DNA of 60,698 bases from IMG/VR virus record IMGVR_UViG_3300018481_000007, positions 1 through 60,698 of that record; one strand, written 5' to 3'. The notes beneath the pieces were generated by a model. The model saw only the letters and a list, made by a program, of their open reading frames with translations, was not told where the DNA came from and did no database searches. Below are positions 1 to 60,698 of the stretch, in pieces (positions within the stretch are counted from its first letter, which is position 1; the number at the start of each line of letters is the position of its first letter). The DNA comes from a virus (Duplodnaviria; Caudoviricetes). Both the position numbers and the translations under genes were made by a program.

Positions 1-95
1 AGGGCACCTGCATCGGGTGTCGAGGTGACCAGGCAACCCGGCATCCGGCCCACATCAGCGACAGGGACGACGAGTTCGACGAGACCTACCGCACC
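1..95. repeat. Terminal 95-bp direct repeat (assembly overlap of a circular contig), left copy
   Basis: 1-95 is identical to 60604-60698, and a CDS reads in frame across the junction. Confidence 0.95.
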
Positions 96-236
96 TACCG
101 GTTCGCCTTCCCGGCGAACATTCCGCAGGACTGGAAAGAGGCATTGAACGAAGTGGCTGAAGACCCGAGAGACATGAGTGAGCAGTGGGCTATCGCCATC
201 GAGGCGATCGGTGGAGAGGCGGCCTCCCGTGGCTGA
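3..236 (+). CDS. C-terminal part of a hypothetical protein that starts at 60369 and wraps the junction
   Basis: Frame continues GTCIGCRGDQATRHPAHISDRDDEFDETYRTYRF to TGA at 234-236. Confidence 0.8.
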   Translation, partial: GTCIGCRGDQATRHPAHISDRDDEFDETYRTYRFAFPANIPQDWKEALNEVAEDPRDMSEQWAIAIEAIGGEAASRG

Positions 237-639
237 CAACGCCCTGCTGTACGCCACCCTCGACCGGGTGATCGCAGCCGCTGCCGACGGCTCCTGGAAC
301 CAGAAGATGTGGGTGGAGATCAACGAGTGCGGGTCGGCGTTCTGCTACGCCGGTCACTACCTGCACTCGCGGGGATGGCGGGCGTGCCGACTGCCTGAGC
401 AGCCGACATGGGCCACCTACGCACTGACCAGGGACGGGGAGATCCTCACCTGGACCGGGATCGGCGAGCGGGCTGCTGCCGAACTCGGGCTCACCCCGGC
501 CGAGGCGGATGCCCTGTTCGAGGAGGAGAACACGCTGGAGCAGTTGAAGGAGATCGTCGACGAGATCGCCAACGGCACCTTCGAGGAGCCCCGCCTCCTG
601 TTCGATGGTGTCGAGTTCTTCCCGGAGGTGCCGTTCTGA
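229..639 (+). CDS. Hypothetical phage protein (WNQKMW...CGSAFCYAG motif)
   Basis: GTG start overlapping the upstream gene; GC3-biased codons. Confidence 0.75.
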   Translation: MADNALLYATLDRVIAAAADGSWNQKMWVEINECGSAFCYAGHYLHSRGWRACRLPEQPTWATYALTRDGEILTWTGIGERAAAELGLTPAEADALFEEENTLEQLKEIVDEIANGTFEEPRLLFDGVEFFPEVPF

Positions 640-866
640 TGCCGTACATCAGCATCAATGGCCAGCGTGCGGACGGCACGCTGATGACCGACGACGAGAC
701 CGATGCCGCCGCCATCCTGGGGCGGGGGCACGGCATCTTCCGCCAGTGCTCGATCGGCTGGCACGCCGAATGCTCCGACCCCCAGGGGACCCGCTGCAAG
801 TGCACCTGTCACGACGAGGGAGGTGCCGAGACACGTGAAAGACGAGACGGCAGCGCGCCACGCTGA
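639..866 (+). CDS. Small Cys/His-rich hypothetical protein
   Basis: TGATG coupling; CxxxxHxxC...CxCxCH. Confidence 0.65.
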   Translation: MPYISINGQRADGTLMTDDETDAAAILGRGHGIFRQCSIGWHAECSDPQGTRCKCTCHDEGGAETRERRDGSAPR

Positions 867-1083
867 GATCGCCAGAGAGGCCGAGCACCTGATCAATCTG
901 AAGGAGTGGCCGGACACCATCGCCAGGACTCTCGGTTACGCCGACGCCGGGAACCTCGCCACCAAGTTGAAGGCCTGGGGGTACGTGGCCCTCAGCGAAC
1001 GGTTCAATCGAGTCAACTTCGACGGGCTGGTGGCACCGAGCCACCGGACCGCCTACGAACGCAGAAGGGGAGCAGCAGTATGA
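835..1083 (+). CDS. Hypothetical protein, possible HTH
   Basis: GGAGG upstream of GTG; PDTIARTLGYADAGNLATKL resembles an HTH. Confidence 0.6.
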   Translation: MKDETAARHAEIAREAEHLINLKEWPDTIARTLGYADAGNLATKLKAWGYVALSERFNRVNFDGLVAPSHRTAYERRRGAAV

Positions 1084-1664
1084 ACGAGGAGCAACCAACC
1101 GACGAGCAGATGGCGATGGCCGAGGCCGCCGCCGCCGTGACCAGGATGGCGTACGACCATGGAGCGGGGGCAATGGTCCTGCACCCGTACGCCGGACCAC
1201 CACCACCAGCGGACTTCTTCCTCTCCCTGATGCGGGAGATGATCGAGGCCGACGGGGACGCGATGGGCTGCATCACCATCGGCTGCGAGAACGACGAGTC
1301 GGGGATGCTCCCGCTCATCGACGTGCACCCGACCGACGCCCTGCACGCCATCCTGCACGCCCGGATGGAGGGCATCCTGCCCAAGATCAACTGGGTGACC
1401 CTGGCGGTGGACACCTACGTCTTCCTGACCGACGACCCGGAGAAGGGTGCGGGATCGGCACGGGAGGCGTTCCAGGCGGGTGACCCCGAAGCCCACGAGG
1501 CACTGATCGCCATCTGCGTAGCCCCGGACGGTCCGGGCTACGACGTGCACCAGACCTACGAGCGGGACGGCGCCCTGATCGAGTGGGGAGAACCCGATGC
1601 TGTGCAGGCGCTGTTCTCCAGCGGAGACGTGCCCTTCCTGATGAACGAGTTGGTGCTGGTATGA
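1080..1664 (+). CDS. Hypothetical protein
   Basis: ATGA overlap, SD, coding-type codon bias. Confidence 0.75.
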   Translation: MNEEQPTDEQMAMAEAAAAVTRMAYDHGAGAMVLHPYAGPPPPADFFLSLMREMIEADGDAMGCITIGCENDESGMLPLIDVHPTDALHAILHARMEGILPKINWVTLAVDTYVFLTDDPEKGAGSAREAFQAGDPEAHEALIAICVAPDGPGYDVHQTYERDGALIEWGEPDAVQALFSSGDVPFLMNELVLV

Positions 1665-1969
1665 GGGGGCCGATCCAGATCATCGGAGCAGTGGTCATCG
1701 GCGTCGTGCTGCCGTTGACCGCCGCCGGAGCCTGCGGTGCCTCACCCACGGCGGACCGTCAGGGTCCGAACGGGACCCAGCCGGACAACTACCAGGACAT
1801 GCAGCACGTCACCATCTACCGGGGACCTGACACGGTGCCCAACGTGGCGACGTTCTGCATCGGGCAGTTCGGCTTCATCTCCACCTTGAAGGCGGATACC
1901 TCAGAAGGCGGGGTCACCTCACCGGCGATGATTCGCTTCCCCGAGATGGATTCGAGGTGCAGGCCGTGA
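1661..1969 (+). CDS. Putative secreted protein or lipoprotein
   Basis: Hydrophobic N-terminus ending AGAC. Confidence 0.6.
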   Translation: MRGPIQIIGAVVIGVVLPLTAAGACGASPTADRQGPNGTQPDNYQDMQHVTIYRGPDTVPNVATFCIGQFGFISTLKADTSEGGVTSPAMIRFPEMDSRCRP

Positions 1970-2160
1970 GGCGGGGGTTCCACCTCGTCGACGTCGCCGA
2001 GGGGTTCCGCCCTACCGGTGGACTGTCCTGGTCGTGGCGCTGGGTTGGCACCGACTCGGGCAGGACGGTAGGCATCGCCTTCGTCGGCCAGCACAGGATG
2101 CTGATGGTCCTGTGGCGCACAGTCATGCCGCTCAACACGATGAAGTTGGTGTCGGAGTGA
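1966..2160 (+). CDS. Hypothetical protein
   Basis: GTGA overlaps at both ends. Confidence 0.5.
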   Translation: MRRGFHLVDVAEGFRPTGGLSWSWRWVGTDSGRTVGIAFVGQHRMLMVLWRTVMPLNTMKLVSE

Positions 2161-2405
2161 CTCCACACCTGCTGCTGCTGACCAGCGCTGAGGAGGTCGG
2201 TGGACCGCTCATGATCCCGATCGCCAACATCGCCTACATGGCCCCGCTGGGTCACCTCACAACCCGAATCGGTTCGTCGGATCTGGGCACCAGGATCTTC
2301 CTGGTGGATCGGGCCGAGTTCATCGACGTGACCGAGAAGTTCGACGCGATCATCGCGTGCATGGGGGGGCTCGTGATGAAGCCCTGGCCAGCAGTACAGC
2401 GGTGA
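2157..2405 (+). CDS. Hypothetical protein
   Basis: GTGA overlap; codon bias. Confidence 0.55.
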   Translation: MTPHLLLLTSAEEVGGPLMIPIANIAYMAPLGHLTTRIGSSDLGTRIFLVDRAEFIDVTEKFDAIIACMGGLVMKPWPAVQR

Positions 2406-2584
2406 TGGAGTGGGCGATGGTGGTGGTCCTGTCGTTCACCGGCGGGTTCATTGGGGGGTCCTTCGCCTACCTGTTGGAAGCACACTCGCGCCGAGTACGC
2501 CTCGGCGACATCCAGACGAAGGAGACAGATGAGCACAGGACAGGTGAAGGTCCGGTTGCAGGTGACCGCCCAGGCGGGGAGTAG
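2405..2584 (+). CDS. Small membrane protein
   Basis: TGATG coupling; N-terminal TM segment; overlaps the next gene. Confidence 0.4.
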   Translation: MEWAMVVVLSFTGGFIGGSFAYLLEAHSRRVRLGDIQTKETDEHRTGEGPVAGDRPGGE

Positions 2585-2756
2585 GGAGGTGCTGATTCAA
2601 CGCCTCTATGACCAGGCGGCCGAGTTCTTCGGTGACGAGGAGTTCGACCTCGATGGAGCAGTCGACGTGCGGGCCAGCACGGAGGTCAGCGCGGCGGGCA
2701 AGACTCTGGTGACCATGTGGGAGGGCGACGCCTGGTTCAAGAGCCAAGCGAGATGA
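2529..2756 (+). CDS. Hypothetical protein
   Basis: AAGGAG SD then ATG. Confidence 0.7.
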   Translation: MSTGQVKVRLQVTAQAGSREVLIQRLYDQAAEFFGDEEFDLDGAVDVRASTEVSAAGKTLVTMWEGDAWFKSQAR

Positions 2757-2763
2757 TCTGCTC

Positions 2764-3093
2764 GTGAAGGCCACGGCGATACCGCAGCGGTCCCGGGATC
2801 TCGTACGGTCCCGGGACCGTCACCGGTGTGCTAGGTGCGCGGTCCCGGCACCGACCGGGGAGTGGCACCACCGTCGGTCGCGTTCGGTGCGCGACAGCCA
2901 CACCCACTGTGCCTGCAACGGGGTGTGGTTGTGCAGTCCCTGTCACCGCTGGGCTCATGCCAATCCCGAGGCTGCCCGGGAGACCGGCTTCATCCTGGCG
3001 CGCAACTGCGACACCCCCTGGCTGATGCCGTTCAGACACCCGCTGGACTGGCGGGCACCCGACTGCCAGGGTGGGTGGAGTGGGTCAAGTTAG
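2764..3093 (+). CDS. HNH endonuclease
   Basis: RDRHRCARC...WHHRRSR...NGVWLCSPCHRWAH. Confidence 0.85.
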   Translation: MKATAIPQRSRDLVRSRDRHRCARCAVPAPTGEWHHRRSRSVRDSHTHCACNGVWLCSPCHRWAHANPEAARETGFILARNCDTPWLMPFRHPLDWRAPDCQGGWSGSS

Positions 3094-3106
3094 GTTGCCT
3101 AAGTCA

Positions 3107-3451
3107 ATGAACGAGACCCAGTTCCTGCAGCGGGTGATCGACACCGCTAAGTTGTACGGCTGGCTGGTCTGCCACTTCCGCCCGGCGCGCACCGAGCGGG
3201 GGTGGCGGACCGCCGTCCAGGGGGACTCCGGCTTCGTCGACCTGGTGCTGGCCCGGGGTGGTCAGGTCATCCACGCAGAGTTGAAGGTGGGCACCAAGAA
3301 GCCCCGTCCCGACCAGGTGTCCTGGGGTCACGCGATCGGTGCGACCTACCGGCTCTGGTACCCCGACGACTGGGACGACATCCTGGTCGAACTCAGAACC
3401 CGTCACCCCAGCGCATCGGCCGACCGCGCCGCTCGTTCTCCGCGCGAGTAA
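3107..3451 (+). CDS. VRR-NUC-like PD-(D/E)XK nuclease
   Basis: ETQFLQRVID...GFVDLVL...AELK...Q..W pattern. Confidence 0.8.
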   Translation: MNETQFLQRVIDTAKLYGWLVCHFRPARTERGWRTAVQGDSGFVDLVLARGGQVIHAELKVGTKKPRPDQVSWGHAIGATYRLWYPDDWDDILVELRTRHPSASADRAARSPRE

Positions 3452-3653
3452 ACGCCAGAGCCCGCTTCCTGCTGTGCAGGTTGAGATCCAGGGCCGGTCC
3501 GAACCGCCCGGTGAGCCGGGCGTCGAAGTAGGCGGACTGCCACTCCGCACTCACCTGAGCGTCGAACGCCGCCTTGGCTCCGCTCAGCCACACCAGCCTC
3601 TCCAACGGGTCGTGGGGTGCGTCAGAGAAGTCGATGGTCAGCGCTTCGGTCAT
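3393..3653 (-). CDS. Hypothetical protein, probably leaderless
   Basis: Minus-strand codon bias; TACAGT -10 lies 7 nt before the ATG. Confidence 0.65.
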   Translation of the reverse strand: MTEALTIDFSDAPHDPLERLVWLSGAKAAFDAQVSAEWQSAYFDARLTGRFGPALDLNLHSRKRALAFTRAENERRGRPMRWGDGF

Positions 3654-3655
3654 GG

Positions 3656-3683
3656 TGGACACTGTACCTTTCTGCGGTAGAAT
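3656..3683 (+). promoter_or_regulatory. Sigma70-like promoter TGGACA-N16-TAGAAT, overlapping a divergent -10
   Basis: Lies immediately before ATG 3689. Confidence 0.55.
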
Positions 3684-3688
3684 GAGGT

Positions 3689-4291
3689 ATGCCACTGACC
3701 AACGCCCAGATCAAGCGTCTCCTCACCCCCGTCATCCCCTCCCGCGTCGAGCAGGTCCGGGGACAGTCCTACGTCCCGCAGTTCGAGGTGCGGGCCGAAC
3801 TGTCCCGGGTCTTCGGCTTCGGCAACTGGGACTCCTCCATCCACGACATGACCCTCATCTACGAGGAGCCGGAGGAGCGCGAGAACGGCAAGACCTACTG
3901 GAAGGTCTGCTACCGCTGCGCCTGCACCCTGACCATCCGCGACTACGACGGCAACGTCGTCTGCACTCAGACCGAGTGGCACGCCGAGGAGTCTGCACCG
4001 CAGCCCTCCCGTGGTGAAGCCCACGCCCTTGCCCTTACCTCGGTCGAGTCCTACGCCTTGCGCCGAGCCTGCATCAACCTCGGAGACACGTTCGGCCTGC
4101 ACCTGTACCGGAACGGCCAGTTGACCCCGCTGATCAAGGGGACGCTGCAGACCACCGACGACGAGAGCCCGCTCTACGACCCCCAGACCACCCCCACCCC
4201 GGTGCTGACCGAGGAGCAGAAGACCAACCTGGCGAACGCCCTGGGAGCGGTCGAGGTGCCTCAGGAGCCCGCTGAGAGCGTGCCAGCATGA
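3689..4291 (+). CDS. Rad52/Rad22-family ssDNA annealing protein
   Basis: SYV...VRAELSRVFGFGNWDS...A...VESYALRRACINLGDTFGLHLY. Confidence 0.85.
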   Translation: MPLTNAQIKRLLTPVIPSRVEQVRGQSYVPQFEVRAELSRVFGFGNWDSSIHDMTLIYEEPEERENGKTYWKVCYRCACTLTIRDYDGNVVCTQTEWHAEESAPQPSRGEAHALALTSVESYALRRACINLGDTFGLHLYRNGQLTPLIKGTLQTTDDESPLYDPQTTPTPVLTEEQKTNLANALGAVEVPQEPAESVPA

Positions 4292-4563
4292 GGGTCTCCG
4301 CGTACCTGATCGTCGAGCCGATCTATGACTACGCCGGGCAGCGGGTGGTGAGCGGAAAGATCACCGGGGTCCGGCAGCGCAAGCCCTCCTCGATGGACAA
4401 CGAGGCCCAGACGATCTGGCTGCACCTGGAGGTCCCCACCGAACTGTTCGACTCCGCCATCGCCGTCATCAACGTGACCGAGTTGCCGCCCCGCGAGATC
4501 GAGGGCGAGTCCGCCGGTGACAGGCTGCCGAAGGACGTTCCCTACGAGGAGACGCGGCGGTGA
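4288..4563 (+). CDS. Hypothetical protein
   Basis: ATGA overlap; codon bias. Confidence 0.7.
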   Translation: MRVSAYLIVEPIYDYAGQRVVSGKITGVRQRKPSSMDNEAQTIWLHLEVPTELFDSAIAVINVTELPPREIEGESAGDRLPKDVPYEETRR

Positions 4564-4724
4564 GCGACACCGCCGAGCCTCACTGGTGGCCCCGGGCAGT
4601 GTGCCCGGACTGCTCCCAAGGCAAGCACCAGGCCTGTGTCGGTAGCGCCTGGGACGATGACACCGACAGCCCAGCCGTGTGCCAGTGCTACGAGCACGAC
4701 CATGATCCGGAGTGGAGCGCGTAG
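4560..4724 (+). CDS. Small zinc-finger-like protein (54 aa, below the ORF-track cutoff)
   Basis: GTGA overlap; CPDC..GKH..C...CQC. Confidence 0.6.
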   Translation: MSDTAEPHWWPRAVCPDCSQGKHQACVGSAWDDDTDSPAVCQCYEHDHDPEWSA

Positions 4725-5701
4725 TGGACCTACAGATGTTGTTGCAGGAGCCTCCTCGGCTGATGACGGCCGAGGAGCAGGCCATGTCGGACCAGTTCTA
4801 CGAGGCCGTGCAGTTGGCGACGAACCAGACAGCCCGTAGCATCCAAGCCTCTGGACACCGAGTGGGGGTCTCGGATCTGGGGCACTGCTCCGAGCGGGTG
4901 CGGCGGCACCTGCTCGGAGAACAGGAGCCCGCCACCGACAAGACCGCCGCCTTCATCGGCACCGCCCTCGGGGACCACATCGAGGCCGCGATGACCAGCC
5001 TCTACCCGAACCTGATCCGCCAGTCCGAGGTGACCATCACCCTCTACGGCGACACCGGCACCTACGTGCTGATGGGGCACCCGGACCTGGTCGAGCCCTC
5101 GGGGAAACTGATCGACGTCAAGACCGTCCGAGGGCTGGAGCGGGTGCGGCGCACCGGACCATCCCAGCAGCAGCAGTTCCAGCGGCACCTGTACGCGAAG
5201 GCCGCGCACTCGATGGGCCTGTTCGACGACGACGTGGCCCTCGCTGACGTCAAGGTCAGCAACATCTGGTTCGACCGAGGTGGAGACGACAAGATCCCCC
5301 ACGTCCACGAGGAGCCCTATGACGAGCGAGTCGTCGAAGCAGCCACCGCCTGGCTTGACGATGTGGTCTACGCCTACCAGCAGGGAGAGGAAGCCCGAAA
5401 GGAGCCTCCTATCCAGATGTGCGAGAAAGCCTGCGGGTTCTTCCTGGACTGTCGTGCGGGCCGTGGTGGTCCGCAGGGACTGATCGAGGACAGCGACCTG
5501 CTCGCCGCCGTGGCGATGCACCAGGAGGCCCTGGGGCTGGAGCGGACGGCCCGCCGGTTGAAGGACGAGGCCAAGGCTGCCCTGCAGGGTGTCGAGGGCT
5601 CCACGGGCCGGTTCACGGTCCGCTGGACCAAGGTCTCCGGTGGCCGGGTCGAGTACGACCGGGCCGCCTACATGAAACTCGACGTACGCCCCATCCGATG
5701 A
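4712..5701 (+). CDS. Cas4/RecB-like PD-(D/E)XK exonuclease
   Basis: SDLGHC...GTALGDHIE...GHPDL...IDVKT...Q..LY...CEKACGFFLDC; start uncertain. Confidence 0.8.
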   Translation: MERVVDLQMLLQEPPRLMTAEEQAMSDQFYEAVQLATNQTARSIQASGHRVGVSDLGHCSERVRRHLLGEQEPATDKTAAFIGTALGDHIEAAMTSLYPNLIRQSEVTITLYGDTGTYVLMGHPDLVEPSGKLIDVKTVRGLERVRRTGPSQQQQFQRHLYAKAAHSMGLFDDDVALADVKVSNIWFDRGGDDKIPHVHEEPYDERVVEAATAWLDDVVYAYQQGEEARKEPPIQMCEKACGFFLDCRAGRGGPQGLIEDSDLLAAVAMHQEALGLERTARRLKDEAKAALQGVEGSTGRFTVRWTKVSGGRVEYDRAAYMKLDVRPIR

Positions 5702-5889
5702 AGCGGCTGATGCGGGTCTGGTATCGCACCGACTCGGCACCCAACGTCAGGGACAGCCCCAACGAGGAGTACGTCGGCACGTTCTCCGACCCATTCCCCC
5801 AGAACCCATCGTGGCAGATCGTGGACGTCGACTGGTCCCCACCTGGCGAGGTACAGGTCACCTACCTGATCCCGGCGGACCACCTGTGA
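5698..5889 (+). CDS. Hypothetical protein
   Basis: ATGA overlap. Confidence 0.55.
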   Translation: MKRLMRVWYRTDSAPNVRDSPNEEYVGTFSDPFPQNPSWQIVDVDWSPPGEVQVTYLIPADHL

Positions 5890-5998
5890 CCACCCCACCC
5901 GGTCCCGGCTGGGTCGCTACGGCTGCCCAGCATGACTCGTGCGGCCATGATGGCGCCCTCTCTGGCGGCGCTGGCCGGGTGGGGTCTACCGTCCCGGC

Positions 5999-6316
5999 AT
6001 GAGCAACCATCACGTTCACTACGCGGGCCTGGACCCTCACCTCCAGGCCCGCTGCTCGTGTGCCAAGAGGTCAGCCATCGGGACTCGCTCCGAGGTCGAC
6101 GACTGGTTCCGCGAGCACGTCCACGAGGTCCAGCGGATCAGGGCCCACCTGGGGTCACGGAACCCCTCGTTGAAGACCCAGTACGCCTGGTTCGTGAAGC
6201 AGGCCGAGGACACCGACAACGATCCCGACGACCGCGCCCTCTGGCGACAGTTGGCCGAGGAGATGGAGCGGTTCCTGGCATCCAAGGAACCGCTCCAGCA
6301 GGACGCCCTGTTCTAG
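5999..6316 (+). CDS. Hypothetical protein
   Basis: Codon bias; converges on the late operon. Confidence 0.7.
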   Translation: MSNHHVHYAGLDPHLQARCSCAKRSAIGTRSEVDDWFREHVHEVQRIRAHLGSRNPSLKTQYAWFVKQAEDTDNDPDDRALWRQLAEEMERFLASKEPLQQDALF

Positions 6317-6507
6317 AGGTCGAGCCCCGCGCGCACCGCCGCGTCCTTGGACTCCAACAGTTTTCTGAGCGCCACCGTGGTCTCCGGCCCCGACGGCAGG
6401 GTGCTCTCGATGTGCTTCGCCAGGTCGTGGTACGGCTTGGAGATCGCCTGCAACTTCTCCGGCAGGTGGTCGTAGGCGAAGTAGCGCAGCAGTGGTGAGT
6501 GGTTCAT
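6313..6507 (-). CDS. Small helical-hairpin protein, Acb2/Tad1-like candidate
   Basis: LRYFAYDHLPEKLQAISKPY...LPSGPETTVALRKLLESKDAAVRA; GGAG SD. Confidence 0.6.
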   Translation of the reverse strand: MNHSPLLRYFAYDHLPEKLQAISKPYHDLAKHIESTLPSGPETTVALRKLLESKDAAVRAGLDL

Positions 6508-6578
6508 GGTGCTCCGTTCTAAGTACCTTCTATGTGCCGATCACTTCGCCGGCCCCCAACTGACTTAGACGACCTAAC

Positions 6579-7502
6579 TCAGTAGAGGATCGCCTGGACC
6601 GTGCCGGACACCGGAGTCCCTGCCATCACCGTGCCGTCGGTCAGTCGGTAGGCGGTACCCACGATCTTGTTGCTGACAGCGTTGACCATCGCCTTCCACG
6701 GGGAGGACCCGTGCTCGGTGAACTGAGCGGCGAGCACTCCTGACCGACCGGCCAACTCGGGGGTGCCGAGGATGTCGAAGGCCCCGAAGGCGTCGGTGGT
6801 CATGGTGAGTTGGAAGACCATCACCGTCGGCTGCAGACCATCGGACCACGGCCCCGACAGTTCGAGCATCGCATCGACGGCCTCCCAGCCGGTCTGGTTG
6901 GGCAGCAGCGACCAGACCGCGCCGGTCCAGTACCAGATGATCCCGGGCTCGGTGTCGAGGATCGTCAACTGGTTCAGCCCAGGTGTGGGCAGGGCTGCGG
7001 TGCGGGCCGCTGCGTCAACGAAGTGCTGGGTGACCGAGACCATGCCCTGGTCGGTCAGCCCGACGCCGGTGGCGAAAGTGCCGACCAGCCGGTTGGGCTC
7101 CGGCAGCAGACCCAGTGGCAGCCCGGCCGAGCCGTCCCCGGTCAGCGAGGTGTCGTGCAGCACCGCACCCGCCGGAGCCACGGTGGCCGCCTGAGCGACC
7201 CAGGCACTCAGCGCCGAGTCCCAGGCCAGCACCTGCCCGTTGACCGGGTTCGCCGCCTGCACGTCGGGGAAGTCATCCAGTTCGGCGGTCGAGGTGAAGG
7301 ACACCACCGGCGAGTAGGGGTCAGCCGTGGAGCCATCCCCGGTGACCAGCGTGGTGAAGGTCTTGTTCTGGCTGGACGTGAAGGCAATGTCCACGTCGAT
7401 GATCAACGGGTCCGACGGCGTGCCCGAGCCGGAGACGTCCGCCGCCCCGTGTCCGATGATCTGGCAGGCGCAGGTGCTCCCGCCGCAGCAACCCTTGGCC
7501 AT
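6579..7502 (-). CDS. Minor tail protein with Cys-rich N-terminus
   Basis: End of tail operon; GCCGGSTCAC; GSGTPSDP repeats. Confidence 0.75.
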   Translation of the reverse strand: MAKGCCGGSTCACQIIGHGAADVSGSGTPSDPLIIDVDIAFTSSQNKTFTTLVTGDGSTADPYSPVVSFTSTAELDDFPDVQAANPVNGQVLAWDSALSAWVAQAATVAPAGAVLHDTSLTGDGSAGLPLGLLPEPNRLVGTFATGVGLTDQGMVSVTQHFVDAAARTAALPTPGLNQLTILDTEPGIIWYWTGAVWSLLPNQTGWEAVDAMLELSGPWSDGLQPTVMVFQLTMTTDAFGAFDILGTPELAGRSGVLAAQFTEHGSSPWKAMVNAVSNKIVGTAYRLTDGTVMAGTPVSGTVQAILY

Positions 7503-7527
7503 CAGATCCCACCTCTCATTGTGTGCA

Positions 7528-8139
7528 TCATGTCTTGATCACCTTCCCACTGGCCGTGGGGATGCGGAACTGGGTGCCGGTCTCGCCACCGGTGTTGAAG
7601 CGGGTGCCGATGGCCCCGAACAGGTCCGGGTAGGACGCCCGGTTGAGCACCGAGCCGTTGCAGGACATCCACCCGTTGGGAGCCGAGCCGAGTGTCCCGC
7701 CGTACTCGACGATCATCCCGGGCGGGTTGTTGTCCTCGATCCGCCAGATCGACCACTCCCGTGGGGTGTCCGGGCTGGCGGTCCAGAACTTGCGCACCCA
7801 GACCTGTCGCGGCCACGCCACATCGGTGGTGTCACCGAAATACTCACTGACCCGCTGCAGGCCGAAGCCTGGCTCGGTGGTCAGGTTGGCACCCATCCAG
7901 TAGCGCTCGGACTTGGGGGTGTTGAAGGCTCCGGGCTCGGAGTAGAAGAACCCGTTGAAGTAGGTCTCGTCGGTGTTCCAGTCCTCGATCCGGACGCAGT
8001 AGGGCGCGATGCCGGGGCCGAGGATGTCGGAGGCAGTGCGGACCTGCGGTCGCCGCTCCTCGTGCAGCACCCGCTTCTCCATGCCGCGCATCCAGTCCTC
8101 GCCGGTGATGTTGGCGCGCCAGTTGTTCTGCCCACCCAT
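7528..8139 (-). CDS. Minor tail protein with tail-collar domain
   Basis: PPGMIVEYGG...APNGWMSCNGSVLNRASYPDLFGAIG. Confidence 0.8.
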   Translation of the reverse strand: MGGQNNWRANITGEDWMRGMEKRVLHEERRPQVRTASDILGPGIAPYCVRIEDWNTDETYFNGFFYSEPGAFNTPKSERYWMGANLTTEPGFGLQRVSEYFGDTTDVAWPRQVWVRKFWTASPDTPREWSIWRIEDNNPPGMIVEYGGTLGSAPNGWMSCNGSVLNRASYPDLFGAIGTRFNTGGETGTQFRIPTASGKVIKT

Positions 8140-8142
8140 GGC

Positions 8143-11100
8143 TCAGCCCCCTTCCGGTGTCAGGTCGGCGTCCGGGTCGTTGCCGCCGTTGGGTGCCGGA
8201 GAGAGCACCACGTTGACGGTCTCACCCTTCTCGGTGGACTCCACACTGATCGAGTCGAGTTTCTGCCACTGCAGCACCTGTCGGGGTGTGTTGATCGAGC
8301 GCAGCGGCAGCCAGACCCCCGGGATCAACTGCTGGAAGCCGATCCCGGCCTTGGGGGACAGGGTGGAGTTGTCCGGCACCCGCACGATCAGCGGAGCGGG
8401 CCAGCGACCGGCGATGTTGCGCCCCGCCTGGGCGATCAGCGTCTCCTGGGCCTTCGCCAGAGCCGCTGGGGTGAGGATCTCCGTCGACGCGGCCGAGGAG
8501 TCGCTGTAGGACGACGCCAACTGCTCGATCGGACCGTACGGGTAGGTCTTGGCTGGGACCTCGACGGCACCGGCCACCCCGGCGTTGTTGGTGACCGCGA
8601 AGTAGGTCGCCAACTGCATCCCGTACTCGGTCACGATGGGGGAGTCGGAGAAGTCGCCGTCCCGCAGTTCCGGCAGCCGCCCGATGGCCCGGTGGGTGTC
8701 CCAGAGCAGGATCCGCCGGCCCACGGTGGTGTAGTCGAGCCCGGCGGTGGCCGCCAGGTCGTCGACCTCCTCCCAGATCGTGCGGGACCAGTCCGCGACG
8801 ATCCGGGCCTGCTTCGCGTCGTCGGGGTACTCGATGGACGTCAGGTAGGGCAGCACGTTGGGGTCGTACGGGGCCAACCCCTGGATCAGCAACATAGTGG
8901 CTCGCTTGACCACGCTCAGCACACCGGTGCTCTGCTCGGGGATGCTGCCGGAGGCCTTCTGCACCAGCCGGTAGGAGTCGTTGTAGCCCTGCCGCATGAT
9001 CCGGCGGTAGGCGTAGGCCATCACGTCCTTGGCCTCGATCTCGACCGAGTTCTGGGTGTACGCGATCCGGGTGATGGGTCCCTCCCAGACCCGGACCCCG
9101 TCCCGGAAGATCACCAACTCGTGCATCCAGGTGCGGACCGAGCCGTACAACTGACCACAGTCGGCCGAGTAGCCGTTGGAGAAGGCGGTGGCGCTGGAGA
9201 TGTCGTCACGGACCCGGTTGAAGACCAGTCGCCCCATCGGCTCGATCTCCCCGAGCAGCTTCTGCCCGCCCTGCTCGTAGATGAACGCCCGGTAGGTGCC
9301 ACAGCCCAACGAGCCACCGGGGATGAGCACGTCGTCCGCCGAGGGCAGGGGATCGGCCGCCGCCCCGGGGGTGTTCAGGGCATAGAAGTGGAAGGAGTCA
9401 GACCAGCCCGAGGCCAGAGCCATGGCGGTGTCGTAGGTGCGGACCGCCCACTCGTAGGTGTAGTCGGCCGTGAAGGTGTCGGCCTGGATCGCCCAGAACG
9501 TGTCAGCCCCGGGGATGCCGGGGGTGGGTAGGCCGTTCAGTTGGATCCAGCCGTCGTTGGGACCCAGCACAGGGGCGGTCCCGGCGGTCACCTCCTTGGT
9601 GCGGCCCAGGGGCCGGTAGCGGAGGTCCGCCTTCTGCTGCCGGTCGGCGGTGTCGGGGTCGACGAACCGCCAGGAGAAGGTGATGGCGGCGTGGACGTCC
9701 AGAGCCGAGGCCTTAGGCGGACTAAGCAGGACCGGCGGCGAGTTCGTCGACTGCGACCGGAAGGTGAACAGCAGCGACCAGCCACCCCACTGGCTGCGGG
9801 CCGCGTCCCGGGTGCGGACCTGCCACTCCCAGAAGTAGTTGCCGGTGAAGGTGTTGGGGTTGAAGACCCAGAAGTTCTTCGACGACGACGGCGGTCCGGC
9901 GACCACCGGGGAACCGTTCTGGCCGGTGTAGGAGGTGGTGACCACCCAGGCACCGGGTGCGGTGGTCGAGGTCGCCGCCTTGCGGTACTGGAGTTGGAAG
10001 CCGGACTGGTAGTCCGACGGGTCCGGGTCGTTGTGGGTCCAGGTGAAGGTGGCCGAGGAGGTGGAGGGCAGCGTCATGCCGTTGCCCGTGTTGTTGACCG
10101 TCAGGCCCGTGGGCGCGGTCGGGGCACGGTCGGTGTAGAAGGTGAAGCCGCTGTAGGAGACCGAGTACATCCCCTTGGCGTCCTGCGAGTAGACCCGGAC
10201 GTAGTACATCGTGTTGAGCGCCAGCCCGGACAGGGTGGCGGTGGCCACCCTGCCGTTCGCGTGGTAGGTGACCCAGGGCGACCAGGCCGTCTTGTACGAG
10301 GCGAAGTTGCTGGTGGACGAGTAGAGCACCCTCATCCGGACTTTTTGCTTGTTGGTGTCGATCAGGTTGGCCGTGACCTTCACCGACGAGCCAGCCTTGG
10401 TCATCATCCCGTTGGTGACATCGACCCCGTTCAACTTGATGGTGCGCGGGATGGCCGGTGGCTGGTTCGCCGGGGCCGGGGTGACGTAGGTGATGGTCAC
10501 CGCGCCGTTGCCGGTACCGCCGGCACCCTGGGTGTTGGCCGCGCCGCTCAGACCACCGGTGAAGGACGAGCCACCGCCACCGCTGCCGCCGGGTGACTGA
10601 CCCGCCGCCGAGGCCCGGCCACCACCGCCACCGCGCAGACCACCACCGCCACCACCGCCACCGTGACCCGACCCGCTGGGCGGGGCACCACCGGCCGCTC
10701 CCGGGGACAGTGTCTGGTCCCCGGCGTTGGCGCCGTTGTACTTTGCGTTGGTCGGGGAGGCCCCGCCGTTGCCACCCTGGGTCTGGGTGCCACCGGTGGC
10801 GATCCCGGTGACGCTGCCGGTGCCGAACAGCGAGCCGTCGTGGCCCGAGGGACCACCGCCCGCACCACCGAGGGCCCCGTCACCGGAGTTGCCACCCGCA
10901 CCGCCCGCGACCGCCTTCAACGTGCCCGTGGTGGAGCCGATCCGGATGCAGGAGTAGCCGCCACCGCTCCAGCCGCCCCGGTTCCCGCTGCCCAGGCCGT
11001 TGCCGCCCTTGCCACCACCGCCGGAGACCGCCGCGCCACCAGTGGTGGTGCTGTTCGCCCGCCCCGCCTGTCCGACGTGGCAGTAGATCTTCTGGCCTGG

Positions 11101-11241
11101 CTTGACCGCGAGTTTGCCCGTCACCCGACCGGCCGGACGGGTGCTGGAGCCCGCGCCGTCCACCGTCACCGTCAGCGAGGTGACCTTCTTGGGGACGGTG
11201 AAGACGCTCCAGCCGATCTTCGTGTACGTGACGCTTGCCAT
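8143..11241 (-). CDS. Large minor tail protein (Gly-rich domain, Fn3-like repeats, baseplate-hub-like C-terminus)
   Basis: 1032 aa; GGGGGG tracts; repeated TFTW.H.DPD..D.Q / YEWAVRT.D; RDGVRVWEGPI. Confidence 0.8.
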   Translation of the reverse strand: MASVTYTKIGWSVFTVPKKVTSLTVTVDGAGSSTRPAGRVTGKLAVKPGQKIYCHVGQAGRANSTTTGGAAVSGGGGKGGNGLGSGNRGGWSGGGYSCIRIGSTTGTLKAVAGGAGGNSGDGALGGAGGGPSGHDGSLFGTGSVTGIATGGTQTQGGNGGASPTNAKYNGANAGDQTLSPGAAGGAPPSGSGHGGGGGGGGLRGGGGGRASAAGQSPGGSGGGGSSFTGGLSGAANTQGAGGTGNGAVTITYVTPAPANQPPAIPRTIKLNGVDVTNGMMTKAGSSVKVTANLIDTNKQKVRMRVLYSSTSNFASYKTAWSPWVTYHANGRVATATLSGLALNTMYYVRVYSQDAKGMYSVSYSGFTFYTDRAPTAPTGLTVNNTGNGMTLPSTSSATFTWTHNDPDPSDYQSGFQLQYRKAATSTTAPGAWVVTTSYTGQNGSPVVAGPPSSSKNFWVFNPNTFTGNYFWEWQVRTRDAARSQWGGWSLLFTFRSQSTNSPPVLLSPPKASALDVHAAITFSWRFVDPDTADRQQKADLRYRPLGRTKEVTAGTAPVLGPNDGWIQLNGLPTPGIPGADTFWAIQADTFTADYTYEWAVRTYDTAMALASGWSDSFHFYALNTPGAAADPLPSADDVLIPGGSLGCGTYRAFIYEQGGQKLLGEIEPMGRLVFNRVRDDISSATAFSNGYSADCGQLYGSVRTWMHELVIFRDGVRVWEGPITRIAYTQNSVEIEAKDVMAYAYRRIMRQGYNDSYRLVQKASGSIPEQSTGVLSVVKRATMLLIQGLAPYDPNVLPYLTSIEYPDDAKQARIVADWSRTIWEEVDDLAATAGLDYTTVGRRILLWDTHRAIGRLPELRDGDFSDSPIVTEYGMQLATYFAVTNNAGVAGAVEVPAKTYPYGPIEQLASSYSDSSAASTEILTPAALAKAQETLIAQAGRNIAGRWPAPLIVRVPDNSTLSPKAGIGFQQLIPGVWLPLRSINTPRQVLQWQKLDSISVESTEKGETVNVVLSPAPNGGNDPDADLTPEGG

Positions 11242-12560
11242 CAGGCGATCCGCGACACCAGGGCGAGGTCGACGACGGGACGACCGGTCTGCTGCTGAGG
11301 CATGTCCACGGTCACCACGTAGCCGAAGCCGCAGGAGAACTCAGGCCAGTCCATCGGCTTGCCGGAGGAGTCGGTGGCCAGCGAGTCAGCCCGCCGTCGA
11401 CCGATGCCCGCCGAGTCCAGATAAATGTCATGGTCTGGACCGTCGATCACCAGGGTGGAGGACGGCGGGATGTAGGAGATGACGATGTCGCCGCAGTAGT
11501 TGCACGGGTCGGAGTCGGGGCTGCCGGTACCGAACACGTCGGCGTAGAAGCGCAGCCGGACGTTCCGTGCCTCCTCGGCCCTGGTGGTCAACTTGATGAT
11601 CGGCACCACCTGGTCCCACAACGGGATGTCCTCCCGGGGGATCACGAAGGAGAACCGCAGGAAGTTGGGCGGGAAGTCGAAGCAGGTCGGCACCACGGTG
11701 GGGATGTCCGGGGGTGGCGAGAGCAGGTCGCACATCGGGTCGTAGACCGGGATGTAGGTCTCCACCGGGCAGACCGGGTCGTCGTCCACGTGACCGTCGT
11801 CGTCGAAGTGCGCCCCCTCCGGGATCACCCCGCCGTAGTAGGGCACCTCCACCGCCGGGTCCAGGAACCCCACCACGATGGGCTTCTCGACGCCGAACTC
11901 GGCCGGGTTCGCAGCGATCATGGTCCAGGACACCGACCAGGCGCAGCCTCCGTCATTCAGGTCCATCTTCGCCGTCACCACCGGACCGTTGGTGGTGGTC
12001 ACGTCGTGCATCGAGCGGCCGATCTTGTCGTAGCACTCCTCGGCCGTCAGCCCCTCGCTGGCGTTGTCGTCGATCACCGGCTCGCAGCCCAGGTAGCACA
12101 TCTCGGACCCACCACAGACCCCGTAGGAGGCGCTGTTGCAGTTGGTGGTGGTGAGCACCGAGCGGAGCCAGCGCATCCCGTACTCGACCGCACACTGGGA
12201 GGCACCCACCAGCACGGCGGTGAACACCATCGTGCGGGTCTTGCGCCGGGGCTTGTTCACGTAGCCACCGTCGATCACCGACTCGATCGCGGACGCCTCG
12301 GCGGTGGAGTCCTCGAAGCCGACGATCTCCAGCGGGTAGCAGCCGTAGAAGTCGTAGGAGTCCAGCCGATCCGGGTCTGTCCAGGGCGCATCGTCCTGCA
12401 GCGGGGTGGCGTACGGCTTCTCACCGAGCAGCCAGGGCAGGTCGGGCTGCTCGTAGACGGGCTTGAACCAGCCCACGTTGGCGTGTGCTGCGTAGGCCTC
12501 GGTGCGGGTCGCGTTGATGACCTCAGTGCCGTTGAACAGGACATAGCCAGGCCACATCAC
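11241..12560 (-). CDS. Minor tail protein (distal tail-like)
   Basis: Directly after the tape measure; GTEVINATRT..Y...APW.DP motif. Confidence 0.75.
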   Translation of the reverse strand: MMWPGYVLFNGTEVINATRTEAYAAHANVGWFKPVYEQPDLPWLLGEKPYATPLQDDAPWTDPDRLDSYDFYGCYPLEIVGFEDSTAEASAIESVIDGGYVNKPRRKTRTMVFTAVLVGASQCAVEYGMRWLRSVLTTTNCNSASYGVCGGSEMCYLGCEPVIDDNASEGLTAEECYDKIGRSMHDVTTTNGPVVTAKMDLNDGGCAWSVSWTMIAANPAEFGVEKPIVVGFLDPAVEVPYYGGVIPEGAHFDDDGHVDDDPVCPVETYIPVYDPMCDLLSPPPDIPTVVPTCFDFPPNFLRFSFVIPREDIPLWDQVVPIIKLTTRAEEARNVRLRFYADVFGTGSPDSDPCNYCGDIVISYIPPSSTLVIDGPDHDIYLDSAGIGRRRADSLATDSSGKPMDWPEFSCGFGYVVTVDMPQQQTGRPVVDLALVSRIA

Positions 12561-12590
12561 GCACCCCTTCCCTTAGGTTGACTAAGCCGC

Positions 12591-15500
12591 TCAGACATAG
12601 GACGCCGCCGTCAGTCGGGCGAAGACCTCGGCCGCCACAGCCCTGGGATCCTCGGTGGGCGTGATGATGGTGACCTGCATGACCGGCTCGGTGTTCTCCT
12701 TGCCGGTATCGACGCTGAGCCCGCTGTTCCTGGGCACCGGCAGCCCCTGGGCGATGGCCGACAGCGCTCGCACCGCCGGATCGACGTAGGCCAGGTTGCG
12801 GTTCAGCGGCACCACAGCCTCGGGTCCGGCCTCGCCGATCATCCGGACCTGGGGGCCGTTGAAGACACCACCACCGGCGGTCTCCGGCACGATCACCCTG
12901 GCGGTCACCGTCGGCTGGGGGATGTCGGGGATGTTCACCTTCACGGTGATCTCGACAGGACCGATGGCCTGCTCGATCCGCTTGTTCAGACCCCGGAACT
13001 GGTCCACGATGCCATCGGCGATGGAGTTGGCCTCACGCACCGCCGCATTACCCCAGGAACTCATGGCCTCGGCCAGGCTGCCCGCCTGCCTGATCGAGGC
13101 TGCAGCCATGCCGGAGAACTGATTGGCGATGCTGACCGAGGTCCGGTCGGCGATGCCTGGGGCTGGGGCCAGCCAGCCGGAGAGCGCGCTGCTGAACGAG
13201 GTGGCCGCCCTGATGATCCGACCCGCCAGCCCGGTGAACGCCCGAACGATGGCGTCGGCGGTCCGGGTGGCAATGCCACCCACCCCGGAGAACCAGGTGC
13301 TGAACGCCTGGCTGACGTTCCCTGCCGTCTGGATGATCTTGGTCGCCAGGCCACTGAAGGCGTCGATCACCAGTCTGGCGACCCGGGCAGCCTCCTCGGG
13401 CACCCCGAACATCCAGACGACGAAGAGCCCGACCAGCGGCCCACCGAGGGCGAACAGGATGGCGGTGGGCAGGGTGCCAAACAGCCGGATGATCTCGTTG
13501 ATCAGGTCCGGCACGATCGAGTTGCCCACCAGGGCGTTGTAGAGCCAGAGCCACGGCCAGATCAGGGCGTTGACCGCGATCTGCATCGGGAGCGGCAGTC
13601 TGGCGACGTTGGTCGTCCACCACTCGAAGAACCCGTTGAACAGCATCTGGATGCCAGCGAACACGTCCTCGAACAGCCGCAGTGCCTCGACGAGGAAGTC
13701 GCCCAGGGTCATGGCGCTGAACACGTCCTGGATGTCGGGAACCAGGACGTTGACGATGTAGTCCTTGATCTGCCCGAAGGCGTCGATGATGCCCTGCACG
13801 GCCCCCGCCGCACCGGAGATCATGTTCTGGAAGGCTGCGATCCCGGCGCTCAGCGTCTCCAGCAGGAAGGTGTTCCACCGGTCCAGCAACCCGGCACCGA
13901 TGGTCAGCCAGCCGATGAGCGACTCCAGGGCGCCGACCATCCCGAGCAGCATGAAGCGACTGGTCGGGGTGTCCAGGGCGTCGATGAACTTGACCGCCTG
14001 GACGACCACCTGACCGAGGGCCCCGGCGAGTTGCTCGGCGAAGCCGAACATGTCTTTCAGGGCCTGCTGACCCTCTGGGCTGGTCAGCCACTTGTTGAGG
14101 TCCTCGGCGGCGTCAGCCAGGCTGGTGATGATGTTGTCGCCGGTTGACTTGCCTGCCGAGAACACGGTGGCGATGACACTGCCCACCTGGACGATCAGGT
14201 CCCACAGCCGCATGGCGCTGCCCGCGGCCTTGTCGAAGAACTGGGCCAGTTTGGACCCGCCCCGGGCTCCGTCGTCCTTGCTGAAGTCGGCGAACGCCTT
14301 GGATACCTCCTCCATCCAGCCCAGGAAGTCGGTGATGTAGGGCTCCAGCACGATGAATCCCCGGATCAGACCGAGGCCGATGTTGCCCCCGATCTTGCCC
14401 AGGGTGGTCACCATCGGCGGCAGGATCTCCGACAGGTTCGTCATCAGTTTGACGAACTCTTTGCTCTTGGCCACGTCACCAAGATCATCGAGCAGGTCGC
14501 CGAGGGCCCTGGACACCGACTTCACGACTGGCTCGACGGCCTTCAACAGGACGGTCAGGTTGTCCAGCCCGCCCCCGTCCTTGCCGAACAGACCCTCGGA
14601 GGCGATCCGCTGGAGGCGCTTGAACTGGTCCTCCAGTTCCTTCAGGTTCTGCTTGACCGCCTTGTTCTTCTTGTCCAGCCCGCCGATGGCCAGGGCAACC
14701 ACACCGATGGCCACAGCCAGCGGGAACAGCGACCCGGCGGCGGCCACCGCCCCACCCACCAGAGCGAAGCCGAGTGACCCGGCCAGGGACAGCACGATCC
14801 CGGTCAGTCCGACGAGGGCAGCAGCGGCGGGGCCCAGGCTGACCCCGAGGGTGGTCAGCAGCCCGACCGCCGCGCCGACAGCGGCGATCAACCCGGGCAG
14901 CCCCTGGGAGGCCAGGTTGAGGAACGCCCCACGCAGGCTGCCCGCCTCGTCGACCAGCGCCTGGAAACGGGTGACCATCCGACCGACCTGCTCGGCGATC
15001 AGACCGGGCCATCGGTAGAAGGTGGTGAACACCCGGGTCAGCCGAGACATCCCCTGGATGAAAGAGCCGAAGAAGTTGAGGAAGTTGTTCCGGCTGCCCT
15101 TGCCGAACACCCGACCCAAGGTGGTGCCGGTCTTGTCGATCTCCTCCCGGAACCTGGTCAGCCGAGGGGTGGCGTTGACCACCTCCCGGCGCATCAGGGT
15201 GACCGTGGCGCGGAAGGAGTCCAGGTTGGTGACAGCGTCGGGAAGGGCGGCGACCATCGCGCGGATGTCCCTGAGGAACTGTCGCCGCGAGCGGCCGGTG
15301 TTGTCCAGCCCCTGGGCGTAGCGCTTGGTGCTGGCCTCCAGTTCGTTGAACAGGATGGCGTTGTCGTCGGCGATGCCCCGGTAGGCCTTGGCTGCCTCGG
15401 CGCGCAGGTTGTGCAGCCGGTTGATCAGCTCGACCTCGCCGATGCTGCCGCTGGCCAGGTCCGCGCGCAGATTCTGGAGGATCTTGTTCCCGACGTCGGG

Positions 15501-15803
15501 GAACAGTCGGTTGACCGTGTCGGCGAAGCCTTCTTCAAGGTCACCGGCGAGCAGCGCGCCGATCCGGTTGTACCGACCCCGGCCCTGTTCGAGCGCATCG
15601 GTGAAGGACTCCAGTGGGTCCTCGTCGTCACCCGGCAGACCGGAGTTCCAGCCCCGGTTGTAGGCGTCGTTGTGGCGCTCGCCAACCTTTGTGAAGGTCG
15701 GCTCGGCCTCGCGGAGTTGACGCTCGGCGTCAGCCTCGAAGCCGGTGCCGTCGGCGAGGATGCGGACGTACGCCGCTCCGATGGTCTCGCCTCTGATGGG
15801 CAC
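12591..15803 (-). CDS. Tape measure protein
   Basis: 1070 aa, Ala/Gly/Leu-rich helical; IGAAYVRI N-terminus; GEAGPEAVVPL C-terminus. Confidence 0.9.
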   Translation of the reverse strand: MPIRGETIGAAYVRILADGTGFEADAERQLREAEPTFTKVGERHNDAYNRGWNSGLPGDDEDPLESFTDALEQGRGRYNRIGALLAGDLEEGFADTVNRLFPDVGNKILQNLRADLASGSIGEVELINRLHNLRAEAAKAYRGIADDNAILFNELEASTKRYAQGLDNTGRSRRQFLRDIRAMVAALPDAVTNLDSFRATVTLMRREVVNATPRLTRFREEIDKTGTTLGRVFGKGSRNNFLNFFGSFIQGMSRLTRVFTTFYRWPGLIAEQVGRMVTRFQALVDEAGSLRGAFLNLASQGLPGLIAAVGAAVGLLTTLGVSLGPAAAALVGLTGIVLSLAGSLGFALVGGAVAAAGSLFPLAVAIGVVALAIGGLDKKNKAVKQNLKELEDQFKRLQRIASEGLFGKDGGGLDNLTVLLKAVEPVVKSVSRALGDLLDDLGDVAKSKEFVKLMTNLSEILPPMVTTLGKIGGNIGLGLIRGFIVLEPYITDFLGWMEEVSKAFADFSKDDGARGGSKLAQFFDKAAGSAMRLWDLIVQVGSVIATVFSAGKSTGDNIITSLADAAEDLNKWLTSPEGQQALKDMFGFAEQLAGALGQVVVQAVKFIDALDTPTSRFMLLGMVGALESLIGWLTIGAGLLDRWNTFLLETLSAGIAAFQNMISGAAGAVQGIIDAFGQIKDYIVNVLVPDIQDVFSAMTLGDFLVEALRLFEDVFAGIQMLFNGFFEWWTTNVARLPLPMQIAVNALIWPWLWLYNALVGNSIVPDLINEIIRLFGTLPTAILFALGGPLVGLFVVWMFGVPEEAARVARLVIDAFSGLATKIIQTAGNVSQAFSTWFSGVGGIATRTADAIVRAFTGLAGRIIRAATSFSSALSGWLAPAPGIADRTSVSIANQFSGMAAASIRQAGSLAEAMSSWGNAAVREANSIADGIVDQFRGLNKRIEQAIGPVEITVKVNIPDIPQPTVTARVIVPETAGGGVFNGPQVRMIGEAGPEAVVPLNRNLAYVDPAVRALSAIAQGLPVPRNSGLSVDTGKENTEPVMQVTIITPTEDPRAVAAEVFARLTAASYV

Positions 15804-15821
15804 GTCGCCTCCTTAGACCGT

Positions 15822-16118
15822 CTAAGCCCGCTGGGCCTGGTGCATGGCCATCGTGGCCATGAAGTCGGACGCCTCGTCCTCGGCCTGGAAGGGTGTCGGC
15901 TCGGCCTTCCGGGCCACCTGGTGGGGTAGCGGCTCGCTGAGCAGGGCGTCCCAGTCGGCCCGCTTCTCCGGCTCCACCCGCTGCACGCACCACCCGTAGA
16001 CCAGGTTCATGAACCGGTACGGGGGTTGGTGAATCAGGTCAAGGCTGGCGTACGCCGCGTCGACTTCTTCCCACCTCTCGGCGGCGATGACGTAGAGGCG
16101 GAGGCACTGGGGAAAGGG
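15822..16118 (-). CDS. Tail assembly chaperone, -1 frameshifted extension
   Basis: -1 frame is open from the slippery site to TAG at 15822-15824. Confidence 0.75.
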   Translation of the reverse strand, partial: PFPQCLRLYVIAAERWEEVDAAYASLDLIHQPPYRFMNLVYGWCVQRVEPEKRADWDALLSEPLPHQVARKAEPTPFQAEDEASDFMATMAMHQAQRA

Positions 16119-16444
16119 CGACCCCCCCACTCCTCGGTCAGCCACTCCATGATCTCGACGATCTTGGACAGCGGGATGATGTTCTGCCGACCCATCATCC
16201 GCTGCACCACGTACCGCTCGGACTCCTCGTCGAGCACGTTGATGAAGAAGTCGATGATCCCGGCGGCCTGGTCCATGTTCGAGGCGTGCCGCCCCAGCGA
16301 CATCACCAGCAGGGCGAACTGGCCCTCGGTTGGCTTGTAGGCCCGCAACTCGGGACCGTTCTCCTCGACCCGGAAGACCAACGGCTCCTCTTCGGTGCCC
16401 TCCTCGGACTGTTTCACTGCGGTGATGAACTCGCGTACTGCCAC
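16034..16444 (-). CDS. Tail assembly chaperone
   Basis: GGAGG SD; lies before the tape measure; WGGRPF end motif. Confidence 0.8.
   Translation of the reverse strand: MAVREFITAVKQSEEGTEEEPLVFRVEENGPELRAYKPTEGQFALLVMSLGRHASNMDQAAGIIDFFINVLDEESERYVVQRMMGRQNIIPLSKIVEIMEWLTEEWGGRPFPSASASTSSPPRGGKKSTRRTPALT
16112..16118 (-). other. -1 ribosomal frameshift heptamer C CCT TTC
   Basis: X XXY YYZ in the correct phase (Pro-Phe in both frames). Confidence 0.75.
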
Positions 16445-16519
16445 GATGCCTCCCTGGTCGTTTCGGCCTGAGCCTAGGAGGGGCTGGGCACGCGAGCCAG
16501 TCCCCACCGGAGGGGGGAG

Positions 16520-17032
16520 TCATGACAGACCGATGGGGAAGGGGACCTTGCCGATGGCCGGATGCTGCCGGGCTGTCTTCTGCCAGCCCGTGTAGAAGAA
16601 GTTGTTCGCGTCCTGTCCGCTGACTCTGAACTTGGGTGTCACCGGTGGGTGCCTGTTGCGGCCGACTGCCATCGTCATCCCCGGTGCGGGCACCCGCTTC
16701 CCAGCCGCGTTGACGGTCCAGGCCTGGGGGTTCTTCTCGTGACCGGGGAGGTTCCACAGGGCGTCCGACATGATCGGGCCGGTGGTGCCCCTGATGACGT
16801 ACAGCACGTACGGCATGTTGGAGCCGATGGTGGCCTGGATCTTCTTGGTACCGGGCTTGCGGTAGGTCACCCGGATGCTCCGCTTCAACTTCCCGGTCCG
16901 GCTCTTGACCCCGGCGCGGGTGTTCGCCCCGAACTTGGTGCCCACCTTGCGGACCCAGACCCAGACCAGGCCACGGGGCCGGTAGAGCGCCCCGTCGATG
17001 ATGACCACCCGGGTCAGTACGGCGGCGGCCAT
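16520..17032 (-). CDS. Tail completion protein (HK97 gp10-like)
   Basis: RTGKLKRSI...YVLYVIRGT. Confidence 0.7.
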   Translation of the reverse strand: MAAAVLTRVVIIDGALYRPRGLVWVWVRKVGTKFGANTRAGVKSRTGKLKRSIRVTYRKPGTKKIQATIGSNMPYVLYVIRGTTGPIMSDALWNLPGHEKNPQAWTVNAAGKRVPAPGMTMAVGRNRHPPVTPKFRVSGQDANNFFYTGWQKTARQHPAIGKVPFPIGLS

Positions 17033-17547
17033 CAGAAGATCACCACCGCGACCTGGAACATGCCACCCACCAGGGCACCCTCGGGCCCGTACGGCTGGTA
17101 CTGCCCCATCATCCAGTCCTTCGAGCCGTGGCAGCAGGCGACGGCGCGCCACATCGCCATCATGTCGGCCGCCTGCAGCCGGGTGGCCTCGGCCATCGAC
17201 TCCGGCGTGGGTGGCTCCCCGCCCTCCCCAACGTCCAGGCAGCGCACGATGCCCACCTCGATGTCGACGCCGATGCCCATCGCGCAGTTGCCCGGCCGCT
17301 CGGCGGCGGCGCCGACCGAGGTCGAGGGATAGGACGCGATCATCCGCACCCAGGCCATGCCGCAGACGTCGTCGCAGTCCCCCGCGTAGTCCAGCGGCAC
17401 CTCGGCACCCGGCATCGTCCCGCAGAAGCAGGTGGGTGGCAGTCCGTCGATCTCGATCTGGGCGCACAGGCAGGTGGCCAGGTTCTCCAGCACCTGGCCG
17501 ACCAGGGAGTCGTACGTGGGCAGCACGAGCGGCTCGGTGACCGTCAC
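17032..17547 (-). CDS. Putative tail terminator/neck protein
   Basis: Synteny; GPEGALVGG C-terminal motif. Confidence 0.6.
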   Translation of the reverse strand: MTVTEPLVLPTYDSLVGQVLENLATCLCAQIEIDGLPPTCFCGTMPGAEVPLDYAGDCDDVCGMAWVRMIASYPSTSVGAAAERPGNCAMGIGVDIEVGIVRCLDVGEGGEPPTPESMAEATRLQAADMMAMWRAVACCHGSKDWMMGQYQPYGPEGALVGGMFQVAVVIF

Positions 17548-18305
17548 GCCCCCACCACCCGGGGCGTGCGCTGGCCCGGGAACCACACCGACGAGGCCTG
17601 GCGCATGTTGTTGGGGTTCCACAGGCCGATCCAGGCGTCCACCTCGCGGATGCCGGTCATGCCGGTGGGGAAGGCTCCGGCCGCGATGTCGTAGGAGACA
17701 CCCTGCCGTGTGATCGAGGTGACGTTCGCCGGCAGACGGCACTTGCCACCCGTGCACGCCTTGGCGAACTCCATCGCCAGCACTCCGGCGGCGTACGCGG
17801 CCAGTGCATCCGGGGCGGCGGCGTTGAGGTAGCGGACCGCGAAGGTGTCGGGCTCGGTGTCGGCGGCGGTCATGTCCTGGCACACCGGCCAGGGGCAGTC
17901 ACCGTCACCGATCCACACCAGCCGGTCTCCGTCCACCCGGTAGTCGGTGGTGGGGAGTTCCACCCCGTCCACCTTGACCCAGGACACGGGGCCGACGGGT
18001 GCGGCGAGACGCACCTCGCACAGCGCTGTGCAGGAGCACTCGGTCGTGCAGCCGCAGGTGTTCACCCACGAGCCGTCAGCCAGTTGGGTGGGCCCCCAGG
18101 AGCGGGACCGGTAGAGCGAGAGGTCCCAGCAGCCCAGCACGCAGGGCCGCACGGTGATGGGGCAGCCACCGACGCGGTAGCCGCTCAGCCGCCGCAGCGT
18201 GGCCGCCGACAGTCCCAGAGCGCGGGCCTGGACCTCAGGGTCCAGCGCCTCCCACTCGGTCGTCAGACAGGCGGGATCGACGGGCCAGTCGCAGTCGGTC
18301 GGCAT
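17544..18305 (-). CDS. Head-to-tail adaptor
   Basis: CRLPANVTSITRQGVSY...TGIREVDAW...NP. Confidence 0.8.
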   Translation of the reverse strand: MPTDCDWPVDPACLTTEWEALDPEVQARALGLSAATLRRLSGYRVGGCPITVRPCVLGCWDLSLYRSRSWGPTQLADGSWVNTCGCTTECSCTALCEVRLAAPVGPVSWVKVDGVELPTTDYRVDGDRLVWIGDGDCPWPVCQDMTAADTEPDTFAVRYLNAAAPDALAAYAAGVLAMEFAKACTGGKCRLPANVTSITRQGVSYDIAAGAFPTGMTGIREVDAWIGLWNPNNMRQASSVWFPGQRTPRVVGA

Positions 18306-18332
18306 ATCGGCATCTTCCTCCCTCGGACGCGG

Positions 18333-18365
18333 TGACGGCCACGCCCCGTCGGGACGTGGCCGTCA
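18333..18365 (-). terminator. Stem-loop after the major tail gene
   Basis: TGACGGCCACG...CGTGGCCGTCA. Confidence 0.6.
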
Positions 18366-18384
18366 TGGTTAGGTCGCCTAAGGC

Positions 18385-19287
18385 CTAGGCCGCCTTGCCA
18401 GCCATCCAGGCAGTGCCGTCCCAGTGAGCGAACGAGCCGTCCTCCAGCACGATGTACTGCCCGGTGGTCCAGGCGGTGGTCGGGCTGGCCACGACCGGGG
18501 GAGCCGCAGCGACCAGGGCCGCCAGGTCCTCGGGCAGGTAGGCCGGGGCCGGGGTGGCCGTACCAGGAGTGCCAGCGGTGGCTCCGGTGGCTGCCACGCC
18601 AACCGGGATCGCATCGCAGGACGCGGTGGGCGGCTCGACCGTGGTCAACTGCATCCACAGGTGGTCGCGGCTGTCGACCTCCTCCAGCAGCGGGCTGGGC
18701 TGACCGGTGTCGTCCTTGACCACGTCGTACGGACCTGCACCCCAGTTGTTGCCGTCCTTGCTCTTGGCTCCCGAGAGGGTGAAGTTCACCGCGTCGTTGC
18801 CGATGGTGAAGTCACCGATGACACCGCCCTTGATGAACGGCACCAGGAAGTAGCCGTAGGAGACACCGGCGTTCGGGTCGCAGACCGCACTCGGCACCGA
18901 GGACCAGACCTCCAGAGCGAATCCAGAGGCGCAGGCGTCGATGCCGGAGTTCATCCGGATGCCCACCCGGTTGCCCTCCGCGTCGGTGACCGAGGGCATT
19001 CCGGTCATCAACTCGTACAGCAGGGGATCCACGCCGCAGAACTCGACCTGGATCTCGTAGCCGGTGAAGACGGGGCAGGGCTCATCGAGGATGCAGACCT
19101 TGCCTGCGGCGTTGGTGACCGAGATGGTCTCGCCCTCGTCGGTCTGGGCGGTCAACTGGACGGTGATGAAGCCGTCCGAGACGATCGCAGCGTCGGGCCC
19201 GAGGTCGACGGAGCCACAGCCGTCAAGCCGGGTGACCCGCATCGCCCGGCCACGGACGAGCGAGAAACAGGTGTTGGAACCGGCCAT
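18385..19287 (-). CDS. Major tail protein
   Basis: MRVTRLDGCG...NAAGKVC...FCGVDP...GFALEVW. Confidence 0.85.
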   Translation of the reverse strand: MAGSNTCFSLVRGRAMRVTRLDGCGSVDLGPDAAIVSDGFITVQLTAQTDEGETISVTNAAGKVCILDEPCPVFTGYEIQVEFCGVDPLLYELMTGMPSVTDAEGNRVGIRMNSGIDACASGFALEVWSSVPSAVCDPNAGVSYGYFLVPFIKGGVIGDFTIGNDAVNFTLSGAKSKDGNNWGAGPYDVVKDDTGQPSPLLEEVDSRDHLWMQLTTVEPPTASCDAIPVGVAATGATAGTPGTATPAPAYLPEDLAALVAAAPPVVASPTTAWTTGQYIVLEDGSFAHWDGTAWMAGKAA

Positions 19288-19484
19288 CAGCCTTCCTTAC
19301 TCTCGGACTTCTTCGCGGTCTTCTTCGGCGGGTACGCCTTGTCGTTGACTTCCTTGGGTACGCGGAAGCCACCCTCGTAGGTCTGCACCACGTCGGGCTC
19401 CAGCCCCAGTTCCTCGGCAGCCGCGAGCAGCAGGGTGGCCTGCTCACTCGCCTTGTCGAAGGGGATCTCTACCTGGTCGCTCAT
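19287..19484 (-). CDS. Small virion-associated protein
   Basis: Coupled overlaps; ATLLLAAAEE...GFRVP. Confidence 0.7.
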   Translation of the reverse strand: MSDQVEIPFDKASEQATLLLAAAEELGLEPDVVQTYEGGFRVPKEVNDKAYPPKKTAKKSESKEG

Positions 19485-20287
19485 TACGGACCTCCGCAGT
19501 CACACAGGGTGCCCGTGGCGCTGGCCATGTAGCAGTCCACCAGGGCTGCGTAGCCACGCTCGATCAGCACGTAGTAGTCGTTGCTGTACTCGTTCTGAGC
19601 CCCGGCCCGACCGAGCACCGGCCCGGTCTCCACCAGCGCGCTGCGGTAGAGCACGGTCGCTCCGGAGGCATAGACCACCGGTTCGGTGGCGGACCCTCCG
19701 GCGTGGTCGGCGTGGTAGTTGCCCACCGACACGAGACTCCCTGCGTGGGTCTCCAGGTGGTCACCCACGCGCACCAGACCGCCCTTGCTGAACGCCTCCT
19801 CGGCCGCCAGAAACCCCAGGTGCAGGGTGATCTGACCGCCGTACTCGGCTGCCGCGTGGGCCTCCAGGCTGCCCACCGCCTGAGTGACCGAACCGAACGA
19901 CCCGATGGCCGTCGCGGTGTCCAGCACGTTGTCCTGGAACTCGGTCTCGACGGCCGACTGCTCGCTGGCCAGGAACCGCTGCCTCAACCGGGCGGAGGAC
20001 TCGTCGAAGCGACCCACCGTCTTGCAGGTCTCGTACATGTACGCCAACCAGGGGTCGGCGTCGATGTCGGAGTACCAGGACCGGCTGCTCTTGGCTGCGG
20101 TGGGGCCACAGACGATCGTGGTCCCCTCCGGCCGCGAGCACTCCTCGCCGTCGGAGGTGAGACCGCCGAGCAACCAGTGGGCCTCCCCACTGTCGACGGT
20201 CTCCACCACCGAGAACAGGCCGAACTTGCGCGGCTGGCGGACCGGCGCGGCGACCAACTGTCGAGCGTTCGCTAGTGCGACGGCCAT
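19484..20287 (-). CDS. Second capsid protein (putative pentamer protein)
   Basis: Directly after the MCP; FGLFSV N-terminus; size and position match the cluster-B hexamer/pentamer arrangement. Confidence 0.65.
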   Translation of the reverse strand: MAVALANARQLVAAPVRQPRKFGLFSVVETVDSGEAHWLLGGLTSDGEECSRPEGTTIVCGPTAAKSSRSWYSDIDADPWLAYMYETCKTVGRFDESSARLRQRFLASEQSAVETEFQDNVLDTATAIGSFGSVTQAVGSLEAHAAAEYGGQITLHLGFLAAEEAFSKGGLVRVGDHLETHAGSLVSVGNYHADHAGGSATEPVVYASGATVLYRSALVETGPVLGRAGAQNEYSNDYYVLIERGYAALVDCYMASATGTLCDCGGP

Positions 20288-20333
20288 TCAGCACCTCCCT
20301 CTCGTGTCCGACTCCTGATGTCTGAGTCGGCGA

Positions 20334-21941
20334 TCAGGGGACGGCGACGACGCAGGTCATGTCAGCAGCGCCGGTGGTGCCAGCGGTGCAGACCGGGATC
20401 TCCACAGCGAGGCTCTCGTAGCACTGCGGAGCCACGAGGATGCCCTGCTCGAAGAACAGCGCGGTGTAGGTGTTGGTGGCCAGCGAGGCCGCGTCGTAGA
20501 CCGCGTTCAGGTTGATGATGTCGGCGGTGCCCTTGATCCAGGTACCGGCCGGGTACATCAGCGCCTTGAAGGTGGCGGGCCATGCGTCGACCGCACCCAG
20601 GGGCTGCCAGTCGTAGGCGTACTGGACGGCCAACTTGCGAGCAGAGAACTCGGCGGCGATCAGCGCGTCGGTGACCGGGGAGATGTCCATGCCGGTCCGA
20701 CGGGACATGTCGGCCCGCAGGATGTCCTGCACGTAGAACGGCAGGATGACCTCCAGCGAGGAGTTGATCCCCAGGCGGTACTTCTCCTTCACCTGGTCGG
20801 CGTAGAGGGTCAGCGCGTCGAAGGTGTCGGTGGACACCGCGCCGAGCCCGGTCGCCGTCTTGGCCACGGAGCCGGTGGTGAGGGCGTTGAGCACCTTGGC
20901 GTTCATCTTGTGCTGGTGGGCGATCATCGAGCCCGAGATGTAGCGCTGCACCAACTCCGGGTAGGCCGCGTTGGTGAGGATCGGGGCCTTGATGCAGATG
21001 CCACAGGCCTCCAGCCGCACGTCCACGAAGGGCGGGCAGTCGATCTCCTGGCACGGCTTGGTGGTCCCGGCGATGGCCTGCGCCTCGGTCTGGCAGAAGC
21101 CAGCGTCGGCGTAGATGTCGGAGAAGTCCGGACCCCGGGTGTACTTGATGCCGCCCCGGGAGACGTTCACCTCGGGGATCGAGATGATGCCGTCCGTGGT
21201 CTCACCGGCACACAGGTCGTAGATGGTCTCGCTCGGTGCACACCAGCCACCGGCCGCAACCAGCGAGCCGCCGGGGAGGCGGGCCTCGCTCTGCGCGTAG
21301 GCGAGCACCTCCATGTCGTCGGAGTGCCGGTCAATGGTCAGTTCGGCGGGGAACTCCAGCCGGAACGAGGCGACACCGACGTGGCGGAGGTCCTCGCGGC
21401 TGCCGTCACCCGACGGCGGGCCGAAGCCGCGCATCCGGTTGACCATGGCGACGCCGACCTGCTCCAGGCCACCCAACTTGGCACCGGCCGCGAAGTCCGG
21501 CACGTCGGCGGCAGCAGTGATGGTGAGCGGGGCGCGCTGGGCGGCGGGCTTGGCCGGGCGGGCGGTCCGACGGGCGAGCGTCTGGACACCGGAGCGGGCC
21601 TGGGCGACCGGAGCGGCAGGAGCCTCCGGAGCGACCTCCTCGGTGGCCTCAGCCTCGTCGTCCTCGTCCTCGGTCTCCTCCTCGACCTCCTCGGGAGCCT
21701 CGGTGGAGAAGCGGGTGCGGAGAGCGGCGGTGCGGGCGGCGAGCGCCTCGGCGGCCTCGACCCGGGTGGCCTGCTCGGTGGCGATGGCCTCCAGGTGCTC
21801 GGCGTAGGCCTCGGCCTGGGTGACCTCGTCCTCGCTCGGGGCATCGGATGCGGCGATCGCATCGAAAGCGGCACGGACCTGGGTGGCGTAGGTCGCCAGC
21901 GCGTCAGGATCCAGTGCGGTGAAGTTCTTGTTGAGGTCCAC
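20334..21941 (-). CDS. Major capsid (hexamer) protein with N-terminal scaffold-like region
   Basis: LVAAGGWCAPSETIYD...RGGIKY...AYPELV...N.YTALFFEQG. Confidence 0.9.
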   Translation of the reverse strand: MDLNKNFTALDPDALATYATQVRAAFDAIAASDAPSEDEVTQAEAYAEHLEAIATEQATRVEAAEALAARTAALRTRFSTEAPEEVEEETEDEDDEAEATEEVAPEAPAAPVAQARSGVQTLARRTARPAKPAAQRAPLTITAAADVPDFAAGAKLGGLEQVGVAMVNRMRGFGPPSGDGSREDLRHVGVASFRLEFPAELTIDRHSDDMEVLAYAQSEARLPGGSLVAAGGWCAPSETIYDLCAGETTDGIISIPEVNVSRGGIKYTRGPDFSDIYADAGFCQTEAQAIAGTTKPCQEIDCPPFVDVRLEACGICIKAPILTNAAYPELVQRYISGSMIAHQHKMNAKVLNALTTGSVAKTATGLGAVSTDTFDALTLYADQVKEKYRLGINSSLEVILPFYVQDILRADMSRRTGMDISPVTDALIAAEFSARKLAVQYAYDWQPLGAVDAWPATFKALMYPAGTWIKGTADIINLNAVYDAASLATNTYTALFFEQGILVAPQCYESLAVEIPVCTAGTTGAADMTCVVAVP

Positions 21942-22109
21942 GGGACTTGCTCCTCGGCTCGAAGATGGGGCTGCGCCAAGCGCAAGTCGAGATCCCCGGG
22001 CACCAAGGTCCAGCGGAAGAACTTCCTAGGCCGGGACAGTACACCCAGAACAGGGGGGTCCGCTGCAGGGGGAGTGCTTAGGCTGCCTAAGGCGGCGTAC
22101 CGTCAGGCC

Positions 22110-22190
22110 ATGAATACGAACGCCATTGCGGCGGCGACCCTGGTGATCGTCGTCATCCTGCTAGTGATTGCCCTCATCGGCATCTTCTGA
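22110..22190 (+). CDS. 26-aa single-TM peptide, leaderless
   Basis: MNTNAIAAATLVIVVILLVIALIGIF; TACCGT -10 lies 6 nt upstream. Confidence 0.55.
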   Translation: MNTNAIAAATLVIVVILLVIALIGIF

Positions 22191-22191
22191 G

Positions 22192-22407
22192 GTGACCGCC
22201 TTTCGCCAGATCGTCATCTGTTGCAACGCGAAGGACTGCAACATCTGCACGACCGTCGGCGGGAAGTCGGTGAAGGCCGCCCGGAATGCGCTCTGGCTCG
22301 GCGGCTGGACCCAGCACAAGAAGCGCGACCGATGCCCGCTGCACAACCCGAAGCGGGACGACGTCCAGGGACGGCGGACGAGTATGGAGTGGAAAGGTCA
22401 GCCATGA
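22192..22407 (+). CDS. Small zinc-binding protein
   Basis: CNAKDC...GW...DRCPLH. Confidence 0.6.
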   Translation: MTAFRQIVICCNAKDCNICTTVGGKSVKAARNALWLGGWTQHKKRDRCPLHNPKRDDVQGRRTSMEWKGQP

Positions 22408-22503
22408 TCCTGTGGTGTCTGCGGCTGTGGTGGCGGCTGTGCGACTGGGCCACCAGCCCGCCCTCGTACCGATGGAACGGCGAGGAGCAGCGCTACCACC
22501 CGG

Positions 22504-23109
22504 TCAGCCACCGGGGCTGGGGTTGGGGTCCAGGAGACACACCCAGACCGGCAGGTCCTGGTCCTCGGGAGCGCGCTGATGAACCTCGATCCGACCGAAG
22601 GTGAACCCCGGCGGGCAGAAGACCTGACTCGCAGCGGTGGGGCTGGGGGCGGGGAGGCCAGGGGGTCCGACTGGCCCCGGTGGACCTTGTTCGCCTTCAG
22701 CGCCGTCCTCTCCGGGCTCGCCTTGTGGACCGGCTGGGCCTGGCTCACCCTGTTCGCCCTCGGCGCCCTGCTCGCCGGGATCACCATCAACGCCTGGAGC
22801 ACCCGTCGCGTCCAGCCCCGGCGGGCCAGCGGGACCCGGGCCTCCGGGCTCACCTTGCACGCCAGGCGGGCCGACATCGCCCTGCTGGCCGTCAAGTCCC
22901 GGCTGGCCGACCCCATCTACACCGGGAGCCCCCGAGGGCCCGCTGGGGCCAGGAGGGCCCGCTGGACCCGCTGGGCCAACGAAAGTCTGGGGAGCCCCCG
23001 GCGCGCTCGGGGCGCTGACGATGCCGTTGATGACAGCCCCGGCGAAGGCGAGGGTCGCTAGTCCTCCGGCGACCCAGTACCCGAGGGGACTAGCCGTCAG
23101 CCGCGACAT
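22504..23109 (-). CDS. Membrane-anchored collagen-like protein
   Basis: N-terminal TM segment; long Gly-X-Y run; CPPGF tail. Confidence 0.8.
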
Positions 23110-23380
23110 CGGTCTTCTCCACCGCCTGGGCGTACCGCTGCTTGGCAAGGGTGGCGTCGGTGCGCCCGGCGAGGAATCCAGCCAGCAGACCGATCAGGGT
23201 GTTCACCACGTCCGAGACGGCGTGGAAGCCCGCCGTGGTGTCCCGCTCGGGCACCCACAGTGTGACAATGAACAGCGCCATCCCGGAGGCCAGCACTGAG
23301 AAGCAGACGGTGCTGGCTATCACCAGGATCAGCAGGTCGCCCGTCGTCCGGTCGGCGAACCAGGGGCGACGCCGGATCAC
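23090..23380 (-). CDS. Putative holin
   Basis: Two TM segments; follows the lysin. Confidence 0.55.
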
Positions 23381-25077
23381 GGCAGCCCCGTCATCTCCCA
23401 GACCACGTAGTCACGCGCCGACGCCGATGCGCCACCCTCGCGCTTCGCCGCCAGCACCGCGCCGTTGGCCGCGAAGCACAGGCCCTCGGGCTCATCCTCG
23501 TCCGAGCCGGACAAGTGCATCCCGGTCACGTCGAACTTGTTGAGCAGGCAGGTGCCGTTCCAGTCGAACACGTCCAGCACGTGCTTGCCGCCGGACGGGT
23601 CCGGGGTCTCGTTGGTGCCGCCGTAGATCCGGTAGATCCGCTTCTCGTTGCACGACCACGACTGCTGGGTGAGGTCGGTGCGCTTAGAGAGGGTGACCTC
23701 CTTGATCGGCTTCGAGCGGTTGTCGCCGCCGGTGAAGTCGGTCCGGTCGAAGATCGAGATGGTCTCCTTGGTGTCCGTCGCGGAGCGGAAGCCCACCCGG
23801 TCGGTGTAGCCCGCCTGGGGCCGACCGCCCTGGTAGTCCATCTTGTCGCCAGAGGTGCGGGAGACCTTCTTGCCCGAGTTCCACGGGTAGCGGTACGAAG
23901 GGTCCTCGCCGCACCACACGTAGAGGTTCCCGGCGGCGGAGCGGTAGGCGTAGACGGTCTGCCCGTGCCCGGCGTCGTTGACCTGCATCCAGTCGATGTA
24001 CTTGCCGCTGGAGTCGAACATCAGGAACCGGATGTCCCCGGCGTTGTTGTAGTCCTGCGCCACGATCCAGCGCTCAGCGTGGGAGGTGCCGTCGTCCTCG
24101 GTCATGGCATCCACCCGAGCCATGCCCTGGAGGTAGGAGACCGAGCCGGACACCCCGTTCAGACTGAGCGTCTTGTAGTGCTTCCAGCCCGGCTTGGCTG
24201 CGGGTGGTGGTGCGGAGACCTTGGCGAGGTAGTCGCTGGAGTACCAGTTGGTGCCACCGGTGATCCAGCCGCTAACCGGATCACCGGTGACATCGAACTC
24301 GTAGCCCGTCTCGCGGACGATCGTGTTGCCGTCCTTGTCGAGCGACTTCGGGCCACCGGGGAGGGTGCGGGCGGTGAGCCCACCGGAGGCGGTGACCTTG
24401 ACCGAGTCGCCCTTCTTGATCCCGGCAGCGTTCGCAGGGTCTGGCTTCACCATGGGGAACAGGTAGTCGGTCGAGTACCACACACCGTCTGGAGCCGGTT
24501 CCGGCGGCTCGGGGGGTCCGTCGGCCCCGGCCCAGGCCTGCAAGTCTGCCAGGGTTTTGAACTTCGGGGCACGGTTCTTGTCGTACGGCTCGGTCGTGTA
24601 CTGGTGGAACGTCCAGTCGGCCTGGATGCCGGGGTCGGAGCCACCGTTGAAGTTGGCGATCCACAGGTAGTTGCCGAAGAACGAGGAGGTGTCGTGGTTG
24701 AGCCACCAGTCCCGGTTGCAGTAGAGCCCCACCATGCTGTCGGGGAAGTTCTTCTGCAACGCCTTGATCGCCTGATCCTTCTGCGCGGTGGTCGGGTTGC
24801 TGGGGTCTTCCCAGTCGACGGCGATGAGGTCCCCGGGCCGCACGTCGGACTGGGCGGTGAACCACTCCACCTGCGCGGTTACGTCCCCGTCGTTAAGCCA
24901 GTGGTAGTGGCCGAGTTGCTTGCCACGATTCCGAACGACGCCGATCTGGTGCTCATAGTCGGGGTTCTTGTACGACTTCCCCTCGGTGGCCTTCACCCAG
25001 CAGTAGTCCCATGCGTCGTCCTCCCAGTTGCTGCTGTTGTTGGACGACACGTCGATGCCGATCAGTCCGTCGACCAT
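23377..25077 (-). CDS. Endolysin: GH25 muramidase, SH3b and C-terminal beta-propeller
   Basis: GIDVS...KATEG...GHYH...AVDWE...LWIANF...FHQYT; SH3b ending GWITGGTNWYSSDYL; GHG and EPEG propeller motifs. Confidence 0.85.
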   Translation of the reverse strand: MVDGLIGIDVSSNNSSNWEDDAWDYCWVKATEGKSYKNPDYEHQIGVVRNRGKQLGHYHWLNDGDVTAQVEWFTAQSDVRPGDLIAVDWEDPSNPTTAQKDQAIKALQKNFPDSMVGLYCNRDWWLNHDTSSFFGNYLWIANFNGGSDPGIQADWTFHQYTTEPYDKNRAPKFKTLADLQAWAGADGPPEPPEPAPDGVWYSTDYLFPMVKPDPANAAGIKKGDSVKVTASGGLTARTLPGGPKSLDKDGNTIVRETGYEFDVTGDPVSGWITGGTNWYSSDYLAKVSAPPPAAKPGWKHYKTLSLNGVSGSVSYLQGMARVDAMTEDDGTSHAERWIVAQDYNNAGDIRFLMFDSSGKYIDWMQVNDAGHGQTVYAYRSAAGNLYVWCGEDPSYRYPWNSGKKVSRTSGDKMDYQGGRPQAGYTDRVGFRSATDTKETISIFDRTDFTGGDNRSKPIKEVTLSKRTDLTQQSWSCNEKRIYRIYGGTNETPDPSGGKHVLDVFDWNGTCLLNKFDVTGMHLSGSDEDEPEGLCFAANGAVLAAKREGGASASARDYVVWEMTGLP

Positions 25078-25643
25078 CACTCGGCCGCCCATCCGTCGAC
25101 CAACTGGGTGACCACGAACGTGCTGCCGTAGGGCCTGGTCTTCACCACATCGCCTTCTCCGCTGGGCTCGTCCCGGCCGTTGAGTTCGCCGGACGCGATG
25201 ACGTACACCGTGTCCCCGACCTTGACACCGTTCGGGTTGTCCGGCTCGCCACCGGCGGCCAGGTAGGACAGCCGGATGCCCGCGATGTCCTCAGTCCAGC
25301 CCTGGTAGGTCAGGTTGCCCCAGTCCCGGTCGATCTCGTCGATGCTCACCGAGGCGCACTTGCCGTTGCTCTGCTGGTCGGTGGAGCGGACCATGCCACC
25401 ACCCAGCGACACCACGGCGTGGCCGTACCCGGAGCCGCCCCCGGTCCAGAACACGGGGGCACCCTCGGGTGGTGTTCGGTCACCCTTGTGCTTGTACTTG
25501 GCAGCGTTCCACTGAGCGGAGGCGTCGGGGTACTGGTGCGGGGACTCCAGCCACTCCTGGGTCTGCCACAGGCACATCCCTACCGAGCAGGTGGTGGTCG
25601 CCTTGGCGTTGTCCATCGCCTCCTTAGCCGACTGCACCACCAT
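25077..25643 (-). CDS. CHAP/NlpC-like cell-wall peptidase with truncated SH3b
   Basis: GMCLWQT...ASAQW...PPEGAPVFWTGG..YGHAVVSLGGG..RSTD. Confidence 0.8.
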   Translation of the reverse strand: MVVQSAKEAMDNAKATTTCSVGMCLWQTQEWLESPHQYPDASAQWNAAKYKHKGDRTPPEGAPVFWTGGGSGYGHAVVSLGGGMVRSTDQQSNGKCASVSIDEIDRDWGNLTYQGWTEDIAGIRLSYLAAGGEPDNPNGVKVGDTVYVIASGELNGRDEPSGEGDVVKTRPYGSTFVVTQLVDGWAAE

Positions 25644-25818
25644 CGTCAGCCACCCCCTTCTCGTCGCCGTTGCGGTAGTCCCGGTTCTGCTCTCCGCCGG
25701 GCGGATCGGGCGGGTCCGCCTTGCCCAGTACGGTCGAGCCGTCCGGCGCGGTGTCCTGCTTCTCGGGTACCGGATCAGCACCGCGCGTCCCCCCGGCCAC
25801 GCCGGTGTTGTCGCTCAC
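25624..25818 (-). CDS. Small low-complexity hypothetical protein
   Basis: GTGA overlap; fills the gap in the operon. Confidence 0.4.
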   Translation of the reverse strand: MSDNTGVAGGTRGADPVPEKQDTAPDGSTVLGKADPPDPPGGEQNRDYRNGDEKGVADDGGAVG

Positions 25819-25970
25819 TTGGCCCGGGCAACGACCTTGCCCCCGTTCGCCCTCACCACCGCCGCCCGCGCCTGGATCTCGCTGGGGTACTCCTTGGTGA
25901 TCGCGCCGTCCTTGGAGGTGAACACCCAGACCATGTTGGCGCTCTTGTTCTTGCCGCAGTTGCAACTCAT
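25815..25970 (-). CDS. Small protein MSCNCGKNK...EIQARAAVVRANGG (51 aa, below the track cutoff)
   Basis: Directly after the protease; typical CxCG small head-region protein. Confidence 0.7.
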   Translation of the reverse strand: MSCNCGKNKSANMVWVFTSKDGAITKEYPSEIQARAAVVRANGGKVVARAK

Positions 25971-25972
25971 GC

Positions 25973-28588
25973 TCAGACTCCTACTCTCTGGCGGAGCGCC
26001 GCCATCTTCTCGCGCCGGGCCAGGGCCTTGACCACGGCGGTCACCACCTCGTTCATCGGGTCGTCGGGCTTCTCCACCACACCGGCCGCGACCAGGCTCA
26101 CCTGGGTGCGGTTCTGCACCGACACCACCGGCAGCCCGGCAACGTTGACCGCGAGTGCCGCAACCAACTCCATCTGACCCGGAACCACCTCGCGCCAGTC
26201 GCCGGACACGTCGGAGGCCCGCAGGGCGTACACCTGCTTTTCGGTGGTGCCCGGCCGGACCCAGCCCGCTGCCCAGATGCCGTGCTCGTCGTCACCCACG
26301 CTCACGTCGGCCACCCCGGTCGAGGTGCTGTCGTAGTGCGCGATCGCAGCGCGGAAGTTCCGGCCCGGAGCGGCGTGCCCACCCCCCAGAGAGATGACCC
26401 CGGTGCGGGCGGAGGTTCCGTCGTCGAGCAGCACCTCCTTGCTGGCGTAGTAGGCGTAGTTGCACTGGCTCATCGGCGGTGCGACACAGACGTCCTCGTA
26501 GCCGATGTGGCAGGACGACCACTCCGCGATATGACCGAAGACCCGACCCTCCTCGGTCACGGTGAGATGGGTGGGCTCGGTCAGGTTCGGGTTCTGGAAC
26601 CAGTCCGCCGGGGCCTTGATGCCGCCCGAGGCGACCAGCGAGACGGACGGGGCAGGGTCGCCCTTAGGCCGACTAAGCGACTGCTCCGTCGGTGCCCGGC
26701 CCGGCCAGAAGCCGGTGGCGTCGTGATGCCACTGCGAGCAGATCTGGTTGAGGAAGCGCAGGTCCTCGGGGGAGTTGGCCGCGATCTTCTCCCCGACCAG
26801 GGTGCGGCAGCGGTTGAAGTCGCCCGGCACCCCCCAGTTGATCTTGGCGTAGCCCGGCTGGCCCTTCTTCGTCCAGTAGGCGTGGATGCGGCGGGTGTCC
26901 TCCGGGTGGGTCACCCAGCCCGGCCCGCGACCGAACGTCTCCGCCGCCTCGATGCTCGCCTTGATGACGTCCGGCGGCTCCTCGCCCAACTGCTTGTACG
27001 CACCGCGCAACTGGCGGGCGGCACTGGCCTTGGCCTCGGCCGGGGCGTCCACCTGGTTGAAACGGGACGCTGCGGCGTGCACACCGGCCCGGGACAGCGC
27101 GCCACCCGGCTCCTTGATCGGCAGTTTGTGGCAGGACTTCTCCTCGCCGTCACAGACGTGCAGGATCGTGGACTTCTTCCACTGCTCCGGGGTGAACCGC
27201 CCGGCGCTGCCGTCCCAGGCGGCGTCGGAGATCATCTCCACCACGTTGCCCGAGGTGGCCTGGCTGGCGGACACGGGCACGGTGTCACCGCTGGCCTTCG
27301 GAGCCACCGGCACCCAGCCGGGCTCGTCCTCGTCCATCGGCTCCTCGTCCTTGGCCTTGGCCGCGAGGCACTCCTCGTAGTCCGGGGCGTTCGGGTCGCA
27401 GTCGTCCTCGGCGATGTCGTCGATGTCATCCTCCGGGTTGGCCGACTCGTCTCTCTTCGGCGGGAACGCAGCCTCGTCGGCCCAGGTGCCCAGGGCGATG
27501 TACGCCTCGGCGAAGGCCGGGATCGAGACCAGGGAGGCGGACGCGATTCGCGCCGACGTGAAGGTGACCTGACCGGTCTCCTCGTCGAAGGTGAACTCGG
27601 AGTCATCGGCGTCCACGCTCACCCCGAACCGACCGAACTCGGCCACCAGTCCGACGATCTCGTCGGTCTCCGGGGTGTCGATCCAGATGCCCTCGGCCTG
27701 CATCAGGTTGACGCCGTTCTCGCTCGACACCCGCTCGATGATGTCGATCCGGCCCACCACCGTCGAGCCGTCATGGCCCTCGTTGGTGGCCCGCTGCCAG
27801 GTCAGCGGAAGGGGCAGGTCGCGGTTGCGCAGCGAGTCCGCAGTGAAGCGCCGGCCATCGCCGGACCACGCTCCCTCGGGGGCCAGAACGCCGTGCCAGG
27901 CGAGGGGGGTCTCCAGGGGCATGTCCATCTCCTTCGCAGCGGCGGCGGCCAGGGAGGCGGCCTCCGGTCCGTAGAACGGCACCGGCTGCAGCACGCACCG
28001 GCAGTTGATCGTGTTCTCCAGCGACCCCCGGGGGTCCCCGGGATACAGCAGATTCTCGCCACCGACGAAGAACAGCGAGCCAGCGGGGCGGCGTTGCCGG
28101 TCGGCCGCAGCGTGCGCCTCGCGGACCTTCCTGTCGTGCATCGTCGTCCACTTCAACAGAACCGGACGAGGGTCGTCGACACCGGCCTGGAGGGTTGCCG
28201 CGTTGATGGTGGCCACCGCCAGCCAGGTCGCCGCAGTGGTCGGGTCGGAGTCTGGCTCGGTGTGGGAGAGGACGGACTTCATCGAGTGGATGAACGCGGC
28301 TGTCCGGGCCTTCCGGTCACCGCCCTCGCTCAGGTAGGTGTCGAGGTAGAGCCGGACCAGTTTCTCGGCCAGTTCCTTGACGGCATCCGGGCCCTGCTCG
28401 ATGAAGTCCTTCACCTCGGGCAGCAGGAACGCGATCGCCTCATCCTGGGCGGTGCGCCGCCGCGCCGCGAACTCGATCGACGTGAGTGCCTCGACCCCCT
28501 CGGCGGTGAGTTCGAGGCTCATCGAGAAGGTCTTGTCGGTCTCAACGAAGACGTTCTCCCAGTCCGGACCCTCGGTGAAGACGGTCAT
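25973..28588 (-). CDS. MuF-like minor head protein fused to capsid maturation protease
   Basis: WTTMHDRKVREAH...YPGDP...INCRC; GDGRRF...LPLPL..Q...GHDGSTVVG; GRVFGHIA.W..CH; SGDWR. Confidence 0.85.
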   Translation of the reverse strand: MTVFTEGPDWENVFVETDKTFSMSLELTAEGVEALTSIEFAARRRTAQDEAIAFLLPEVKDFIEQGPDAVKELAEKLVRLYLDTYLSEGGDRKARTAAFIHSMKSVLSHTEPDSDPTTAATWLAVATINAATLQAGVDDPRPVLLKWTTMHDRKVREAHAAADRQRRPAGSLFFVGGENLLYPGDPRGSLENTINCRCVLQPVPFYGPEAASLAAAAAKEMDMPLETPLAWHGVLAPEGAWSGDGRRFTADSLRNRDLPLPLTWQRATNEGHDGSTVVGRIDIIERVSSENGVNLMQAEGIWIDTPETDEIVGLVAEFGRFGVSVDADDSEFTFDEETGQVTFTSARIASASLVSIPAFAEAYIALGTWADEAAFPPKRDESANPEDDIDDIAEDDCDPNAPDYEECLAAKAKDEEPMDEDEPGWVPVAPKASGDTVPVSASQATSGNVVEMISDAAWDGSAGRFTPEQWKKSTILHVCDGEEKSCHKLPIKEPGGALSRAGVHAAASRFNQVDAPAEAKASAARQLRGAYKQLGEEPPDVIKASIEAAETFGRGPGWVTHPEDTRRIHAYWTKKGQPGYAKINWGVPGDFNRCRTLVGEKIAANSPEDLRFLNQICSQWHHDATGFWPGRAPTEQSLSRPKGDPAPSVSLVASGGIKAPADWFQNPNLTEPTHLTVTEEGRVFGHIAEWSSCHIGYEDVCVAPPMSQCNYAYYASKEVLLDDGTSARTGVISLGGGHAAPGRNFRAAIAHYDSTSTGVADVSVGDDEHGIWAAGWVRPGTTEKQVYALRASDVSGDWREVVPGQMELVAALAVNVAGLPVVSVQNRTQVSLVAAGVVEKPDDPMNEVVTAVVKALARREKMAALRQRVGV

Positions 28589-30363
28589 GCCGAGACCTGA
28601 TCGGCCAGCCTCAGCCAGTTCACCAGCCGGTCCCGGCGGTGCGGGGACTGCTCCTTCATCAGCGAGACGCAGTACGAGGTGAGCACCGGCACCACGGTCT
28701 TGCAGTCCGCGATCCCCTCCAGCACCTGGGGTGCACAGGACCAGGCGTCCTCCAGCATCTTCTCGGCGGTGCCGTTGGCCTGGACGTACAGGTGGGTCTC
28801 ATACGCCGGGACACCGGGGGGCTTGGCCACGCTCTGCCGCAACCGGTTGCCCGCCCGCTCCAGGGCTCGGAAGACCAGAGCCTCGCTCGCCGCCACCAGG
28901 GCGTTCTCATCCGGGGTGCGGGGTCGGGTCGGATGCTCCTCAATCGAGGGGTCGGGCCGCGTTTCACGTGGAACAGCCTCGGGCAGGGCGATCGGTCCGA
29001 GGTCCACCCCGAGCACGCCGAGCGCCGCCTGCACCTGCTCCGGGGTGGCCGAGCCGGAGGCGACCTTGATCAGCAGCCAGCGCTGGAACTGGTCCGGGGC
29101 GGGCATGTCCTCGATTGAGAAGCCGTTCTCCCGCAGCAGTGCCTCGGCGGTGATCAGCCCTCGGTCGTACAACTCGAAGGCCTCCTTGCTGCGGTCCGGG
29201 CGCAGCCGCAGGGCGGTGGAGTTGTAGGACACCACCGAGGCGTCGTTCTCGCTCAACAGCGGGCGGAGGTAGCCGACGGTCAGGGCGTTGACGATGACGT
29301 CGAGCATCGGCTCGATGTGCAACTTGATGGTTGACTCTTCAACTTGCCACGCACCCCAGTGGCTGACCGTGCCCGAGGAGGCACCGGTGGAGGTGCCGCT
29401 CATCCCCAGCACCTGCTCCGGGGGGAGGTCCATGCCCAGGGCGAACCGTCGGATGGCCTCGTTCCGCAGACCCATCGACGCGGCGTCCAACTCGGACCAG
29501 AAGGTCAGCAGCCGGGCCTTGTCGATCACGTCGTCGGGGGCGGTGATCACGATCGGCACTACGGCGCTCGGCGAGGAGGGGTCCTCGATCGGCGTCATCA
29601 TCGCGTCGGCCAGCGTCGCCATGAACGTGGTCGCGTCGTTGGTGGTGGTCGGTGGGGAGGTGGTGCCGTCCGGGTTCAGCGTCTCCGGTGGCGGGGGGAA
29701 GGTCATCCCCTGCGGCATGATCAGGATGCCGCTGCCCGCCAGCCGCGAGGTGATCTGCGCGAACACGTGCCGGGTGAGCCACTCGATCTCAGAGAGGATC
29801 GGCAGCAGGGCGCGGAACGGGGAGTCGGCCTCGATCCGGTGCGCTGGGCTCGGCAGCCAGATCCGGATCACCACGTCGTCCTCGGTGAGGTTCACCGCCG
29901 GGATGCCCTGGCCGTAGTTGATCTGCCACTGGGTGCCTGCGACCACCATCTCCAGACAGGAGACAATCTCCCAGGTGTCTACCTCGTCGACCTGGCGACC
30001 GACGAGGTAGCACTCACCGGCGATGGTCAGGTGGGTGCCCAGGCTGTCGAGCATCTGGGTCTGGCCGTCACGACCGTTGAACAGCGCGTTCAGCAGGTCG
30101 GCGGCCGGTCCGGTGTCGGTCTCCACCGGCTGCCCAGCCACGATGGTGGAGGTGTGCAGCGAAGCACGGGACACGCTGTGGCCGAAGAACCTGGCAGCGA
30201 ACCTCGCCTCACCGCAGATGGAGTAGTGCCGGTAGCACTCGGCCTGCCAGTCCTGGCGCGGCTGGTAGATCCGCGCCGCTTTCCCCGGATAGCGAGTGGC
30301 TGATGCCACCATCGAGGAAGTGGGAATCACCACCGCTTCCGGCTCGACCTTGCGTCGTGGCAT
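28585..30363 (-). CDS. Portal protein
   Basis: SRLAGSGIL...AIRRFALGMDLPPE...SHWGAWQVEE; follows TerL. Confidence 0.9.
   Translation of the reverse strand: MPRRKVEPEAVVIPTSSMVASATRYPGKAARIYQPRQDWQAECYRHYSICGEARFAARFFGHSVSRASLHTSTIVAGQPVETDTGPAADLLNALFNGRDGQTQMLDSLGTHLTIAGECYLVGRQVDEVDTWEIVSCLEMVVAGTQWQINYGQGIPAVNLTEDDVVIRIWLPSPAHRIEADSPFRALLPILSEIEWLTRHVFAQITSRLAGSGILIMPQGMTFPPPPETLNPDGTTSPPTTTNDATTFMATLADAMMTPIEDPSSPSAVVPIVITAPDDVIDKARLLTFWSELDAASMGLRNEAIRRFALGMDLPPEQVLGMSGTSTGASSGTVSHWGAWQVEESTIKLHIEPMLDVIVNALTVGYLRPLLSENDASVVSYNSTALRLRPDRSKEAFELYDRGLITAEALLRENGFSIEDMPAPDQFQRWLLIKVASGSATPEQVQAALGVLGVDLGPIALPEAVPRETRPDPSIEEHPTRPRTPDENALVAASEALVFRALERAGNRLRQSVAKPPGVPAYETHLYVQANGTAEKMLEDAWSCAPQVLEGIADCKTVVPVLTSYCVSLMKEQSPHRRDRLVNWLRLADQVSA
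28960..28975. promoter_or_regulatory. parS-like site inside the portal gene
   Basis: Minus strand reads TGTTCCACGTGAAACG, versus canonical parS TGTTYCACGTGAAACA. Confidence 0.7.
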
Positions 30364-30435
30364 CGGTTACTTCCGCTCCGAGGGGATTGACACCTCGGAG
30401 TTTCGCACAGCGGAGTCCAGTCCGGCCAGAACCAG

Positions 30436-30771
30436 TCAGTCCAGCCCGTCGGCGGGTTGGTCGTAGGAAAGCAGGATCGCGGCCCCGTAGGAGACAGGTC
30501 CCCACCAGATGTTGATCAGCCACCAGGACCAGTGAAGATCACTCAGTAGCGCCCAGGCGATCATTCCAGCCGACAGGTAGGGGGCCAGGCAGAAGCCGCA
30601 TTCGGCCAGTTTCCGCCACGGGCTGTCGTCGACCGCCACGAAGAACTTCAGCCGCAGCCAGGCGATGGGCGGGAAGTCGTCGAACACCAGCAGCCGCGCG
30701 GTGCGGGCCACCGAGATGGTCCCGACGATGATGGCCAGCACCCAGATCCACCACGGCTGGTCGAAGATCAC
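30436..30771 (-). CDS. Membrane protein (DUF1360-like)
   Basis: ARTARLLVFD...LR...L.ECGFC..Y; TM segments. Confidence 0.7.
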   Translation of the reverse strand: MIFDQPWWIWVLAIIVGTISVARTARLLVFDDFPPIAWLRLKFFVAVDDSPWRKLAECGFCLAPYLSAGMIAWALLSDLHWSWWLINIWWGPVSYGAAILLSYDQPADGLD

Positions 30772-32207
30772 GAGACCGCTCGCAGGTGCCGGGGGGCCCG
30801 GCGCAGCAGGCTGTTCGGGCTGGCGATGGCTGCGGGCTCCAGCCGCTTCAACAGGTCGGTGCCGCCGTGCACCAGGGCGTCCACCCGGTTCGGGGAGGGG
30901 CCCTCACCGGGCACCCACGAGGTCTGCTCGTCCTCCAGTTCGCCCAGCGCGCCCTGCTTGCCCACGTGGCTGACCATCTTCCGTTCGTAGCGGGCCACGA
31001 TCGGCTCCGCCCGGATCTCCTTGCCCCGGCGGGAGTCGACCAGGATGATCCGGGCACCGCCGTAGCCGGAGGTCTCCAGGGTGTGCTTGACCATCTCGCC
31101 GCCGTAGTTCTTCTCGGCCACGATGGCGTCCGCTCCGTAGGCCTCGTACAGCCCGTTGGCCTTGCTCGCCCACTGCCCCGGGGAGTACCGACCGGTGGCG
31201 TCGTGCAGCACGTACAGGTGCTTGTCGTAGCCGACCCCGATGACGATGATGCCGGTCTCGTCGGAGGACTTGTTCTTCGACCCGGCCGGGTCCACGGCGA
31301 CCACGATCCGCTGCAGCGGCGGGGCCTCGTCGACCCACTGGAACATGTCCCAGGACCACATCGCCCCCTCGACGTCTTCAAGGATCTCGCCGTGCAACTC
31401 CTGGCGACCGAGGCGGGTGCCCTCGAACCGGTCCAGCACGGTGCGCTTGAACGCCTCCGCGAGGTTGCCGATGTTGGCGTAGGTGCTGACCCGGCGGGTG
31501 ATGGTCAGCGGGTCCTTGATCTGCTCCTTCATCCACTTCGTCGGCTTCGGCGTGGTGGTGGCCACGATCTTGGGCCGGTCACCCATCCGCAGCCCCAACT
31601 GCATGTTCGACCAGACCTCGTCCACCAGCGGGTAGTGGGCGGGCTCATCGGCCCAGACGAAGCCGGACTGGGGGCCACGCAGGCGGTCCGGCTCCTCCGC
31701 GCTGAAGCCCTGCGCGATGCAGCCGTTGGGCCAGGTGAGCCGCTTCTTGGAGGGCTCGTACAGCGGGCGTCTGCCAGGAGGAGACGTGGCCAGGATCCCT
31801 GATACACCCTCGACCATGGTCTCGCGCAGGTCGGGCCCGGTGGCTCCGATCAGGAAGATGCGGGGGGTGTGCTCGGTCATCTTGTGGGTGATCTCGGAGC
31901 CGGTCCGCGACTTGCCCGCACCGCGACCACCGGAGAACATCAGCGTCAGCCAGTTCGCCGAGGCCATGTTCGGGGGGCGCTGGTCGACCCGGGCGTGCGG
32001 CCAGTCCCAGGTGCCGTCGGAGTGCGGGTTGCCGTCGCAGGTCCTGATCTTGCAGAAGAACGGGTGCCAGTCGGCCTTCTCGAAGCCACGCAGCATGTCC
32101 AGGGCCTTCTCCTGGAACTCCGGCTTCCACTGCTTGAACATCCCGATCAACTCAGGTGGTACACCTGACAGGTCAGGCGATGTCGGGCTAGGCACGCTGC
32201 GCACCAT
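30768..32207 (-). CDS. terL: Terminase large subunit
   Basis: GGRGAGKS Walker A; LRGPQ..WADE; TTTP; VAVDPA; AEKNYGG; SPNRVDA. Start uncertain (32141-32273). Confidence 0.95.
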   Translation of the reverse strand: MVRSVPSPTSPDLSGVPPELIGMFKQWKPEFQEKALDMLRGFEKADWHPFFCKIRTCDGNPHSDGTWDWPHARVDQRPPNMASANWLTLMFSGGRGAGKSRTGSEITHKMTEHTPRIFLIGATGPDLRETMVEGVSGILATSPPGRRPLYEPSKKRLTWPNGCIAQGFSAEEPDRLRGPQSGFVWADEPAHYPLVDEVWSNMQLGLRMGDRPKIVATTTPKPTKWMKEQIKDPLTITRRVSTYANIGNLAEAFKRTVLDRFEGTRLGRQELHGEILEDVEGAMWSWDMFQWVDEAPPLQRIVVAVDPAGSKNKSSDETGIIVIGVGYDKHLYVLHDATGRYSPGQWASKANGLYEAYGADAIVAEKNYGGEMVKHTLETSGYGGARIILVDSRRGKEIRAEPIVARYERKMVSHVGKQGALGELEDEQTSWVPGEGPSPNRVDALVHGGTDLLKRLEPAAIASPNSLLRRAPRHLRAVS

Positions 32208-32299
32208 AGACCCGAGTGCAGGCGTGTGGCGTAGACGCCGACGCGCAGCATCGTGCCGCAACCACCGGCGCACTTCTGGGTCCAGCGGACCTTCTGCAC
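32147..32299 (-). CDS. 50-aa zinc-finger-like protein
   Basis: CAGGC...WCAAC; TACACT lies 6 nt before the GTG. Confidence 0.45.
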   Translation of the reverse strand: MQKVRWTQKCAGGCGTMLRVGVYATRLHSGLWCAACLARHRLTCQVYHLS

Positions 32300-32330
32300 G
32301 CTTCCAGTGTAGAAACGAAAACCATGTTCG

Positions 32331-32684
32331 TCACCGCACTTCCTCGTCCGTGTTGCCCATCCCGTACCGGCCGACGAAAACCCGGGTGAAGGTGGCGGGA
32401 TGCTCCCGATCCGATGGTCCCAGCAGTTTGGTGTCGTTTCCGGTCGGGTCCCACAGCCGGGTATTCACTGTGCGGGCCTTCGGGAGTTCTGCGATCAGTT
32501 CCTCCAGGTCCAGGTCGAGGTCCTTCGCCAGTTTCTCGCAGACCGCGATCTGGCAATAGCGGGTGTTGCTGAGAATGCCCGTGGCCAGACACGCCTGATA
32601 GATTTTGTAGGGCATCCAGGCAGCGGTGGTGAATTGGATCTTGGTGCGGAACTCGCCGTACTTCTCATCCAGTCGGAAAGGCAT
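32331..32684 (-). CDS. Hypothetical protein, possible ribbon-helix-helix
   Basis: KIQFTT strand followed by two helices. Confidence 0.6.
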   Translation of the reverse strand: MPFRLDEKYGEFRTKIQFTTAAWMPYKIYQACLATGILSNTRYCQIAVCEKLAKDLDLDLEELIAELPKARTVNTRLWDPTGNDTKLLGPSDREHPATFTRVFVGRYGMGNTDEEVR

Positions 32685-32695
32685 TCTTAGGCCGC

Positions 32696-33238
32696 CTAAG
32701 CCGAGTCGGTTTCTTCGACGATCTCGGCGTCGTAGATGTCGTCCTCCTCGACCAGCGGAACCATTGTGGCGGTCATCCGCAGCACCCAGTCCTCCAGTTC
32801 GCTCTGGGTCGGTGTGTGCACCACCATCTCGGTCGGAGCGTTCAGACCGAACAACTTGTTGTGGTCGGAGATCAGTTCCCTAGCGCGGGACTGGGCAATC
32901 ATCTGCTCCGGGTTGTCCGGGTCGATGGCCTTGGTCCAGACCCCTCGCAGCAGCCGGTCAAGCCGAGCCCCGGCCATCGCCCGCATCTTGACCTTGTCGT
33001 CCTCGGTGGCCAGTTGGCGGACCAGTGCGCGCTCCACCGCCAACTTCGCCTGGCGAGGGGTGGGGTAGCCCAGGGTCTGCGCGATCTCGGCCCAGGAGGC
33101 TCCGGACATGGACAGCGACAGGGCGGCGTCGGCCTTGCGGTTGCGCTCCCGCAGGACCCTGCCCTTGTCGCCTCCCTTGATGTCCCCCCGCAGGTCGACC
33201 ACACCGGTCGGATGGGAGGAGTCCTGCCTGGTCGCCAT
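32696..33238 (-). CDS. Terminase small subunit (HTH)
   Basis: ALSLSMSGASWAEIAQTLGY...RLDRL...KLFGLNAP; lies upstream of TerL. Confidence 0.75.
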   Translation of the reverse strand: MATRQDSSHPTGVVDLRGDIKGGDKGRVLRERNRKADAALSLSMSGASWAEIAQTLGYPTPRQAKLAVERALVRQLATEDDKVKMRAMAGARLDRLLRGVWTKAIDPDNPEQMIAQSRARELISDHNKLFGLNAPTEMVVHTPTQSELEDWVLRMTATMVPLVEEDDIYDAEIVEETDSA

Positions 33239-33355
33239 GAGGGGAGGATACGACTACGTGTTCCCTCTCGTCACCCTGTGCGAGACTGCGCTTGTTCGAC
33301 GACCGCCCTCCGAGGGTGGAGCCAAGCCGGTGCAATCCCGGGACGAGGGGACACG

Positions 33356-34498
33356 ATGGCGCGCTGCAGTTGTGGAAACGCCGCCTGCTCGTGCGTCATC
33401 AAGGGTGCCCCCGAGGGTGGTGTGACGGTCACCGGGTCAGGCTCCCCGGAGCGGCCCTACCTGCTCTCCCTGACCTCCGGCGGTGAGCCGCTGGACTCCC
33501 TGGAGATGGTCGACTCCTCGACCGTGACGTGGGCAAGATCGGGTGCAGGCACCCCGGCCGACCACCGCCGCTACATCGCCACCGCCGATGTCGGGATGCG
33601 CGAACTGACCGACGTCTCCAAGACCGACGTGCCGATCCCCGGCGACGTGGTCCAGTGGAACGGGACCGAGTGGGTGTTCGGCGCCCCCGGGGCCACCGCC
33701 GTCCCGGTCTCGGGCATCTTCGGCACCGCCCCGCTGAACCTGTACGGGGCCAATCCCCTGATCGGCCCGTCGATCTACACTGACTCCAACGGCCAGATCC
33801 GGAGCGCGCCCCGCACCATCATCTCGGGCACCTTCGCCCCCACCGACCCGATCACCTCCTACCCGCTGGGTGTCTCGGTGATGACGCTGCTCACCGGGGC
33901 CAACGCCAGTGCCTGGCCGTTCGGGTTCTCGGCCACGGTCACCACCCACCACCGCTACGAGGGTGGCCCCACTGACAACGCGGGCTGGCAGGTCTGGTCC
34001 CGCAACAGCCCGACCTCAGTGCAGATGATGATGCGAACCTCCAGCGGTGGGGTCTGGTCGCCGTGGACCTTCGTCGGTGGGCAGCCCCCGTACTACGCGG
34101 CCTACAAGAGCACGGCCCAGGCGATGCCGGTGGCGAACACCTGGTACACCACGACCTTCGAGAACGTCGAGACCAGCGAGGGCGGGTTCCTCTACTCCGG
34201 CGGTGTGTTCACGGTGCCGATGGCGGGCAAGTACCAGATCAACTTCGCCTCCCACATCCAGAACACCACCACCACCTCCAGCGTCACCCTGGGTCTGGTG
34301 AAGAACGGGGTCTCGATCGCCGACTCCTCCAACGGTGCGGTCGGCAACAACAAGTCCTTCGACATGAACCGCCTGGTGAAGTGCGCGGCCGGGGACACGC
34401 TCTACGCCCGCATCAGGACCAACACGGCGGGCACCACCATGTACGGCGCGGCCGGGGCCCGCTACACCTACATCGACATCACCCTGGTCGGAGGCTGA
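33356..34498 (+). CDS. Tail fibre/receptor-binding protein 1 (Cys-rich N-terminus, C1q-like C-terminus)
   Basis: MARCSCGNAACSC; GVFTVPMAGKY...GDTLY. Confidence 0.7.
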   Translation: MARCSCGNAACSCVIKGAPEGGVTVTGSGSPERPYLLSLTSGGEPLDSLEMVDSSTVTWARSGAGTPADHRRYIATADVGMRELTDVSKTDVPIPGDVVQWNGTEWVFGAPGATAVPVSGIFGTAPLNLYGANPLIGPSIYTDSNGQIRSAPRTIISGTFAPTDPITSYPLGVSVMTLLTGANASAWPFGFSATVTTHHRYEGGPTDNAGWQVWSRNSPTSVQMMMRTSSGGVWSPWTFVGGQPPYYAAYKSTAQAMPVANTWYTTTFENVETSEGGFLYSGGVFTVPMAGKYQINFASHIQNTTTTSSVTLGLVKNGVSIADSSNGAVGNNKSFDMNRLVKCAAGDTLYARIRTNTAGTTMYGAAGARYTYIDITLVGG

Positions 34499-34499
34499 C

Positions 34500-35621
34500 G
34501 TGCCCAGATGCGGCTGCGGAGCCACCTGCTCCTGCCTGATCGTCGCCGGGGAAGGCGTCCAGGTCGACGGCATCGGCACCATCGAGAACCCCTACGAGAT
34601 CTCCTCCGACGCCTCCGAACTGCTGGAGCGGATCGAGTTCGTCGACACCCCCTCGGTGGACTTCACCGTCACCGGCATCGGCACCCTGATCACCCCGATG
34701 AGCGTCCAGGCCGAGGCCACCCTGGCGCTGACCGACCTGACCGACGTGCAGGGCACCCCGGGCAACCAGCAGGTGCCCGTCTGGGTCGACGACCACTGGG
34801 AGTTCCAGGACCAGACCGGCGGCGGCGGTGGACTGTCTCCGTCTGGTACCTGGGACATCTCACCGCTGGATATCTACGGCACCGACGACCTGATCGGCCG
34901 CGAGGTCTACATCGACTCCAATGGACAGTTGCGGGCCAAGCCGGACCTGGTGCCGACTCACCTGGTGGCGGACCTGGGCTCGACGTACCCGACTGGTCTG
35001 TCGATCTTCTACCTCACCGCTGCCCTGTCCGGTCCGTGGCCTCCCGCCGGGGCGACGGCAGCCACCGTCGTCACCACCAAGTCGACCAGCACCACCCAGT
35101 ACGGCGTGACGCAGTGGTGCTACTCCGCCACAGCCGGGACCACCAGAGCGTGGGTCCGTACCGGAACCAATGTTGCTTGGAATGCCTGGTTGGAGGTGGC
35201 CACCTCCGCACCCGCACCGCGCACGTTGCGGCGCAAGTCAACCAGCCAGGCACTGACCACCGCGAGCACCTACTACACGATCACCTTCGACGTCGACGGG
35301 GCCAATGGCACCGGCATCGGCTACTCCGGCGGTGTGTTCACCGTGCCCGAGGCCGGGGTCTACCTGATCAACCCGCTGGTGCTGGTGCAGGGTTCGGGGG
35401 CGCCGACCATCCGGGTGCGCATCATCGCCGCCGGGCTGAATCTCGGCGAGGAGACGGTGATCGGCGGCAGTGGCAACAACACGTTCACCCAGTCCCGCTC
35501 GATTCGGCTCGCCGCTGGGGAGACGATCTACCTGGAGGCACAGTCCACCCTCACCGGGTTCTCCGTCACCGGCTCGACGCCGGCGTACACCATGATCGAC
35601 ATCACCCGCATCTCCGCCTAG
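34500..35621 (+). CDS. Tail fibre/receptor-binding protein 2 (paralog of 33356)
   Basis: MPRCGCGATCSC; GVFTVPEAGVY...GETIY. Confidence 0.7.
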   Translation: MPRCGCGATCSCLIVAGEGVQVDGIGTIENPYEISSDASELLERIEFVDTPSVDFTVTGIGTLITPMSVQAEATLALTDLTDVQGTPGNQQVPVWVDDHWEFQDQTGGGGGLSPSGTWDISPLDIYGTDDLIGREVYIDSNGQLRAKPDLVPTHLVADLGSTYPTGLSIFYLTAALSGPWPPAGATAATVVTTKSTSTTQYGVTQWCYSATAGTTRAWVRTGTNVAWNAWLEVATSAPAPRTLRRKSTSQALTTASTYYTITFDVDGANGTGIGYSGGVFTVPEAGVYLINPLVLVQGSGAPTIRVRIIAAGLNLGEETVIGGSGNNTFTQSRSIRLAAGETIYLEAQSTLTGFSVTGSTPAYTMIDITRISA

Positions 35622-35632
35622 AAAGGACCGTC

Positions 35633-35926
35633 ATGGCATACGCCGACATCGCGGCGCTCCAGCAGGACGCCGACTTCGCCGTGCGGGTGTCCGCCTGCTA
35701 CGCGGTCGAGACACTGACGATCGACGCCGGGCCAGACCCGGGCTCGTGGCAGGCCATGCACTCCTGGGACATGGCCGCCCAGCCGGGCTTCGGGGACGCC
35801 TACGCCTCGGCCATCGCCGGGGGTGTGCCCGACCCCGGCAACAACCCGGCGGTGATCTCCGACGCCATGATCCTGTCCGGGGTACAGTCCCTGCTGCCCC
35901 AGCCGCCCGAGGAGGAGACGCCCTGA
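35633..35926 (+). CDS. Small acidic protein, tandem paralog A
   Basis: AAAGGA SD; MAAQPGFGDAYASA...VISDAMILSGVQ. Confidence 0.75.
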   Translation: MAYADIAALQQDADFAVRVSACYAVETLTIDAGPDPGSWQAMHSWDMAAQPGFGDAYASAIAGGVPDPGNNPAVISDAMILSGVQSLLPQPPEEETP

Positions 35927-36201
35927 TGGCCTACTCCGATGTCCTGGCCCTGCACGAGGACCCCGACTTCGCCGGTCGCACCCAGGCCTGCGTGGCGATC
36001 GAGACCCTGGGGGACGACCCGCTGGTCGACCCGGGGGCATGGCAGGCGCAGCACGCCTGGGAGATGGCGGCCCAGCCCGGGTTCGGCGACGCCTACGCGA
36101 GTGCGCTGGCCGCCGACCCACCCATTGAGCGACCGGGGAACGACACCTCGGTGATCAGTGACGCCCAGATCCTGTCGGCCGTGCAGTCGGTGATGGCGTG
36201 A
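35926..36201 (+). CDS. Small acidic protein, tandem paralog B
   Basis: MAAQPGFGDAYASA...VISDAQILSAVQ. Confidence 0.75.
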   Translation: MAYSDVLALHEDPDFAGRTQACVAIETLGDDPLVDPGAWQAQHAWEMAAQPGFGDAYASALAADPPIERPGNDTSVISDAQILSAVQSVMA

Positions 36202-36704
36202 CCTTCATCCCGACACCCAAGGCCGACCTGATCCCCCTGCCGCAGTTGGACGGCGCCATCGTCGCGGTCACCCAGCAGGTGCTCAGTCGGCTGCACCACG
36301 CCGAGCAGGCGGCCGACTGGGCAGCCTCGGCCATCGCCGACCTGTACGAGGACCAGCCCGGTGGTGGTGGCATCTGGGAGTGGTCGGGACAGCCGTTCGG
36401 CACCGACCCCGGAGTGGGCGCGCTGCTGGTCACCGTGGCCTCCGGCAGCAACCGCACCATCGTCTTCGCCAAGTCCGACGCCGACGGCCTGACACCCTCG
36501 CTGGACCTGCTCACCCAAGGCTCCACCCTGGTGCTCACCGACGACCCGGCAGCCCCACCGGTGACCGCGTTCCGTCAGTACGTGGTGGCGAGTGACCCGA
36601 CCGACCACGGCACCTGGGTGTCGATGCTGGCGGTCCGGGTGGCGACCTTCGGCACCCAGGACACCCCCACCGTGGGCACCCGGGTGCGGCTGCTGATCCG
36701 GTGA
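36198..36704 (+). CDS. Hypothetical protein, possibly virion-associated
   Basis: GTGA overlaps; codon bias. Confidence 0.7.
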   Translation: MTFIPTPKADLIPLPQLDGAIVAVTQQVLSRLHHAEQAADWAASAIADLYEDQPGGGGIWEWSGQPFGTDPGVGALLVTVASGSNRTIVFAKSDADGLTPSLDLLTQGSTLVLTDDPAAPPVTAFRQYVVASDPTDHGTWVSMLAVRVATFGTQDTPTVGTRVRLLIR

Positions 36705-37561
36705 CCGAGTGCCTCGACCTCTACTGCGGCGGCGGTGGGGCCGGGGAGGGCTACCGACAGGCCGGGTTCACCATGACCGGGGTGGACCGGCAGCGGCGGC
36801 AGACCGGCTACCCACCGGGGACCCTGCTGGTGACCGACGTGCGGGAGGTCTTAGACGACCTAAGGTTCCTGCGCCGCTTCACCTTCATCCACGCCTCGCC
36901 GCCCTGTCAGCCGTTCACCCGGGCCTCCCACCTGCGGACCGCTCAGGGCAAGGTGACCACCACCGAGGACCTGGTCGCCTACACCCGGGAGCGGCTGGTC
37001 GCCAGTGGGGTGCCGTGGGTGATGGAGAACGTGCCGGAGGCCCCGATGCGGCGGGACCTGCTGCTCTGCGGGTCGTTCTTCCCCGAGTGCTCGATCACCG
37101 ACGCGACCGGGAGACGATGGCTGCAGCGGCACCGCATCTTCGAGTTCGGGGGTGGGGCGAGGGTGCCGTTCCAGGCTCGGTGCAGGCACGCCCAGGGCCG
37201 GAAGCTTGACACTGTGATGATGCGGCGCCGGCCACTGGGGGTCTACCACAAACTGGACGACGCGATCCCCTCCGGTGGGCAGACGGCGGCCACCCTGGCG
37301 GACGCGAGAGCGCTGATGGGCATCGGTTGGATGTCGTTCGAGGCGCTGGCGGAGGCGATCCCTCCGGCCTACACCCGCTACATCGGGTCAGCGCAACTCA
37401 AACAGGTACGCCAGCCGCTGCCGGTCGTTGTCCCCGGGGACGTCGAACCAGGTAGCCATCTCGTCACCGGTGAGGTGCACGCTGACGGTGTAGCCGGGCT
37501 CGATCGGGGTGGGCTCGGGAACCGGCGGGGGCTCGACGTAGCCGGTGCCCAGCAGCCGTAG
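36701..37561 (+). CDS. C5 cytosine DNA methyltransferase 1
   Basis: DLYCGGGG; ASPPCQ; MENV; RHRIFE; EAIPPAYTRYIG. Confidence 0.85.
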   Translation: MTECLDLYCGGGGAGEGYRQAGFTMTGVDRQRRQTGYPPGTLLVTDVREVLDDLRFLRRFTFIHASPPCQPFTRASHLRTAQGKVTTTEDLVAYTRERLVASGVPWVMENVPEAPMRRDLLLCGSFFPECSITDATGRRWLQRHRIFEFGGGARVPFQARCRHAQGRKLDTVMMRRRPLGVYHKLDDAIPSGGQTAATLADARALMGIGWMSFEALAEAIPPAYTRYIGSAQLKQVRQPLPVVVPGDVEPGSHLVTGEVHADGVAGLDRGGLGNRRGLDVAGAQQP

Positions 37562-37927
37562 TTCGGTCTGCAGCAGCAGGTCGATCTGGGGGGCGAGCAG
37601 CCCCAGGTCCACGATGGCCAGCCGAGCCAGTTCGTTGTCCCCCAGCAGGATCCGCAGCGCGGTGGTGTCGTCCACGTCCAGCCAGACCACCGGGATCCTT
37701 AGGCTGCCTAACCTCAGACAGGCGGCGTAGGTGGTGTTCCCCGCCAGGATGTAGCCGGTGCTCCGCTGCACGTAGACCGGCCGGTACATGCCGTTGATCT
37801 CGATGGACTCGGTGATCGCGTCCTCGTCCCCGGAGGAGGGGTTGTCCGGGTGTGGCCGGACCATCTCGACCGACTCGAACAGCGGCTCCAGGGAGGGGTG
37901 GAACCTGACGTGGCCGGAGGTGATCAC
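37388..37927 (-). CDS. ParB-like N-terminal (ParB/Srx) domain protein
   Basis: PHPDNP..GD...I.ESI...G..RPV.V....ILAGN. Confidence 0.8.
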   Translation of the reverse strand: MITSGHVRFHPSLEPLFESVEMVRPHPDNPSSGDEDAITESIEINGMYRPVYVQRSTGYILAGNTTYAACLRLGSLRIPVVWLDVDDTTALRILLGDNELARLAIVDLGLLAPQIDLLLQTELRLLGTGYVEPPPVPEPTPIEPGYTVSVHLTGDEMATWFDVPGDNDRQRLAYLFELR

Positions 37928-38010
37928 CGCCGTCTCCTCAGGCGGCGAGCCCTGGCCCGACGCAGCGCCCTGATCTTGCGCTGCCTGCGCTCGTAGAGGC
38001 TGTTGCTCAT
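37924..38010 (-). CDS. 28-aa Arg-rich peptide
   Basis: MSNSLYERRQRKIRALRRARARRLRRRR; GTGA overlap with the ParB-N gene. Confidence 0.4.
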   Translation of the reverse strand: MSNSLYERRQRKIRALRRARARRLRRRR

Positions 38011-38021
38011 GCCGGGTGGTC

Positions 38022-38654
38022 TCACGGGATGCTCCTGCCGATGTGCTCGGTGTACGCCGGGGGGATGGCCTGGGCCAGGCTCCTCTTGCTGGTGATCCAG
38101 GGGGCGTCGAGCGCCTGCTGCCACTGCTCCAGGGTGCCCTTGTAGCCGCCACTGTGGCCCCAGACCCCGGACATCGAGCCCTTGATCCGTCGGCCGTGCC
38201 GCCACCCGTCCACCCGGCCGACGTGCTTGGGGTGCGGCGGGCGGGGGACCGGGAAGGACACCTCGAAGTAGCGGTGCCGGTAGGTGGAGAGACCGAACAT
38301 GGCCCCGCACAGGGTGATGTCGGGGCGCAGGTTGGCCCCCTTGACGTTCTCCACGATGGTCGGCAGCGGCAGGGCGGCGAGCATCCGGCGGGTCTGCGGC
38401 ACCAGGTCGGTGTGCCCGGTGGTGTTGCCCCAGGTGCCGGTGGTCAGGGTGGAGGAGGCCTGGCACGGCGGGGAGGCGTGCACGGCGTCGAACTCCATCC
38501 AGTGCTCCTCGCAAAACTCCAGGGCGTCACCGAGCACGAACGTGAAGGGGTAGTCGGGCTGATTCTCGTTATCCACACCGGTCACCGTCCAGCCAGCCCG
38601 GTGATAACCGACCGAGCACCCCCCGGCACCGCAGAAAAGGTCCAACAACCTCAC
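38022..38654 (-). CDS. C5 cytosine DNA methyltransferase 2
   Basis: DLFCGAGG; ASPPCQ; VENV; RHRYFE; QAIPPAYTEHIG. Confidence 0.9.
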   Translation of the reverse strand: MRLLDLFCGAGGCSVGYHRAGWTVTGVDNENQPDYPFTFVLGDALEFCEEHWMEFDAVHASPPCQASSTLTTGTWGNTTGHTDLVPQTRRMLAALPLPTIVENVKGANLRPDITLCGAMFGLSTYRHRYFEVSFPVPRPPHPKHVGRVDGWRHGRRIKGSMSGVWGHSGGYKGTLEQWQQALDAPWITSKRSLAQAIPPAYTEHIGRSIP

Positions 38655-38839
38655 TTCTTGCCACACAGGGTGCAGCCGGGGGCCTTCTTGTTGGCTGCTT
38701 TCTTGTTGGCGGCCTTCCGGTTCGGTGCCTTCTTGCCGATATTGGCGTCAGCGGCCGCTTTCGCCTTGGCGAAGTTGGCTTTCTTCAGTTTTGCGGCCCG
38801 GCCCGAGCAGCATTTCATCTGGGGGGCCGCTACTACCAT
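38651..38839 (-). CDS. Lys/Ala-rich basic protein
   Basis: KAANKKAANKKAP repeats; terminal CTLC. Confidence 0.55.
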   Translation of the reverse strand: MVVAAPQMKCCSGRAAKLKKANFAKAKAAADANIGKKAPNRKAANKKAANKKAPGCTLCGKK

Positions 38840-38840
38840 C

Positions 38841-39197
38841 TCAGGAGCCTTTCTGGGTGCGTTCGATGGTCGAAATCGGTATGTCGGACTCCGATACCCA
38901 CCACCGTAGAGGCATGGCACCGGGATTACCGTCCAGACCGAGCCTGTTGGCGAAGTCCACCTTGTTGTCGTGAGCCCACCGGGTCCATTTGACCGCAGAA
39001 TCGGTCTCCACCACCACCTTCCACTCGGTTCGGTTGCACCTCAGCATGAAGGAGGTCAGCCCGAGCCCCAGGACGTCGGGTTGTTCGAGGTCGGTGAGCC
39101 ACAGCAGGTGCCGGAAGGACAGAGGGTTCGGCCTGAGCACCCGATCGGCCTCGATCTTGGCTGCACTGTGCGAGCAGGTGAAATGAATCAGCCTCAT
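38841..39197 (-). CDS. Hypothetical protein, possible ADP-ribosyltransferase-like fold
   Basis: LIHFT....AKI....LRP...LWLTD. Confidence 0.55.
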   Translation of the reverse strand: MRLIHFTCSHSAAKIEADRVLRPNPLSFRHLLWLTDLEQPDVLGLGLTSFMLRCNRTEWKVVVETDSAVKWTRWAHDNKVDFANRLGLDGNPGAMPLRWWVSESDIPISTIERTQKGS

Positions 39198-39484
39198 CGC
39201 AGCCCTCCCGGCACGATGCAGGCGCCCTGGTGGCCGGGAGGCTGTGTGCATCCGGGCGGACAGGGCTCCCCGTTGGCGTCGACCTGCCCTCCCGGGTTGA
39301 CCTGAGCGGCCAACTCGTCGCACATCCGGCTCGCGTCCTCCTCGCTGTCGTGCTCCCACTGCCAGGAGGTCTTCTCCAGGCACCGCAGGATCACCCGCCA
39401 GTAGTCGCCATCATCGAGGTGCTCGTACCAGATCCCGACCACCTTGTCGGGGTTGAGCCACATGTCCTTCACGCGAACCAGCAT
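39194..39484 (-). CDS. Hypothetical protein
   Basis: Coupled overlaps. Confidence 0.65.
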   Translation of the reverse strand: MLVRVKDMWLNPDKVVGIWYEHLDDGDYWRVILRCLEKTSWQWEHDSEEDASRMCDELAAQVNPGGQVDANGEPCPPGCTQPPGHQGACIVPGGLR

Positions 39485-39774
39485 CACTCGTCCCTCATCT
39501 CGTCCATCAGGTCCAGCACCAGCCGGAAAGCGTCCCGGGTGGCCTTGCGACAGGCCCGCTCCTGCCTGCTCATCGGGCTCCTGAGCGCCTGAACCTCGGC
39601 GTAGGCCAGGGCCTCGATGCGGTCGTGCAGCATCACCTGGTCGACCACCAGCCTGCGGGCCACGAAGGCCATCGGGGCGTGGCAGTTGCCGCACAGGGGT
39701 CCGGAGTTGCCGTGCATCACGATCTCGCCGCCGTCGTGGGTGCAGAACTCGGGCTCCTGCAGTACGTCAGCCAT
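39484..39774 (-). CDS. Hypothetical protein
   Basis: GGAGGAG SD; CxxC. Confidence 0.65.
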   Translation of the reverse strand: MADVLQEPEFCTHDGGEIVMHGNSGPLCGNCHAPMAFVARRLVVDQVMLHDRIEALAYAEVQALRSPMSRQERACRKATRDAFRLVLDLMDEMRDE

Positions 39775-39889
39775 GAGACTCCTCCATCTCGACCAGGGTC
39801 CACAGCCACGACTCGGCCTGCTCGGGACTGATGCGGCGGTGGGCGAGCATGTCCAGCACCCAGCAGACCTGGGTCTCGAAGGGGCTCAT
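39767..39889 (-). CDS. Small hypothetical protein
   Basis: ATGA overlap. Confidence 0.5.
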   Translation of the reverse strand: MSPFETQVCWVLDMLAHRRISPEQAESWLWTLVEMEESHG

Positions 39890-40122
39890 GCCTGGTCCAT
39901 CTCGCTGGCCAGCAGCAACTCGCACACCGCACAGACCTCCATCGTGTCGTTGTCGGGGGTGTAGGTCGCCATCCCCAGCCCGCAGCGGGCGCACCGACCG
40001 GAGTACGCCGGTGTGCCGAAGGTCATCCGCACCCCCTGGTGCCAGATCACGATCAGCACCACCGCACCCTCGTGGGTGGTGATCTCCCACTGGCCCTCAC
40101 CGCTGATCTGCTCGACGCTCAT
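39886..40122 (-). CDS. Zinc-ribbon protein
   Basis: CARC...CAVC. Confidence 0.6.
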   Translation of the reverse strand: MSVEQISGEGQWEITTHEGAVVLIVIWHQGVRMTFGTPAYSGRCARCGLGMATYTPDNDTMEVCAVCELLLASEMDQA

Positions 40123-40301
40123 CGGGGCACCACCTCGAACCCTTCCTCGACCAACCAGGCGCGGATCTGGTTGAGGCTCATCTGCTTGTCCCTCAGTTCG
40201 ATCCAGGCCCACAGGGCTGCCTTCACCTTGGTCGCCTGGCTTCCCTGCACCTCCAGGAACGCGATGTCAGCGAACCAGGTGTCGATCTGGGGCTCAGACA
40301 C
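40119..40301 (-). CDS. Hypothetical protein
   Basis: GGAGGA SD. Confidence 0.6.
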   Translation of the reverse strand: MSEPQIDTWFADIAFLEVQGSQATKVKAALWAWIELRDKQMSLNQIRAWLVEEGFEVVPR

Positions 40302-40533
40302 GTCCGTCCTCCTCCGCGTCCTCAGCCACCTGGAGGGCGAAGTCCAGACCGGCGGGCTGCGAGGGCTCGTGCCCCCACCACCGGTCCCGGGCTCGCACCG
40401 CGTGCTCCCAGTCGATCAGCACGTTCTGGAGGAAGTGGGCCAGGATGAAGTCGGGGGTGTCGGAGCGGTTCTCGACACTGTGCCGGTTCAGGAGAGCCCG
40501 GAGTTCGTCGAGGAAGGTGGGCTGCTCAGCCAT
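40294..40533 (-). CDS. Hypothetical phage protein (LLNRHSVENRSDTPDFILA motif)
   Basis: Recognisable conserved small phage motif. Confidence 0.7.
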   Translation of the reverse strand: MAEQPTFLDELRALLNRHSVENRSDTPDFILAHFLQNVLIDWEHAVRARDRWWGHEPSQPAGLDFALQVAEDAEEDGRV

Positions 40534-40796
40534 CAGAACGACACCTCATGCCTGCTCAGGGACCGGCCGCAGTTGAAGCACCGGGCAGTCCCTGGACGCG
40601 GCTTCCAGCCCTTCGGGCACTCAGGGTCGGGACCCTCGACGGTGGGGAGTGCGGTGGTCCGCTGGGCAGCCTCGACCGCCTCCTTGACCCGGGCCTCGAT
40701 CAGGTCTCTGATCCATCGCACGCGGGCGACCGACCCTCGCTCCTCGTCCACCCTGGCGAGAGTCTTCTCGCTCAGTGTCAGTCTGATATCAGGCAT
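40533..40796 (-). CDS. Ribbon-helix-helix DNA-binding protein with C-terminal Cys motif
   Basis: IRLTLSEKTLARVDEERG..ARVRWIRDLIE; leaderless, TACACT lies 7 nt upstream. Confidence 0.7.
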   Translation of the reverse strand: MPDIRLTLSEKTLARVDEERGSVARVRWIRDLIEARVKEAVEAAQRTTALPTVEGPDPECPKGWKPRPGTARCFNCGRSLSRHEVSF

Positions 40797-40821
40797 GTAC
40801 CTAAGTGTACACGTCTGTACC
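40796..40821. promoter_or_regulatory. Three TGTAC(C/A) repeats at 10-bp spacing over the RHH promoter
   Basis: Copies at 40796, 40806 and 40816. Confidence 0.6.
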
Positions 40822-41029
40822 TCTTGGTATCACTGCCTTAGGTCCAAACTGCACTTGACTTTGGCCTCAACCAAACTGCCGGATGGGTACAGGGCTGGAT
40901 TGCGTAGGGGGGCCGGCGATTCGGCCGGAAGCCGTACTAGTGGGGGGTCCGAGCTCGGGATCCGTACGAACCGACCGCGATTAGGTCACCTAACCGCCCG
41001 TTTCACGCTTAATACTGAGTGGACTTGAA

Positions 41030-41058
41030 TTGACTTAGCGTGCACGCCGCGAGACAAT
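41030..41058 (+). promoter_or_regulatory. Promoter TTGACT-N17-GACAAT
   Basis: Consensus match upstream of 41172. Confidence 0.65.
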
Positions 41059-41171
41059 GGGGTTCTTGATCGCGGAAGGACAAGGCAAGGGGAGTCGGTC
41101 GGATGCCGACGAACCGCCCGAAGGATCAAGGCTTAGGCGATCTAATCGCCCCGAAGAAAGGACCGGACACA

Positions 41172-42149
41172 ATGTCCGTTTCGACTCCTGCCACACCGAG
41201 CGCCATGCCTGGCGCTGCTGTGGTGCGCAACACTCCTACTCACCTGGTCACCCTCTCGGGTGAGGTGAACCGCACCTACCGGGACATGACGCGAGAGCGT
41301 ATGTCACTGGCAGTCTCGACCGAAGGTGGACTCACCGAGTACGCCGATGAGTTGGTCGCGGTCTTCGACAGCCTCACCGAAGCAGAGCGGAAGATCGGTG
41401 ACGCAAAGCAGAAGACCGGGGCCTACGTCTACCGTGCGACGTTCCTCGCCACGGGTGACAAGGCCAAGGCTTCCGCCGCTGTGAAGGACCGACTCGGGAT
41501 CAAGGCCCCGACTCGGTACGGGTACCTGAGTAAGTTGCACTTCACGTTCGGTTTCGACTTCACCGACACCGAGTGGACTGCGCTCGTCAAGGCTGCTGAT
41601 CAAGACAAGGACTTCCGTAAGTTGTTGAATCGGGACGAGACTGCTGCCCCGGACGCGCCGCGGGTACAGCGGAAGGACCTCCTTGATCACCTCGCCATGC
41701 GTGAGGCGGAAGCCAAGGCTGCCAAGATCAAGGCCGAGCAGGAGGCAGCCGCCCGGGCGATCGCCGAGCGCAAGGCTGCCGAAGAAGCAGCGGAAGCCAA
41801 GCGCAAGGCCGATGAGGCTGCCGCTAGCGGACAGGATACGGGTGAGCGGCGTCCGGACGTCCCGACTGTAGGAGAGGGCGACAGCACCACTCCCCCGGAC
41901 GAGAGCGGGCAGCAGCGGGCAGCACAGCCGAACGGACTCGGGACGACCGCTACCCGTACCCGTGGAGCGATCCTCTCCGATATGGCGCGTGACCGTAACG
42001 AGTTCGGTACGCCGCGCGACGCGACCGAATGGGCGCGACTCAACGTCATCCTCGTGGCCATCACAGCCGCTCTCGACGCCGCAGACAGCGACGTCCGGGC
42101 GGAGGGTATGGCGAAATACGCCGCTATCACGGCGGACGAGAGCGCCTAG
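41172..42149 (+). CDS. Hypothetical 325-aa protein (helical core, Ala/Glu/Lys coiled coil)
   Basis: GAAAGGA SD; own promoter; many T-ending codons. Confidence 0.8.
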   Translation: MSVSTPATPSAMPGAAVVRNTPTHLVTLSGEVNRTYRDMTRERMSLAVSTEGGLTEYADELVAVFDSLTEAERKIGDAKQKTGAYVYRATFLATGDKAKASAAVKDRLGIKAPTRYGYLSKLHFTFGFDFTDTEWTALVKAADQDKDFRKLLNRDETAAPDAPRVQRKDLLDHLAMREAEAKAAKIKAEQEAAARAIAERKAAEEAAEAKRKADEAAASGQDTGERRPDVPTVGEGDSTTPPDESGQQRAAQPNGLGTTATRTRGAILSDMARDRNEFGTPRDATEWARLNVILVAITAALDAADSDVRAEGMAKYAAITADESA

Positions 42150-42156
42150 GCAGTAC

Positions 42157-42272
42157 GGGAGCACAGCCCCAGGGCTGTGCTCCCAGCATGGCAGCCCGCG
42201 CCATGCGCGCTAGGAAAGCACTAGCGCCGAACCCCCCGGGCTGCTGTGTTGGGAGTGAGCGCCGCTCACCCG
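42157..42272 (+). ncRNA. Candidate structured RNA element
   Basis: Several adjacent hairpins plus a 19-bp helix 42180-42198/42237-42255 with three G-U pairs. Confidence 0.4.
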
Positions 42273-42291
42273 CTACTGAGAGGAACCTGGA

Positions 42292-42501
42292 ATGTCCGAC
42301 CACAACTCACCCGAGCACCGATACGGAGACTGGGGCTGCCCGTGCGAAACCTGTGAACCTTCCGCGTCGATGCGCCAGACTCCCGTGTTCGCGGTCCGCC
42401 CGCCGTGCGAGGAGTCTTGGCCTTACCCGTGCGACTGTCAGCCATGGGCACGCGCTAGCGCCGCTCACACGTACGTTCCCTTCCACGTCCGTGGACTGTA
42501 G
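42292..42501 (+). CDS. Small Cys-rich hypothetical protein
   Basis: GAGGA SD; CPCETC, CDC; followed by a hairpin. Confidence 0.4.
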   Translation: MSDHNSPEHRYGDWGCPCETCEPSASMRQTPVFAVRPPCEESWPYPCDCQPWARASAAHTYVPFHVRGL

Positions 42502-42517
42502 GACCGTAGGACCGCAC

Positions 42518-42552
42518 ACGACCCCCGACCGCCTAGCGCGGTCGGGGGTCGT
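42518..42552 (+). terminator. 15-bp stem-loop
   Basis: ACGACCCCCGACCGC / GCGGTCGGGGGTCGT. Confidence 0.65.
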
Positions 42553-42606
42553 TGCATGTCCGGGTGACGCCGCTGTTAGTCCAGCTCCCGTACGAACCTC
42601 CGCCTC

Positions 42607-42714
42607 CCTGGCCGCGTCGGTTTCCTACCGACTCCTGGCCGCGTCGGTTTCTTTCCTCCCTGGCCGCGTGTCGGTTTCTTTCCCACCGAGCTCGGTGGCG
42701 GTTTCTTTCCCACC
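42607..42714. repeat. Four imperfect direct repeats plus a 16-bp palindrome
   Basis: CCTGGCCGCGTCGGTTTC at 42607 and 42634, variant at 42659, core at 42699; CCACCGAGCTCGGTGG at 42683-42698. Confidence 0.85.
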
Positions 42715-42873
42715 CCCGATTCGTTCGGGCGGAAACCGCCGGCACCGCCGCGCCCCGCGCGCGCACCACCACCACCCCCGCGCGACCGCCGCGCCGCCGC
42801 GCGCCGACAGATTCTGGTCAATGAACGTCAACGAACGGGGGCCGGTATTCCAGTCAATGAATGTCAGGTCAAG

Positions 42874-42902
42874 TTGACATAGTACGAGCAACCTAGTAAA
42901 CT
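42874..42902 (+). promoter_or_regulatory. Early promoter TTGACA-N17-TAAACT
   Basis: Near-consensus; flanks shared with the promoter at 47718. Confidence 0.85.
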
Positions 42903-43009
42903 GTAGTTTGAAGTGGAGGACTCTGTCCTCACCCCAGCCCCCGGTCGGATGCCGGGGGTTGCTGCGTTCTACCGGGACTTAGGCAACCTAAGTCCGAAAG
43001 GAGCAAGCC

Positions 43010-43204
43010 ATGTCTGACACCGATGTGCACGCCGCACACGCCGAGACCCTGGAGTTGGGTCACTACCGCCGGGTCGTCCGCGAGGAGACCCGCTACCTCA
43101 TCGACGCGCTGCACGCCCTGCGCAACGGCAGCCCCGAGGTGACCGAGGAGTTCCTCGACCGCGCTGTCCTCCACCTGTCCCGCCTGTCCAACCCCACCGC
43201 TTAG
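43010..43204 (+). CDS. Hypothetical protein
   Basis: AAGGAGCAA SD; stop codon lies in a 13-mer. Confidence 0.75.
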   Translation: MSDTDVHAAHAETLELGHYRRVVREETRYLIDALHALRNGSPEVTEEFLDRAVLHLSRLSNPTA

Positions 43205-43232
43205 TCAACCTAAGCAAGAAGGAGCAACCACC

Positions 43233-43757
43233 ATGTCAGTGCGTACCCGCACCATCGTGGCGGCGGCACTCAGTGCCCTCGCCCTAGGTGCCGCATTCGG
43301 TCACGACCGGATGCCCAACGACCTCGCCACGCTTAGTCAACCTAAGCCCGTCACGCCCACCATCGAGCGACCGTGCTCCACCGAGGACGCGGTCGGCCCG
43401 TGCTTCTGGGATGCCGAGGCCCAGGGCAACGGCAAGGGGCTGTCGTTCTGGATCCTGGAGGACGGCACCGTCGCCTACGTCACCGACCGAGCCACCGCCT
43501 ACCGCGCCTACCTCGCGGGCTATGCGGGCAACGGGTGCCAGGCCGACTTCGACGCCAACTACCGGGGCACCCGGTTCGTGCGTGACCTGCCCGAGGACCT
43601 GCAGCAGGAGTTGGCCGAGGGCCGGATGAGCCTGGACTCCGAGGGTCTCACCACCACACCGATGGTCGCCGACTACGGGGACGGGTCGGTGGTCGAGTTG
43701 CTCGATGACGTCATCACCCAGGTCATCGTGGTCGATGCCTACGACGGGCGGTGCTGA
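43233..43757 (+). CDS. Putative secreted/membrane protein
   Basis: Signal-like N-terminus; PC..ED..GPCFWDA...GNG.G.SF. Confidence 0.75.
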   Translation: MSVRTRTIVAAALSALALGAAFGHDRMPNDLATLSQPKPVTPTIERPCSTEDAVGPCFWDAEAQGNGKGLSFWILEDGTVAYVTDRATAYRAYLAGYAGNGCQADFDANYRGTRFVRDLPEDLQQELAEGRMSLDSEGLTTTPMVADYGDGSVVELLDDVITQVIVVDAYDGRC

Positions 43758-43758
43758 C

Positions 43759-43977
43759 ATGATGCACGTCGTGTCCGCCGAGACCAACATCTTCGGTGGC
43801 CAGGGTGTCACGGTCTGCGGCCTCACCCTGCCCGTGAACCCGGACCTCATCCCGTCCTACCGGGAGGACCGGGAGGACTACCTCATCCTCGCGGTGTGCA
43901 TCCCCTCCCTGTCGGAGGACGACACCGCCTGCCCGGACTGCCTCGTCTACGTGCAGACGATGGAGGTGCCGACATGA
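43759..43977 (+). CDS. Small Cys-containing protein
   Basis: TVCG...CPDC. Confidence 0.6.
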   Translation: MMHVVSAETNIFGGQGVTVCGLTLPVNPDLIPSYREDREDYLILAVCIPSLSEDDTACPDCLVYVQTMEVPT

Positions 43978-44219
43978 CCGGCTACGGTTCACTGCCGCAG
44001 CACTGGTGCCGGACCTGCCGTCAACTCATCGGGGTGCGCTGCGCCTGTGGTCTGCCGATCCCGATGCAGCAGTGGGACGAGCAGCCGAAGCAGCGCTCGG
44101 TCATCGTCACCACCCTGATCGTGCTGTTCACCGTGTTCATCCTGGTGCCCATGCTGTTGATGGGTGGGTGCGCGGTGCTGGTCGGCGTCGCCGGTCTCGG
44201 GTCGGCGGTCACGCCATGA
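43974..44219 (+). CDS. Membrane protein with N-terminal Cys motif
   Basis: CRTC..CAC; TM segment. Confidence 0.6.
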   Translation: MTGYGSLPQHWCRTCRQLIGVRCACGLPIPMQQWDEQPKQRSVIVTTLIVLFTVFILVPMLLMGGCAVLVGVAGLGSAVTP

Positions 44220-44377
44220 TGACCACCGAGGACCTGCGCGCACGTCGTGCCATGTACGACCGGCACGCCGCACTGCTGGCCAAGGCCAGGCAGTCCCCCA
44301 CCGAACGAGGTGCCGCGCTCTGGCACGCTCGCGCCGACATGATCCAGCAGGCCATCGACCTGTTGAACGCACGCTGA
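44216..44377 (+). CDS. Small hypothetical protein
   Basis: ATGA overlap. Confidence 0.55.
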   Translation: MMTTEDLRARRAMYDRHAALLAKARQSPTERGAALWHARADMIQQAIDLLNAR

Positions 44378-44382
44378 TCCAT

Positions 44383-44414
44383 CCAGCCCCCGGTCAGCAT
44401 CGACCGGGGGCTGG
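44383..44414 (+). terminator. CCAGCCCCCGG-loop-CCGGGGGCTGG hairpin (related copies near 42934 and 44787)
   Basis: Perfect stem; three related copies. Confidence 0.6.
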
Positions 44415-44450
44415 TCCCGCTTAGGCAACCTAACCCAGAAGGAGCAACCC

Positions 44451-44756
44451 ATGTCCGACCTAACACCCAGCGTCATCTGCGACGACTGCGGTGCCGTCCA
44501 CCCGGCCGAGTTCAGTCACCTCGGTCAGTTCGACCAGGCCCCGGTCTACGCCGTGGTCTGCCCGGTCGACGGGCTCACCGGCTACTACACGACACCGGCG
44601 CTGCTGGCCTACACCACGGCCACGCCGCCGCCGGCAGTGGTCATCGACTACGGGCCGGAGCAGACCCGCTGCGAACTCGACGACCCGCAGACCGGCGGTG
44701 TCTGCCAGCGCAGGCTCACGCCCCGTGGGCACTGCCCGCTGCACGACAAGGCTTAG
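44451..44756 (+). CDS. Cys-rich hypothetical protein
   Basis: 13-mer and SD module upstream. Confidence 0.7.
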   Translation: MSDLTPSVICDDCGAVHPAEFSHLGQFDQAPVYAVVCPVDGLTGYYTTPALLAYTTATPPPAVVIDYGPEQTRCELDDPQTGGVCQRRLTPRGHCPLHDKA

Positions 44757-44858
44757 GCAACCTAAGCCCAGCCCGACCCGCCAGACCCAGCCCCCGGCCA
44801 CCACGGTCGGGGGCTGGCAGCACCACCCCGCAGATTCCACTCAATGAAGGAGCACACC

Positions 44859-45161
44859 ATGAAGCGCATCGACAACCGCACCGTCGAACTCACCCCGCTG
44901 GAGCGGGACATTCGGATGGACGCCGACACCTGGGACGAGGACACCGACCCGCACGACTTCATCTACCGCCGCGCTGCCGAGTACGGCGGCGTGGTGCAGG
45001 AGGACTTCGCCGAGTACCTGGCCGAGAGCATGGTGCTCGGGGCCAACGGCTTCCACGTCGGAATGCGGTGGTCCGGCAGCACCGTCATCACGATGGAGAT
45101 CCAGACCGACCGCATCAGCCTCGGCATGGCCGACGGTCGCAGCCTGGTGGTCCGGTCATGA
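44859..45161 (+). CDS. Hypothetical protein
   Basis: AAGGAG SD. Confidence 0.7.
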   Translation: MKRIDNRTVELTPLERDIRMDADTWDEDTDPHDFIYRRAAEYGGVVQEDFAEYLAESMVLGANGFHVGMRWSGSTVITMEIQTDRISLGMADGRSLVVRS

Positions 45162-45307
45162 CCCGCATCAAGGCGTTCCTGCTCGGGGTGTGGGAGTTCC
45201 GGTCATCGGTCACCACGCACTACGACTACCCGCTGATCGAGACCTACGACCGTGGTCGAGACCTCGCCCACCGGCTGACGTTCCGGCACTGGGACGAGGC
45301 GTCATGA
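45158..45307 (+). CDS. Small hypothetical protein
   Basis: ATGA overlap; YDRGRDLAHRLTFR. Confidence 0.6.
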   Translation: MTRIKAFLLGVWEFRSSVTTHYDYPLIETYDRGRDLAHRLTFRHWDEAS

Positions 45308-45459
45308 AGTTCTGCGAATGGCTCCGCGCCAGCGGCCACACCCACCGTGGGCTGTCGTGCCACGAACTCCTTCGTCTCTGGCGGGAGGAGAACGCCCGCG
45401 ACCTGCCCGAACTGCCGACCCATCAACGGGTCACGCTTAGTCAACCTAAGCCTGAGTGA
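45304..45459 (+). CDS. Small hypothetical protein
   Basis: ATGA overlap. Confidence 0.45.
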   Translation: MKFCEWLRASGHTHRGLSCHELLRLWREENARDLPELPTHQRVTLSQPKPE

Positions 45460-45547
45460 GTCTCAGTCGAGCCCGGCGTCTCGCACGTCGGGCTCGCTCG
45501 GGGACTCAGTCCATCAGGGACTGAGCCACGGAAGAAGGAGCAACCTC

Positions 45548-45766
45548 ATGTACACATCAACCAACTTCAAGACCAAGAAAGCCTTGAAGGAGGCAGTCAA
45601 GGCGGGCGAGCGGGTCACCGTGTTCCAGCCCAACGGTGACGTGACCGGGTTCACCGGCACCACCAACGGTCGCGCCACGGTCGAGGGTCCGCACTACCCG
45701 GAGCCGCACCGGTGGTACGCCGTGGTCGAGGTCACCGACGGTGTCGTCACCAAGGTCACGTCATGA
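45548..45766 (+). CDS. Conserved small phage protein (NFKTKKALKEAV...GPHYPEPHRWYA)
   Basis: SD module; recognisable motif. Confidence 0.8.
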   Translation: MYTSTNFKTKKALKEAVKAGERVTVFQPNGDVTGFTGTTNGRATVEGPHYPEPHRWYAVVEVTDGVVTKVTS

Positions 45767-46161
45767 ACGGGACCAACTACAACCACATCGCGGCCATCCT
45801 CGCGGGTGACCTGGCCACCTGCACCACGGACCGGGAGCGGTACAAGGTGAGCGGCATCGCCTACTCGCTGGCCGACTACTTCGCCCGGGAGAACCCTCGC
45901 TTCGTGCGCGACCGGTTCTACGCGGCGGTCGGGATTCCACTCAATGAGCCGTTCGTCGACGGCACCGACGGCGAGTGGGTAGACGCCGACACTGCGCCCG
46001 ACTGGCACGAGCCCTCAGAGGCGCGCCTGCCGTGGGAGTCGAGTCGGGCGGTCGACGACTCGGACCAGACCACCGGGTGGAGTGACTTCACCGGCATGGG
46101 TGAGTACCGGACGATCCAGCAGAGGTGGGCCCAAACCCAAGCGGAGGTGCGTCATGGCTGA
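45763..46161 (+). CDS. Hypothetical protein (LADYFARENPRF..DRFYAA)
   Basis: ATGA overlap. Confidence 0.7.
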   Translation: MNGTNYNHIAAILAGDLATCTTDRERYKVSGIAYSLADYFARENPRFVRDRFYAAVGIPLNEPFVDGTDGEWVDADTAPDWHEPSEARLPWESSRAVDDSDQTTGWSDFTGMGEYRTIQQRWAQTQAEVRHG

Positions 46162-46399
46162 GCCCAAGGTCCAGGAGCCGGGCATGTTGCTCGGTCGGCT
46201 GCTGACCAGTGAGGGGTGGAGCCAGACCGCCTTCGCCCTGCTGATGGCTGACCTCAGGCAGGGACACCTGGATCCCTACGACCTGGAGTGGCTGGAGGAC
46301 TCGGCCTCGGAGCGGCGGGCTGCCCGTGCCGAGGAGGCCGAGCACGAGCACGAGCAGGCTGCCGAGGCGGAGGAGGCGGAGGATGCCGACGACGCTTAG
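46154..46399 (+). CDS. Acidic hypothetical protein
   Basis: GGAGG SD; stop codon lies in a 13-mer. Confidence 0.65.
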   Translation: MAEPKVQEPGMLLGRLLTSEGWSQTAFALLMADLRQGHLDPYDLEWLEDSASERRAARAEEAEHEHEQAAEAEEAEDADDA

Positions 46400-46656
46400 T
46401 CAACCTAAGCCCAGCCCGGACAAGCAGTGCAGCCTGGGCCGGGTGCATCCGGCCCATCGCTGGTGGTCGCGCAGCCAGCAGTGCTACTTCCACTGCTTCG
46501 GTCGGCGCGAGCCACGCCGCCAGCGCCGGGCGAATCCAGTCAATGAGCCGGCCACCATCTCGGGGGCGTACGCGGTTCACCTCACCCAGTCCGACGACCC
46601 GCCGGTCACCTACCGGCGGGTCACCCGGCGGATTCGACTCAACGAAGGAGGCACCG

Positions 46657-46833
46657 ATGGACCCGGACCAGACGCTGCATGACCTGCGCGCACTGATCGC
46701 CACCCTCCTCCGCGAGGAGGACGAGGGTCGTGTGCTCACCGACGAGGAGTGCCAGTTCGTGGACCAGGTGACTGCTCTCGACCAGTGGCTGAGCCGGGGT
46801 GGGGCTGTGCCCCGTGCCTGGCAGGGGCCTTGA
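46657..46833 (+). CDS. Small phage protein (MDPDQTL...ALDQWLSRGG..P..W)
   Basis: AAGGAGG SD; recognisable motif. Confidence 0.75.
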   Translation: MDPDQTLHDLRALIATLLREEDEGRVLTDEECQFVDQVTALDQWLSRGGAVPRAWQGP

Positions 46834-47063
46834 GTGCAACGGTGACGCTGCGTGAGGAGTTCGAGGGTGGCTGCTCGGTCAACGAACTGGTCGAGTTCGG
46901 AGCCAAGGCAGTCGCCCTCGGGCTCGGCGGGTACGACGTGCGAGCGGTCACCCAGATCACCGGCGTGCAGCAGGGGACGCAGGGCACGCTGCTCGCCGAG
47001 CCGAATGCGCTGCGTCGGATCAAGGTGCTGGAGGTCACCGGCCCAGCACCGGAGATGAGGTGA
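46830..47063 (+). CDS. Hypothetical protein
   Basis: TTGA overlap. Confidence 0.5.
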   Translation: MSATVTLREEFEGGCSVNELVEFGAKAVALGLGGYDVRAVTQITGVQQGTQGTLLAEPNALRRIKVLEVTGPAPEMR

Positions 47064-47098
47064 TCACCTTAGGCAACCTAACCAAGAAGGAGCAACCA

Positions 47099-47503
47099 AT
47101 GTACAACCTCATCAACATCAAGAAGTGGCACGACGGACTGGTGTCCGGCTACTACCAGCAGGGCAGCGGCACGCTGGTCAAAGACAGCCTGTACTGCTGC
47201 CTCGGGGTGGCCTGCCACCTGGCGATCAAGGACGGGGCACCTCTCCTGGAGGTGGACGACGAGGACGGCCACGGGTTCGAGCGGGTCGCGGCCAACTACA
47301 TGGAGACCGACACCCTCCCGCCCGAGGTGAAGGAGTGGCTCGGCATCCAGCAGGGCGACCCGGAACTGGCCACCGAGTCCGACGGCTACGTCACCGCCTC
47401 CTCGCTCAACGACGAGGCGGTGTACAACTTCGCTCAGATCGCGGAGTGCATCGTGCGCACCTGGCCGGACGCATTCGTGTCAATGAACGAGGTGACCTCG
47501 TGA
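47099..47503 (+). CDS. Conserved phage protein (W...L.SG.Y.QG.G.L...YCCLGVAC)
   Basis: SD module; recognisable motif. Confidence 0.8.
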   Translation: MYNLINIKKWHDGLVSGYYQQGSGTLVKDSLYCCLGVACHLAIKDGAPLLEVDDEDGHGFERVAANYMETDTLPPEVKEWLGIQQGDPELATESDGYVTASSLNDEAVYNFAQIAECIVRTWPDAFVSMNEVTS

Positions 47504-47721
47504 CCACCACCACCTACTGCATCAACCCGTCGTCGGCGGTGGTGCACACCTGGCTCTGTCAGATCGGACCGGCCAGCAGCCGCACCGTCGGGGGGTACCA
47601 GCCCTTGCCCAGCGTGGTGCTGGACTACCTCCCGTCCCGGCTGTTCTGCCACAACTGCTGCCCGCACCTGGGCAAACAGGCCCGTGCCCGAGAGGGTCAA
47701 GTCGCGTCAAGTCCAGGTTGA
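47500..47721 (+). CDS. Small Cys-containing protein
   Basis: GTGA overlap; VH...C...CHNCCP. Confidence 0.5.
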   Translation: MTTTTYCINPSSAVVHTWLCQIGPASSRTVGGYQPLPSVVLDYLPSRLFCHNCCPHLGKQARAREGQVASSPG

Positions 47722-47746
47722 CATAAGCCGGTCAACCTGGTATACT
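47713..47746 (+). promoter_or_regulatory. Early promoter TTGACA-N17-TATACT with an overlapping 10-bp inverted repeat
   Basis: -35 at 47718-47723, -10 at 47741-47746; CCAGGTTGAC-N8-GTCAACCTGG. Confidence 0.85.
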
Positions 47747-47937
47747 GTAGTCAAGAGTTGAACCAGGCGGTCAATCAAGTCAACGTCTGGTTAGGTCATC
47801 TAAGAGGGGCACGGTCCAGGACCGTGCCCCTTGTTCTGCGTTCCCACCACCGAGAGGCACCGCATGGTCCGAGGTCCACCCAGTCCACCGTTCACCCCGA
47901 CCCGCTTAGGCAACCTAATCAACAAGGAGCAACCGAC

Positions 47938-48780
47938 ATGACCGCAACACTCGACAACGTTCTCTACGACGACCTCGGTGCGGAGATCACACCCGGCACC
48001 CTGTGCTGGGTCCAGACCGACAGCACCGTCCCCACACTGGTGCGCAACGGACGGTGCCTGGCCATCTACTGCCGGGGCGCTCACCTCGGCAGCAGTCAGC
48101 AGTGGCTGCTGCTCATCCCCGTCGGCGAGGACGAGGACCCGTGGGCCCGTGCCTCCGAGACGGGCTGGCCGCTCAACCACCACCTGACCTACGAACTGAG
48201 GGTGGAACTCAACGTCGATCGGTTCGCCGACACCCACCGTGGGTGGTGGCCAGGCACGGGAGCCACGTTCATCGAGACCGCCGTCGGTCACTGGTGCACC
48301 GAGCACAAGGTCTTCCATGCCACCGAGGAGTGCCCGCCACCCACAACTGCGCAGTTCACCACCGTCACCTCGATGGTGACGGACCTGCGTGCTGAGTTGG
48401 CTGCGGTCCAGCGTGAGTTGGCCCAGGCCAGGGCTGACGTGGAGCAGGCCAGGATCCAGGGCGAGCAGAACCTGGAGGACTTCAAGGTCAAGTGCTCCGA
48501 CATCCTCGGGGAGGAGGCCCGCGAGCACGACCTGTGCGGTGTGTACGACGAGGTCGCGGAGCGGGCCGGTCTGTACCCACGGATGGCTGACCAGGATGTG
48601 GAGATCGAGGTCACCCACCGGATGACCATCACTGTCAAGGCACGCAACTGGGAGGCGGCAGCCGAGATCATCCGGGACAGGCACACCACCAACTACTACG
48701 AGCCGATGTCCCCGTTCGCCGACGAGTCCGACATCGAGATCGGCTCGGCCTACTCCCTCGAAGTCAACGTCGTCGACTGA
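47938..48780 (+). CDS. Hypothetical protein, paralog A
   Basis: SD module; ITPGTLCWVQT...RFADTHRGWW...ILGEEAREHDLC. Confidence 0.8.
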   Translation: MTATLDNVLYDDLGAEITPGTLCWVQTDSTVPTLVRNGRCLAIYCRGAHLGSSQQWLLLIPVGEDEDPWARASETGWPLNHHLTYELRVELNVDRFADTHRGWWPGTGATFIETAVGHWCTEHKVFHATEECPPPTTAQFTTVTSMVTDLRAELAAVQRELAQARADVEQARIQGEQNLEDFKVKCSDILGEEAREHDLCGVYDEVAERAGLYPRMADQDVEIEVTHRMTITVKARNWEAAAEIIRDRHTTNYYEPMSPFADESDIEIGSAYSLEVNVVD

Positions 48781-48814
48781 CTTAGGCAACCTAACCAACA
48801 AGGAGCAACCCAAC

Positions 48815-49645
48815 ATGACCGACACACTCGACCAGACCTTCGCCGAGACGGAGGCCAGCATTACACCCGGCACCCTGTGCTGGGTGCAGACCGGGATGAA
48901 CGTCCCCGGTGCCAGCCTCCGCAACCGACGGATGCTCGCCGTCTACGCCCAAGGGGTGGGCCCCCAGCGATGGCTGCTGCTGGTCGCCGCCACCGACAAG
49001 GTGCGGGACATCACCTCCGAGGGGTGGCTGTTCCGAACCCGGCTCACCGAGCACGAGATGAACCGCCTCAACCTGGCTCGGTTCGCCGACAGTCACCGTG
49101 GCTGGTGGACCGGTGAGGCGGAGTTCGTCGAGACCGCCACCGACTACTGGTGCATGGAGCACGGATGCTTCCACGGTTCGGAGACCTGCCCAATGCCGGG
49201 CCGTCTTCTGCCGGTGTTCACCCCACCGCTGCCGACCGAGGTCGAGCGCGAGGACTCGGCGATGGTCGCGGCATTGAAGGGAGAACTCGCCGCAGCACGG
49301 GCAGCCAACGAGGTCCTGGTCCGGGAGCACGAGGCTTTCATCGTCAGGGCGTCGGAGATCCTCGGCGAGGAGGCCGACGCCCACGACCTGTGCGACACGT
49401 ACGACCGGATCGCGGAGAGGGCCGGGCTGAACCGGCGGGTCCGCGACCACGAGGTCCTGATCGAGGTCACCTACCGGCAGCGGATCCGGGTCGAAGCCCG
49501 CTCGACCAGTGCTGCCGAGGACATGGTGAGCGATGCCGAACTGATCTCGGGCTGGCACCCGGACATGGTGCTGGACCTCGACATCGAGGACAGCCACACC
49601 CCCACCGACGTGACCGTCAAGGTCATCGTCGAGCCTCCCTTCTGA
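48815..49645 (+). CDS. Hypothetical protein, paralog B
   Basis: ITPGTLCWVQT...RFADSHRGWW...ILGEEADAHDLC. Confidence 0.8.
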   Translation: MTDTLDQTFAETEASITPGTLCWVQTGMNVPGASLRNRRMLAVYAQGVGPQRWLLLVAATDKVRDITSEGWLFRTRLTEHEMNRLNLARFADSHRGWWTGEAEFVETATDYWCMEHGCFHGSETCPMPGRLLPVFTPPLPTEVEREDSAMVAALKGELAAARAANEVLVREHEAFIVRASEILGEEADAHDLCDTYDRIAERAGLNRRVRDHEVLIEVTYRQRIRVEARSTSAAEDMVSDAELISGWHPDMVLDLDIEDSHTPTDVTVKVIVEPPF

Positions 49646-49677
49646 ACCCGCTTAGTCAACCTAAGAGAGAGCAACCA

Positions 49678-50793
49678 ATGATCAGATTAGTCAAGCCAGG
49701 GGAACTGTTCCCCGACCTCATCCACCACGGTGACCTGCTGCCGCTGGGCACCACCATCCGCATCGGCTCCCGCACCGGTGGCCGGTACGAGAAGCGGGCA
49801 CCCCGCACCTGGGTCGACTCGGCCAGCAGTGGGGGGATTGACACCTACTACCTGAACGGGCCGAACTGGCTGGACCAGGTGGACACCGAGCAGGTGGAGA
49901 TCCCGCTGGAGTCCGTCGAGTCCTTCCGCTGGCGGATGCGGGACTCCGCTCTCGGTGCGGCCGAGAGGTCAGGCGTCACCATCGCCCCGGTCATCGAGAT
50001 GTGCAACGCCTTCGGTGCCGGGAACCCCCGATTCACCGAGGGCGGGATCGTGTCGAGCAACGTCGACATCAACCAGATGCCCAACGGGTCGGTGCTCTAC
50101 TCCGGCCACCCCGATGTCCCGTCCCAGATGTCGGTGTTCGAGATCAAGAACCAGATGCTCTACCGCATCCTCGGCACCCGGGACCGGCAGCCCGGGCACC
50201 CGATGACCATCTACTCGCTGCCCGGGTACACCCCGCCAGAGCCGGAGGTCGTCGCCGACGACGACACCCTCACCCGGATCGCGCTCCGTGTCTACCGGGT
50301 GGGTCGGACCGCACAGAAGAACAACTCCTGGTGCTCGGTCTTCAACCACTGCATGACCGGAGTGGGCATCACCGAGCAGGTGTTGGCCAAGATCGGCGCC
50401 ACCACCCGGGGACCTGGTGACACCCTCGACCGGGAGCAGATCGCCCTGCTGCCGGAGGGCTCGATCCTCTGGTGGCCGTGGCGCAGCGGGAAGGGGTTCG
50501 CGGTCTACATCCGTGACGACTCCGCTCGTGGCCTGACCAAGACCCGGCGGCTGTACGGGTGGAACGACGACGGGGCCAACACCCACGGGCACATGATCGT
50601 GGTCCAGACACCGGACGAGCCGATGGCCTGGCGGATCAACGGAGCGATGGCCCAGCACCTGCCGGACGGGGTGTTCGTGCGGCTACACGGCACCACCCAG
50701 GTGCTGACCGATGAGGTCCGTCGGCAGATGGTCTACTACTACGACTACCAGGTGCAGTCGTGGCCGGTCGACGCTCCGACGGTGAACGCATGA
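49678..50793 (+). CDS. Hypothetical protein with repeated LP.G.(V/I) modules
   Basis: SD module; LPLGTTI, MPNGSVL, LPEGSIL, LPDGVFV. Confidence 0.8.
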   Translation: MIRLVKPGELFPDLIHHGDLLPLGTTIRIGSRTGGRYEKRAPRTWVDSASSGGIDTYYLNGPNWLDQVDTEQVEIPLESVESFRWRMRDSALGAAERSGVTIAPVIEMCNAFGAGNPRFTEGGIVSSNVDINQMPNGSVLYSGHPDVPSQMSVFEIKNQMLYRILGTRDRQPGHPMTIYSLPGYTPPEPEVVADDDTLTRIALRVYRVGRTAQKNNSWCSVFNHCMTGVGITEQVLAKIGATTRGPGDTLDREQIALLPEGSILWWPWRSGKGFAVYIRDDSARGLTKTRRLYGWNDDGANTHGHMIVVQTPDEPMAWRINGAMAQHLPDGVFVRLHGTTQVLTDEVRRQMVYYYDYQVQSWPVDAPTVNA

Positions 50794-51335
50794 CCAGCGG
50801 CGTGGTGACCAGGCTGGAGGACCTGGAGGACGGCACCGACCTGGCCGTGGTCCTGTCCGGGGGCACGATCGAGCACTGGCAGTGGGCCGACCAGGTGATG
50901 CAGAAGGACGGCAACCGGCTGCCGCCGTTCTTCTTCTCCGGTCTGCTCACCGACGGCAAGGTCATGCTCGGTGACTTCTCCCCGCCGGTGCTGGGGGAGT
51001 GGTTCACCCGGCGAGCCTCTGAGTGGCAGTACCTCGTGGTCCAGGTGAAGCCGGAGAACACCTTCCGGTGTGCGTACTTCCGGCGCGAGTCCTTCTACGA
51101 GTGGCGCAATGTCAGTCAGGCGGACCTGCTGGACCACTGCATCCGGAGCCAGACACCGGAGTGGGCCACCCCGCAGTTCCTCCAGATGACCTACCTGGCC
51201 AGCGAGGAGAACATCGCCCGGCTGGCAGCAGAGAGCGCATCACGGCATACCCGGGACGCCCGCAACAACCTCCGCTACGCCCGCGAATACCTGAACAACG
51301 CCATCGAGCAGATCGACAGAAGGATCAACCAATGA
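50790..51335 (+). CDS. Hypothetical protein
   Basis: ATGA overlap. Confidence 0.75.
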   Translation: MTSGVVTRLEDLEDGTDLAVVLSGGTIEHWQWADQVMQKDGNRLPPFFFSGLLTDGKVMLGDFSPPVLGEWFTRRASEWQYLVVQVKPENTFRCAYFRRESFYEWRNVSQADLLDHCIRSQTPEWATPQFLQMTYLASEENIARLAAESASRHTRDARNNLRYAREYLNNAIEQIDRRINQ

Positions 51336-51787
51336 CACCACGACCGGTCGACAACGAGGACCTGTACTTCGCCGCCTTGCAGCAGATGGCTCGGGACTAC
51401 CCGCACTACCTGGAGTGTCGAGGTGGCCAGCACCTGATGGAGTTGGTCGAGCCGTTCCGGGTCGTCGACTCACGGACCGAACTGGACGAGAAAGGTCACC
51501 GGCTGCACGCCCACATGGGGCACGACGTGTACGCCCGACGACAGTTCGAGTGCACCCGGTGCGGGAAGAAGCGGTTCGACTTCTACGAGATCTCCTCGTA
51601 CCGGGGTCACATGATGCTGCGGCGGATCAACGCCGGGTACCAGGACCCACCAGGCTTCGCCATCCTCGGGCTGGGCCGGATGCCCAACGCCCGGGGACTG
51701 GTGATGGGGATGGCACTGGAGGCAGAGATCAGTGCCATCCCAGTGCGGGGCAGGGGCCGACCCAAGAAAGGAGGTGGTGCCGCTTAG
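51332..51787 (+). CDS. Zinc-binding protein with AT-hook-like tail
   Basis: LECR...H...CTRCG; RGRGRPKK. Confidence 0.7.
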   Translation: MTPRPVDNEDLYFAALQQMARDYPHYLECRGGQHLMELVEPFRVVDSRTELDEKGHRLHAHMGHDVYARRQFECTRCGKKRFDFYEISSYRGHMMLRRINAGYQDPPGFAILGLGRMPNARGLVMGMALEAEISAIPVRGRGRPKKGGGAA

Positions 51788-51869
51788 ACCGCCTAAGCAA
51801 GACAAGTCCATTCGTATCAACTACACTCATACCCAGTAGCAACCACTCATGTAAAGGAACCACATTCAG

Positions 51870-52250
51870 ATGAGCACCACCCAGAACGAGACCCAGGGCA
51901 TCGCCCAGACCATCCGCACCGCGATGAACACGAACGGGGCAGGTGGCTACTACGACACCTACGCCCGGCCCGTGGTCGTGGCGCTGACTACGCGGGAGAC
52001 CGAACTCAGCGAGAAGTTGGTCGACTACGCGGTCGATGCCGGAGCGGATGGCGCCGAGGTCAAGGCCTACCTGCGCGAGATCGGCATGGCTGTGGCCACC
52101 GACCCCGAGTCCGAGGACCCCGAGTCCGAGGACGTCGAGTCCGAGGACGAGGACGCGACCACCACCCGGATCGCGTCCGCGCTGGAGCGGATCGAGCAGC
52201 GGATCGAGAGCCTGACCGACTTCGCTCGGCGCAACGGGTATCGCGGCTGA
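51870..52250 (+). CDS. Hypothetical protein with acidic 5-aa repeats
   Basis: AAAGGAA SD; DPESE repeats encoded at 52101-52145. Confidence 0.75.
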   Translation: MSTTQNETQGIAQTIRTAMNTNGAGGYYDTYARPVVVALTTRETELSEKLVDYAVDAGADGAEVKAYLREIGMAVATDPESEDPESEDVESEDEDATTTRIASALERIEQRIESLTDFARRNGYRG

Positions 52251-52332
52251 CGTTCGGACAACTGAATCAATGACGAGCCCGGTCACCAACCCAGGTGGCC
52301 GGGCTCGTCCCGACCCTAGAGAAGGGAGCAGG

Positions 52333-52623
52333 ATGACGGGACCCACCTGGGAGGAACCACCTCCGCCGGGCCATGGCTACGACTGGCCCGCTATCGCCAG
52401 TGACCTGAGAGCACACCCGAACCAGTGGATGAAGATCTTCGAGGACGGTCCGGTGAGTGTGGTCAATGCCATCCGTCAGTCGACCATCGCCCCGCTGGCA
52501 CCACTGCACAGACCGGGCTCGGACGGTGCTGGCTTCGAGGTCACCACCAGGAACAACAAACAGGGACCACCCAGGCTGGCGACGATGTACCTGCGCTGGG
52601 TGCCCGAGGAGGGAGCGAACTAA
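52333..52623 (+). CDS. Hypothetical protein (WEEPP...IASDLRAHPNQW...YLRWV)
   Basis: GGGAG SD. Confidence 0.7.
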   Translation: MTGPTWEEPPPPGHGYDWPAIASDLRAHPNQWMKIFEDGPVSVVNAIRQSTIAPLAPLHRPGSDGAGFEVTTRNNKQGPPRLATMYLRWVPEEGAN

Positions 52624-53067
52624 GTGCTGCCACGAGTAGCAGTCGAGTGCCGTGTGGTGGCGGAGCCGGAGTTGCGATTCAGCAACTCCGGCGTCGCCGT
52701 CGCCAAGTTGCGGGTGGTCGCGGCAGACCGCCGGCTGAATCAACAGACCAACGAATGGGAGGACGCGGACACCCTGTGGCTGGATGTCACGTGCTTCAAG
52801 AAGTTGGCCGAGAACGTGGTCGAGTCAGTAGCCAAGGGGGATCTGCTGCTGGTCACGGGCAAGTTGAAGACGGACGAGTGGACCGACAAGGACAGCGGTC
52901 AGGCTCGCTCGAAGATCGTCCTGCTCGCGGACGTGGTGGCTGCCAGCCTCCAGTTCCGCACCATCCCGCACGGAGGAGGGCAGGCTGCACGGCAGCAGCC
53001 AGCCAGCCAGCCGTACCGGGCACCGGCAGAGCAGGCCTACTCCGGAGCGGACGAGCCACCGTTCTGA
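52624..53067 (+). CDS. ssb: Single-stranded DNA-binding protein
   Basis: EPELRFSNSGVAV...W.D...W..VTCF..LAENV.ES..KGD; DEPPF tail. Confidence 0.95.
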   Translation: MLPRVAVECRVVAEPELRFSNSGVAVAKLRVVAADRRLNQQTNEWEDADTLWLDVTCFKKLAENVVESVAKGDLLLVTGKLKTDEWTDKDSGQARSKIVLLADVVAASLQFRTIPHGGGQAARQQPASQPYRAPAEQAYSGADEPPF

Positions 53068-53088
53068 GTTAGGCGAACTAAGCACGAC

Positions 53089-53122
53089 CCGCTAGCCCTC
53101 CCGTTTTCGGGGGGGCTAGCGG
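53089..53122 (+). terminator. Stem-loop after ssb
   Basis: CCGCTAGCCCTCCCG-TTTT-CGGGGGGGCTAGCGG. Confidence 0.75.
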
Positions 53123-53160
53123 CATTTCAGGAGCAACCAACAACTGGAAGAAGAACAACC

Positions 53161-53940
53161 ATGAGCACGACCGAAAGAACATGGCAGGACAACGCGGCTG
53201 AGTTCGCGTTGCTGGACAAGGGCGAGGGCTGGCCGTTCGCCAGACTGATCGCCTGCTCCGTAGAGCGCAGCAGGCCAGGGCCGAAGGGAGATCGGAACGA
53301 TCGTTCCGATCTCAAGGTCAGCGCCACTGAGTTCTCGGAGAAGGCAGGGACCAGCCGTCCCCGCATCATCCGCTACCTCGACGCCTGGGACAAGGCAGCC
53401 AAGCAGGGTCTGTGCACCCCGTCGACTGACCTGTCTCCCGCCGATGCACCGACGGTGATGGAGCCGGACATCGCGTGGGGTGAGATCTACGACGCGAGCA
53501 AGGCGGGTGGTCGGCCTCGGGACAGCAAGCCTTCCGACGCTGCCGCCATCATCGGCAACGCACCCGGTCCGGTGATCGAAGCGATGACTCCGCTTCAGCG
53601 GGTCGCTATGGCGGACGCCTTGAAGGGACGCGAGCGGGCTGATCGCAAGACCGTCGAGGACGAGATCATCCAGGGCGAACTGGAGCGGGGGGTCGACGGT
53701 CGAGAGGCCGCCGCTCTACGGGACCAGCAGGAGGCGCACCTGCACCTGGTGCAGCGGCTGCTCGAAGTCTCGTACGGGATGACCCAGGTCATCAGCGAGT
53801 GGCGGCAGTACCGGGAGTTCCTCACCACCGGTGACCTGCGTGAGATCGCTGAGTACCTCACCCGGATCGAGAACAACCTCGGTGTTCTCCGGATGTACGC
53901 CACCGACGACGTGGTCGGGGAGGTGCTCAACCATGAGTAG
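53161..53940 (+). CDS. Putative HTH DNA-binding protein
   Basis: VSATEFSEKAGTSRPRIIRYLDAW. Confidence 0.65.
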   Translation: MSTTERTWQDNAAEFALLDKGEGWPFARLIACSVERSRPGPKGDRNDRSDLKVSATEFSEKAGTSRPRIIRYLDAWDKAAKQGLCTPSTDLSPADAPTVMEPDIAWGEIYDASKAGGRPRDSKPSDAAAIIGNAPGPVIEAMTPLQRVAMADALKGRERADRKTVEDEIIQGELERGVDGREAAALRDQQEAHLHLVQRLLEVSYGMTQVISEWRQYREFLTTGDLREIAEYLTRIENNLGVLRMYATDDVVGEVLNHE

Positions 53941-54433
53941 GGACCGGAGCCATCGCGTGATGAACTCCAACGCTCTGACCCTGGTCACCTACCTGGAGGG
54001 CAAGTACCGGGAGCGTGACGACCTCGGCTACAGCGTCGACAGGATCGCTGAGGATCTGGACTGGAGCACGACCAAGGTGCGCAACGTCATCGACTGGTCG
54101 CGCAACCGGATGCTCGACTCGCGGTACATGATCCATGCCTTCCGGGGCAGTCACAACCACAGTCGGTGGTACTACAAGAAGCCGACGCCGGACGAGGCTC
54201 TCATCTACGAGCGGGCTCGCGGCAAGGACGTGGCGCGGCGTGCCAGTCACGTGCTGCTGCTGGTGCGCAAGCGGGCGACCGAGTTCGGGGTGACCAGGGA
54301 GACCCGGAAGACCTCGGCTGCCTACGTGGAGTGCCTGCGCTGGCTGCGGGAGGCCGGAGTGGAGGAGGCCGAGGTGTTCCTGGAGGAGGCTCTGCAGGAT
54401 CTGGCCAGCACCAACGGGCATCACGCAGCGTAG
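53933..54433 (+). CDS. Putative winged-helix protein
   Basis: YSVDRIAEDLDWSTTKVRNVI. Confidence 0.65.
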   Translation: MSRDRSHRVMNSNALTLVTYLEGKYRERDDLGYSVDRIAEDLDWSTTKVRNVIDWSRNRMLDSRYMIHAFRGSHNHSRWYYKKPTPDEALIYERARGKDVARRASHVLLLVRKRATEFGVTRETRKTSAAYVECLRWLREAGVEEAEVFLEEALQDLASTNGHHAA

Positions 54434-54468
54434 GTGACGTAAGGTTCCTGCACTGATATAATGCAGAA

Positions 54469-54512
54469 AGAGGCGGGAAGTCTCGGGTGTGGCGACCAGA
54501 CTTCCCGCCTCT
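54469..54512 (+). terminator. 15-bp stem-loop
   Basis: AGAGGCGGGAAGTCT / AGACTTCCCGCCTCT. Confidence 0.65.
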
Positions 54513-54614
54513 CTTGTCTTCACGCGCGCCCACACCCGGATGAAGATGGTGTCGGTTCTGTGAAGTCAGGCTTAGGCAACCTAAGATTTTCATCAACCAA
54601 CAGAAGGAGCAGCA

Positions 54615-54902
54615 GTGACCGCTGTAATTCAGGACAGCACGGATCAGGCAGAGAAGGACAAACTCATGGGACAGGCGTACTCCGCTGCCCAACGGGATCT
54701 GCGAGAGGCCCACAAGGACGAGTTCAACGGCTACTACCAGAAGCAGTTGGCCGAGCGTGGCATCGAGTGGACCCCGCGCAAGTCGAAGCAGGAGCAGGCT
54801 CTCGACCAGATCCTGACGCTGTTGCAGGAGAACCCGGAGTTGGCTGAGCGGCTGATCGAGCGGCTCGCTCCGGCCAGTGCCGACGAGGTCGCATCGGCGT
54901 AG
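54615..54902 (+). CDS. Hypothetical helical protein
   Basis: 13-mer and AAGGAG SD upstream. Confidence 0.8.
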   Translation: MTAVIQDSTDQAEKDKLMGQAYSAAQRDLREAHKDEFNGYYQKQLAERGIEWTPRKSKQEQALDQILTLLQENPELAERLIERLAPASADEVASA

Positions 54903-54914
54903 GGTCACAGATGT

Positions 54915-54953
54915 TTGAAGGCCCGCTCCCCGGATGTAGGAGCGGGCCTTCAA
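54915..54953 (+). terminator. 15-bp stem-loop
   Basis: TTGAAGGCCCGCTCC / GGAGCGGGCCTTCAA. Confidence 0.7.
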
Positions 54954-54959
54954 TCGAGG

Positions 54960-55430
54960 AGCAACCAACCCATCGAACATCCACTCACTGGAAGGAGGTA
55001 AGCACCACCCGGGGAAAGGAACCCGGTTTGCTTCACCGCTGCGCATTGCCGTGTGCGTAACCAGCGGGTCCTGTCCATCCGCTCGTGAAAGCAGTCCCCA
55101 TGCTACTCACACCGACGTCAGTCGACATAAGCCCATGTCACCGATAGGTTGGTGGAAGGTTTTGACCCCGCATCCGTTAGCGCGGACCGGGGTCTTGGTC
55201 GGTGGAACAAAGCGAAACACCGACGCGCACAGTCTACTGGTACGGACCAGTTCTGCGCACCCCGGAAAGGACTACCCGCTCGTCGGGGATGCCTCCCTGT
55301 TCCCCTCCGGCCAGGCCACTCACCCTCGTGGGAGTGACGGCTTGCTGATGCAACAACCGGAGATGTCTTGCAGGGCGTTGACCGACGGGACCACCCGTAC
55401 CAAGGGAAGGATCTGCCCACTTCCCACCGC
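54960..55430 (+). ncRNA. Candidate large structured non-coding RNA
   Basis: No convincing CDS; more than 10 nested and adjacent helices, some with G-U pairs. Confidence 0.55.
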
Positions 55431-55565
55431 CCAAACCTGACCCCTCTTAGATCGTCTAAGTCAAGACCCACCCCCACTGGCATGTCGCTTGCCGTAGCGG
55501 CAGAGTCAGACAGCACCACCCAGTCCCCTCAGGAGCAGCCACATGTCCTTCACGACCCCACTCGC

Positions 55566-57170
55566 ATGACCGCCATCGAGACCGTCACCGCCCGCCTCGA
55601 CCGGGTACAGCGGAACGGCACATCCACTCTCGCCTCCTGTCCCGTCTCCTCGCACGGACGAGGCAACGGTGACCGCAACCCCTCCCTCTCCGTGACCGAG
55701 CAGCACGGCAAGGTGCTGCTGAACTGCATGTCCGGATGTCACGTCCAGGACGTGATGGTCGCGCTCGACCTCGACTGGGGTGACCTGTTCGACGAGCCGA
55801 TCACCAACAGCAAGGGCGTGATGGTGGCCGAGTGGCTCTACACCCTGCCCGACGGCAGCGACCACCTGGTGGTCGAACGGTGGAACACCCCTGGGGGTGG
55901 TAAGCGGTTCGTCCAGCGACGACCGGGACACACCGCTGCCGAAGGTCTGGGCTCGGGGTTCTGGAACGTGCTGTACCGACTGCCGAAGGTGATCGCGGCG
56001 GCGAAGGCGGGCGAGCCCATCTGGATCGTGGAGGGGGAGAAGTGCGTGGCTGCGGCCGAGCGCCTCGGACTCACGGCCACCACCGGACCTGGCGGGGCGA
56101 AGAACTGGAAGGACTACTACGGCAAGTGGCTGGTCGGGGCACCGGTGGTGAACATCGTCAGCGACAACGACGACGTGGGCCGGGCCTACGCCAGCATGGT
56201 CGCGGCCTCGTTGAAGGGCCGGGGGATCAAGACCAGGACGTGGGCGGTCGCGGTCCCCGGGGAGAAGGCCGACCTCTACGACCACGTGCTCGCGGGCAAG
56301 GGTGTGGCCGACCTGGTGCCGACCAGGCTGAACCAGTTCAGACCCGAGGGCAGCATCGCGGGCTGCCTGCTGGGCAAGGAGTTCCCACCGGTGGAGTGGG
56401 TGATCAGGGACCTGATGCCGATCGGGTTCACGGTGCTCGGCGGGGCACCGAAGGTGGGTAAGTCCTTCCTCGCGCTCGATGCCGCGATGAACGTGGCGAC
56501 CGGCGGGCAGTTCATGCACACCCAGCAGTGCGAGCGGGGCTCGGTGCTCTACCTGAGTTTGGACAATGACGCTGAGTGGCGGCTGCAACTACGGCTGCGG
56601 CACCTGCAGATGCAGTACGGGGTGAGTCTGGCCGACACCGACATCGAGTTCCACTGCGACTTCCCGACCGGAGAGGCGGGCATCCAGGGGATCGCGGAGT
56701 GGTGCGCCGAACGGCGGGACGAGGGGAAGAAGCCACTGCTGGTGGTGGCCGACACCATCGGCAAGGCCGAGCCCAACTTCGACGGCAGCAACGCACGGGG
56801 TGAGACGTCCAACGGCGGCTACCAGGGCAGCACCCAGAACCTGAGCAAGTGGTCACGGCTGGCACTGGAGCAGCGGATCGGAATCCTGGGCGTGCACCAC
56901 ATCCGCAAGTCCGGTGACGACGACTGGACGAACCGGTTCATCGGCTCGCAGGGGATCGTGGCCACCGCCACCACGCTGATGATGCTCGACCCGAAACAGC
57001 GAGGCTCCAGCGAGGGGGTCCTGCACGTCACCTCACGCGACGCGGGCGACCACGAGTTGGAGGTACGGCGGGACGGCTGGTCGTGGCAGTTGATCGAGGA
57101 GGCCAAGGGTGAGCGGATCGTCACCAAGGGCAACGGTGGCCTGAGGGTCATCCCGGGAGGACAGGCTTAG
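55566..57170 (+). CDS. DNA primase-helicase (Zn-binding, TOPRIM, AAA_25/RepA-like)
   Basis: CPVSSH..D.NPSLSV...NCMSGC; IVEGEK; DNDDVG; GAPKVGKS; VADT; VHHIRK. Confidence 0.9.
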   Translation: MTAIETVTARLDRVQRNGTSTLASCPVSSHGRGNGDRNPSLSVTEQHGKVLLNCMSGCHVQDVMVALDLDWGDLFDEPITNSKGVMVAEWLYTLPDGSDHLVVERWNTPGGGKRFVQRRPGHTAAEGLGSGFWNVLYRLPKVIAAAKAGEPIWIVEGEKCVAAAERLGLTATTGPGGAKNWKDYYGKWLVGAPVVNIVSDNDDVGRAYASMVAASLKGRGIKTRTWAVAVPGEKADLYDHVLAGKGVADLVPTRLNQFRPEGSIAGCLLGKEFPPVEWVIRDLMPIGFTVLGGAPKVGKSFLALDAAMNVATGGQFMHTQQCERGSVLYLSLDNDAEWRLQLRLRHLQMQYGVSLADTDIEFHCDFPTGEAGIQGIAEWCAERRDEGKKPLLVVADTIGKAEPNFDGSNARGETSNGGYQGSTQNLSKWSRLALEQRIGILGVHHIRKSGDDDWTNRFIGSQGIVATATTLMMLDPKQRGSSEGVLHVTSRDAGDHELEVRRDGWSWQLIEEAKGERIVTKGNGGLRVIPGGQA

Positions 57171-57317
57171 GCGATCTAAGGAGCAGCAGACCCCACCACG
57201 TGGACAGAATGGTGGGTAGCAGGACCGAACAGAGCGAGCCCCTACCTGGGTGCCAGGTACGGGGTTCGTGCCCTTAGAGGGGCACACAGCGGAGCAACCA
57301 CACGAGAGGAACGACCC

Positions 57318-57539
57318 ATGGCTATCGCCACCGAAGAAGACACCAAGCCCACCTGCCCCTGCTGCGAAGGGACGGGGATGCACGGGCACCGAGCGCGCGT
57401 CTCACCCAGCCCCGACGACGACAGCGAGGGCTGCACCAACTGCGGGGAGCGGGGGACCACCTGGTTCACCGACGCCCGGCCCCGCTCCTGCACCGGCTAC
57501 CGGGCCATGATGCGGAGGGTGAACCATGCGTCCCGCTGA
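57318..57539 (+). CDS. Small zinc-finger protein (CxxCxGxG type)
   Basis: CPCCEGTG...CTNCGERG. Confidence 0.6.
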   Translation: MAIATEEDTKPTCPCCEGTGMHGHRARVSPSPDDDSEGCTNCGERGTTWFTDARPRSCTGYRAMMRRVNHASR

Positions 57540-58659
57540 GTTGCTCGGGATGCAGGCCGACTTCCTGCGTCGGTACTCAGTAGTCCCCGACGAGAACCCC
57601 GACACCCGGATGCTGATGGTCCAGGTGACCGCGATCGACCGGCAGCTGACGGCCATCGAGACCGGCACGACGCTGAGCAGCGGCGACCTGTCCAACACGA
57701 TCCGGGCGGGTGAGTACCCGCCGATGGCACACGCTGCCGTGCAGCACTGCGCCCGGGCAGCGCAGGGCGGGATGCCGATCATGGTCAGCCCGCAGATGGT
57801 GGACCTGGTGACCTGGGTGGCGAACGACTTCTCCGACACCGAGACCTGCGACCTCGGCATCATGCCGTCGCCGTACGGGTTCGTCTGGCTGGACAAGCCG
57901 TTCATCAGCCCCGGTGCGGTCGAACGCTCAGGCTCATCGGTCGCCGTCGGGGACCGGATCGACCCGGACACCCACATCGACCTGATCGTGTGGTGCCCGG
58001 TCCCCCGACCCGAGCGCCGTGACGTGCACGCCACCGCCTTCCTCGGCTTCAACTCATCGCTCCGTCCCGACGGCATCACCACCGCGTGGAACGAGGGGTC
58101 CATGAAGGACGGGTTCCGACCGCACCCCTACAACATGTGCTTCCTGTCGGCGCTCATCCAGGGCGAGCGGCTGGGGGACCGGGACTACGGGCCGATGTTC
58201 TGCCGCCCGATCGTCTACGACGCCACACCGGCGGAGAAGGACTTCCTCGACGTGGACGGCAACCCGGTCCGTGAGGGGCAGCGGCTGATGGAGTACGCCA
58301 CCTGGAACGGGGCGAACATGCAGCGCTGGCTGTACGCCCTGTGGGTGGTGATGGGTCAGGAGATCGCCCATCTCCAGGAGGAGCAGGCGGACCGGGCCAC
58401 CAAGCGCCGAATGACACGGATGAAACTCCCGCCCGCCATCACCGTCGTAACCCTCCGTCGCCCAGCCAACCCACACCGCAACGAAGGCGACGGACACGTC
58501 GAGTGGCAGTGGCACTGGATGGTAAGGGGTCACCCGAGATGGCAGGCGTGCGGCCCTGGTCGGAAGGAGCGCAAGTTGATCTGGGTGAATCCCCATTTGA
58601 AAGGAAACCTCGATGCGCCACTTCATCAGACCACCAAGGTCTACAAGGTGTCGAGATGA
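57526..58659 (+). CDS. Hypothetical protein with conserved VRGHxRxQxxGPG...IWxxPHxKG C-terminus
   Basis: GGAGG SD; motif. Confidence 0.8.
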   Translation: MRPAELLGMQADFLRRYSVVPDENPDTRMLMVQVTAIDRQLTAIETGTTLSSGDLSNTIRAGEYPPMAHAAVQHCARAAQGGMPIMVSPQMVDLVTWVANDFSDTETCDLGIMPSPYGFVWLDKPFISPGAVERSGSSVAVGDRIDPDTHIDLIVWCPVPRPERRDVHATAFLGFNSSLRPDGITTAWNEGSMKDGFRPHPYNMCFLSALIQGERLGDRDYGPMFCRPIVYDATPAEKDFLDVDGNPVREGQRLMEYATWNGANMQRWLYALWVVMGQEIAHLQEEQADRATKRRMTRMKLPPAITVVTLRRPANPHRNEGDGHVEWQWHWMVRGHPRWQACGPGRKERKLIWVNPHLKGNLDAPLHQTTKVYKVSR

Positions 58660-58934
58660 CCCATCAGCCGAACACCCCGCGCATCCGCAACGAGCGGGGG
58701 GAGAAGGTCGACGAGCCCGTGCAGTGCGTGCAGTGCCTCCAGACCTGGCCGTGCGAGGTGATGCTGCTGAGCCGGGAGATCGTCCGGCTCGGTGCGGAGA
58801 ACCACAGGCTGCGGGCTGAGTCGGTGCACGCCCCTGCCGCCTTGTACGGCAAGCCGGGTCGCGAGCCGATCTGCGACTTCGACTGCGACTACTGCCACGA
58901 GGACTCCACCCTCTCGGAAGGACACGAGACATGA
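58656..58934 (+). CDS. Small Cys-rich protein
   Basis: CVQC.QTWPC. Confidence 0.65.
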   Translation: MTHQPNTPRIRNERGEKVDEPVQCVQCLQTWPCEVMLLSREIVRLGAENHRLRAESVHAPAALYGKPGREPICDFDCDYCHEDSTLSEGHET

Positions 58935-59191
58935 CCGACGTGAACGATGCCATCGCCGAGGTGTGGAACGTGGCGATGGGCACGGCTCCCGCGACAGCCC
59001 AGTTCGCTCGCAGGGTCGAGGCGGCAGTGACCGCTGAGATCACACGACTCCAGGGCGAACTCGCCGCCGTGCGCGACCGACTCGATGTCGAACGGAAGGA
59101 GCACACCGAGGAGATGCGGGATGCGGGTCGGGACTACCGCGAAATGCAGTCCGAGATCGACGCGCTCCAGCGAGAGAGGGAGGGATGGTGA
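58931..59191 (+). CDS. Coiled-coil protein
   Basis: ATGA overlap. Confidence 0.7.
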   Translation: MTDVNDAIAEVWNVAMGTAPATAQFARRVEAAVTAEITRLQGELAAVRDRLDVERKEHTEEMRDAGRDYREMQSEIDALQREREGW

Positions 59192-59451
59192 GCGACGAGA
59201 CCATCCGGGTGCCGAGGTCGGACCCGCTCTACCAGGCCTGGATCTGGCGGCAGGACTCGGCTCTGCTGTTCCGGCTGCGGCCGATCCTGGAGCGGCTCCG
59301 GTACGTGCCCGACCAGCCGTGCGTGCTGGGCCAGACGTACTCCTGCCAGGTGAACGGGCAGACGTGCAGCCCGTGCGCCATCCGCCAGATCAAGATCGAA
59401 CTGTTCGGAACACCCACCACAGAGGAGCACCATGACGTTCAACCCGACTGA
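59185..59451 (+). CDS. Hypothetical protein
   Basis: GGAGG SD. Confidence 0.6.
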   Translation: MVSDETIRVPRSDPLYQAWIWRQDSALLFRLRPILERLRYVPDQPCVLGQTYSCQVNGQTCSPCAIRQIKIELFGTPTTEEHHDVQPD

Positions 59452-59758
59452 ACCCGTCGACACCGAAGCCAGGCTGCTGGACCTGGAGCAGAAGGCCCGC
59501 ACCCTGGCGCTGTCGGCGGCTCGACCCCTGCTGACCGCACAGGGGCTGACCAGCAGGACGCCGCCGGACGTGAACGACCTGATCCGGCTGGCCCAGTGGA
59601 TCCTCGACGGCGAGTACGAGGACCTCTACCCGTTCCTGAACGGGGACGTGATCGTGCTCGGACCGGAGATCTTCGCAGCCAGCGGTGGCGATGTCATCTG
59701 CTGGAAGGGCAGGAACTACGTACTGGAGGATGACGAAGACGGGCATGACAATGACTGA
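59432..59758 (+). CDS. Hypothetical protein (LGPEIFA..DVICWKGRNY)
   Basis: GAGGAG SD. Confidence 0.7.
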   Translation: MTFNPTEPVDTEARLLDLEQKARTLALSAARPLLTAQGLTSRTPPDVNDLIRLAQWILDGEYEDLYPFLNGDVIVLGPEIFAASGGDVICWKGRNYVLEDDEDGHDND

Positions 59759-59990
59759 GTTAGGCAACCTAAGCCTGGACGTCAACAGCGCCATCGAGCG
59801 GGCCAGCAAGAAGTGGGACCCGGTGGCCAGCCACACCGACCACGAGGCCGCCTACCTCGACCGGTTCGTGCTGGCTGCCGAGGTGCTGATCCTGCGGCAG
59901 GAACTGGCCGACACCCAGGACGCACTCGACGAGGCAGAACGGGAGGTGGAGACCCTGCAGCGCGCACTCCAGAACATCGACTTCGAGTAG
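59745..59990 (+). CDS. Coiled-coil protein
   Basis: Contains an in-frame 13-mer. Confidence 0.6.
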   Translation: MTMTELGNLSLDVNSAIERASKKWDPVASHTDHEAAYLDRFVLAAEVLILRQELADTQDALDEAEREVETLQRALQNIDFE

Positions 59991-60015
59991 ATACACCTCA
60001 ATGAAGGAGCAACCA

Positions 60016-60372
60016 ATGAAGGCAATCCGGGTTCCCGCGAACCCCAAGACACCCATCCAGACCATCGACGTGAAGCCCAACTGGGAGAGCCTGGCCGTGG
60101 CTCTCGGCTGCCAGTACATCGAACGGTTCCGCTGCCCGCTCACCCCGGAGTACGGGCTCGTCGGGGTGACCGACGAGGAGGGTCAGTTCAACGGCGGCCA
60201 GCCGAACGAGCGGGCCTGGGCCCTGTACCCGGTGCCCGGTTACACCCTCAAGGGTGACGTGCTGGTGATGGCCGAGGGCATGACACCCAACGGGATCGAG
60301 TTCATCGACCTGCCCGACGAGCGGGCCGCCTTCCTGGCGGTCATCAACCTGGTGGCGGGAGCGGAGCGATGA
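60016..60372 (+). CDS. DUF3846-like protein
   Basis: L...LGC.YIE...DEEG......NERA...LKGDVLV. Confidence 0.75.
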   Translation: MKAIRVPANPKTPIQTIDVKPNWESLAVALGCQYIERFRCPLTPEYGLVGVTDEEGQFNGGQPNERAWALYPVPGYTLKGDVLVMAEGMTPNGIEFIDLPDERAAFLAVINLVAGAER

Positions 60373-60698
60373 GCATGTTCGGGATGGTCTTCCCCGACCC
60401 ACAGCGGCAGGACCGGTTCGCCCTGCTGCTGGGGCTGGTCGCCTACGACCAGCCGGACGCCGAGGCGGCCGAGGCGTACATGCAGCCGGTGATGAACCTG
60501 CGGCTGCGGGACTGCTGGGTGGAGAAGCAGCCGGACGGTCCACCCTGCATGGCGGTCTACACCCGCAACGGTGGCGGCAACCGCGAATGCTACTGCGACG
60601 GCGAGGGCACCTGCATCGGGTGTCGAGGTGACCAGGCAACCCGGCATCCGGCCCACATCAGCGACAGGGACGACGAGTTCGACGAGACCTACCGCACC
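60369..60698 (+). CDS. Hypothetical protein (VYTRNGGGNR motif), continuing across the junction to 236
   Basis: ATGA overlap; frame open to the contig end. Confidence 0.8.
   Translation, partial: MSMFGMVFPDPQRQDRFALLLGLVAYDQPDAEAAEAYMQPVMNLRLRDCWVEKQPDGPPCMAVYTRNGGGNRECYCDGEGTCIGCRGDQATRHPAHISDRDDEFDETYRT
60604..60698. repeat. Terminal 95-bp direct repeat, right copy
   Basis: Identical to 1-95. Confidence 0.95.

Follow-up and report, generated by a model that had tools for sequence, protein, structure and literature searches.

A probable new structured RNA: a conserved non-coding element in the replication module of a soil actinophage lineage

Introduction

To our knowledge, few structured RNAs span several hundred nucleotides, contain multi-helix junctions and lack an assigned function, and earlier ones proved to be ribozymes, guide RNAs or RNA-only assemblies. 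GOLLD and ROOL are large, ornate RNAs often carried by phages. The RNA II primer of ColE1 and its plasmid relatives is a structured RNA of several hundred nucleotides placed beside replication functions, and in many plasmids the replication genes are under counter-transcript control. Among actinophages, the Cluster A mycobacteriophages L5, D29 and StarStuff produce abundant non-coding RNAs, which include a ~500-bp Pleft right-end RNA and an RNA of the D29 63-64 intergenic region (PMC5712189). In Cluster K mycobacteriophages, Start-Associated Sequences (SAS) and extended SAS (ESAS) are described as being of unknown function (PMC3203893).

The locus analysed here belongs to IMG/VR record IMGVR_UViG_3300018481_000007, which carries direct terminal repeats and has a completeness rating of 100%; this 60,698-bp phage genome is, as a whole, the window of this study. 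Like the Cluster A RNAs, the locus is an actinophage region of a few hundred bases without conserved ORF, located where the early or non-structural genes lie and with no known function; those RNAs were found by RNA-seq and northern blots, whereas the present element is known from structure conservation alone (PMC5712189). No sequence similarity to them was found: a blastn search for distant matches with 54900-55570 against 50,697 phage records gave none. Like GOLLD and ROOL, the element is phage-associated. It also shares with them the traits of a large, multi-domain structured RNA without known biochemical function (PMC12286853), but it is smaller, has no Rfam match beyond noise and no tRNA neighbours, and occurs in one soil-phage lineage. 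Unlike ColE1 RNA II, it showed in our scans neither features of an origin nor an antisense partner nor signs of an RNA-DNA hybrid, and neither its position nor its orientation is fixed. These closest known systems are analogies, not relatives. A description of the element was found neither in Rfam nor in the phage non-coding RNA literature, supplements aside, which is not proof of absence.

Results

A non-coding gap in the replication module

The element lies within the replication module, in the rightward, non-structural half of the genome (Table 1). Genomic G+C is 66.7%, and third-position GC (GC3) in protein genes is 0.8-0.95 (0.82-0.93 for the genes flanking the gap). The gap between P0002 and the primase-helicase gene (54903-55565, 663 bp) has a GC content only slightly low, 0.58-0.66, and lacks a codon-position GC signal except for a weak rise at 55180-55420. 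The ORFs 55051-55440 (+) and 55118-55519 (-) do not behave as protein genes by GC3, indels or substitution phases: of 11 indel runs relative to the related contig L045, two have a length divisible by three, and the three phases of the longest ORF receive substitutions evenly (23, 28 and 25 of 86). A preliminary description, made from the sequence of this genome, had noted a gap of about 660 bp without credible CDS, and it was right on this point; the conserved translated ORF that it named as telling against an RNA was looked for through its coding signals and not found in the comparison with L045. The gap is real and non-coding.

Concerning the neighbours, an AlphaFold model of P0002 shows four helices (pLDDT 80); it has no match in the PDB (best E 4.7), and the protein gives nothing above threshold in Pfam and PHROGs. 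By tblastn, the best cultured relatives of the primase are less than 33% identical (phages of Microbacterium, Arthrobacter, Gordonia and Streptomyces); the hosts of the nearest cultured phages are Actinobacteria. The eight-codon ORF preceding the primase is kept in L045-L047, and its L004 analogue, read from the sequence, has 38 codons and ends GTGA. A Pfam scan of 63 further ORFs recovered terminase, lysin, tail parts, a Rad52-type recombinase, a cytosine methylase and a weak ParB_N match; reverse transcriptase and RNA-processing enzymes were not found among these 63. No DNA polymerase family was found either, in this set or among ten ORFs scanned earlier, so the phage must recruit the host replisome at some site.

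A consensus scan of 54400-55800 returned one promoter-like site against 0.1 expected, upstream of P0002. Being the only such site nearby, it is the likely source of a transcript entering the element. The same scan gave no minus-strand site and no promoter of the element's own, and the downstream limit carries no recognisable terminator.

Table 1. Features of the replication module and of the element (positions in the 60,698-bp window)
Feature	Coordinates	Strand	Remarks
SSB gene	52624-53067		Replication module, first in order
Two genes without family assignment			Between SSB and P0002
Sigma-70-like promoter match, GTGACG-17-TATAAT	54434-54462	+	Upstream of P0002; consensus scan only
P0002, small helical protein, 95 aa	54615-54902	+	Constant neighbour of the element in all element-bearing lineages
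Perfect 15-bp stem-loop	54915-54929/54939-54953	+	Directly after the P0002 gene; no U-tract behind
GGAGCAACCA, recurrent gene-start motif (RBS + spacer)	54958-54967	+	No start codon behind; CAACC part of P1
P1 and the variable 5' domain it encloses (54976-55141)	54964-55153	+	Unrelated sequence in the domain in other strains
Hairpin H1, 7 + 4 bp	55164-55194	+	63/63 cells paired in six distinct sequences (partly ascertained, see text)
Hairpin H2, 7 bp	55198-55224	+	Purine-rich loop GCGAAACA, ending GAAACA
Hairpin H3, 5 + 6 bp	55225-55258	+	Conserved AGUCU internal loop
3' domain and its closing helix P5, long-range, 8 bp (55279-55286/55382-55389)	55279-55389	+	Interior variable, barely alignable
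Palindrome CTTAGATCGTCTAAG	55446-55460	+	Marks the 3' limit of the element
Eight-codon upstream ORF	55543-55569	+	RBS 55531-55535 (good); stop overlaps primase start (ATGA)
Primase-helicase gene	55566-57170	+	TOPRIM-type primase and AAA_25 matches; DNA primase/helicase PHROGs

Known RNA classes and folding energy

Rfam 15 (4227 models, covering GOLLD, ROOL, HEARO, OLE, raiA, RNase P, 6S, tmRNA, riboswitches and group I/II introns) gave no match at gathering score over the whole window. Within 54800-55650, matches at E ≤10 were limited to ar14 (15.9 versus 58.8 bits) and ZFAT-AS1_3 (13.9 versus 70), and seven homologous loci yielded noise-level matches only, none recurring between loci. ARAGORN detected no tRNA or tmRNA gene in the window. 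The absence of tRNA, tmRNA, RNase P or intron hallmarks noted initially thus holds, and the Infernal comparison with Rfam that had been proposed as a check matched no family, consistent with the label "unclassified". As to a group I intron in particular, no intron model matched at E ≤10 in 54800-55650, the P0002 frame closes at a stop codon of its own (54902), the primase frame opens behind a separate RBS, and in L004 the conserved core occurs between other genes. Repeats of the kind found at iteron-type origins amount here to two-copy repeats of 9-13 nt, in an element whose position and orientation vary. With respect to a riboswitch or leader, the downstream gene differs among lineages, and an unsystematic look for an expression platform noticed none.

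The 471 nt proposed at the outset (54960-55430) fold on the + strand with z = -2.31 (2 of 100 shuffles as good) and on the - strand with z = -1.05; the 265-nt core gives -1.1 (+) and -1.4 (-). Over the core and six homologous regions, on both strands, z ranges from -0.3 to -4.2 with no consistent strand preference, and z-scores were therefore not used as strand evidence. Forcing all five helices of Table 1 (P1, H1, H2, H3, P5) costs 6.2 kcal/mol relative to the minimum free energy (MFE) fold. The "densely structured" character attributed to the region is thus marginal by energy when set against shuffles, but exceeds chance by covariation. Because energy is only marginal in DNA so rich in GC, the case rests on comparison with relatives.

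Relatives of the element

Related contigs were gathered from viral and metagenome collections by primase- and P0002-anchored protein searches. Next to P0002, homologues of the element occur in related phage contigs, of which at least six are distinct; one further case is probable and two are tentative. In the closest contigs, L045, L046 and L047 (primase 83-85% identical), nhmmer aligned 54958-55310 at the same place with E ~1e-35, and a second match covered 55443-55569. In L004 (primase 53%), window positions 55142-55395 match with E 3e-13 (nhmmer); there, the core has the reverse orientation and flanks the P0002 homologue on its other side, with a basic ORF of 109 aa after it. R1, a covariance model built on H1-H3, detected L003 (E 9e-5), with identical matches in L049 and L055, and L005 (E 1.7e-4), where the core has the same inverted placement relative to P0002 as in L004. 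The probable homologue, L073, scored E 0.05 with filters off. The two tentative cases are L054 and L070, in which the region behind the post-P0002 hairpin and GGAGCAACC is shorter and carries the motifs UAGGUUCG, AAGCGAAC and CGGAAAGG; they are counted as such because these motifs are short and read by eye, and R1 misses both. No element follows P0002 in L006 or in L051. The L051 primase has an N-terminal extension of ~180 aa instead, and the same extension is found in the primases of L048 and L052, short contigs without the P0002 gene.

The size of the element ranges from ~170 to 490 nt, and so far it is confined to one lineage of soil phages. An exact-pattern scan of viral contigs with CCGGGGTCNTGGTCGGTGGAA found only the L004 contig, and exact-pattern scans of the viral collection revealed no further lineage. 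The H2 pattern occurred in 4 stretches and the junction pattern in 16, with no wider similarity by nhmmer except in the L004 contig. The junction-pattern matches, read in context, were rejected as chance matches inside coding sequence. The pattern ACAGGTTT...CCCGC...CGGG was present in 49 stretches, with a full hairpin in the L004 and L073 contigs only, and R1 applied to 48 of the 49 gave no match at E up to 1 with default filters. A primase profile run against one genome per prokaryote species found 3 distant loci, none with the element.

The gene downstream is the primase in some lineages; in others it is a zinc-ribbon ORF then the primase, a 79-aa ORF then a DnaB-like helicase, or the 109-aa basic ORF. 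In every lineage, a co-oriented gene lies ~60-150 nt downstream of the element. In soil contigs of related strains, drawn from four public DNA runs, 54979-55072 is replaced by 97 other letters and 55124-55442 by ~500 other letters. Such block replacement is the mosaic exchange usual for phage genes. Together with the inverted and moved core of L004 and L005 and with punctuation of the gene type, the wholesale replacement of parts among strains supports a cassette moving between gene contexts.

Helices kept by compensatory change

The covariation set is small, 6 firm sequences, some of them closely related. Over sequences otherwise 54-73% identical, four helices, H1, H2, H3 and P5, keep their pairing by compensatory change, so that collecting homologues and looking for covariation, as suggested beforehand, supported H1-H3 and P5. 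For H1 (GACCCCG/CGGGGTC in this genome), 8 of the 11 pairs are changed on both sides, none of 500 shuffles was as good, and slid partners were 22-54% paired; as its rows were chosen by position and shape, the H1 count is partly ascertained. Only 1 G·U occurs in its 63 cells, and H1-H3 altogether are almost purely Watson-Crick. H2 (GTCGGTG/CACCGAC) is invariant in the four closest sequences; in a soil-metagenome contig, T55203G with A55219C and G55204A with C55218T both restore pairing. In L003 and L073, different stems occupy the H2 position (pairing read by eye), and the loop still ends GAAACA. In H3 (GCGCA..ACTGGT/ACCAGT..TGCGC), G55227A accompanies C55256T in L045, L047 and soil contigs, converting G-C to A-U, and the inner stem ACUGGU/ACCAGU becomes ACCGG/CCGGU in L004. 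For H1-H3 in the closest set, 94.8% of cells are paired versus 87.2% in shuffles and 27-40% in slid controls. These three hairpins all appeared in the preliminary description, and the comparison bears them out. After H3 comes a conserved purine-rich single strand, the junction CCGGAAAGG (55262-55270).

The nested domain that had been placed at 55275-55389 is confirmed in its closing stem, P5, with 24/24 cells paired in three sequences (CUCGUCGG/CCGACGGG, CUUGCCGA/UCGGCAGG and CUCGUUGG/CCAACGGG) and both sides altered in 4 of its 8 pairs. The second pair of P5 is U·G in all three. This invariant pair would read C·A, a mismatch, on the other strand, and so speaks for an RNA of the + strand.

Helix P1 joins 54964-54975 to 55142-55153 with 11 of 12 pairs and is present in the unconstrained MFE fold of 54955-55445. 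The CAACC of GGAGCAACC falls in its 5' strand. L004 and L005 have no GGAGCAACC nearby; in these, the 3' strand (AGGGUUCC, AGGGUC) forms the helix with local sequence on the 5' side (GGGACCCU, GACCCU), as read by eye. One of the helices described at first, CACCGAC/GTTGGTG (55110-55154), is not supported: it competes with P1, the better helix, and does not keep its 5' arm in L045. The long-range pair GGTCCTGTCC/GGAAAGGACT (55067/55264) also has no counterpart in L045, in an alignment read by eye, and GGGAAG/CTTCCC is not conserved. Within the variable 5' domain, the hairpin AAGCA/TGCTT around CCGGG/CCCGG (55000-55033) is present, and CCGCTG/CAGCGG (55036-55067) gains one compensatory change in L047 (CCACTGG/CCAGTGG). 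Whereas 54960-55430 had been claimed as the extent of the RNA, conservation across lineages covers only ~55142-55395 (~250 nt).

Punctuation motifs bordering the element

The borders seen initially, a hairpin at 54915 and a repeat at 55447, correspond to the stem-loop and the palindrome of Table 1. Relatives have a GC-rich hairpin of different sequence at the same spot after P0002, and GGAGCAACC following it is kept; before the primase, each lineage has its own palindrome. Two punctuation motifs recur in this genome. One is a 15-bp palindrome, CTTAGGCAACCTAAG and variants, whose asymmetric centre follows gene direction; the CTTAGNNNNNCTAAG palindrome has 30 copies against 0.14 expected, that at 55446-55460 being one, and these sit mostly at gene ends and starts. 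The other is GGAGCAACCA, with 18 copies (≤1 mismatch), all on the + strand, against 4.4 expected. In many early genes they combine into a cassette, palindrome + 6 nt + AGGAGCAACC + 0-3 nt + ATG (43200, 44420, 47068, 47905 and 48781; shortened or variant forms at 42978 and 49651). In three places, 53130, 57291 and 54958, a GC-rich hairpin is followed by GGAGCAACCA without adjacent start codon. Ordinary genes begin 20-30 nt further on at 53130 and 57291; at 54958, it is the element. Being framed by punctuation of the gene type, the element occupies a "gene slot".

A SAS/ESAS-type arrangement was found for the flanking motifs only. Both systems have an RBS-containing motif a few bases before start codons, a frequent upstream inverted repeat, one orientation and a location in the non-structural half (PMC3203893). 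The sequences are unrelated, GGAGCAACC and CTTAGGCAACCTAAG here, GGGATAGGAGCCC and 17-bp repeats in Cluster K (PMC3203893). Unlike the SAS described there, one copy of the start motif here heads a non-coding element and pairs inside it.

Two further roles for these motifs were considered and rejected. Initiation of a leader peptide from GGAGCAACC would use short frames present in L003 (ATT) and L070 (GTG), and there are none in the window, L045 or L054. For a pairing in trans of the invariant UAGGUU with the start motif or the palindrome, only AACC:GGUU (4 bases) is complementary in all lineages, and the UAGGUU stretch is already paired in cis.

Discussion

Since its fold is kept by matching mutations in related phages, the element is probably a new structured RNA. 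It would probably form a new family within a known kind, the phage-encoded structured RNAs of unknown function. The "unclassified large phage RNA" of the preliminary description survives in most respects, the element being non-coding, covarying, marked by a strand-specific U·G and without Rfam family, but its size must be qualified, as only ~250 nt are common to the lineages.

Our preferred reading, held tentatively, is that of a self-contained, unclassified structured RNA product of the replication operon that binds a protein via purine-rich single strands. The cassette would then occupy ~54958-55445 of the + strand, with its cross-lineage core at ~55142-55395. Transcription would most likely start at the 54434 promoter-like site before P0002 and pass the stem-loop at 54915-54953, after which the transcript would fold, P1 closing the variable 5' domain, followed by H1, H2 and H3, the purine-rich junction and the P5-closed 3' domain. 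The RNA may be processed or stabilised out of the replication-operon transcript to become a product in its own right, possibly acting in trans, and the conserved single-stranded purine-rich stretches (the H2 loop GCGAAACA and the junction CCGGAAAGG) would probably be the sites that bind a protein. It may also have a link with replication beyond its address.

The same fold could instead be a cis-acting structured leader, acting only on the following gene of its own transcript by setting the stability, processing, read-through or translation of that gene, here the upstream ORF and the primase-helicase. One route would be for P1 to hide or expose the gene-start motif GGAGCAACC, and the 5' strand of P1 does belong to the RBS-type motif of the genome. 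A translationally coupled upstream ORF precedes the primase, and the co-oriented gene always 60-150 nt downstream, like the lack of any promoter or terminator of the element's own in our scans, fits a leader and counts against an RNA gene. However, the family of the downstream gene differs across lineages, the core stands at another gene in L004 and L005, and no ORF begins after the GGAGCAACC copy at 54958. Between the fold and the next RBS stand, in this genome, the 55446 palindrome and ~150 nt, and an unsystematic look for alternative pairings involving an RBS or terminator further down noticed none. We regard a leader as unlikely, while taking it seriously, and favour an RNA product in its own right over a switch serving the primase gene alone. 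That the region has no function, being a decaying former gene slot with chance hairpins in a GC-rich genome, is already disfavoured and hardly credible: MFE z-scores of only -1 to -2, the highly mosaic character of the region, replaced in some strains, and the absence of the element from some relatives would agree with it, but compensatory changes keep four helices in sequences otherwise 54-73% identical, and the slid-partner controls of H1 fall to 22-54% paired.

Other readings start from the composition of the stems. Energy barely better than shuffles and stems nearly all Watson-Crick both count against an RNA gene, and the near-pure Watson-Crick pairing of H1-H3 is also what is expected of a DNA hairpin or of a sense/antisense pair. 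In the former case, the helices would be kept for DNA or R-loop structure, as a replication signal, that is, an origin or single-strand hairpins for loading or priming by the primase-helicase, possibly via a primer transcript. The location between the SSB-side genes and the primase-helicase would suit such a signal, H1-H3 have the pairing required if both strands or DNA must fold, and a phage in which no DNA polymerase family was found needs the host replisome recruited at some site. Against it, the gap has no iterons, just short two-copy repeats, in a GC content of 0.58-0.66 that is slightly low; an iteron-like array with a 27-bp spacing and at least 3-4 units lies in another non-coding stretch, 42603-42714, and is a better candidate DNA site. 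The U·G of P5 is a mismatch on the other strand, the close relatives L006 and L051 lack the element after P0002 despite the same primase-helicase, and the core is inverted and moved in L004 and L005. We consider a DNA signal improbable, and the earlier proposal of a structured origin or primer RNA gains nothing from an element without iterons, with the array elsewhere and the core inverted in two relatives. In the latter case, the element would be the target of antisense (counter-transcript) control of the replication genes, with hairpins needed on both RNAs. The near absence of G·U pairs from H1-H3 agrees with this, as does a weak Rfam match of the L054 element, on its minus strand, to ctRNA_pGA1, which stays below the gathering score (22 versus 45 bits, E 4.4), but that match is at noise level and in 1 of the 7 loci searched, the scan of 54400-55800 gave no minus-strand promoter-like site, the U·G of P5 is strand-specific, and the core of L004 and L005 faces the other way with respect to the replication genes. 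Antisense control is very improbable here.

A bolder version of the RNA-product reading, to which we give little credence, is that an RNA cofactor, together with P0002, marks the start for the primase-helicase, as primer or RNA loading scaffold, and is exchanged between phages as a cassette in the manner of a protein gene. This would be a new class of large phage RNA gene, itself part of the replication machinery, and as a scaffold it would mean RNA in place of a protein-bound DNA origin.

The evidence for structure is solid and the address, the replication module of an uncultivated soil actinophage lineage, intriguing; the distribution is narrow and the family small. The element behaves like a mobile gene cassette and begins with the phage's own gene-start motif. 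It is a concrete RNA candidate for covariance-model libraries, and offers a handle on two questions of actinophage biology, the role of abundant non-coding transcripts and the purpose of repeated gene-start motifs.

Repeated motifs at gene boundaries

The 15-bp palindrome CTTAGNNNNNCTAAG occurs 30 times in the window, against 0.14 copies expected, and the consensus of its copies is CTTAGGCAACCTAAG. Most copies lie at the ends or starts of genes. The centre of the palindrome is asymmetric, and its orientation follows the direction of transcription. The arrangement of the copies is like that of stoperators or of extended start-associated sequences. At equivalent spots in related phages different palindromes are found, for example GTTCACTGAGTGAAC in contig L003 and GTTTAGTCACTAAAC in L054.

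A second motif, GGAGCAACCA, is present in 18 copies when up to one mismatch is allowed (4.4 expected), all 18 on the + strand. Its usual spacing is palindrome, 6 nt, motif, 0–3 nt, ATG. GGAGCAACCA is a start-associated motif common to the whole phage group and is also present in the related contigs L003, L004, L045, L054, L070 and L073.

At 53083-53139 and 57255-57300, GGAGCAACCA comes after a GC-rich hairpin, and translation truly starts at a codon 20–30 nt beyond the motif. This composite matches the head of the non-coding element (54915-54967).

Coordinates of motif copies and of ORFs at the primase-helicase locus
Feature	Sequence	Location	Strand
Palindrome, example sites	CTTAGNNNNNCTAAG	42978, 43200, 44752, 47068, 48781, 54571, 55446, 57166	
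Start-associated motif, example sites	GGAGCAACCA	43221, 47089, 48802, 53130, 54958, 57291, 60006	+
Short upstream ORF, strong ribosome-binding site		window 55543-55569; L045 about 2975-3007; L004 3874-3989	
Zinc-ribbon ORF		L045 about 2684-2890; L054 about 2680-2840; L006 3607-3864	
Primase-helicase with N-terminal extension		L048 89-2317; L051 2458-4590; L052 82-2028	

A candidate DNA-binding array

Approximately 830 bp of the window (42150-42980) hold no convincing ORF. Within them lie several perfect hairpins, including 42157-42184 and 42518-42552, and an array of at least 3–4 direct repeats (42603-42714), whose unit contains CGGTTTC(T/C)TTCC at a spacing of 27 bp; an inverted copy of the unit is found at 42725-42741. 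The array is a candidate DNA-binding site, possibly an origin, a partition site or a regulatory region.

The primase-helicase locus and the preceding gap

In L003-type phages, the 3' portion of the gap is conserved between L003 (3760-3990) and L050 (1-330), and its stems enclose differing interiors, as with CGACGA...TCGTCG around unlike sequence. From this conservation and these stems, the L003-type lineage has a structured 3' domain of its own. In L051, no long non-coding gap follows the homologue of P0002, the 95-aa helical protein; the interval is 167 nt only.

Several relatives carry, immediately 5' of the primase-helicase gene, a small zinc-ribbon ORF (CxxC ... WxHxxC) that is absent from the window, and in L048, L051 and L052 the primase-helicase is longer at its N-terminus by about 180 aa.

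The stop codon of the short upstream ORF (55543-55569 in the window) overlaps the primase-helicase start (ATGA; GTGA in L004), and its peptide, MSFTTP..., is conserved in L045-L047 and in soil-metagenome contigs from related strains. This overlap and the kept peptide suggest that primase synthesis is translationally coupled.
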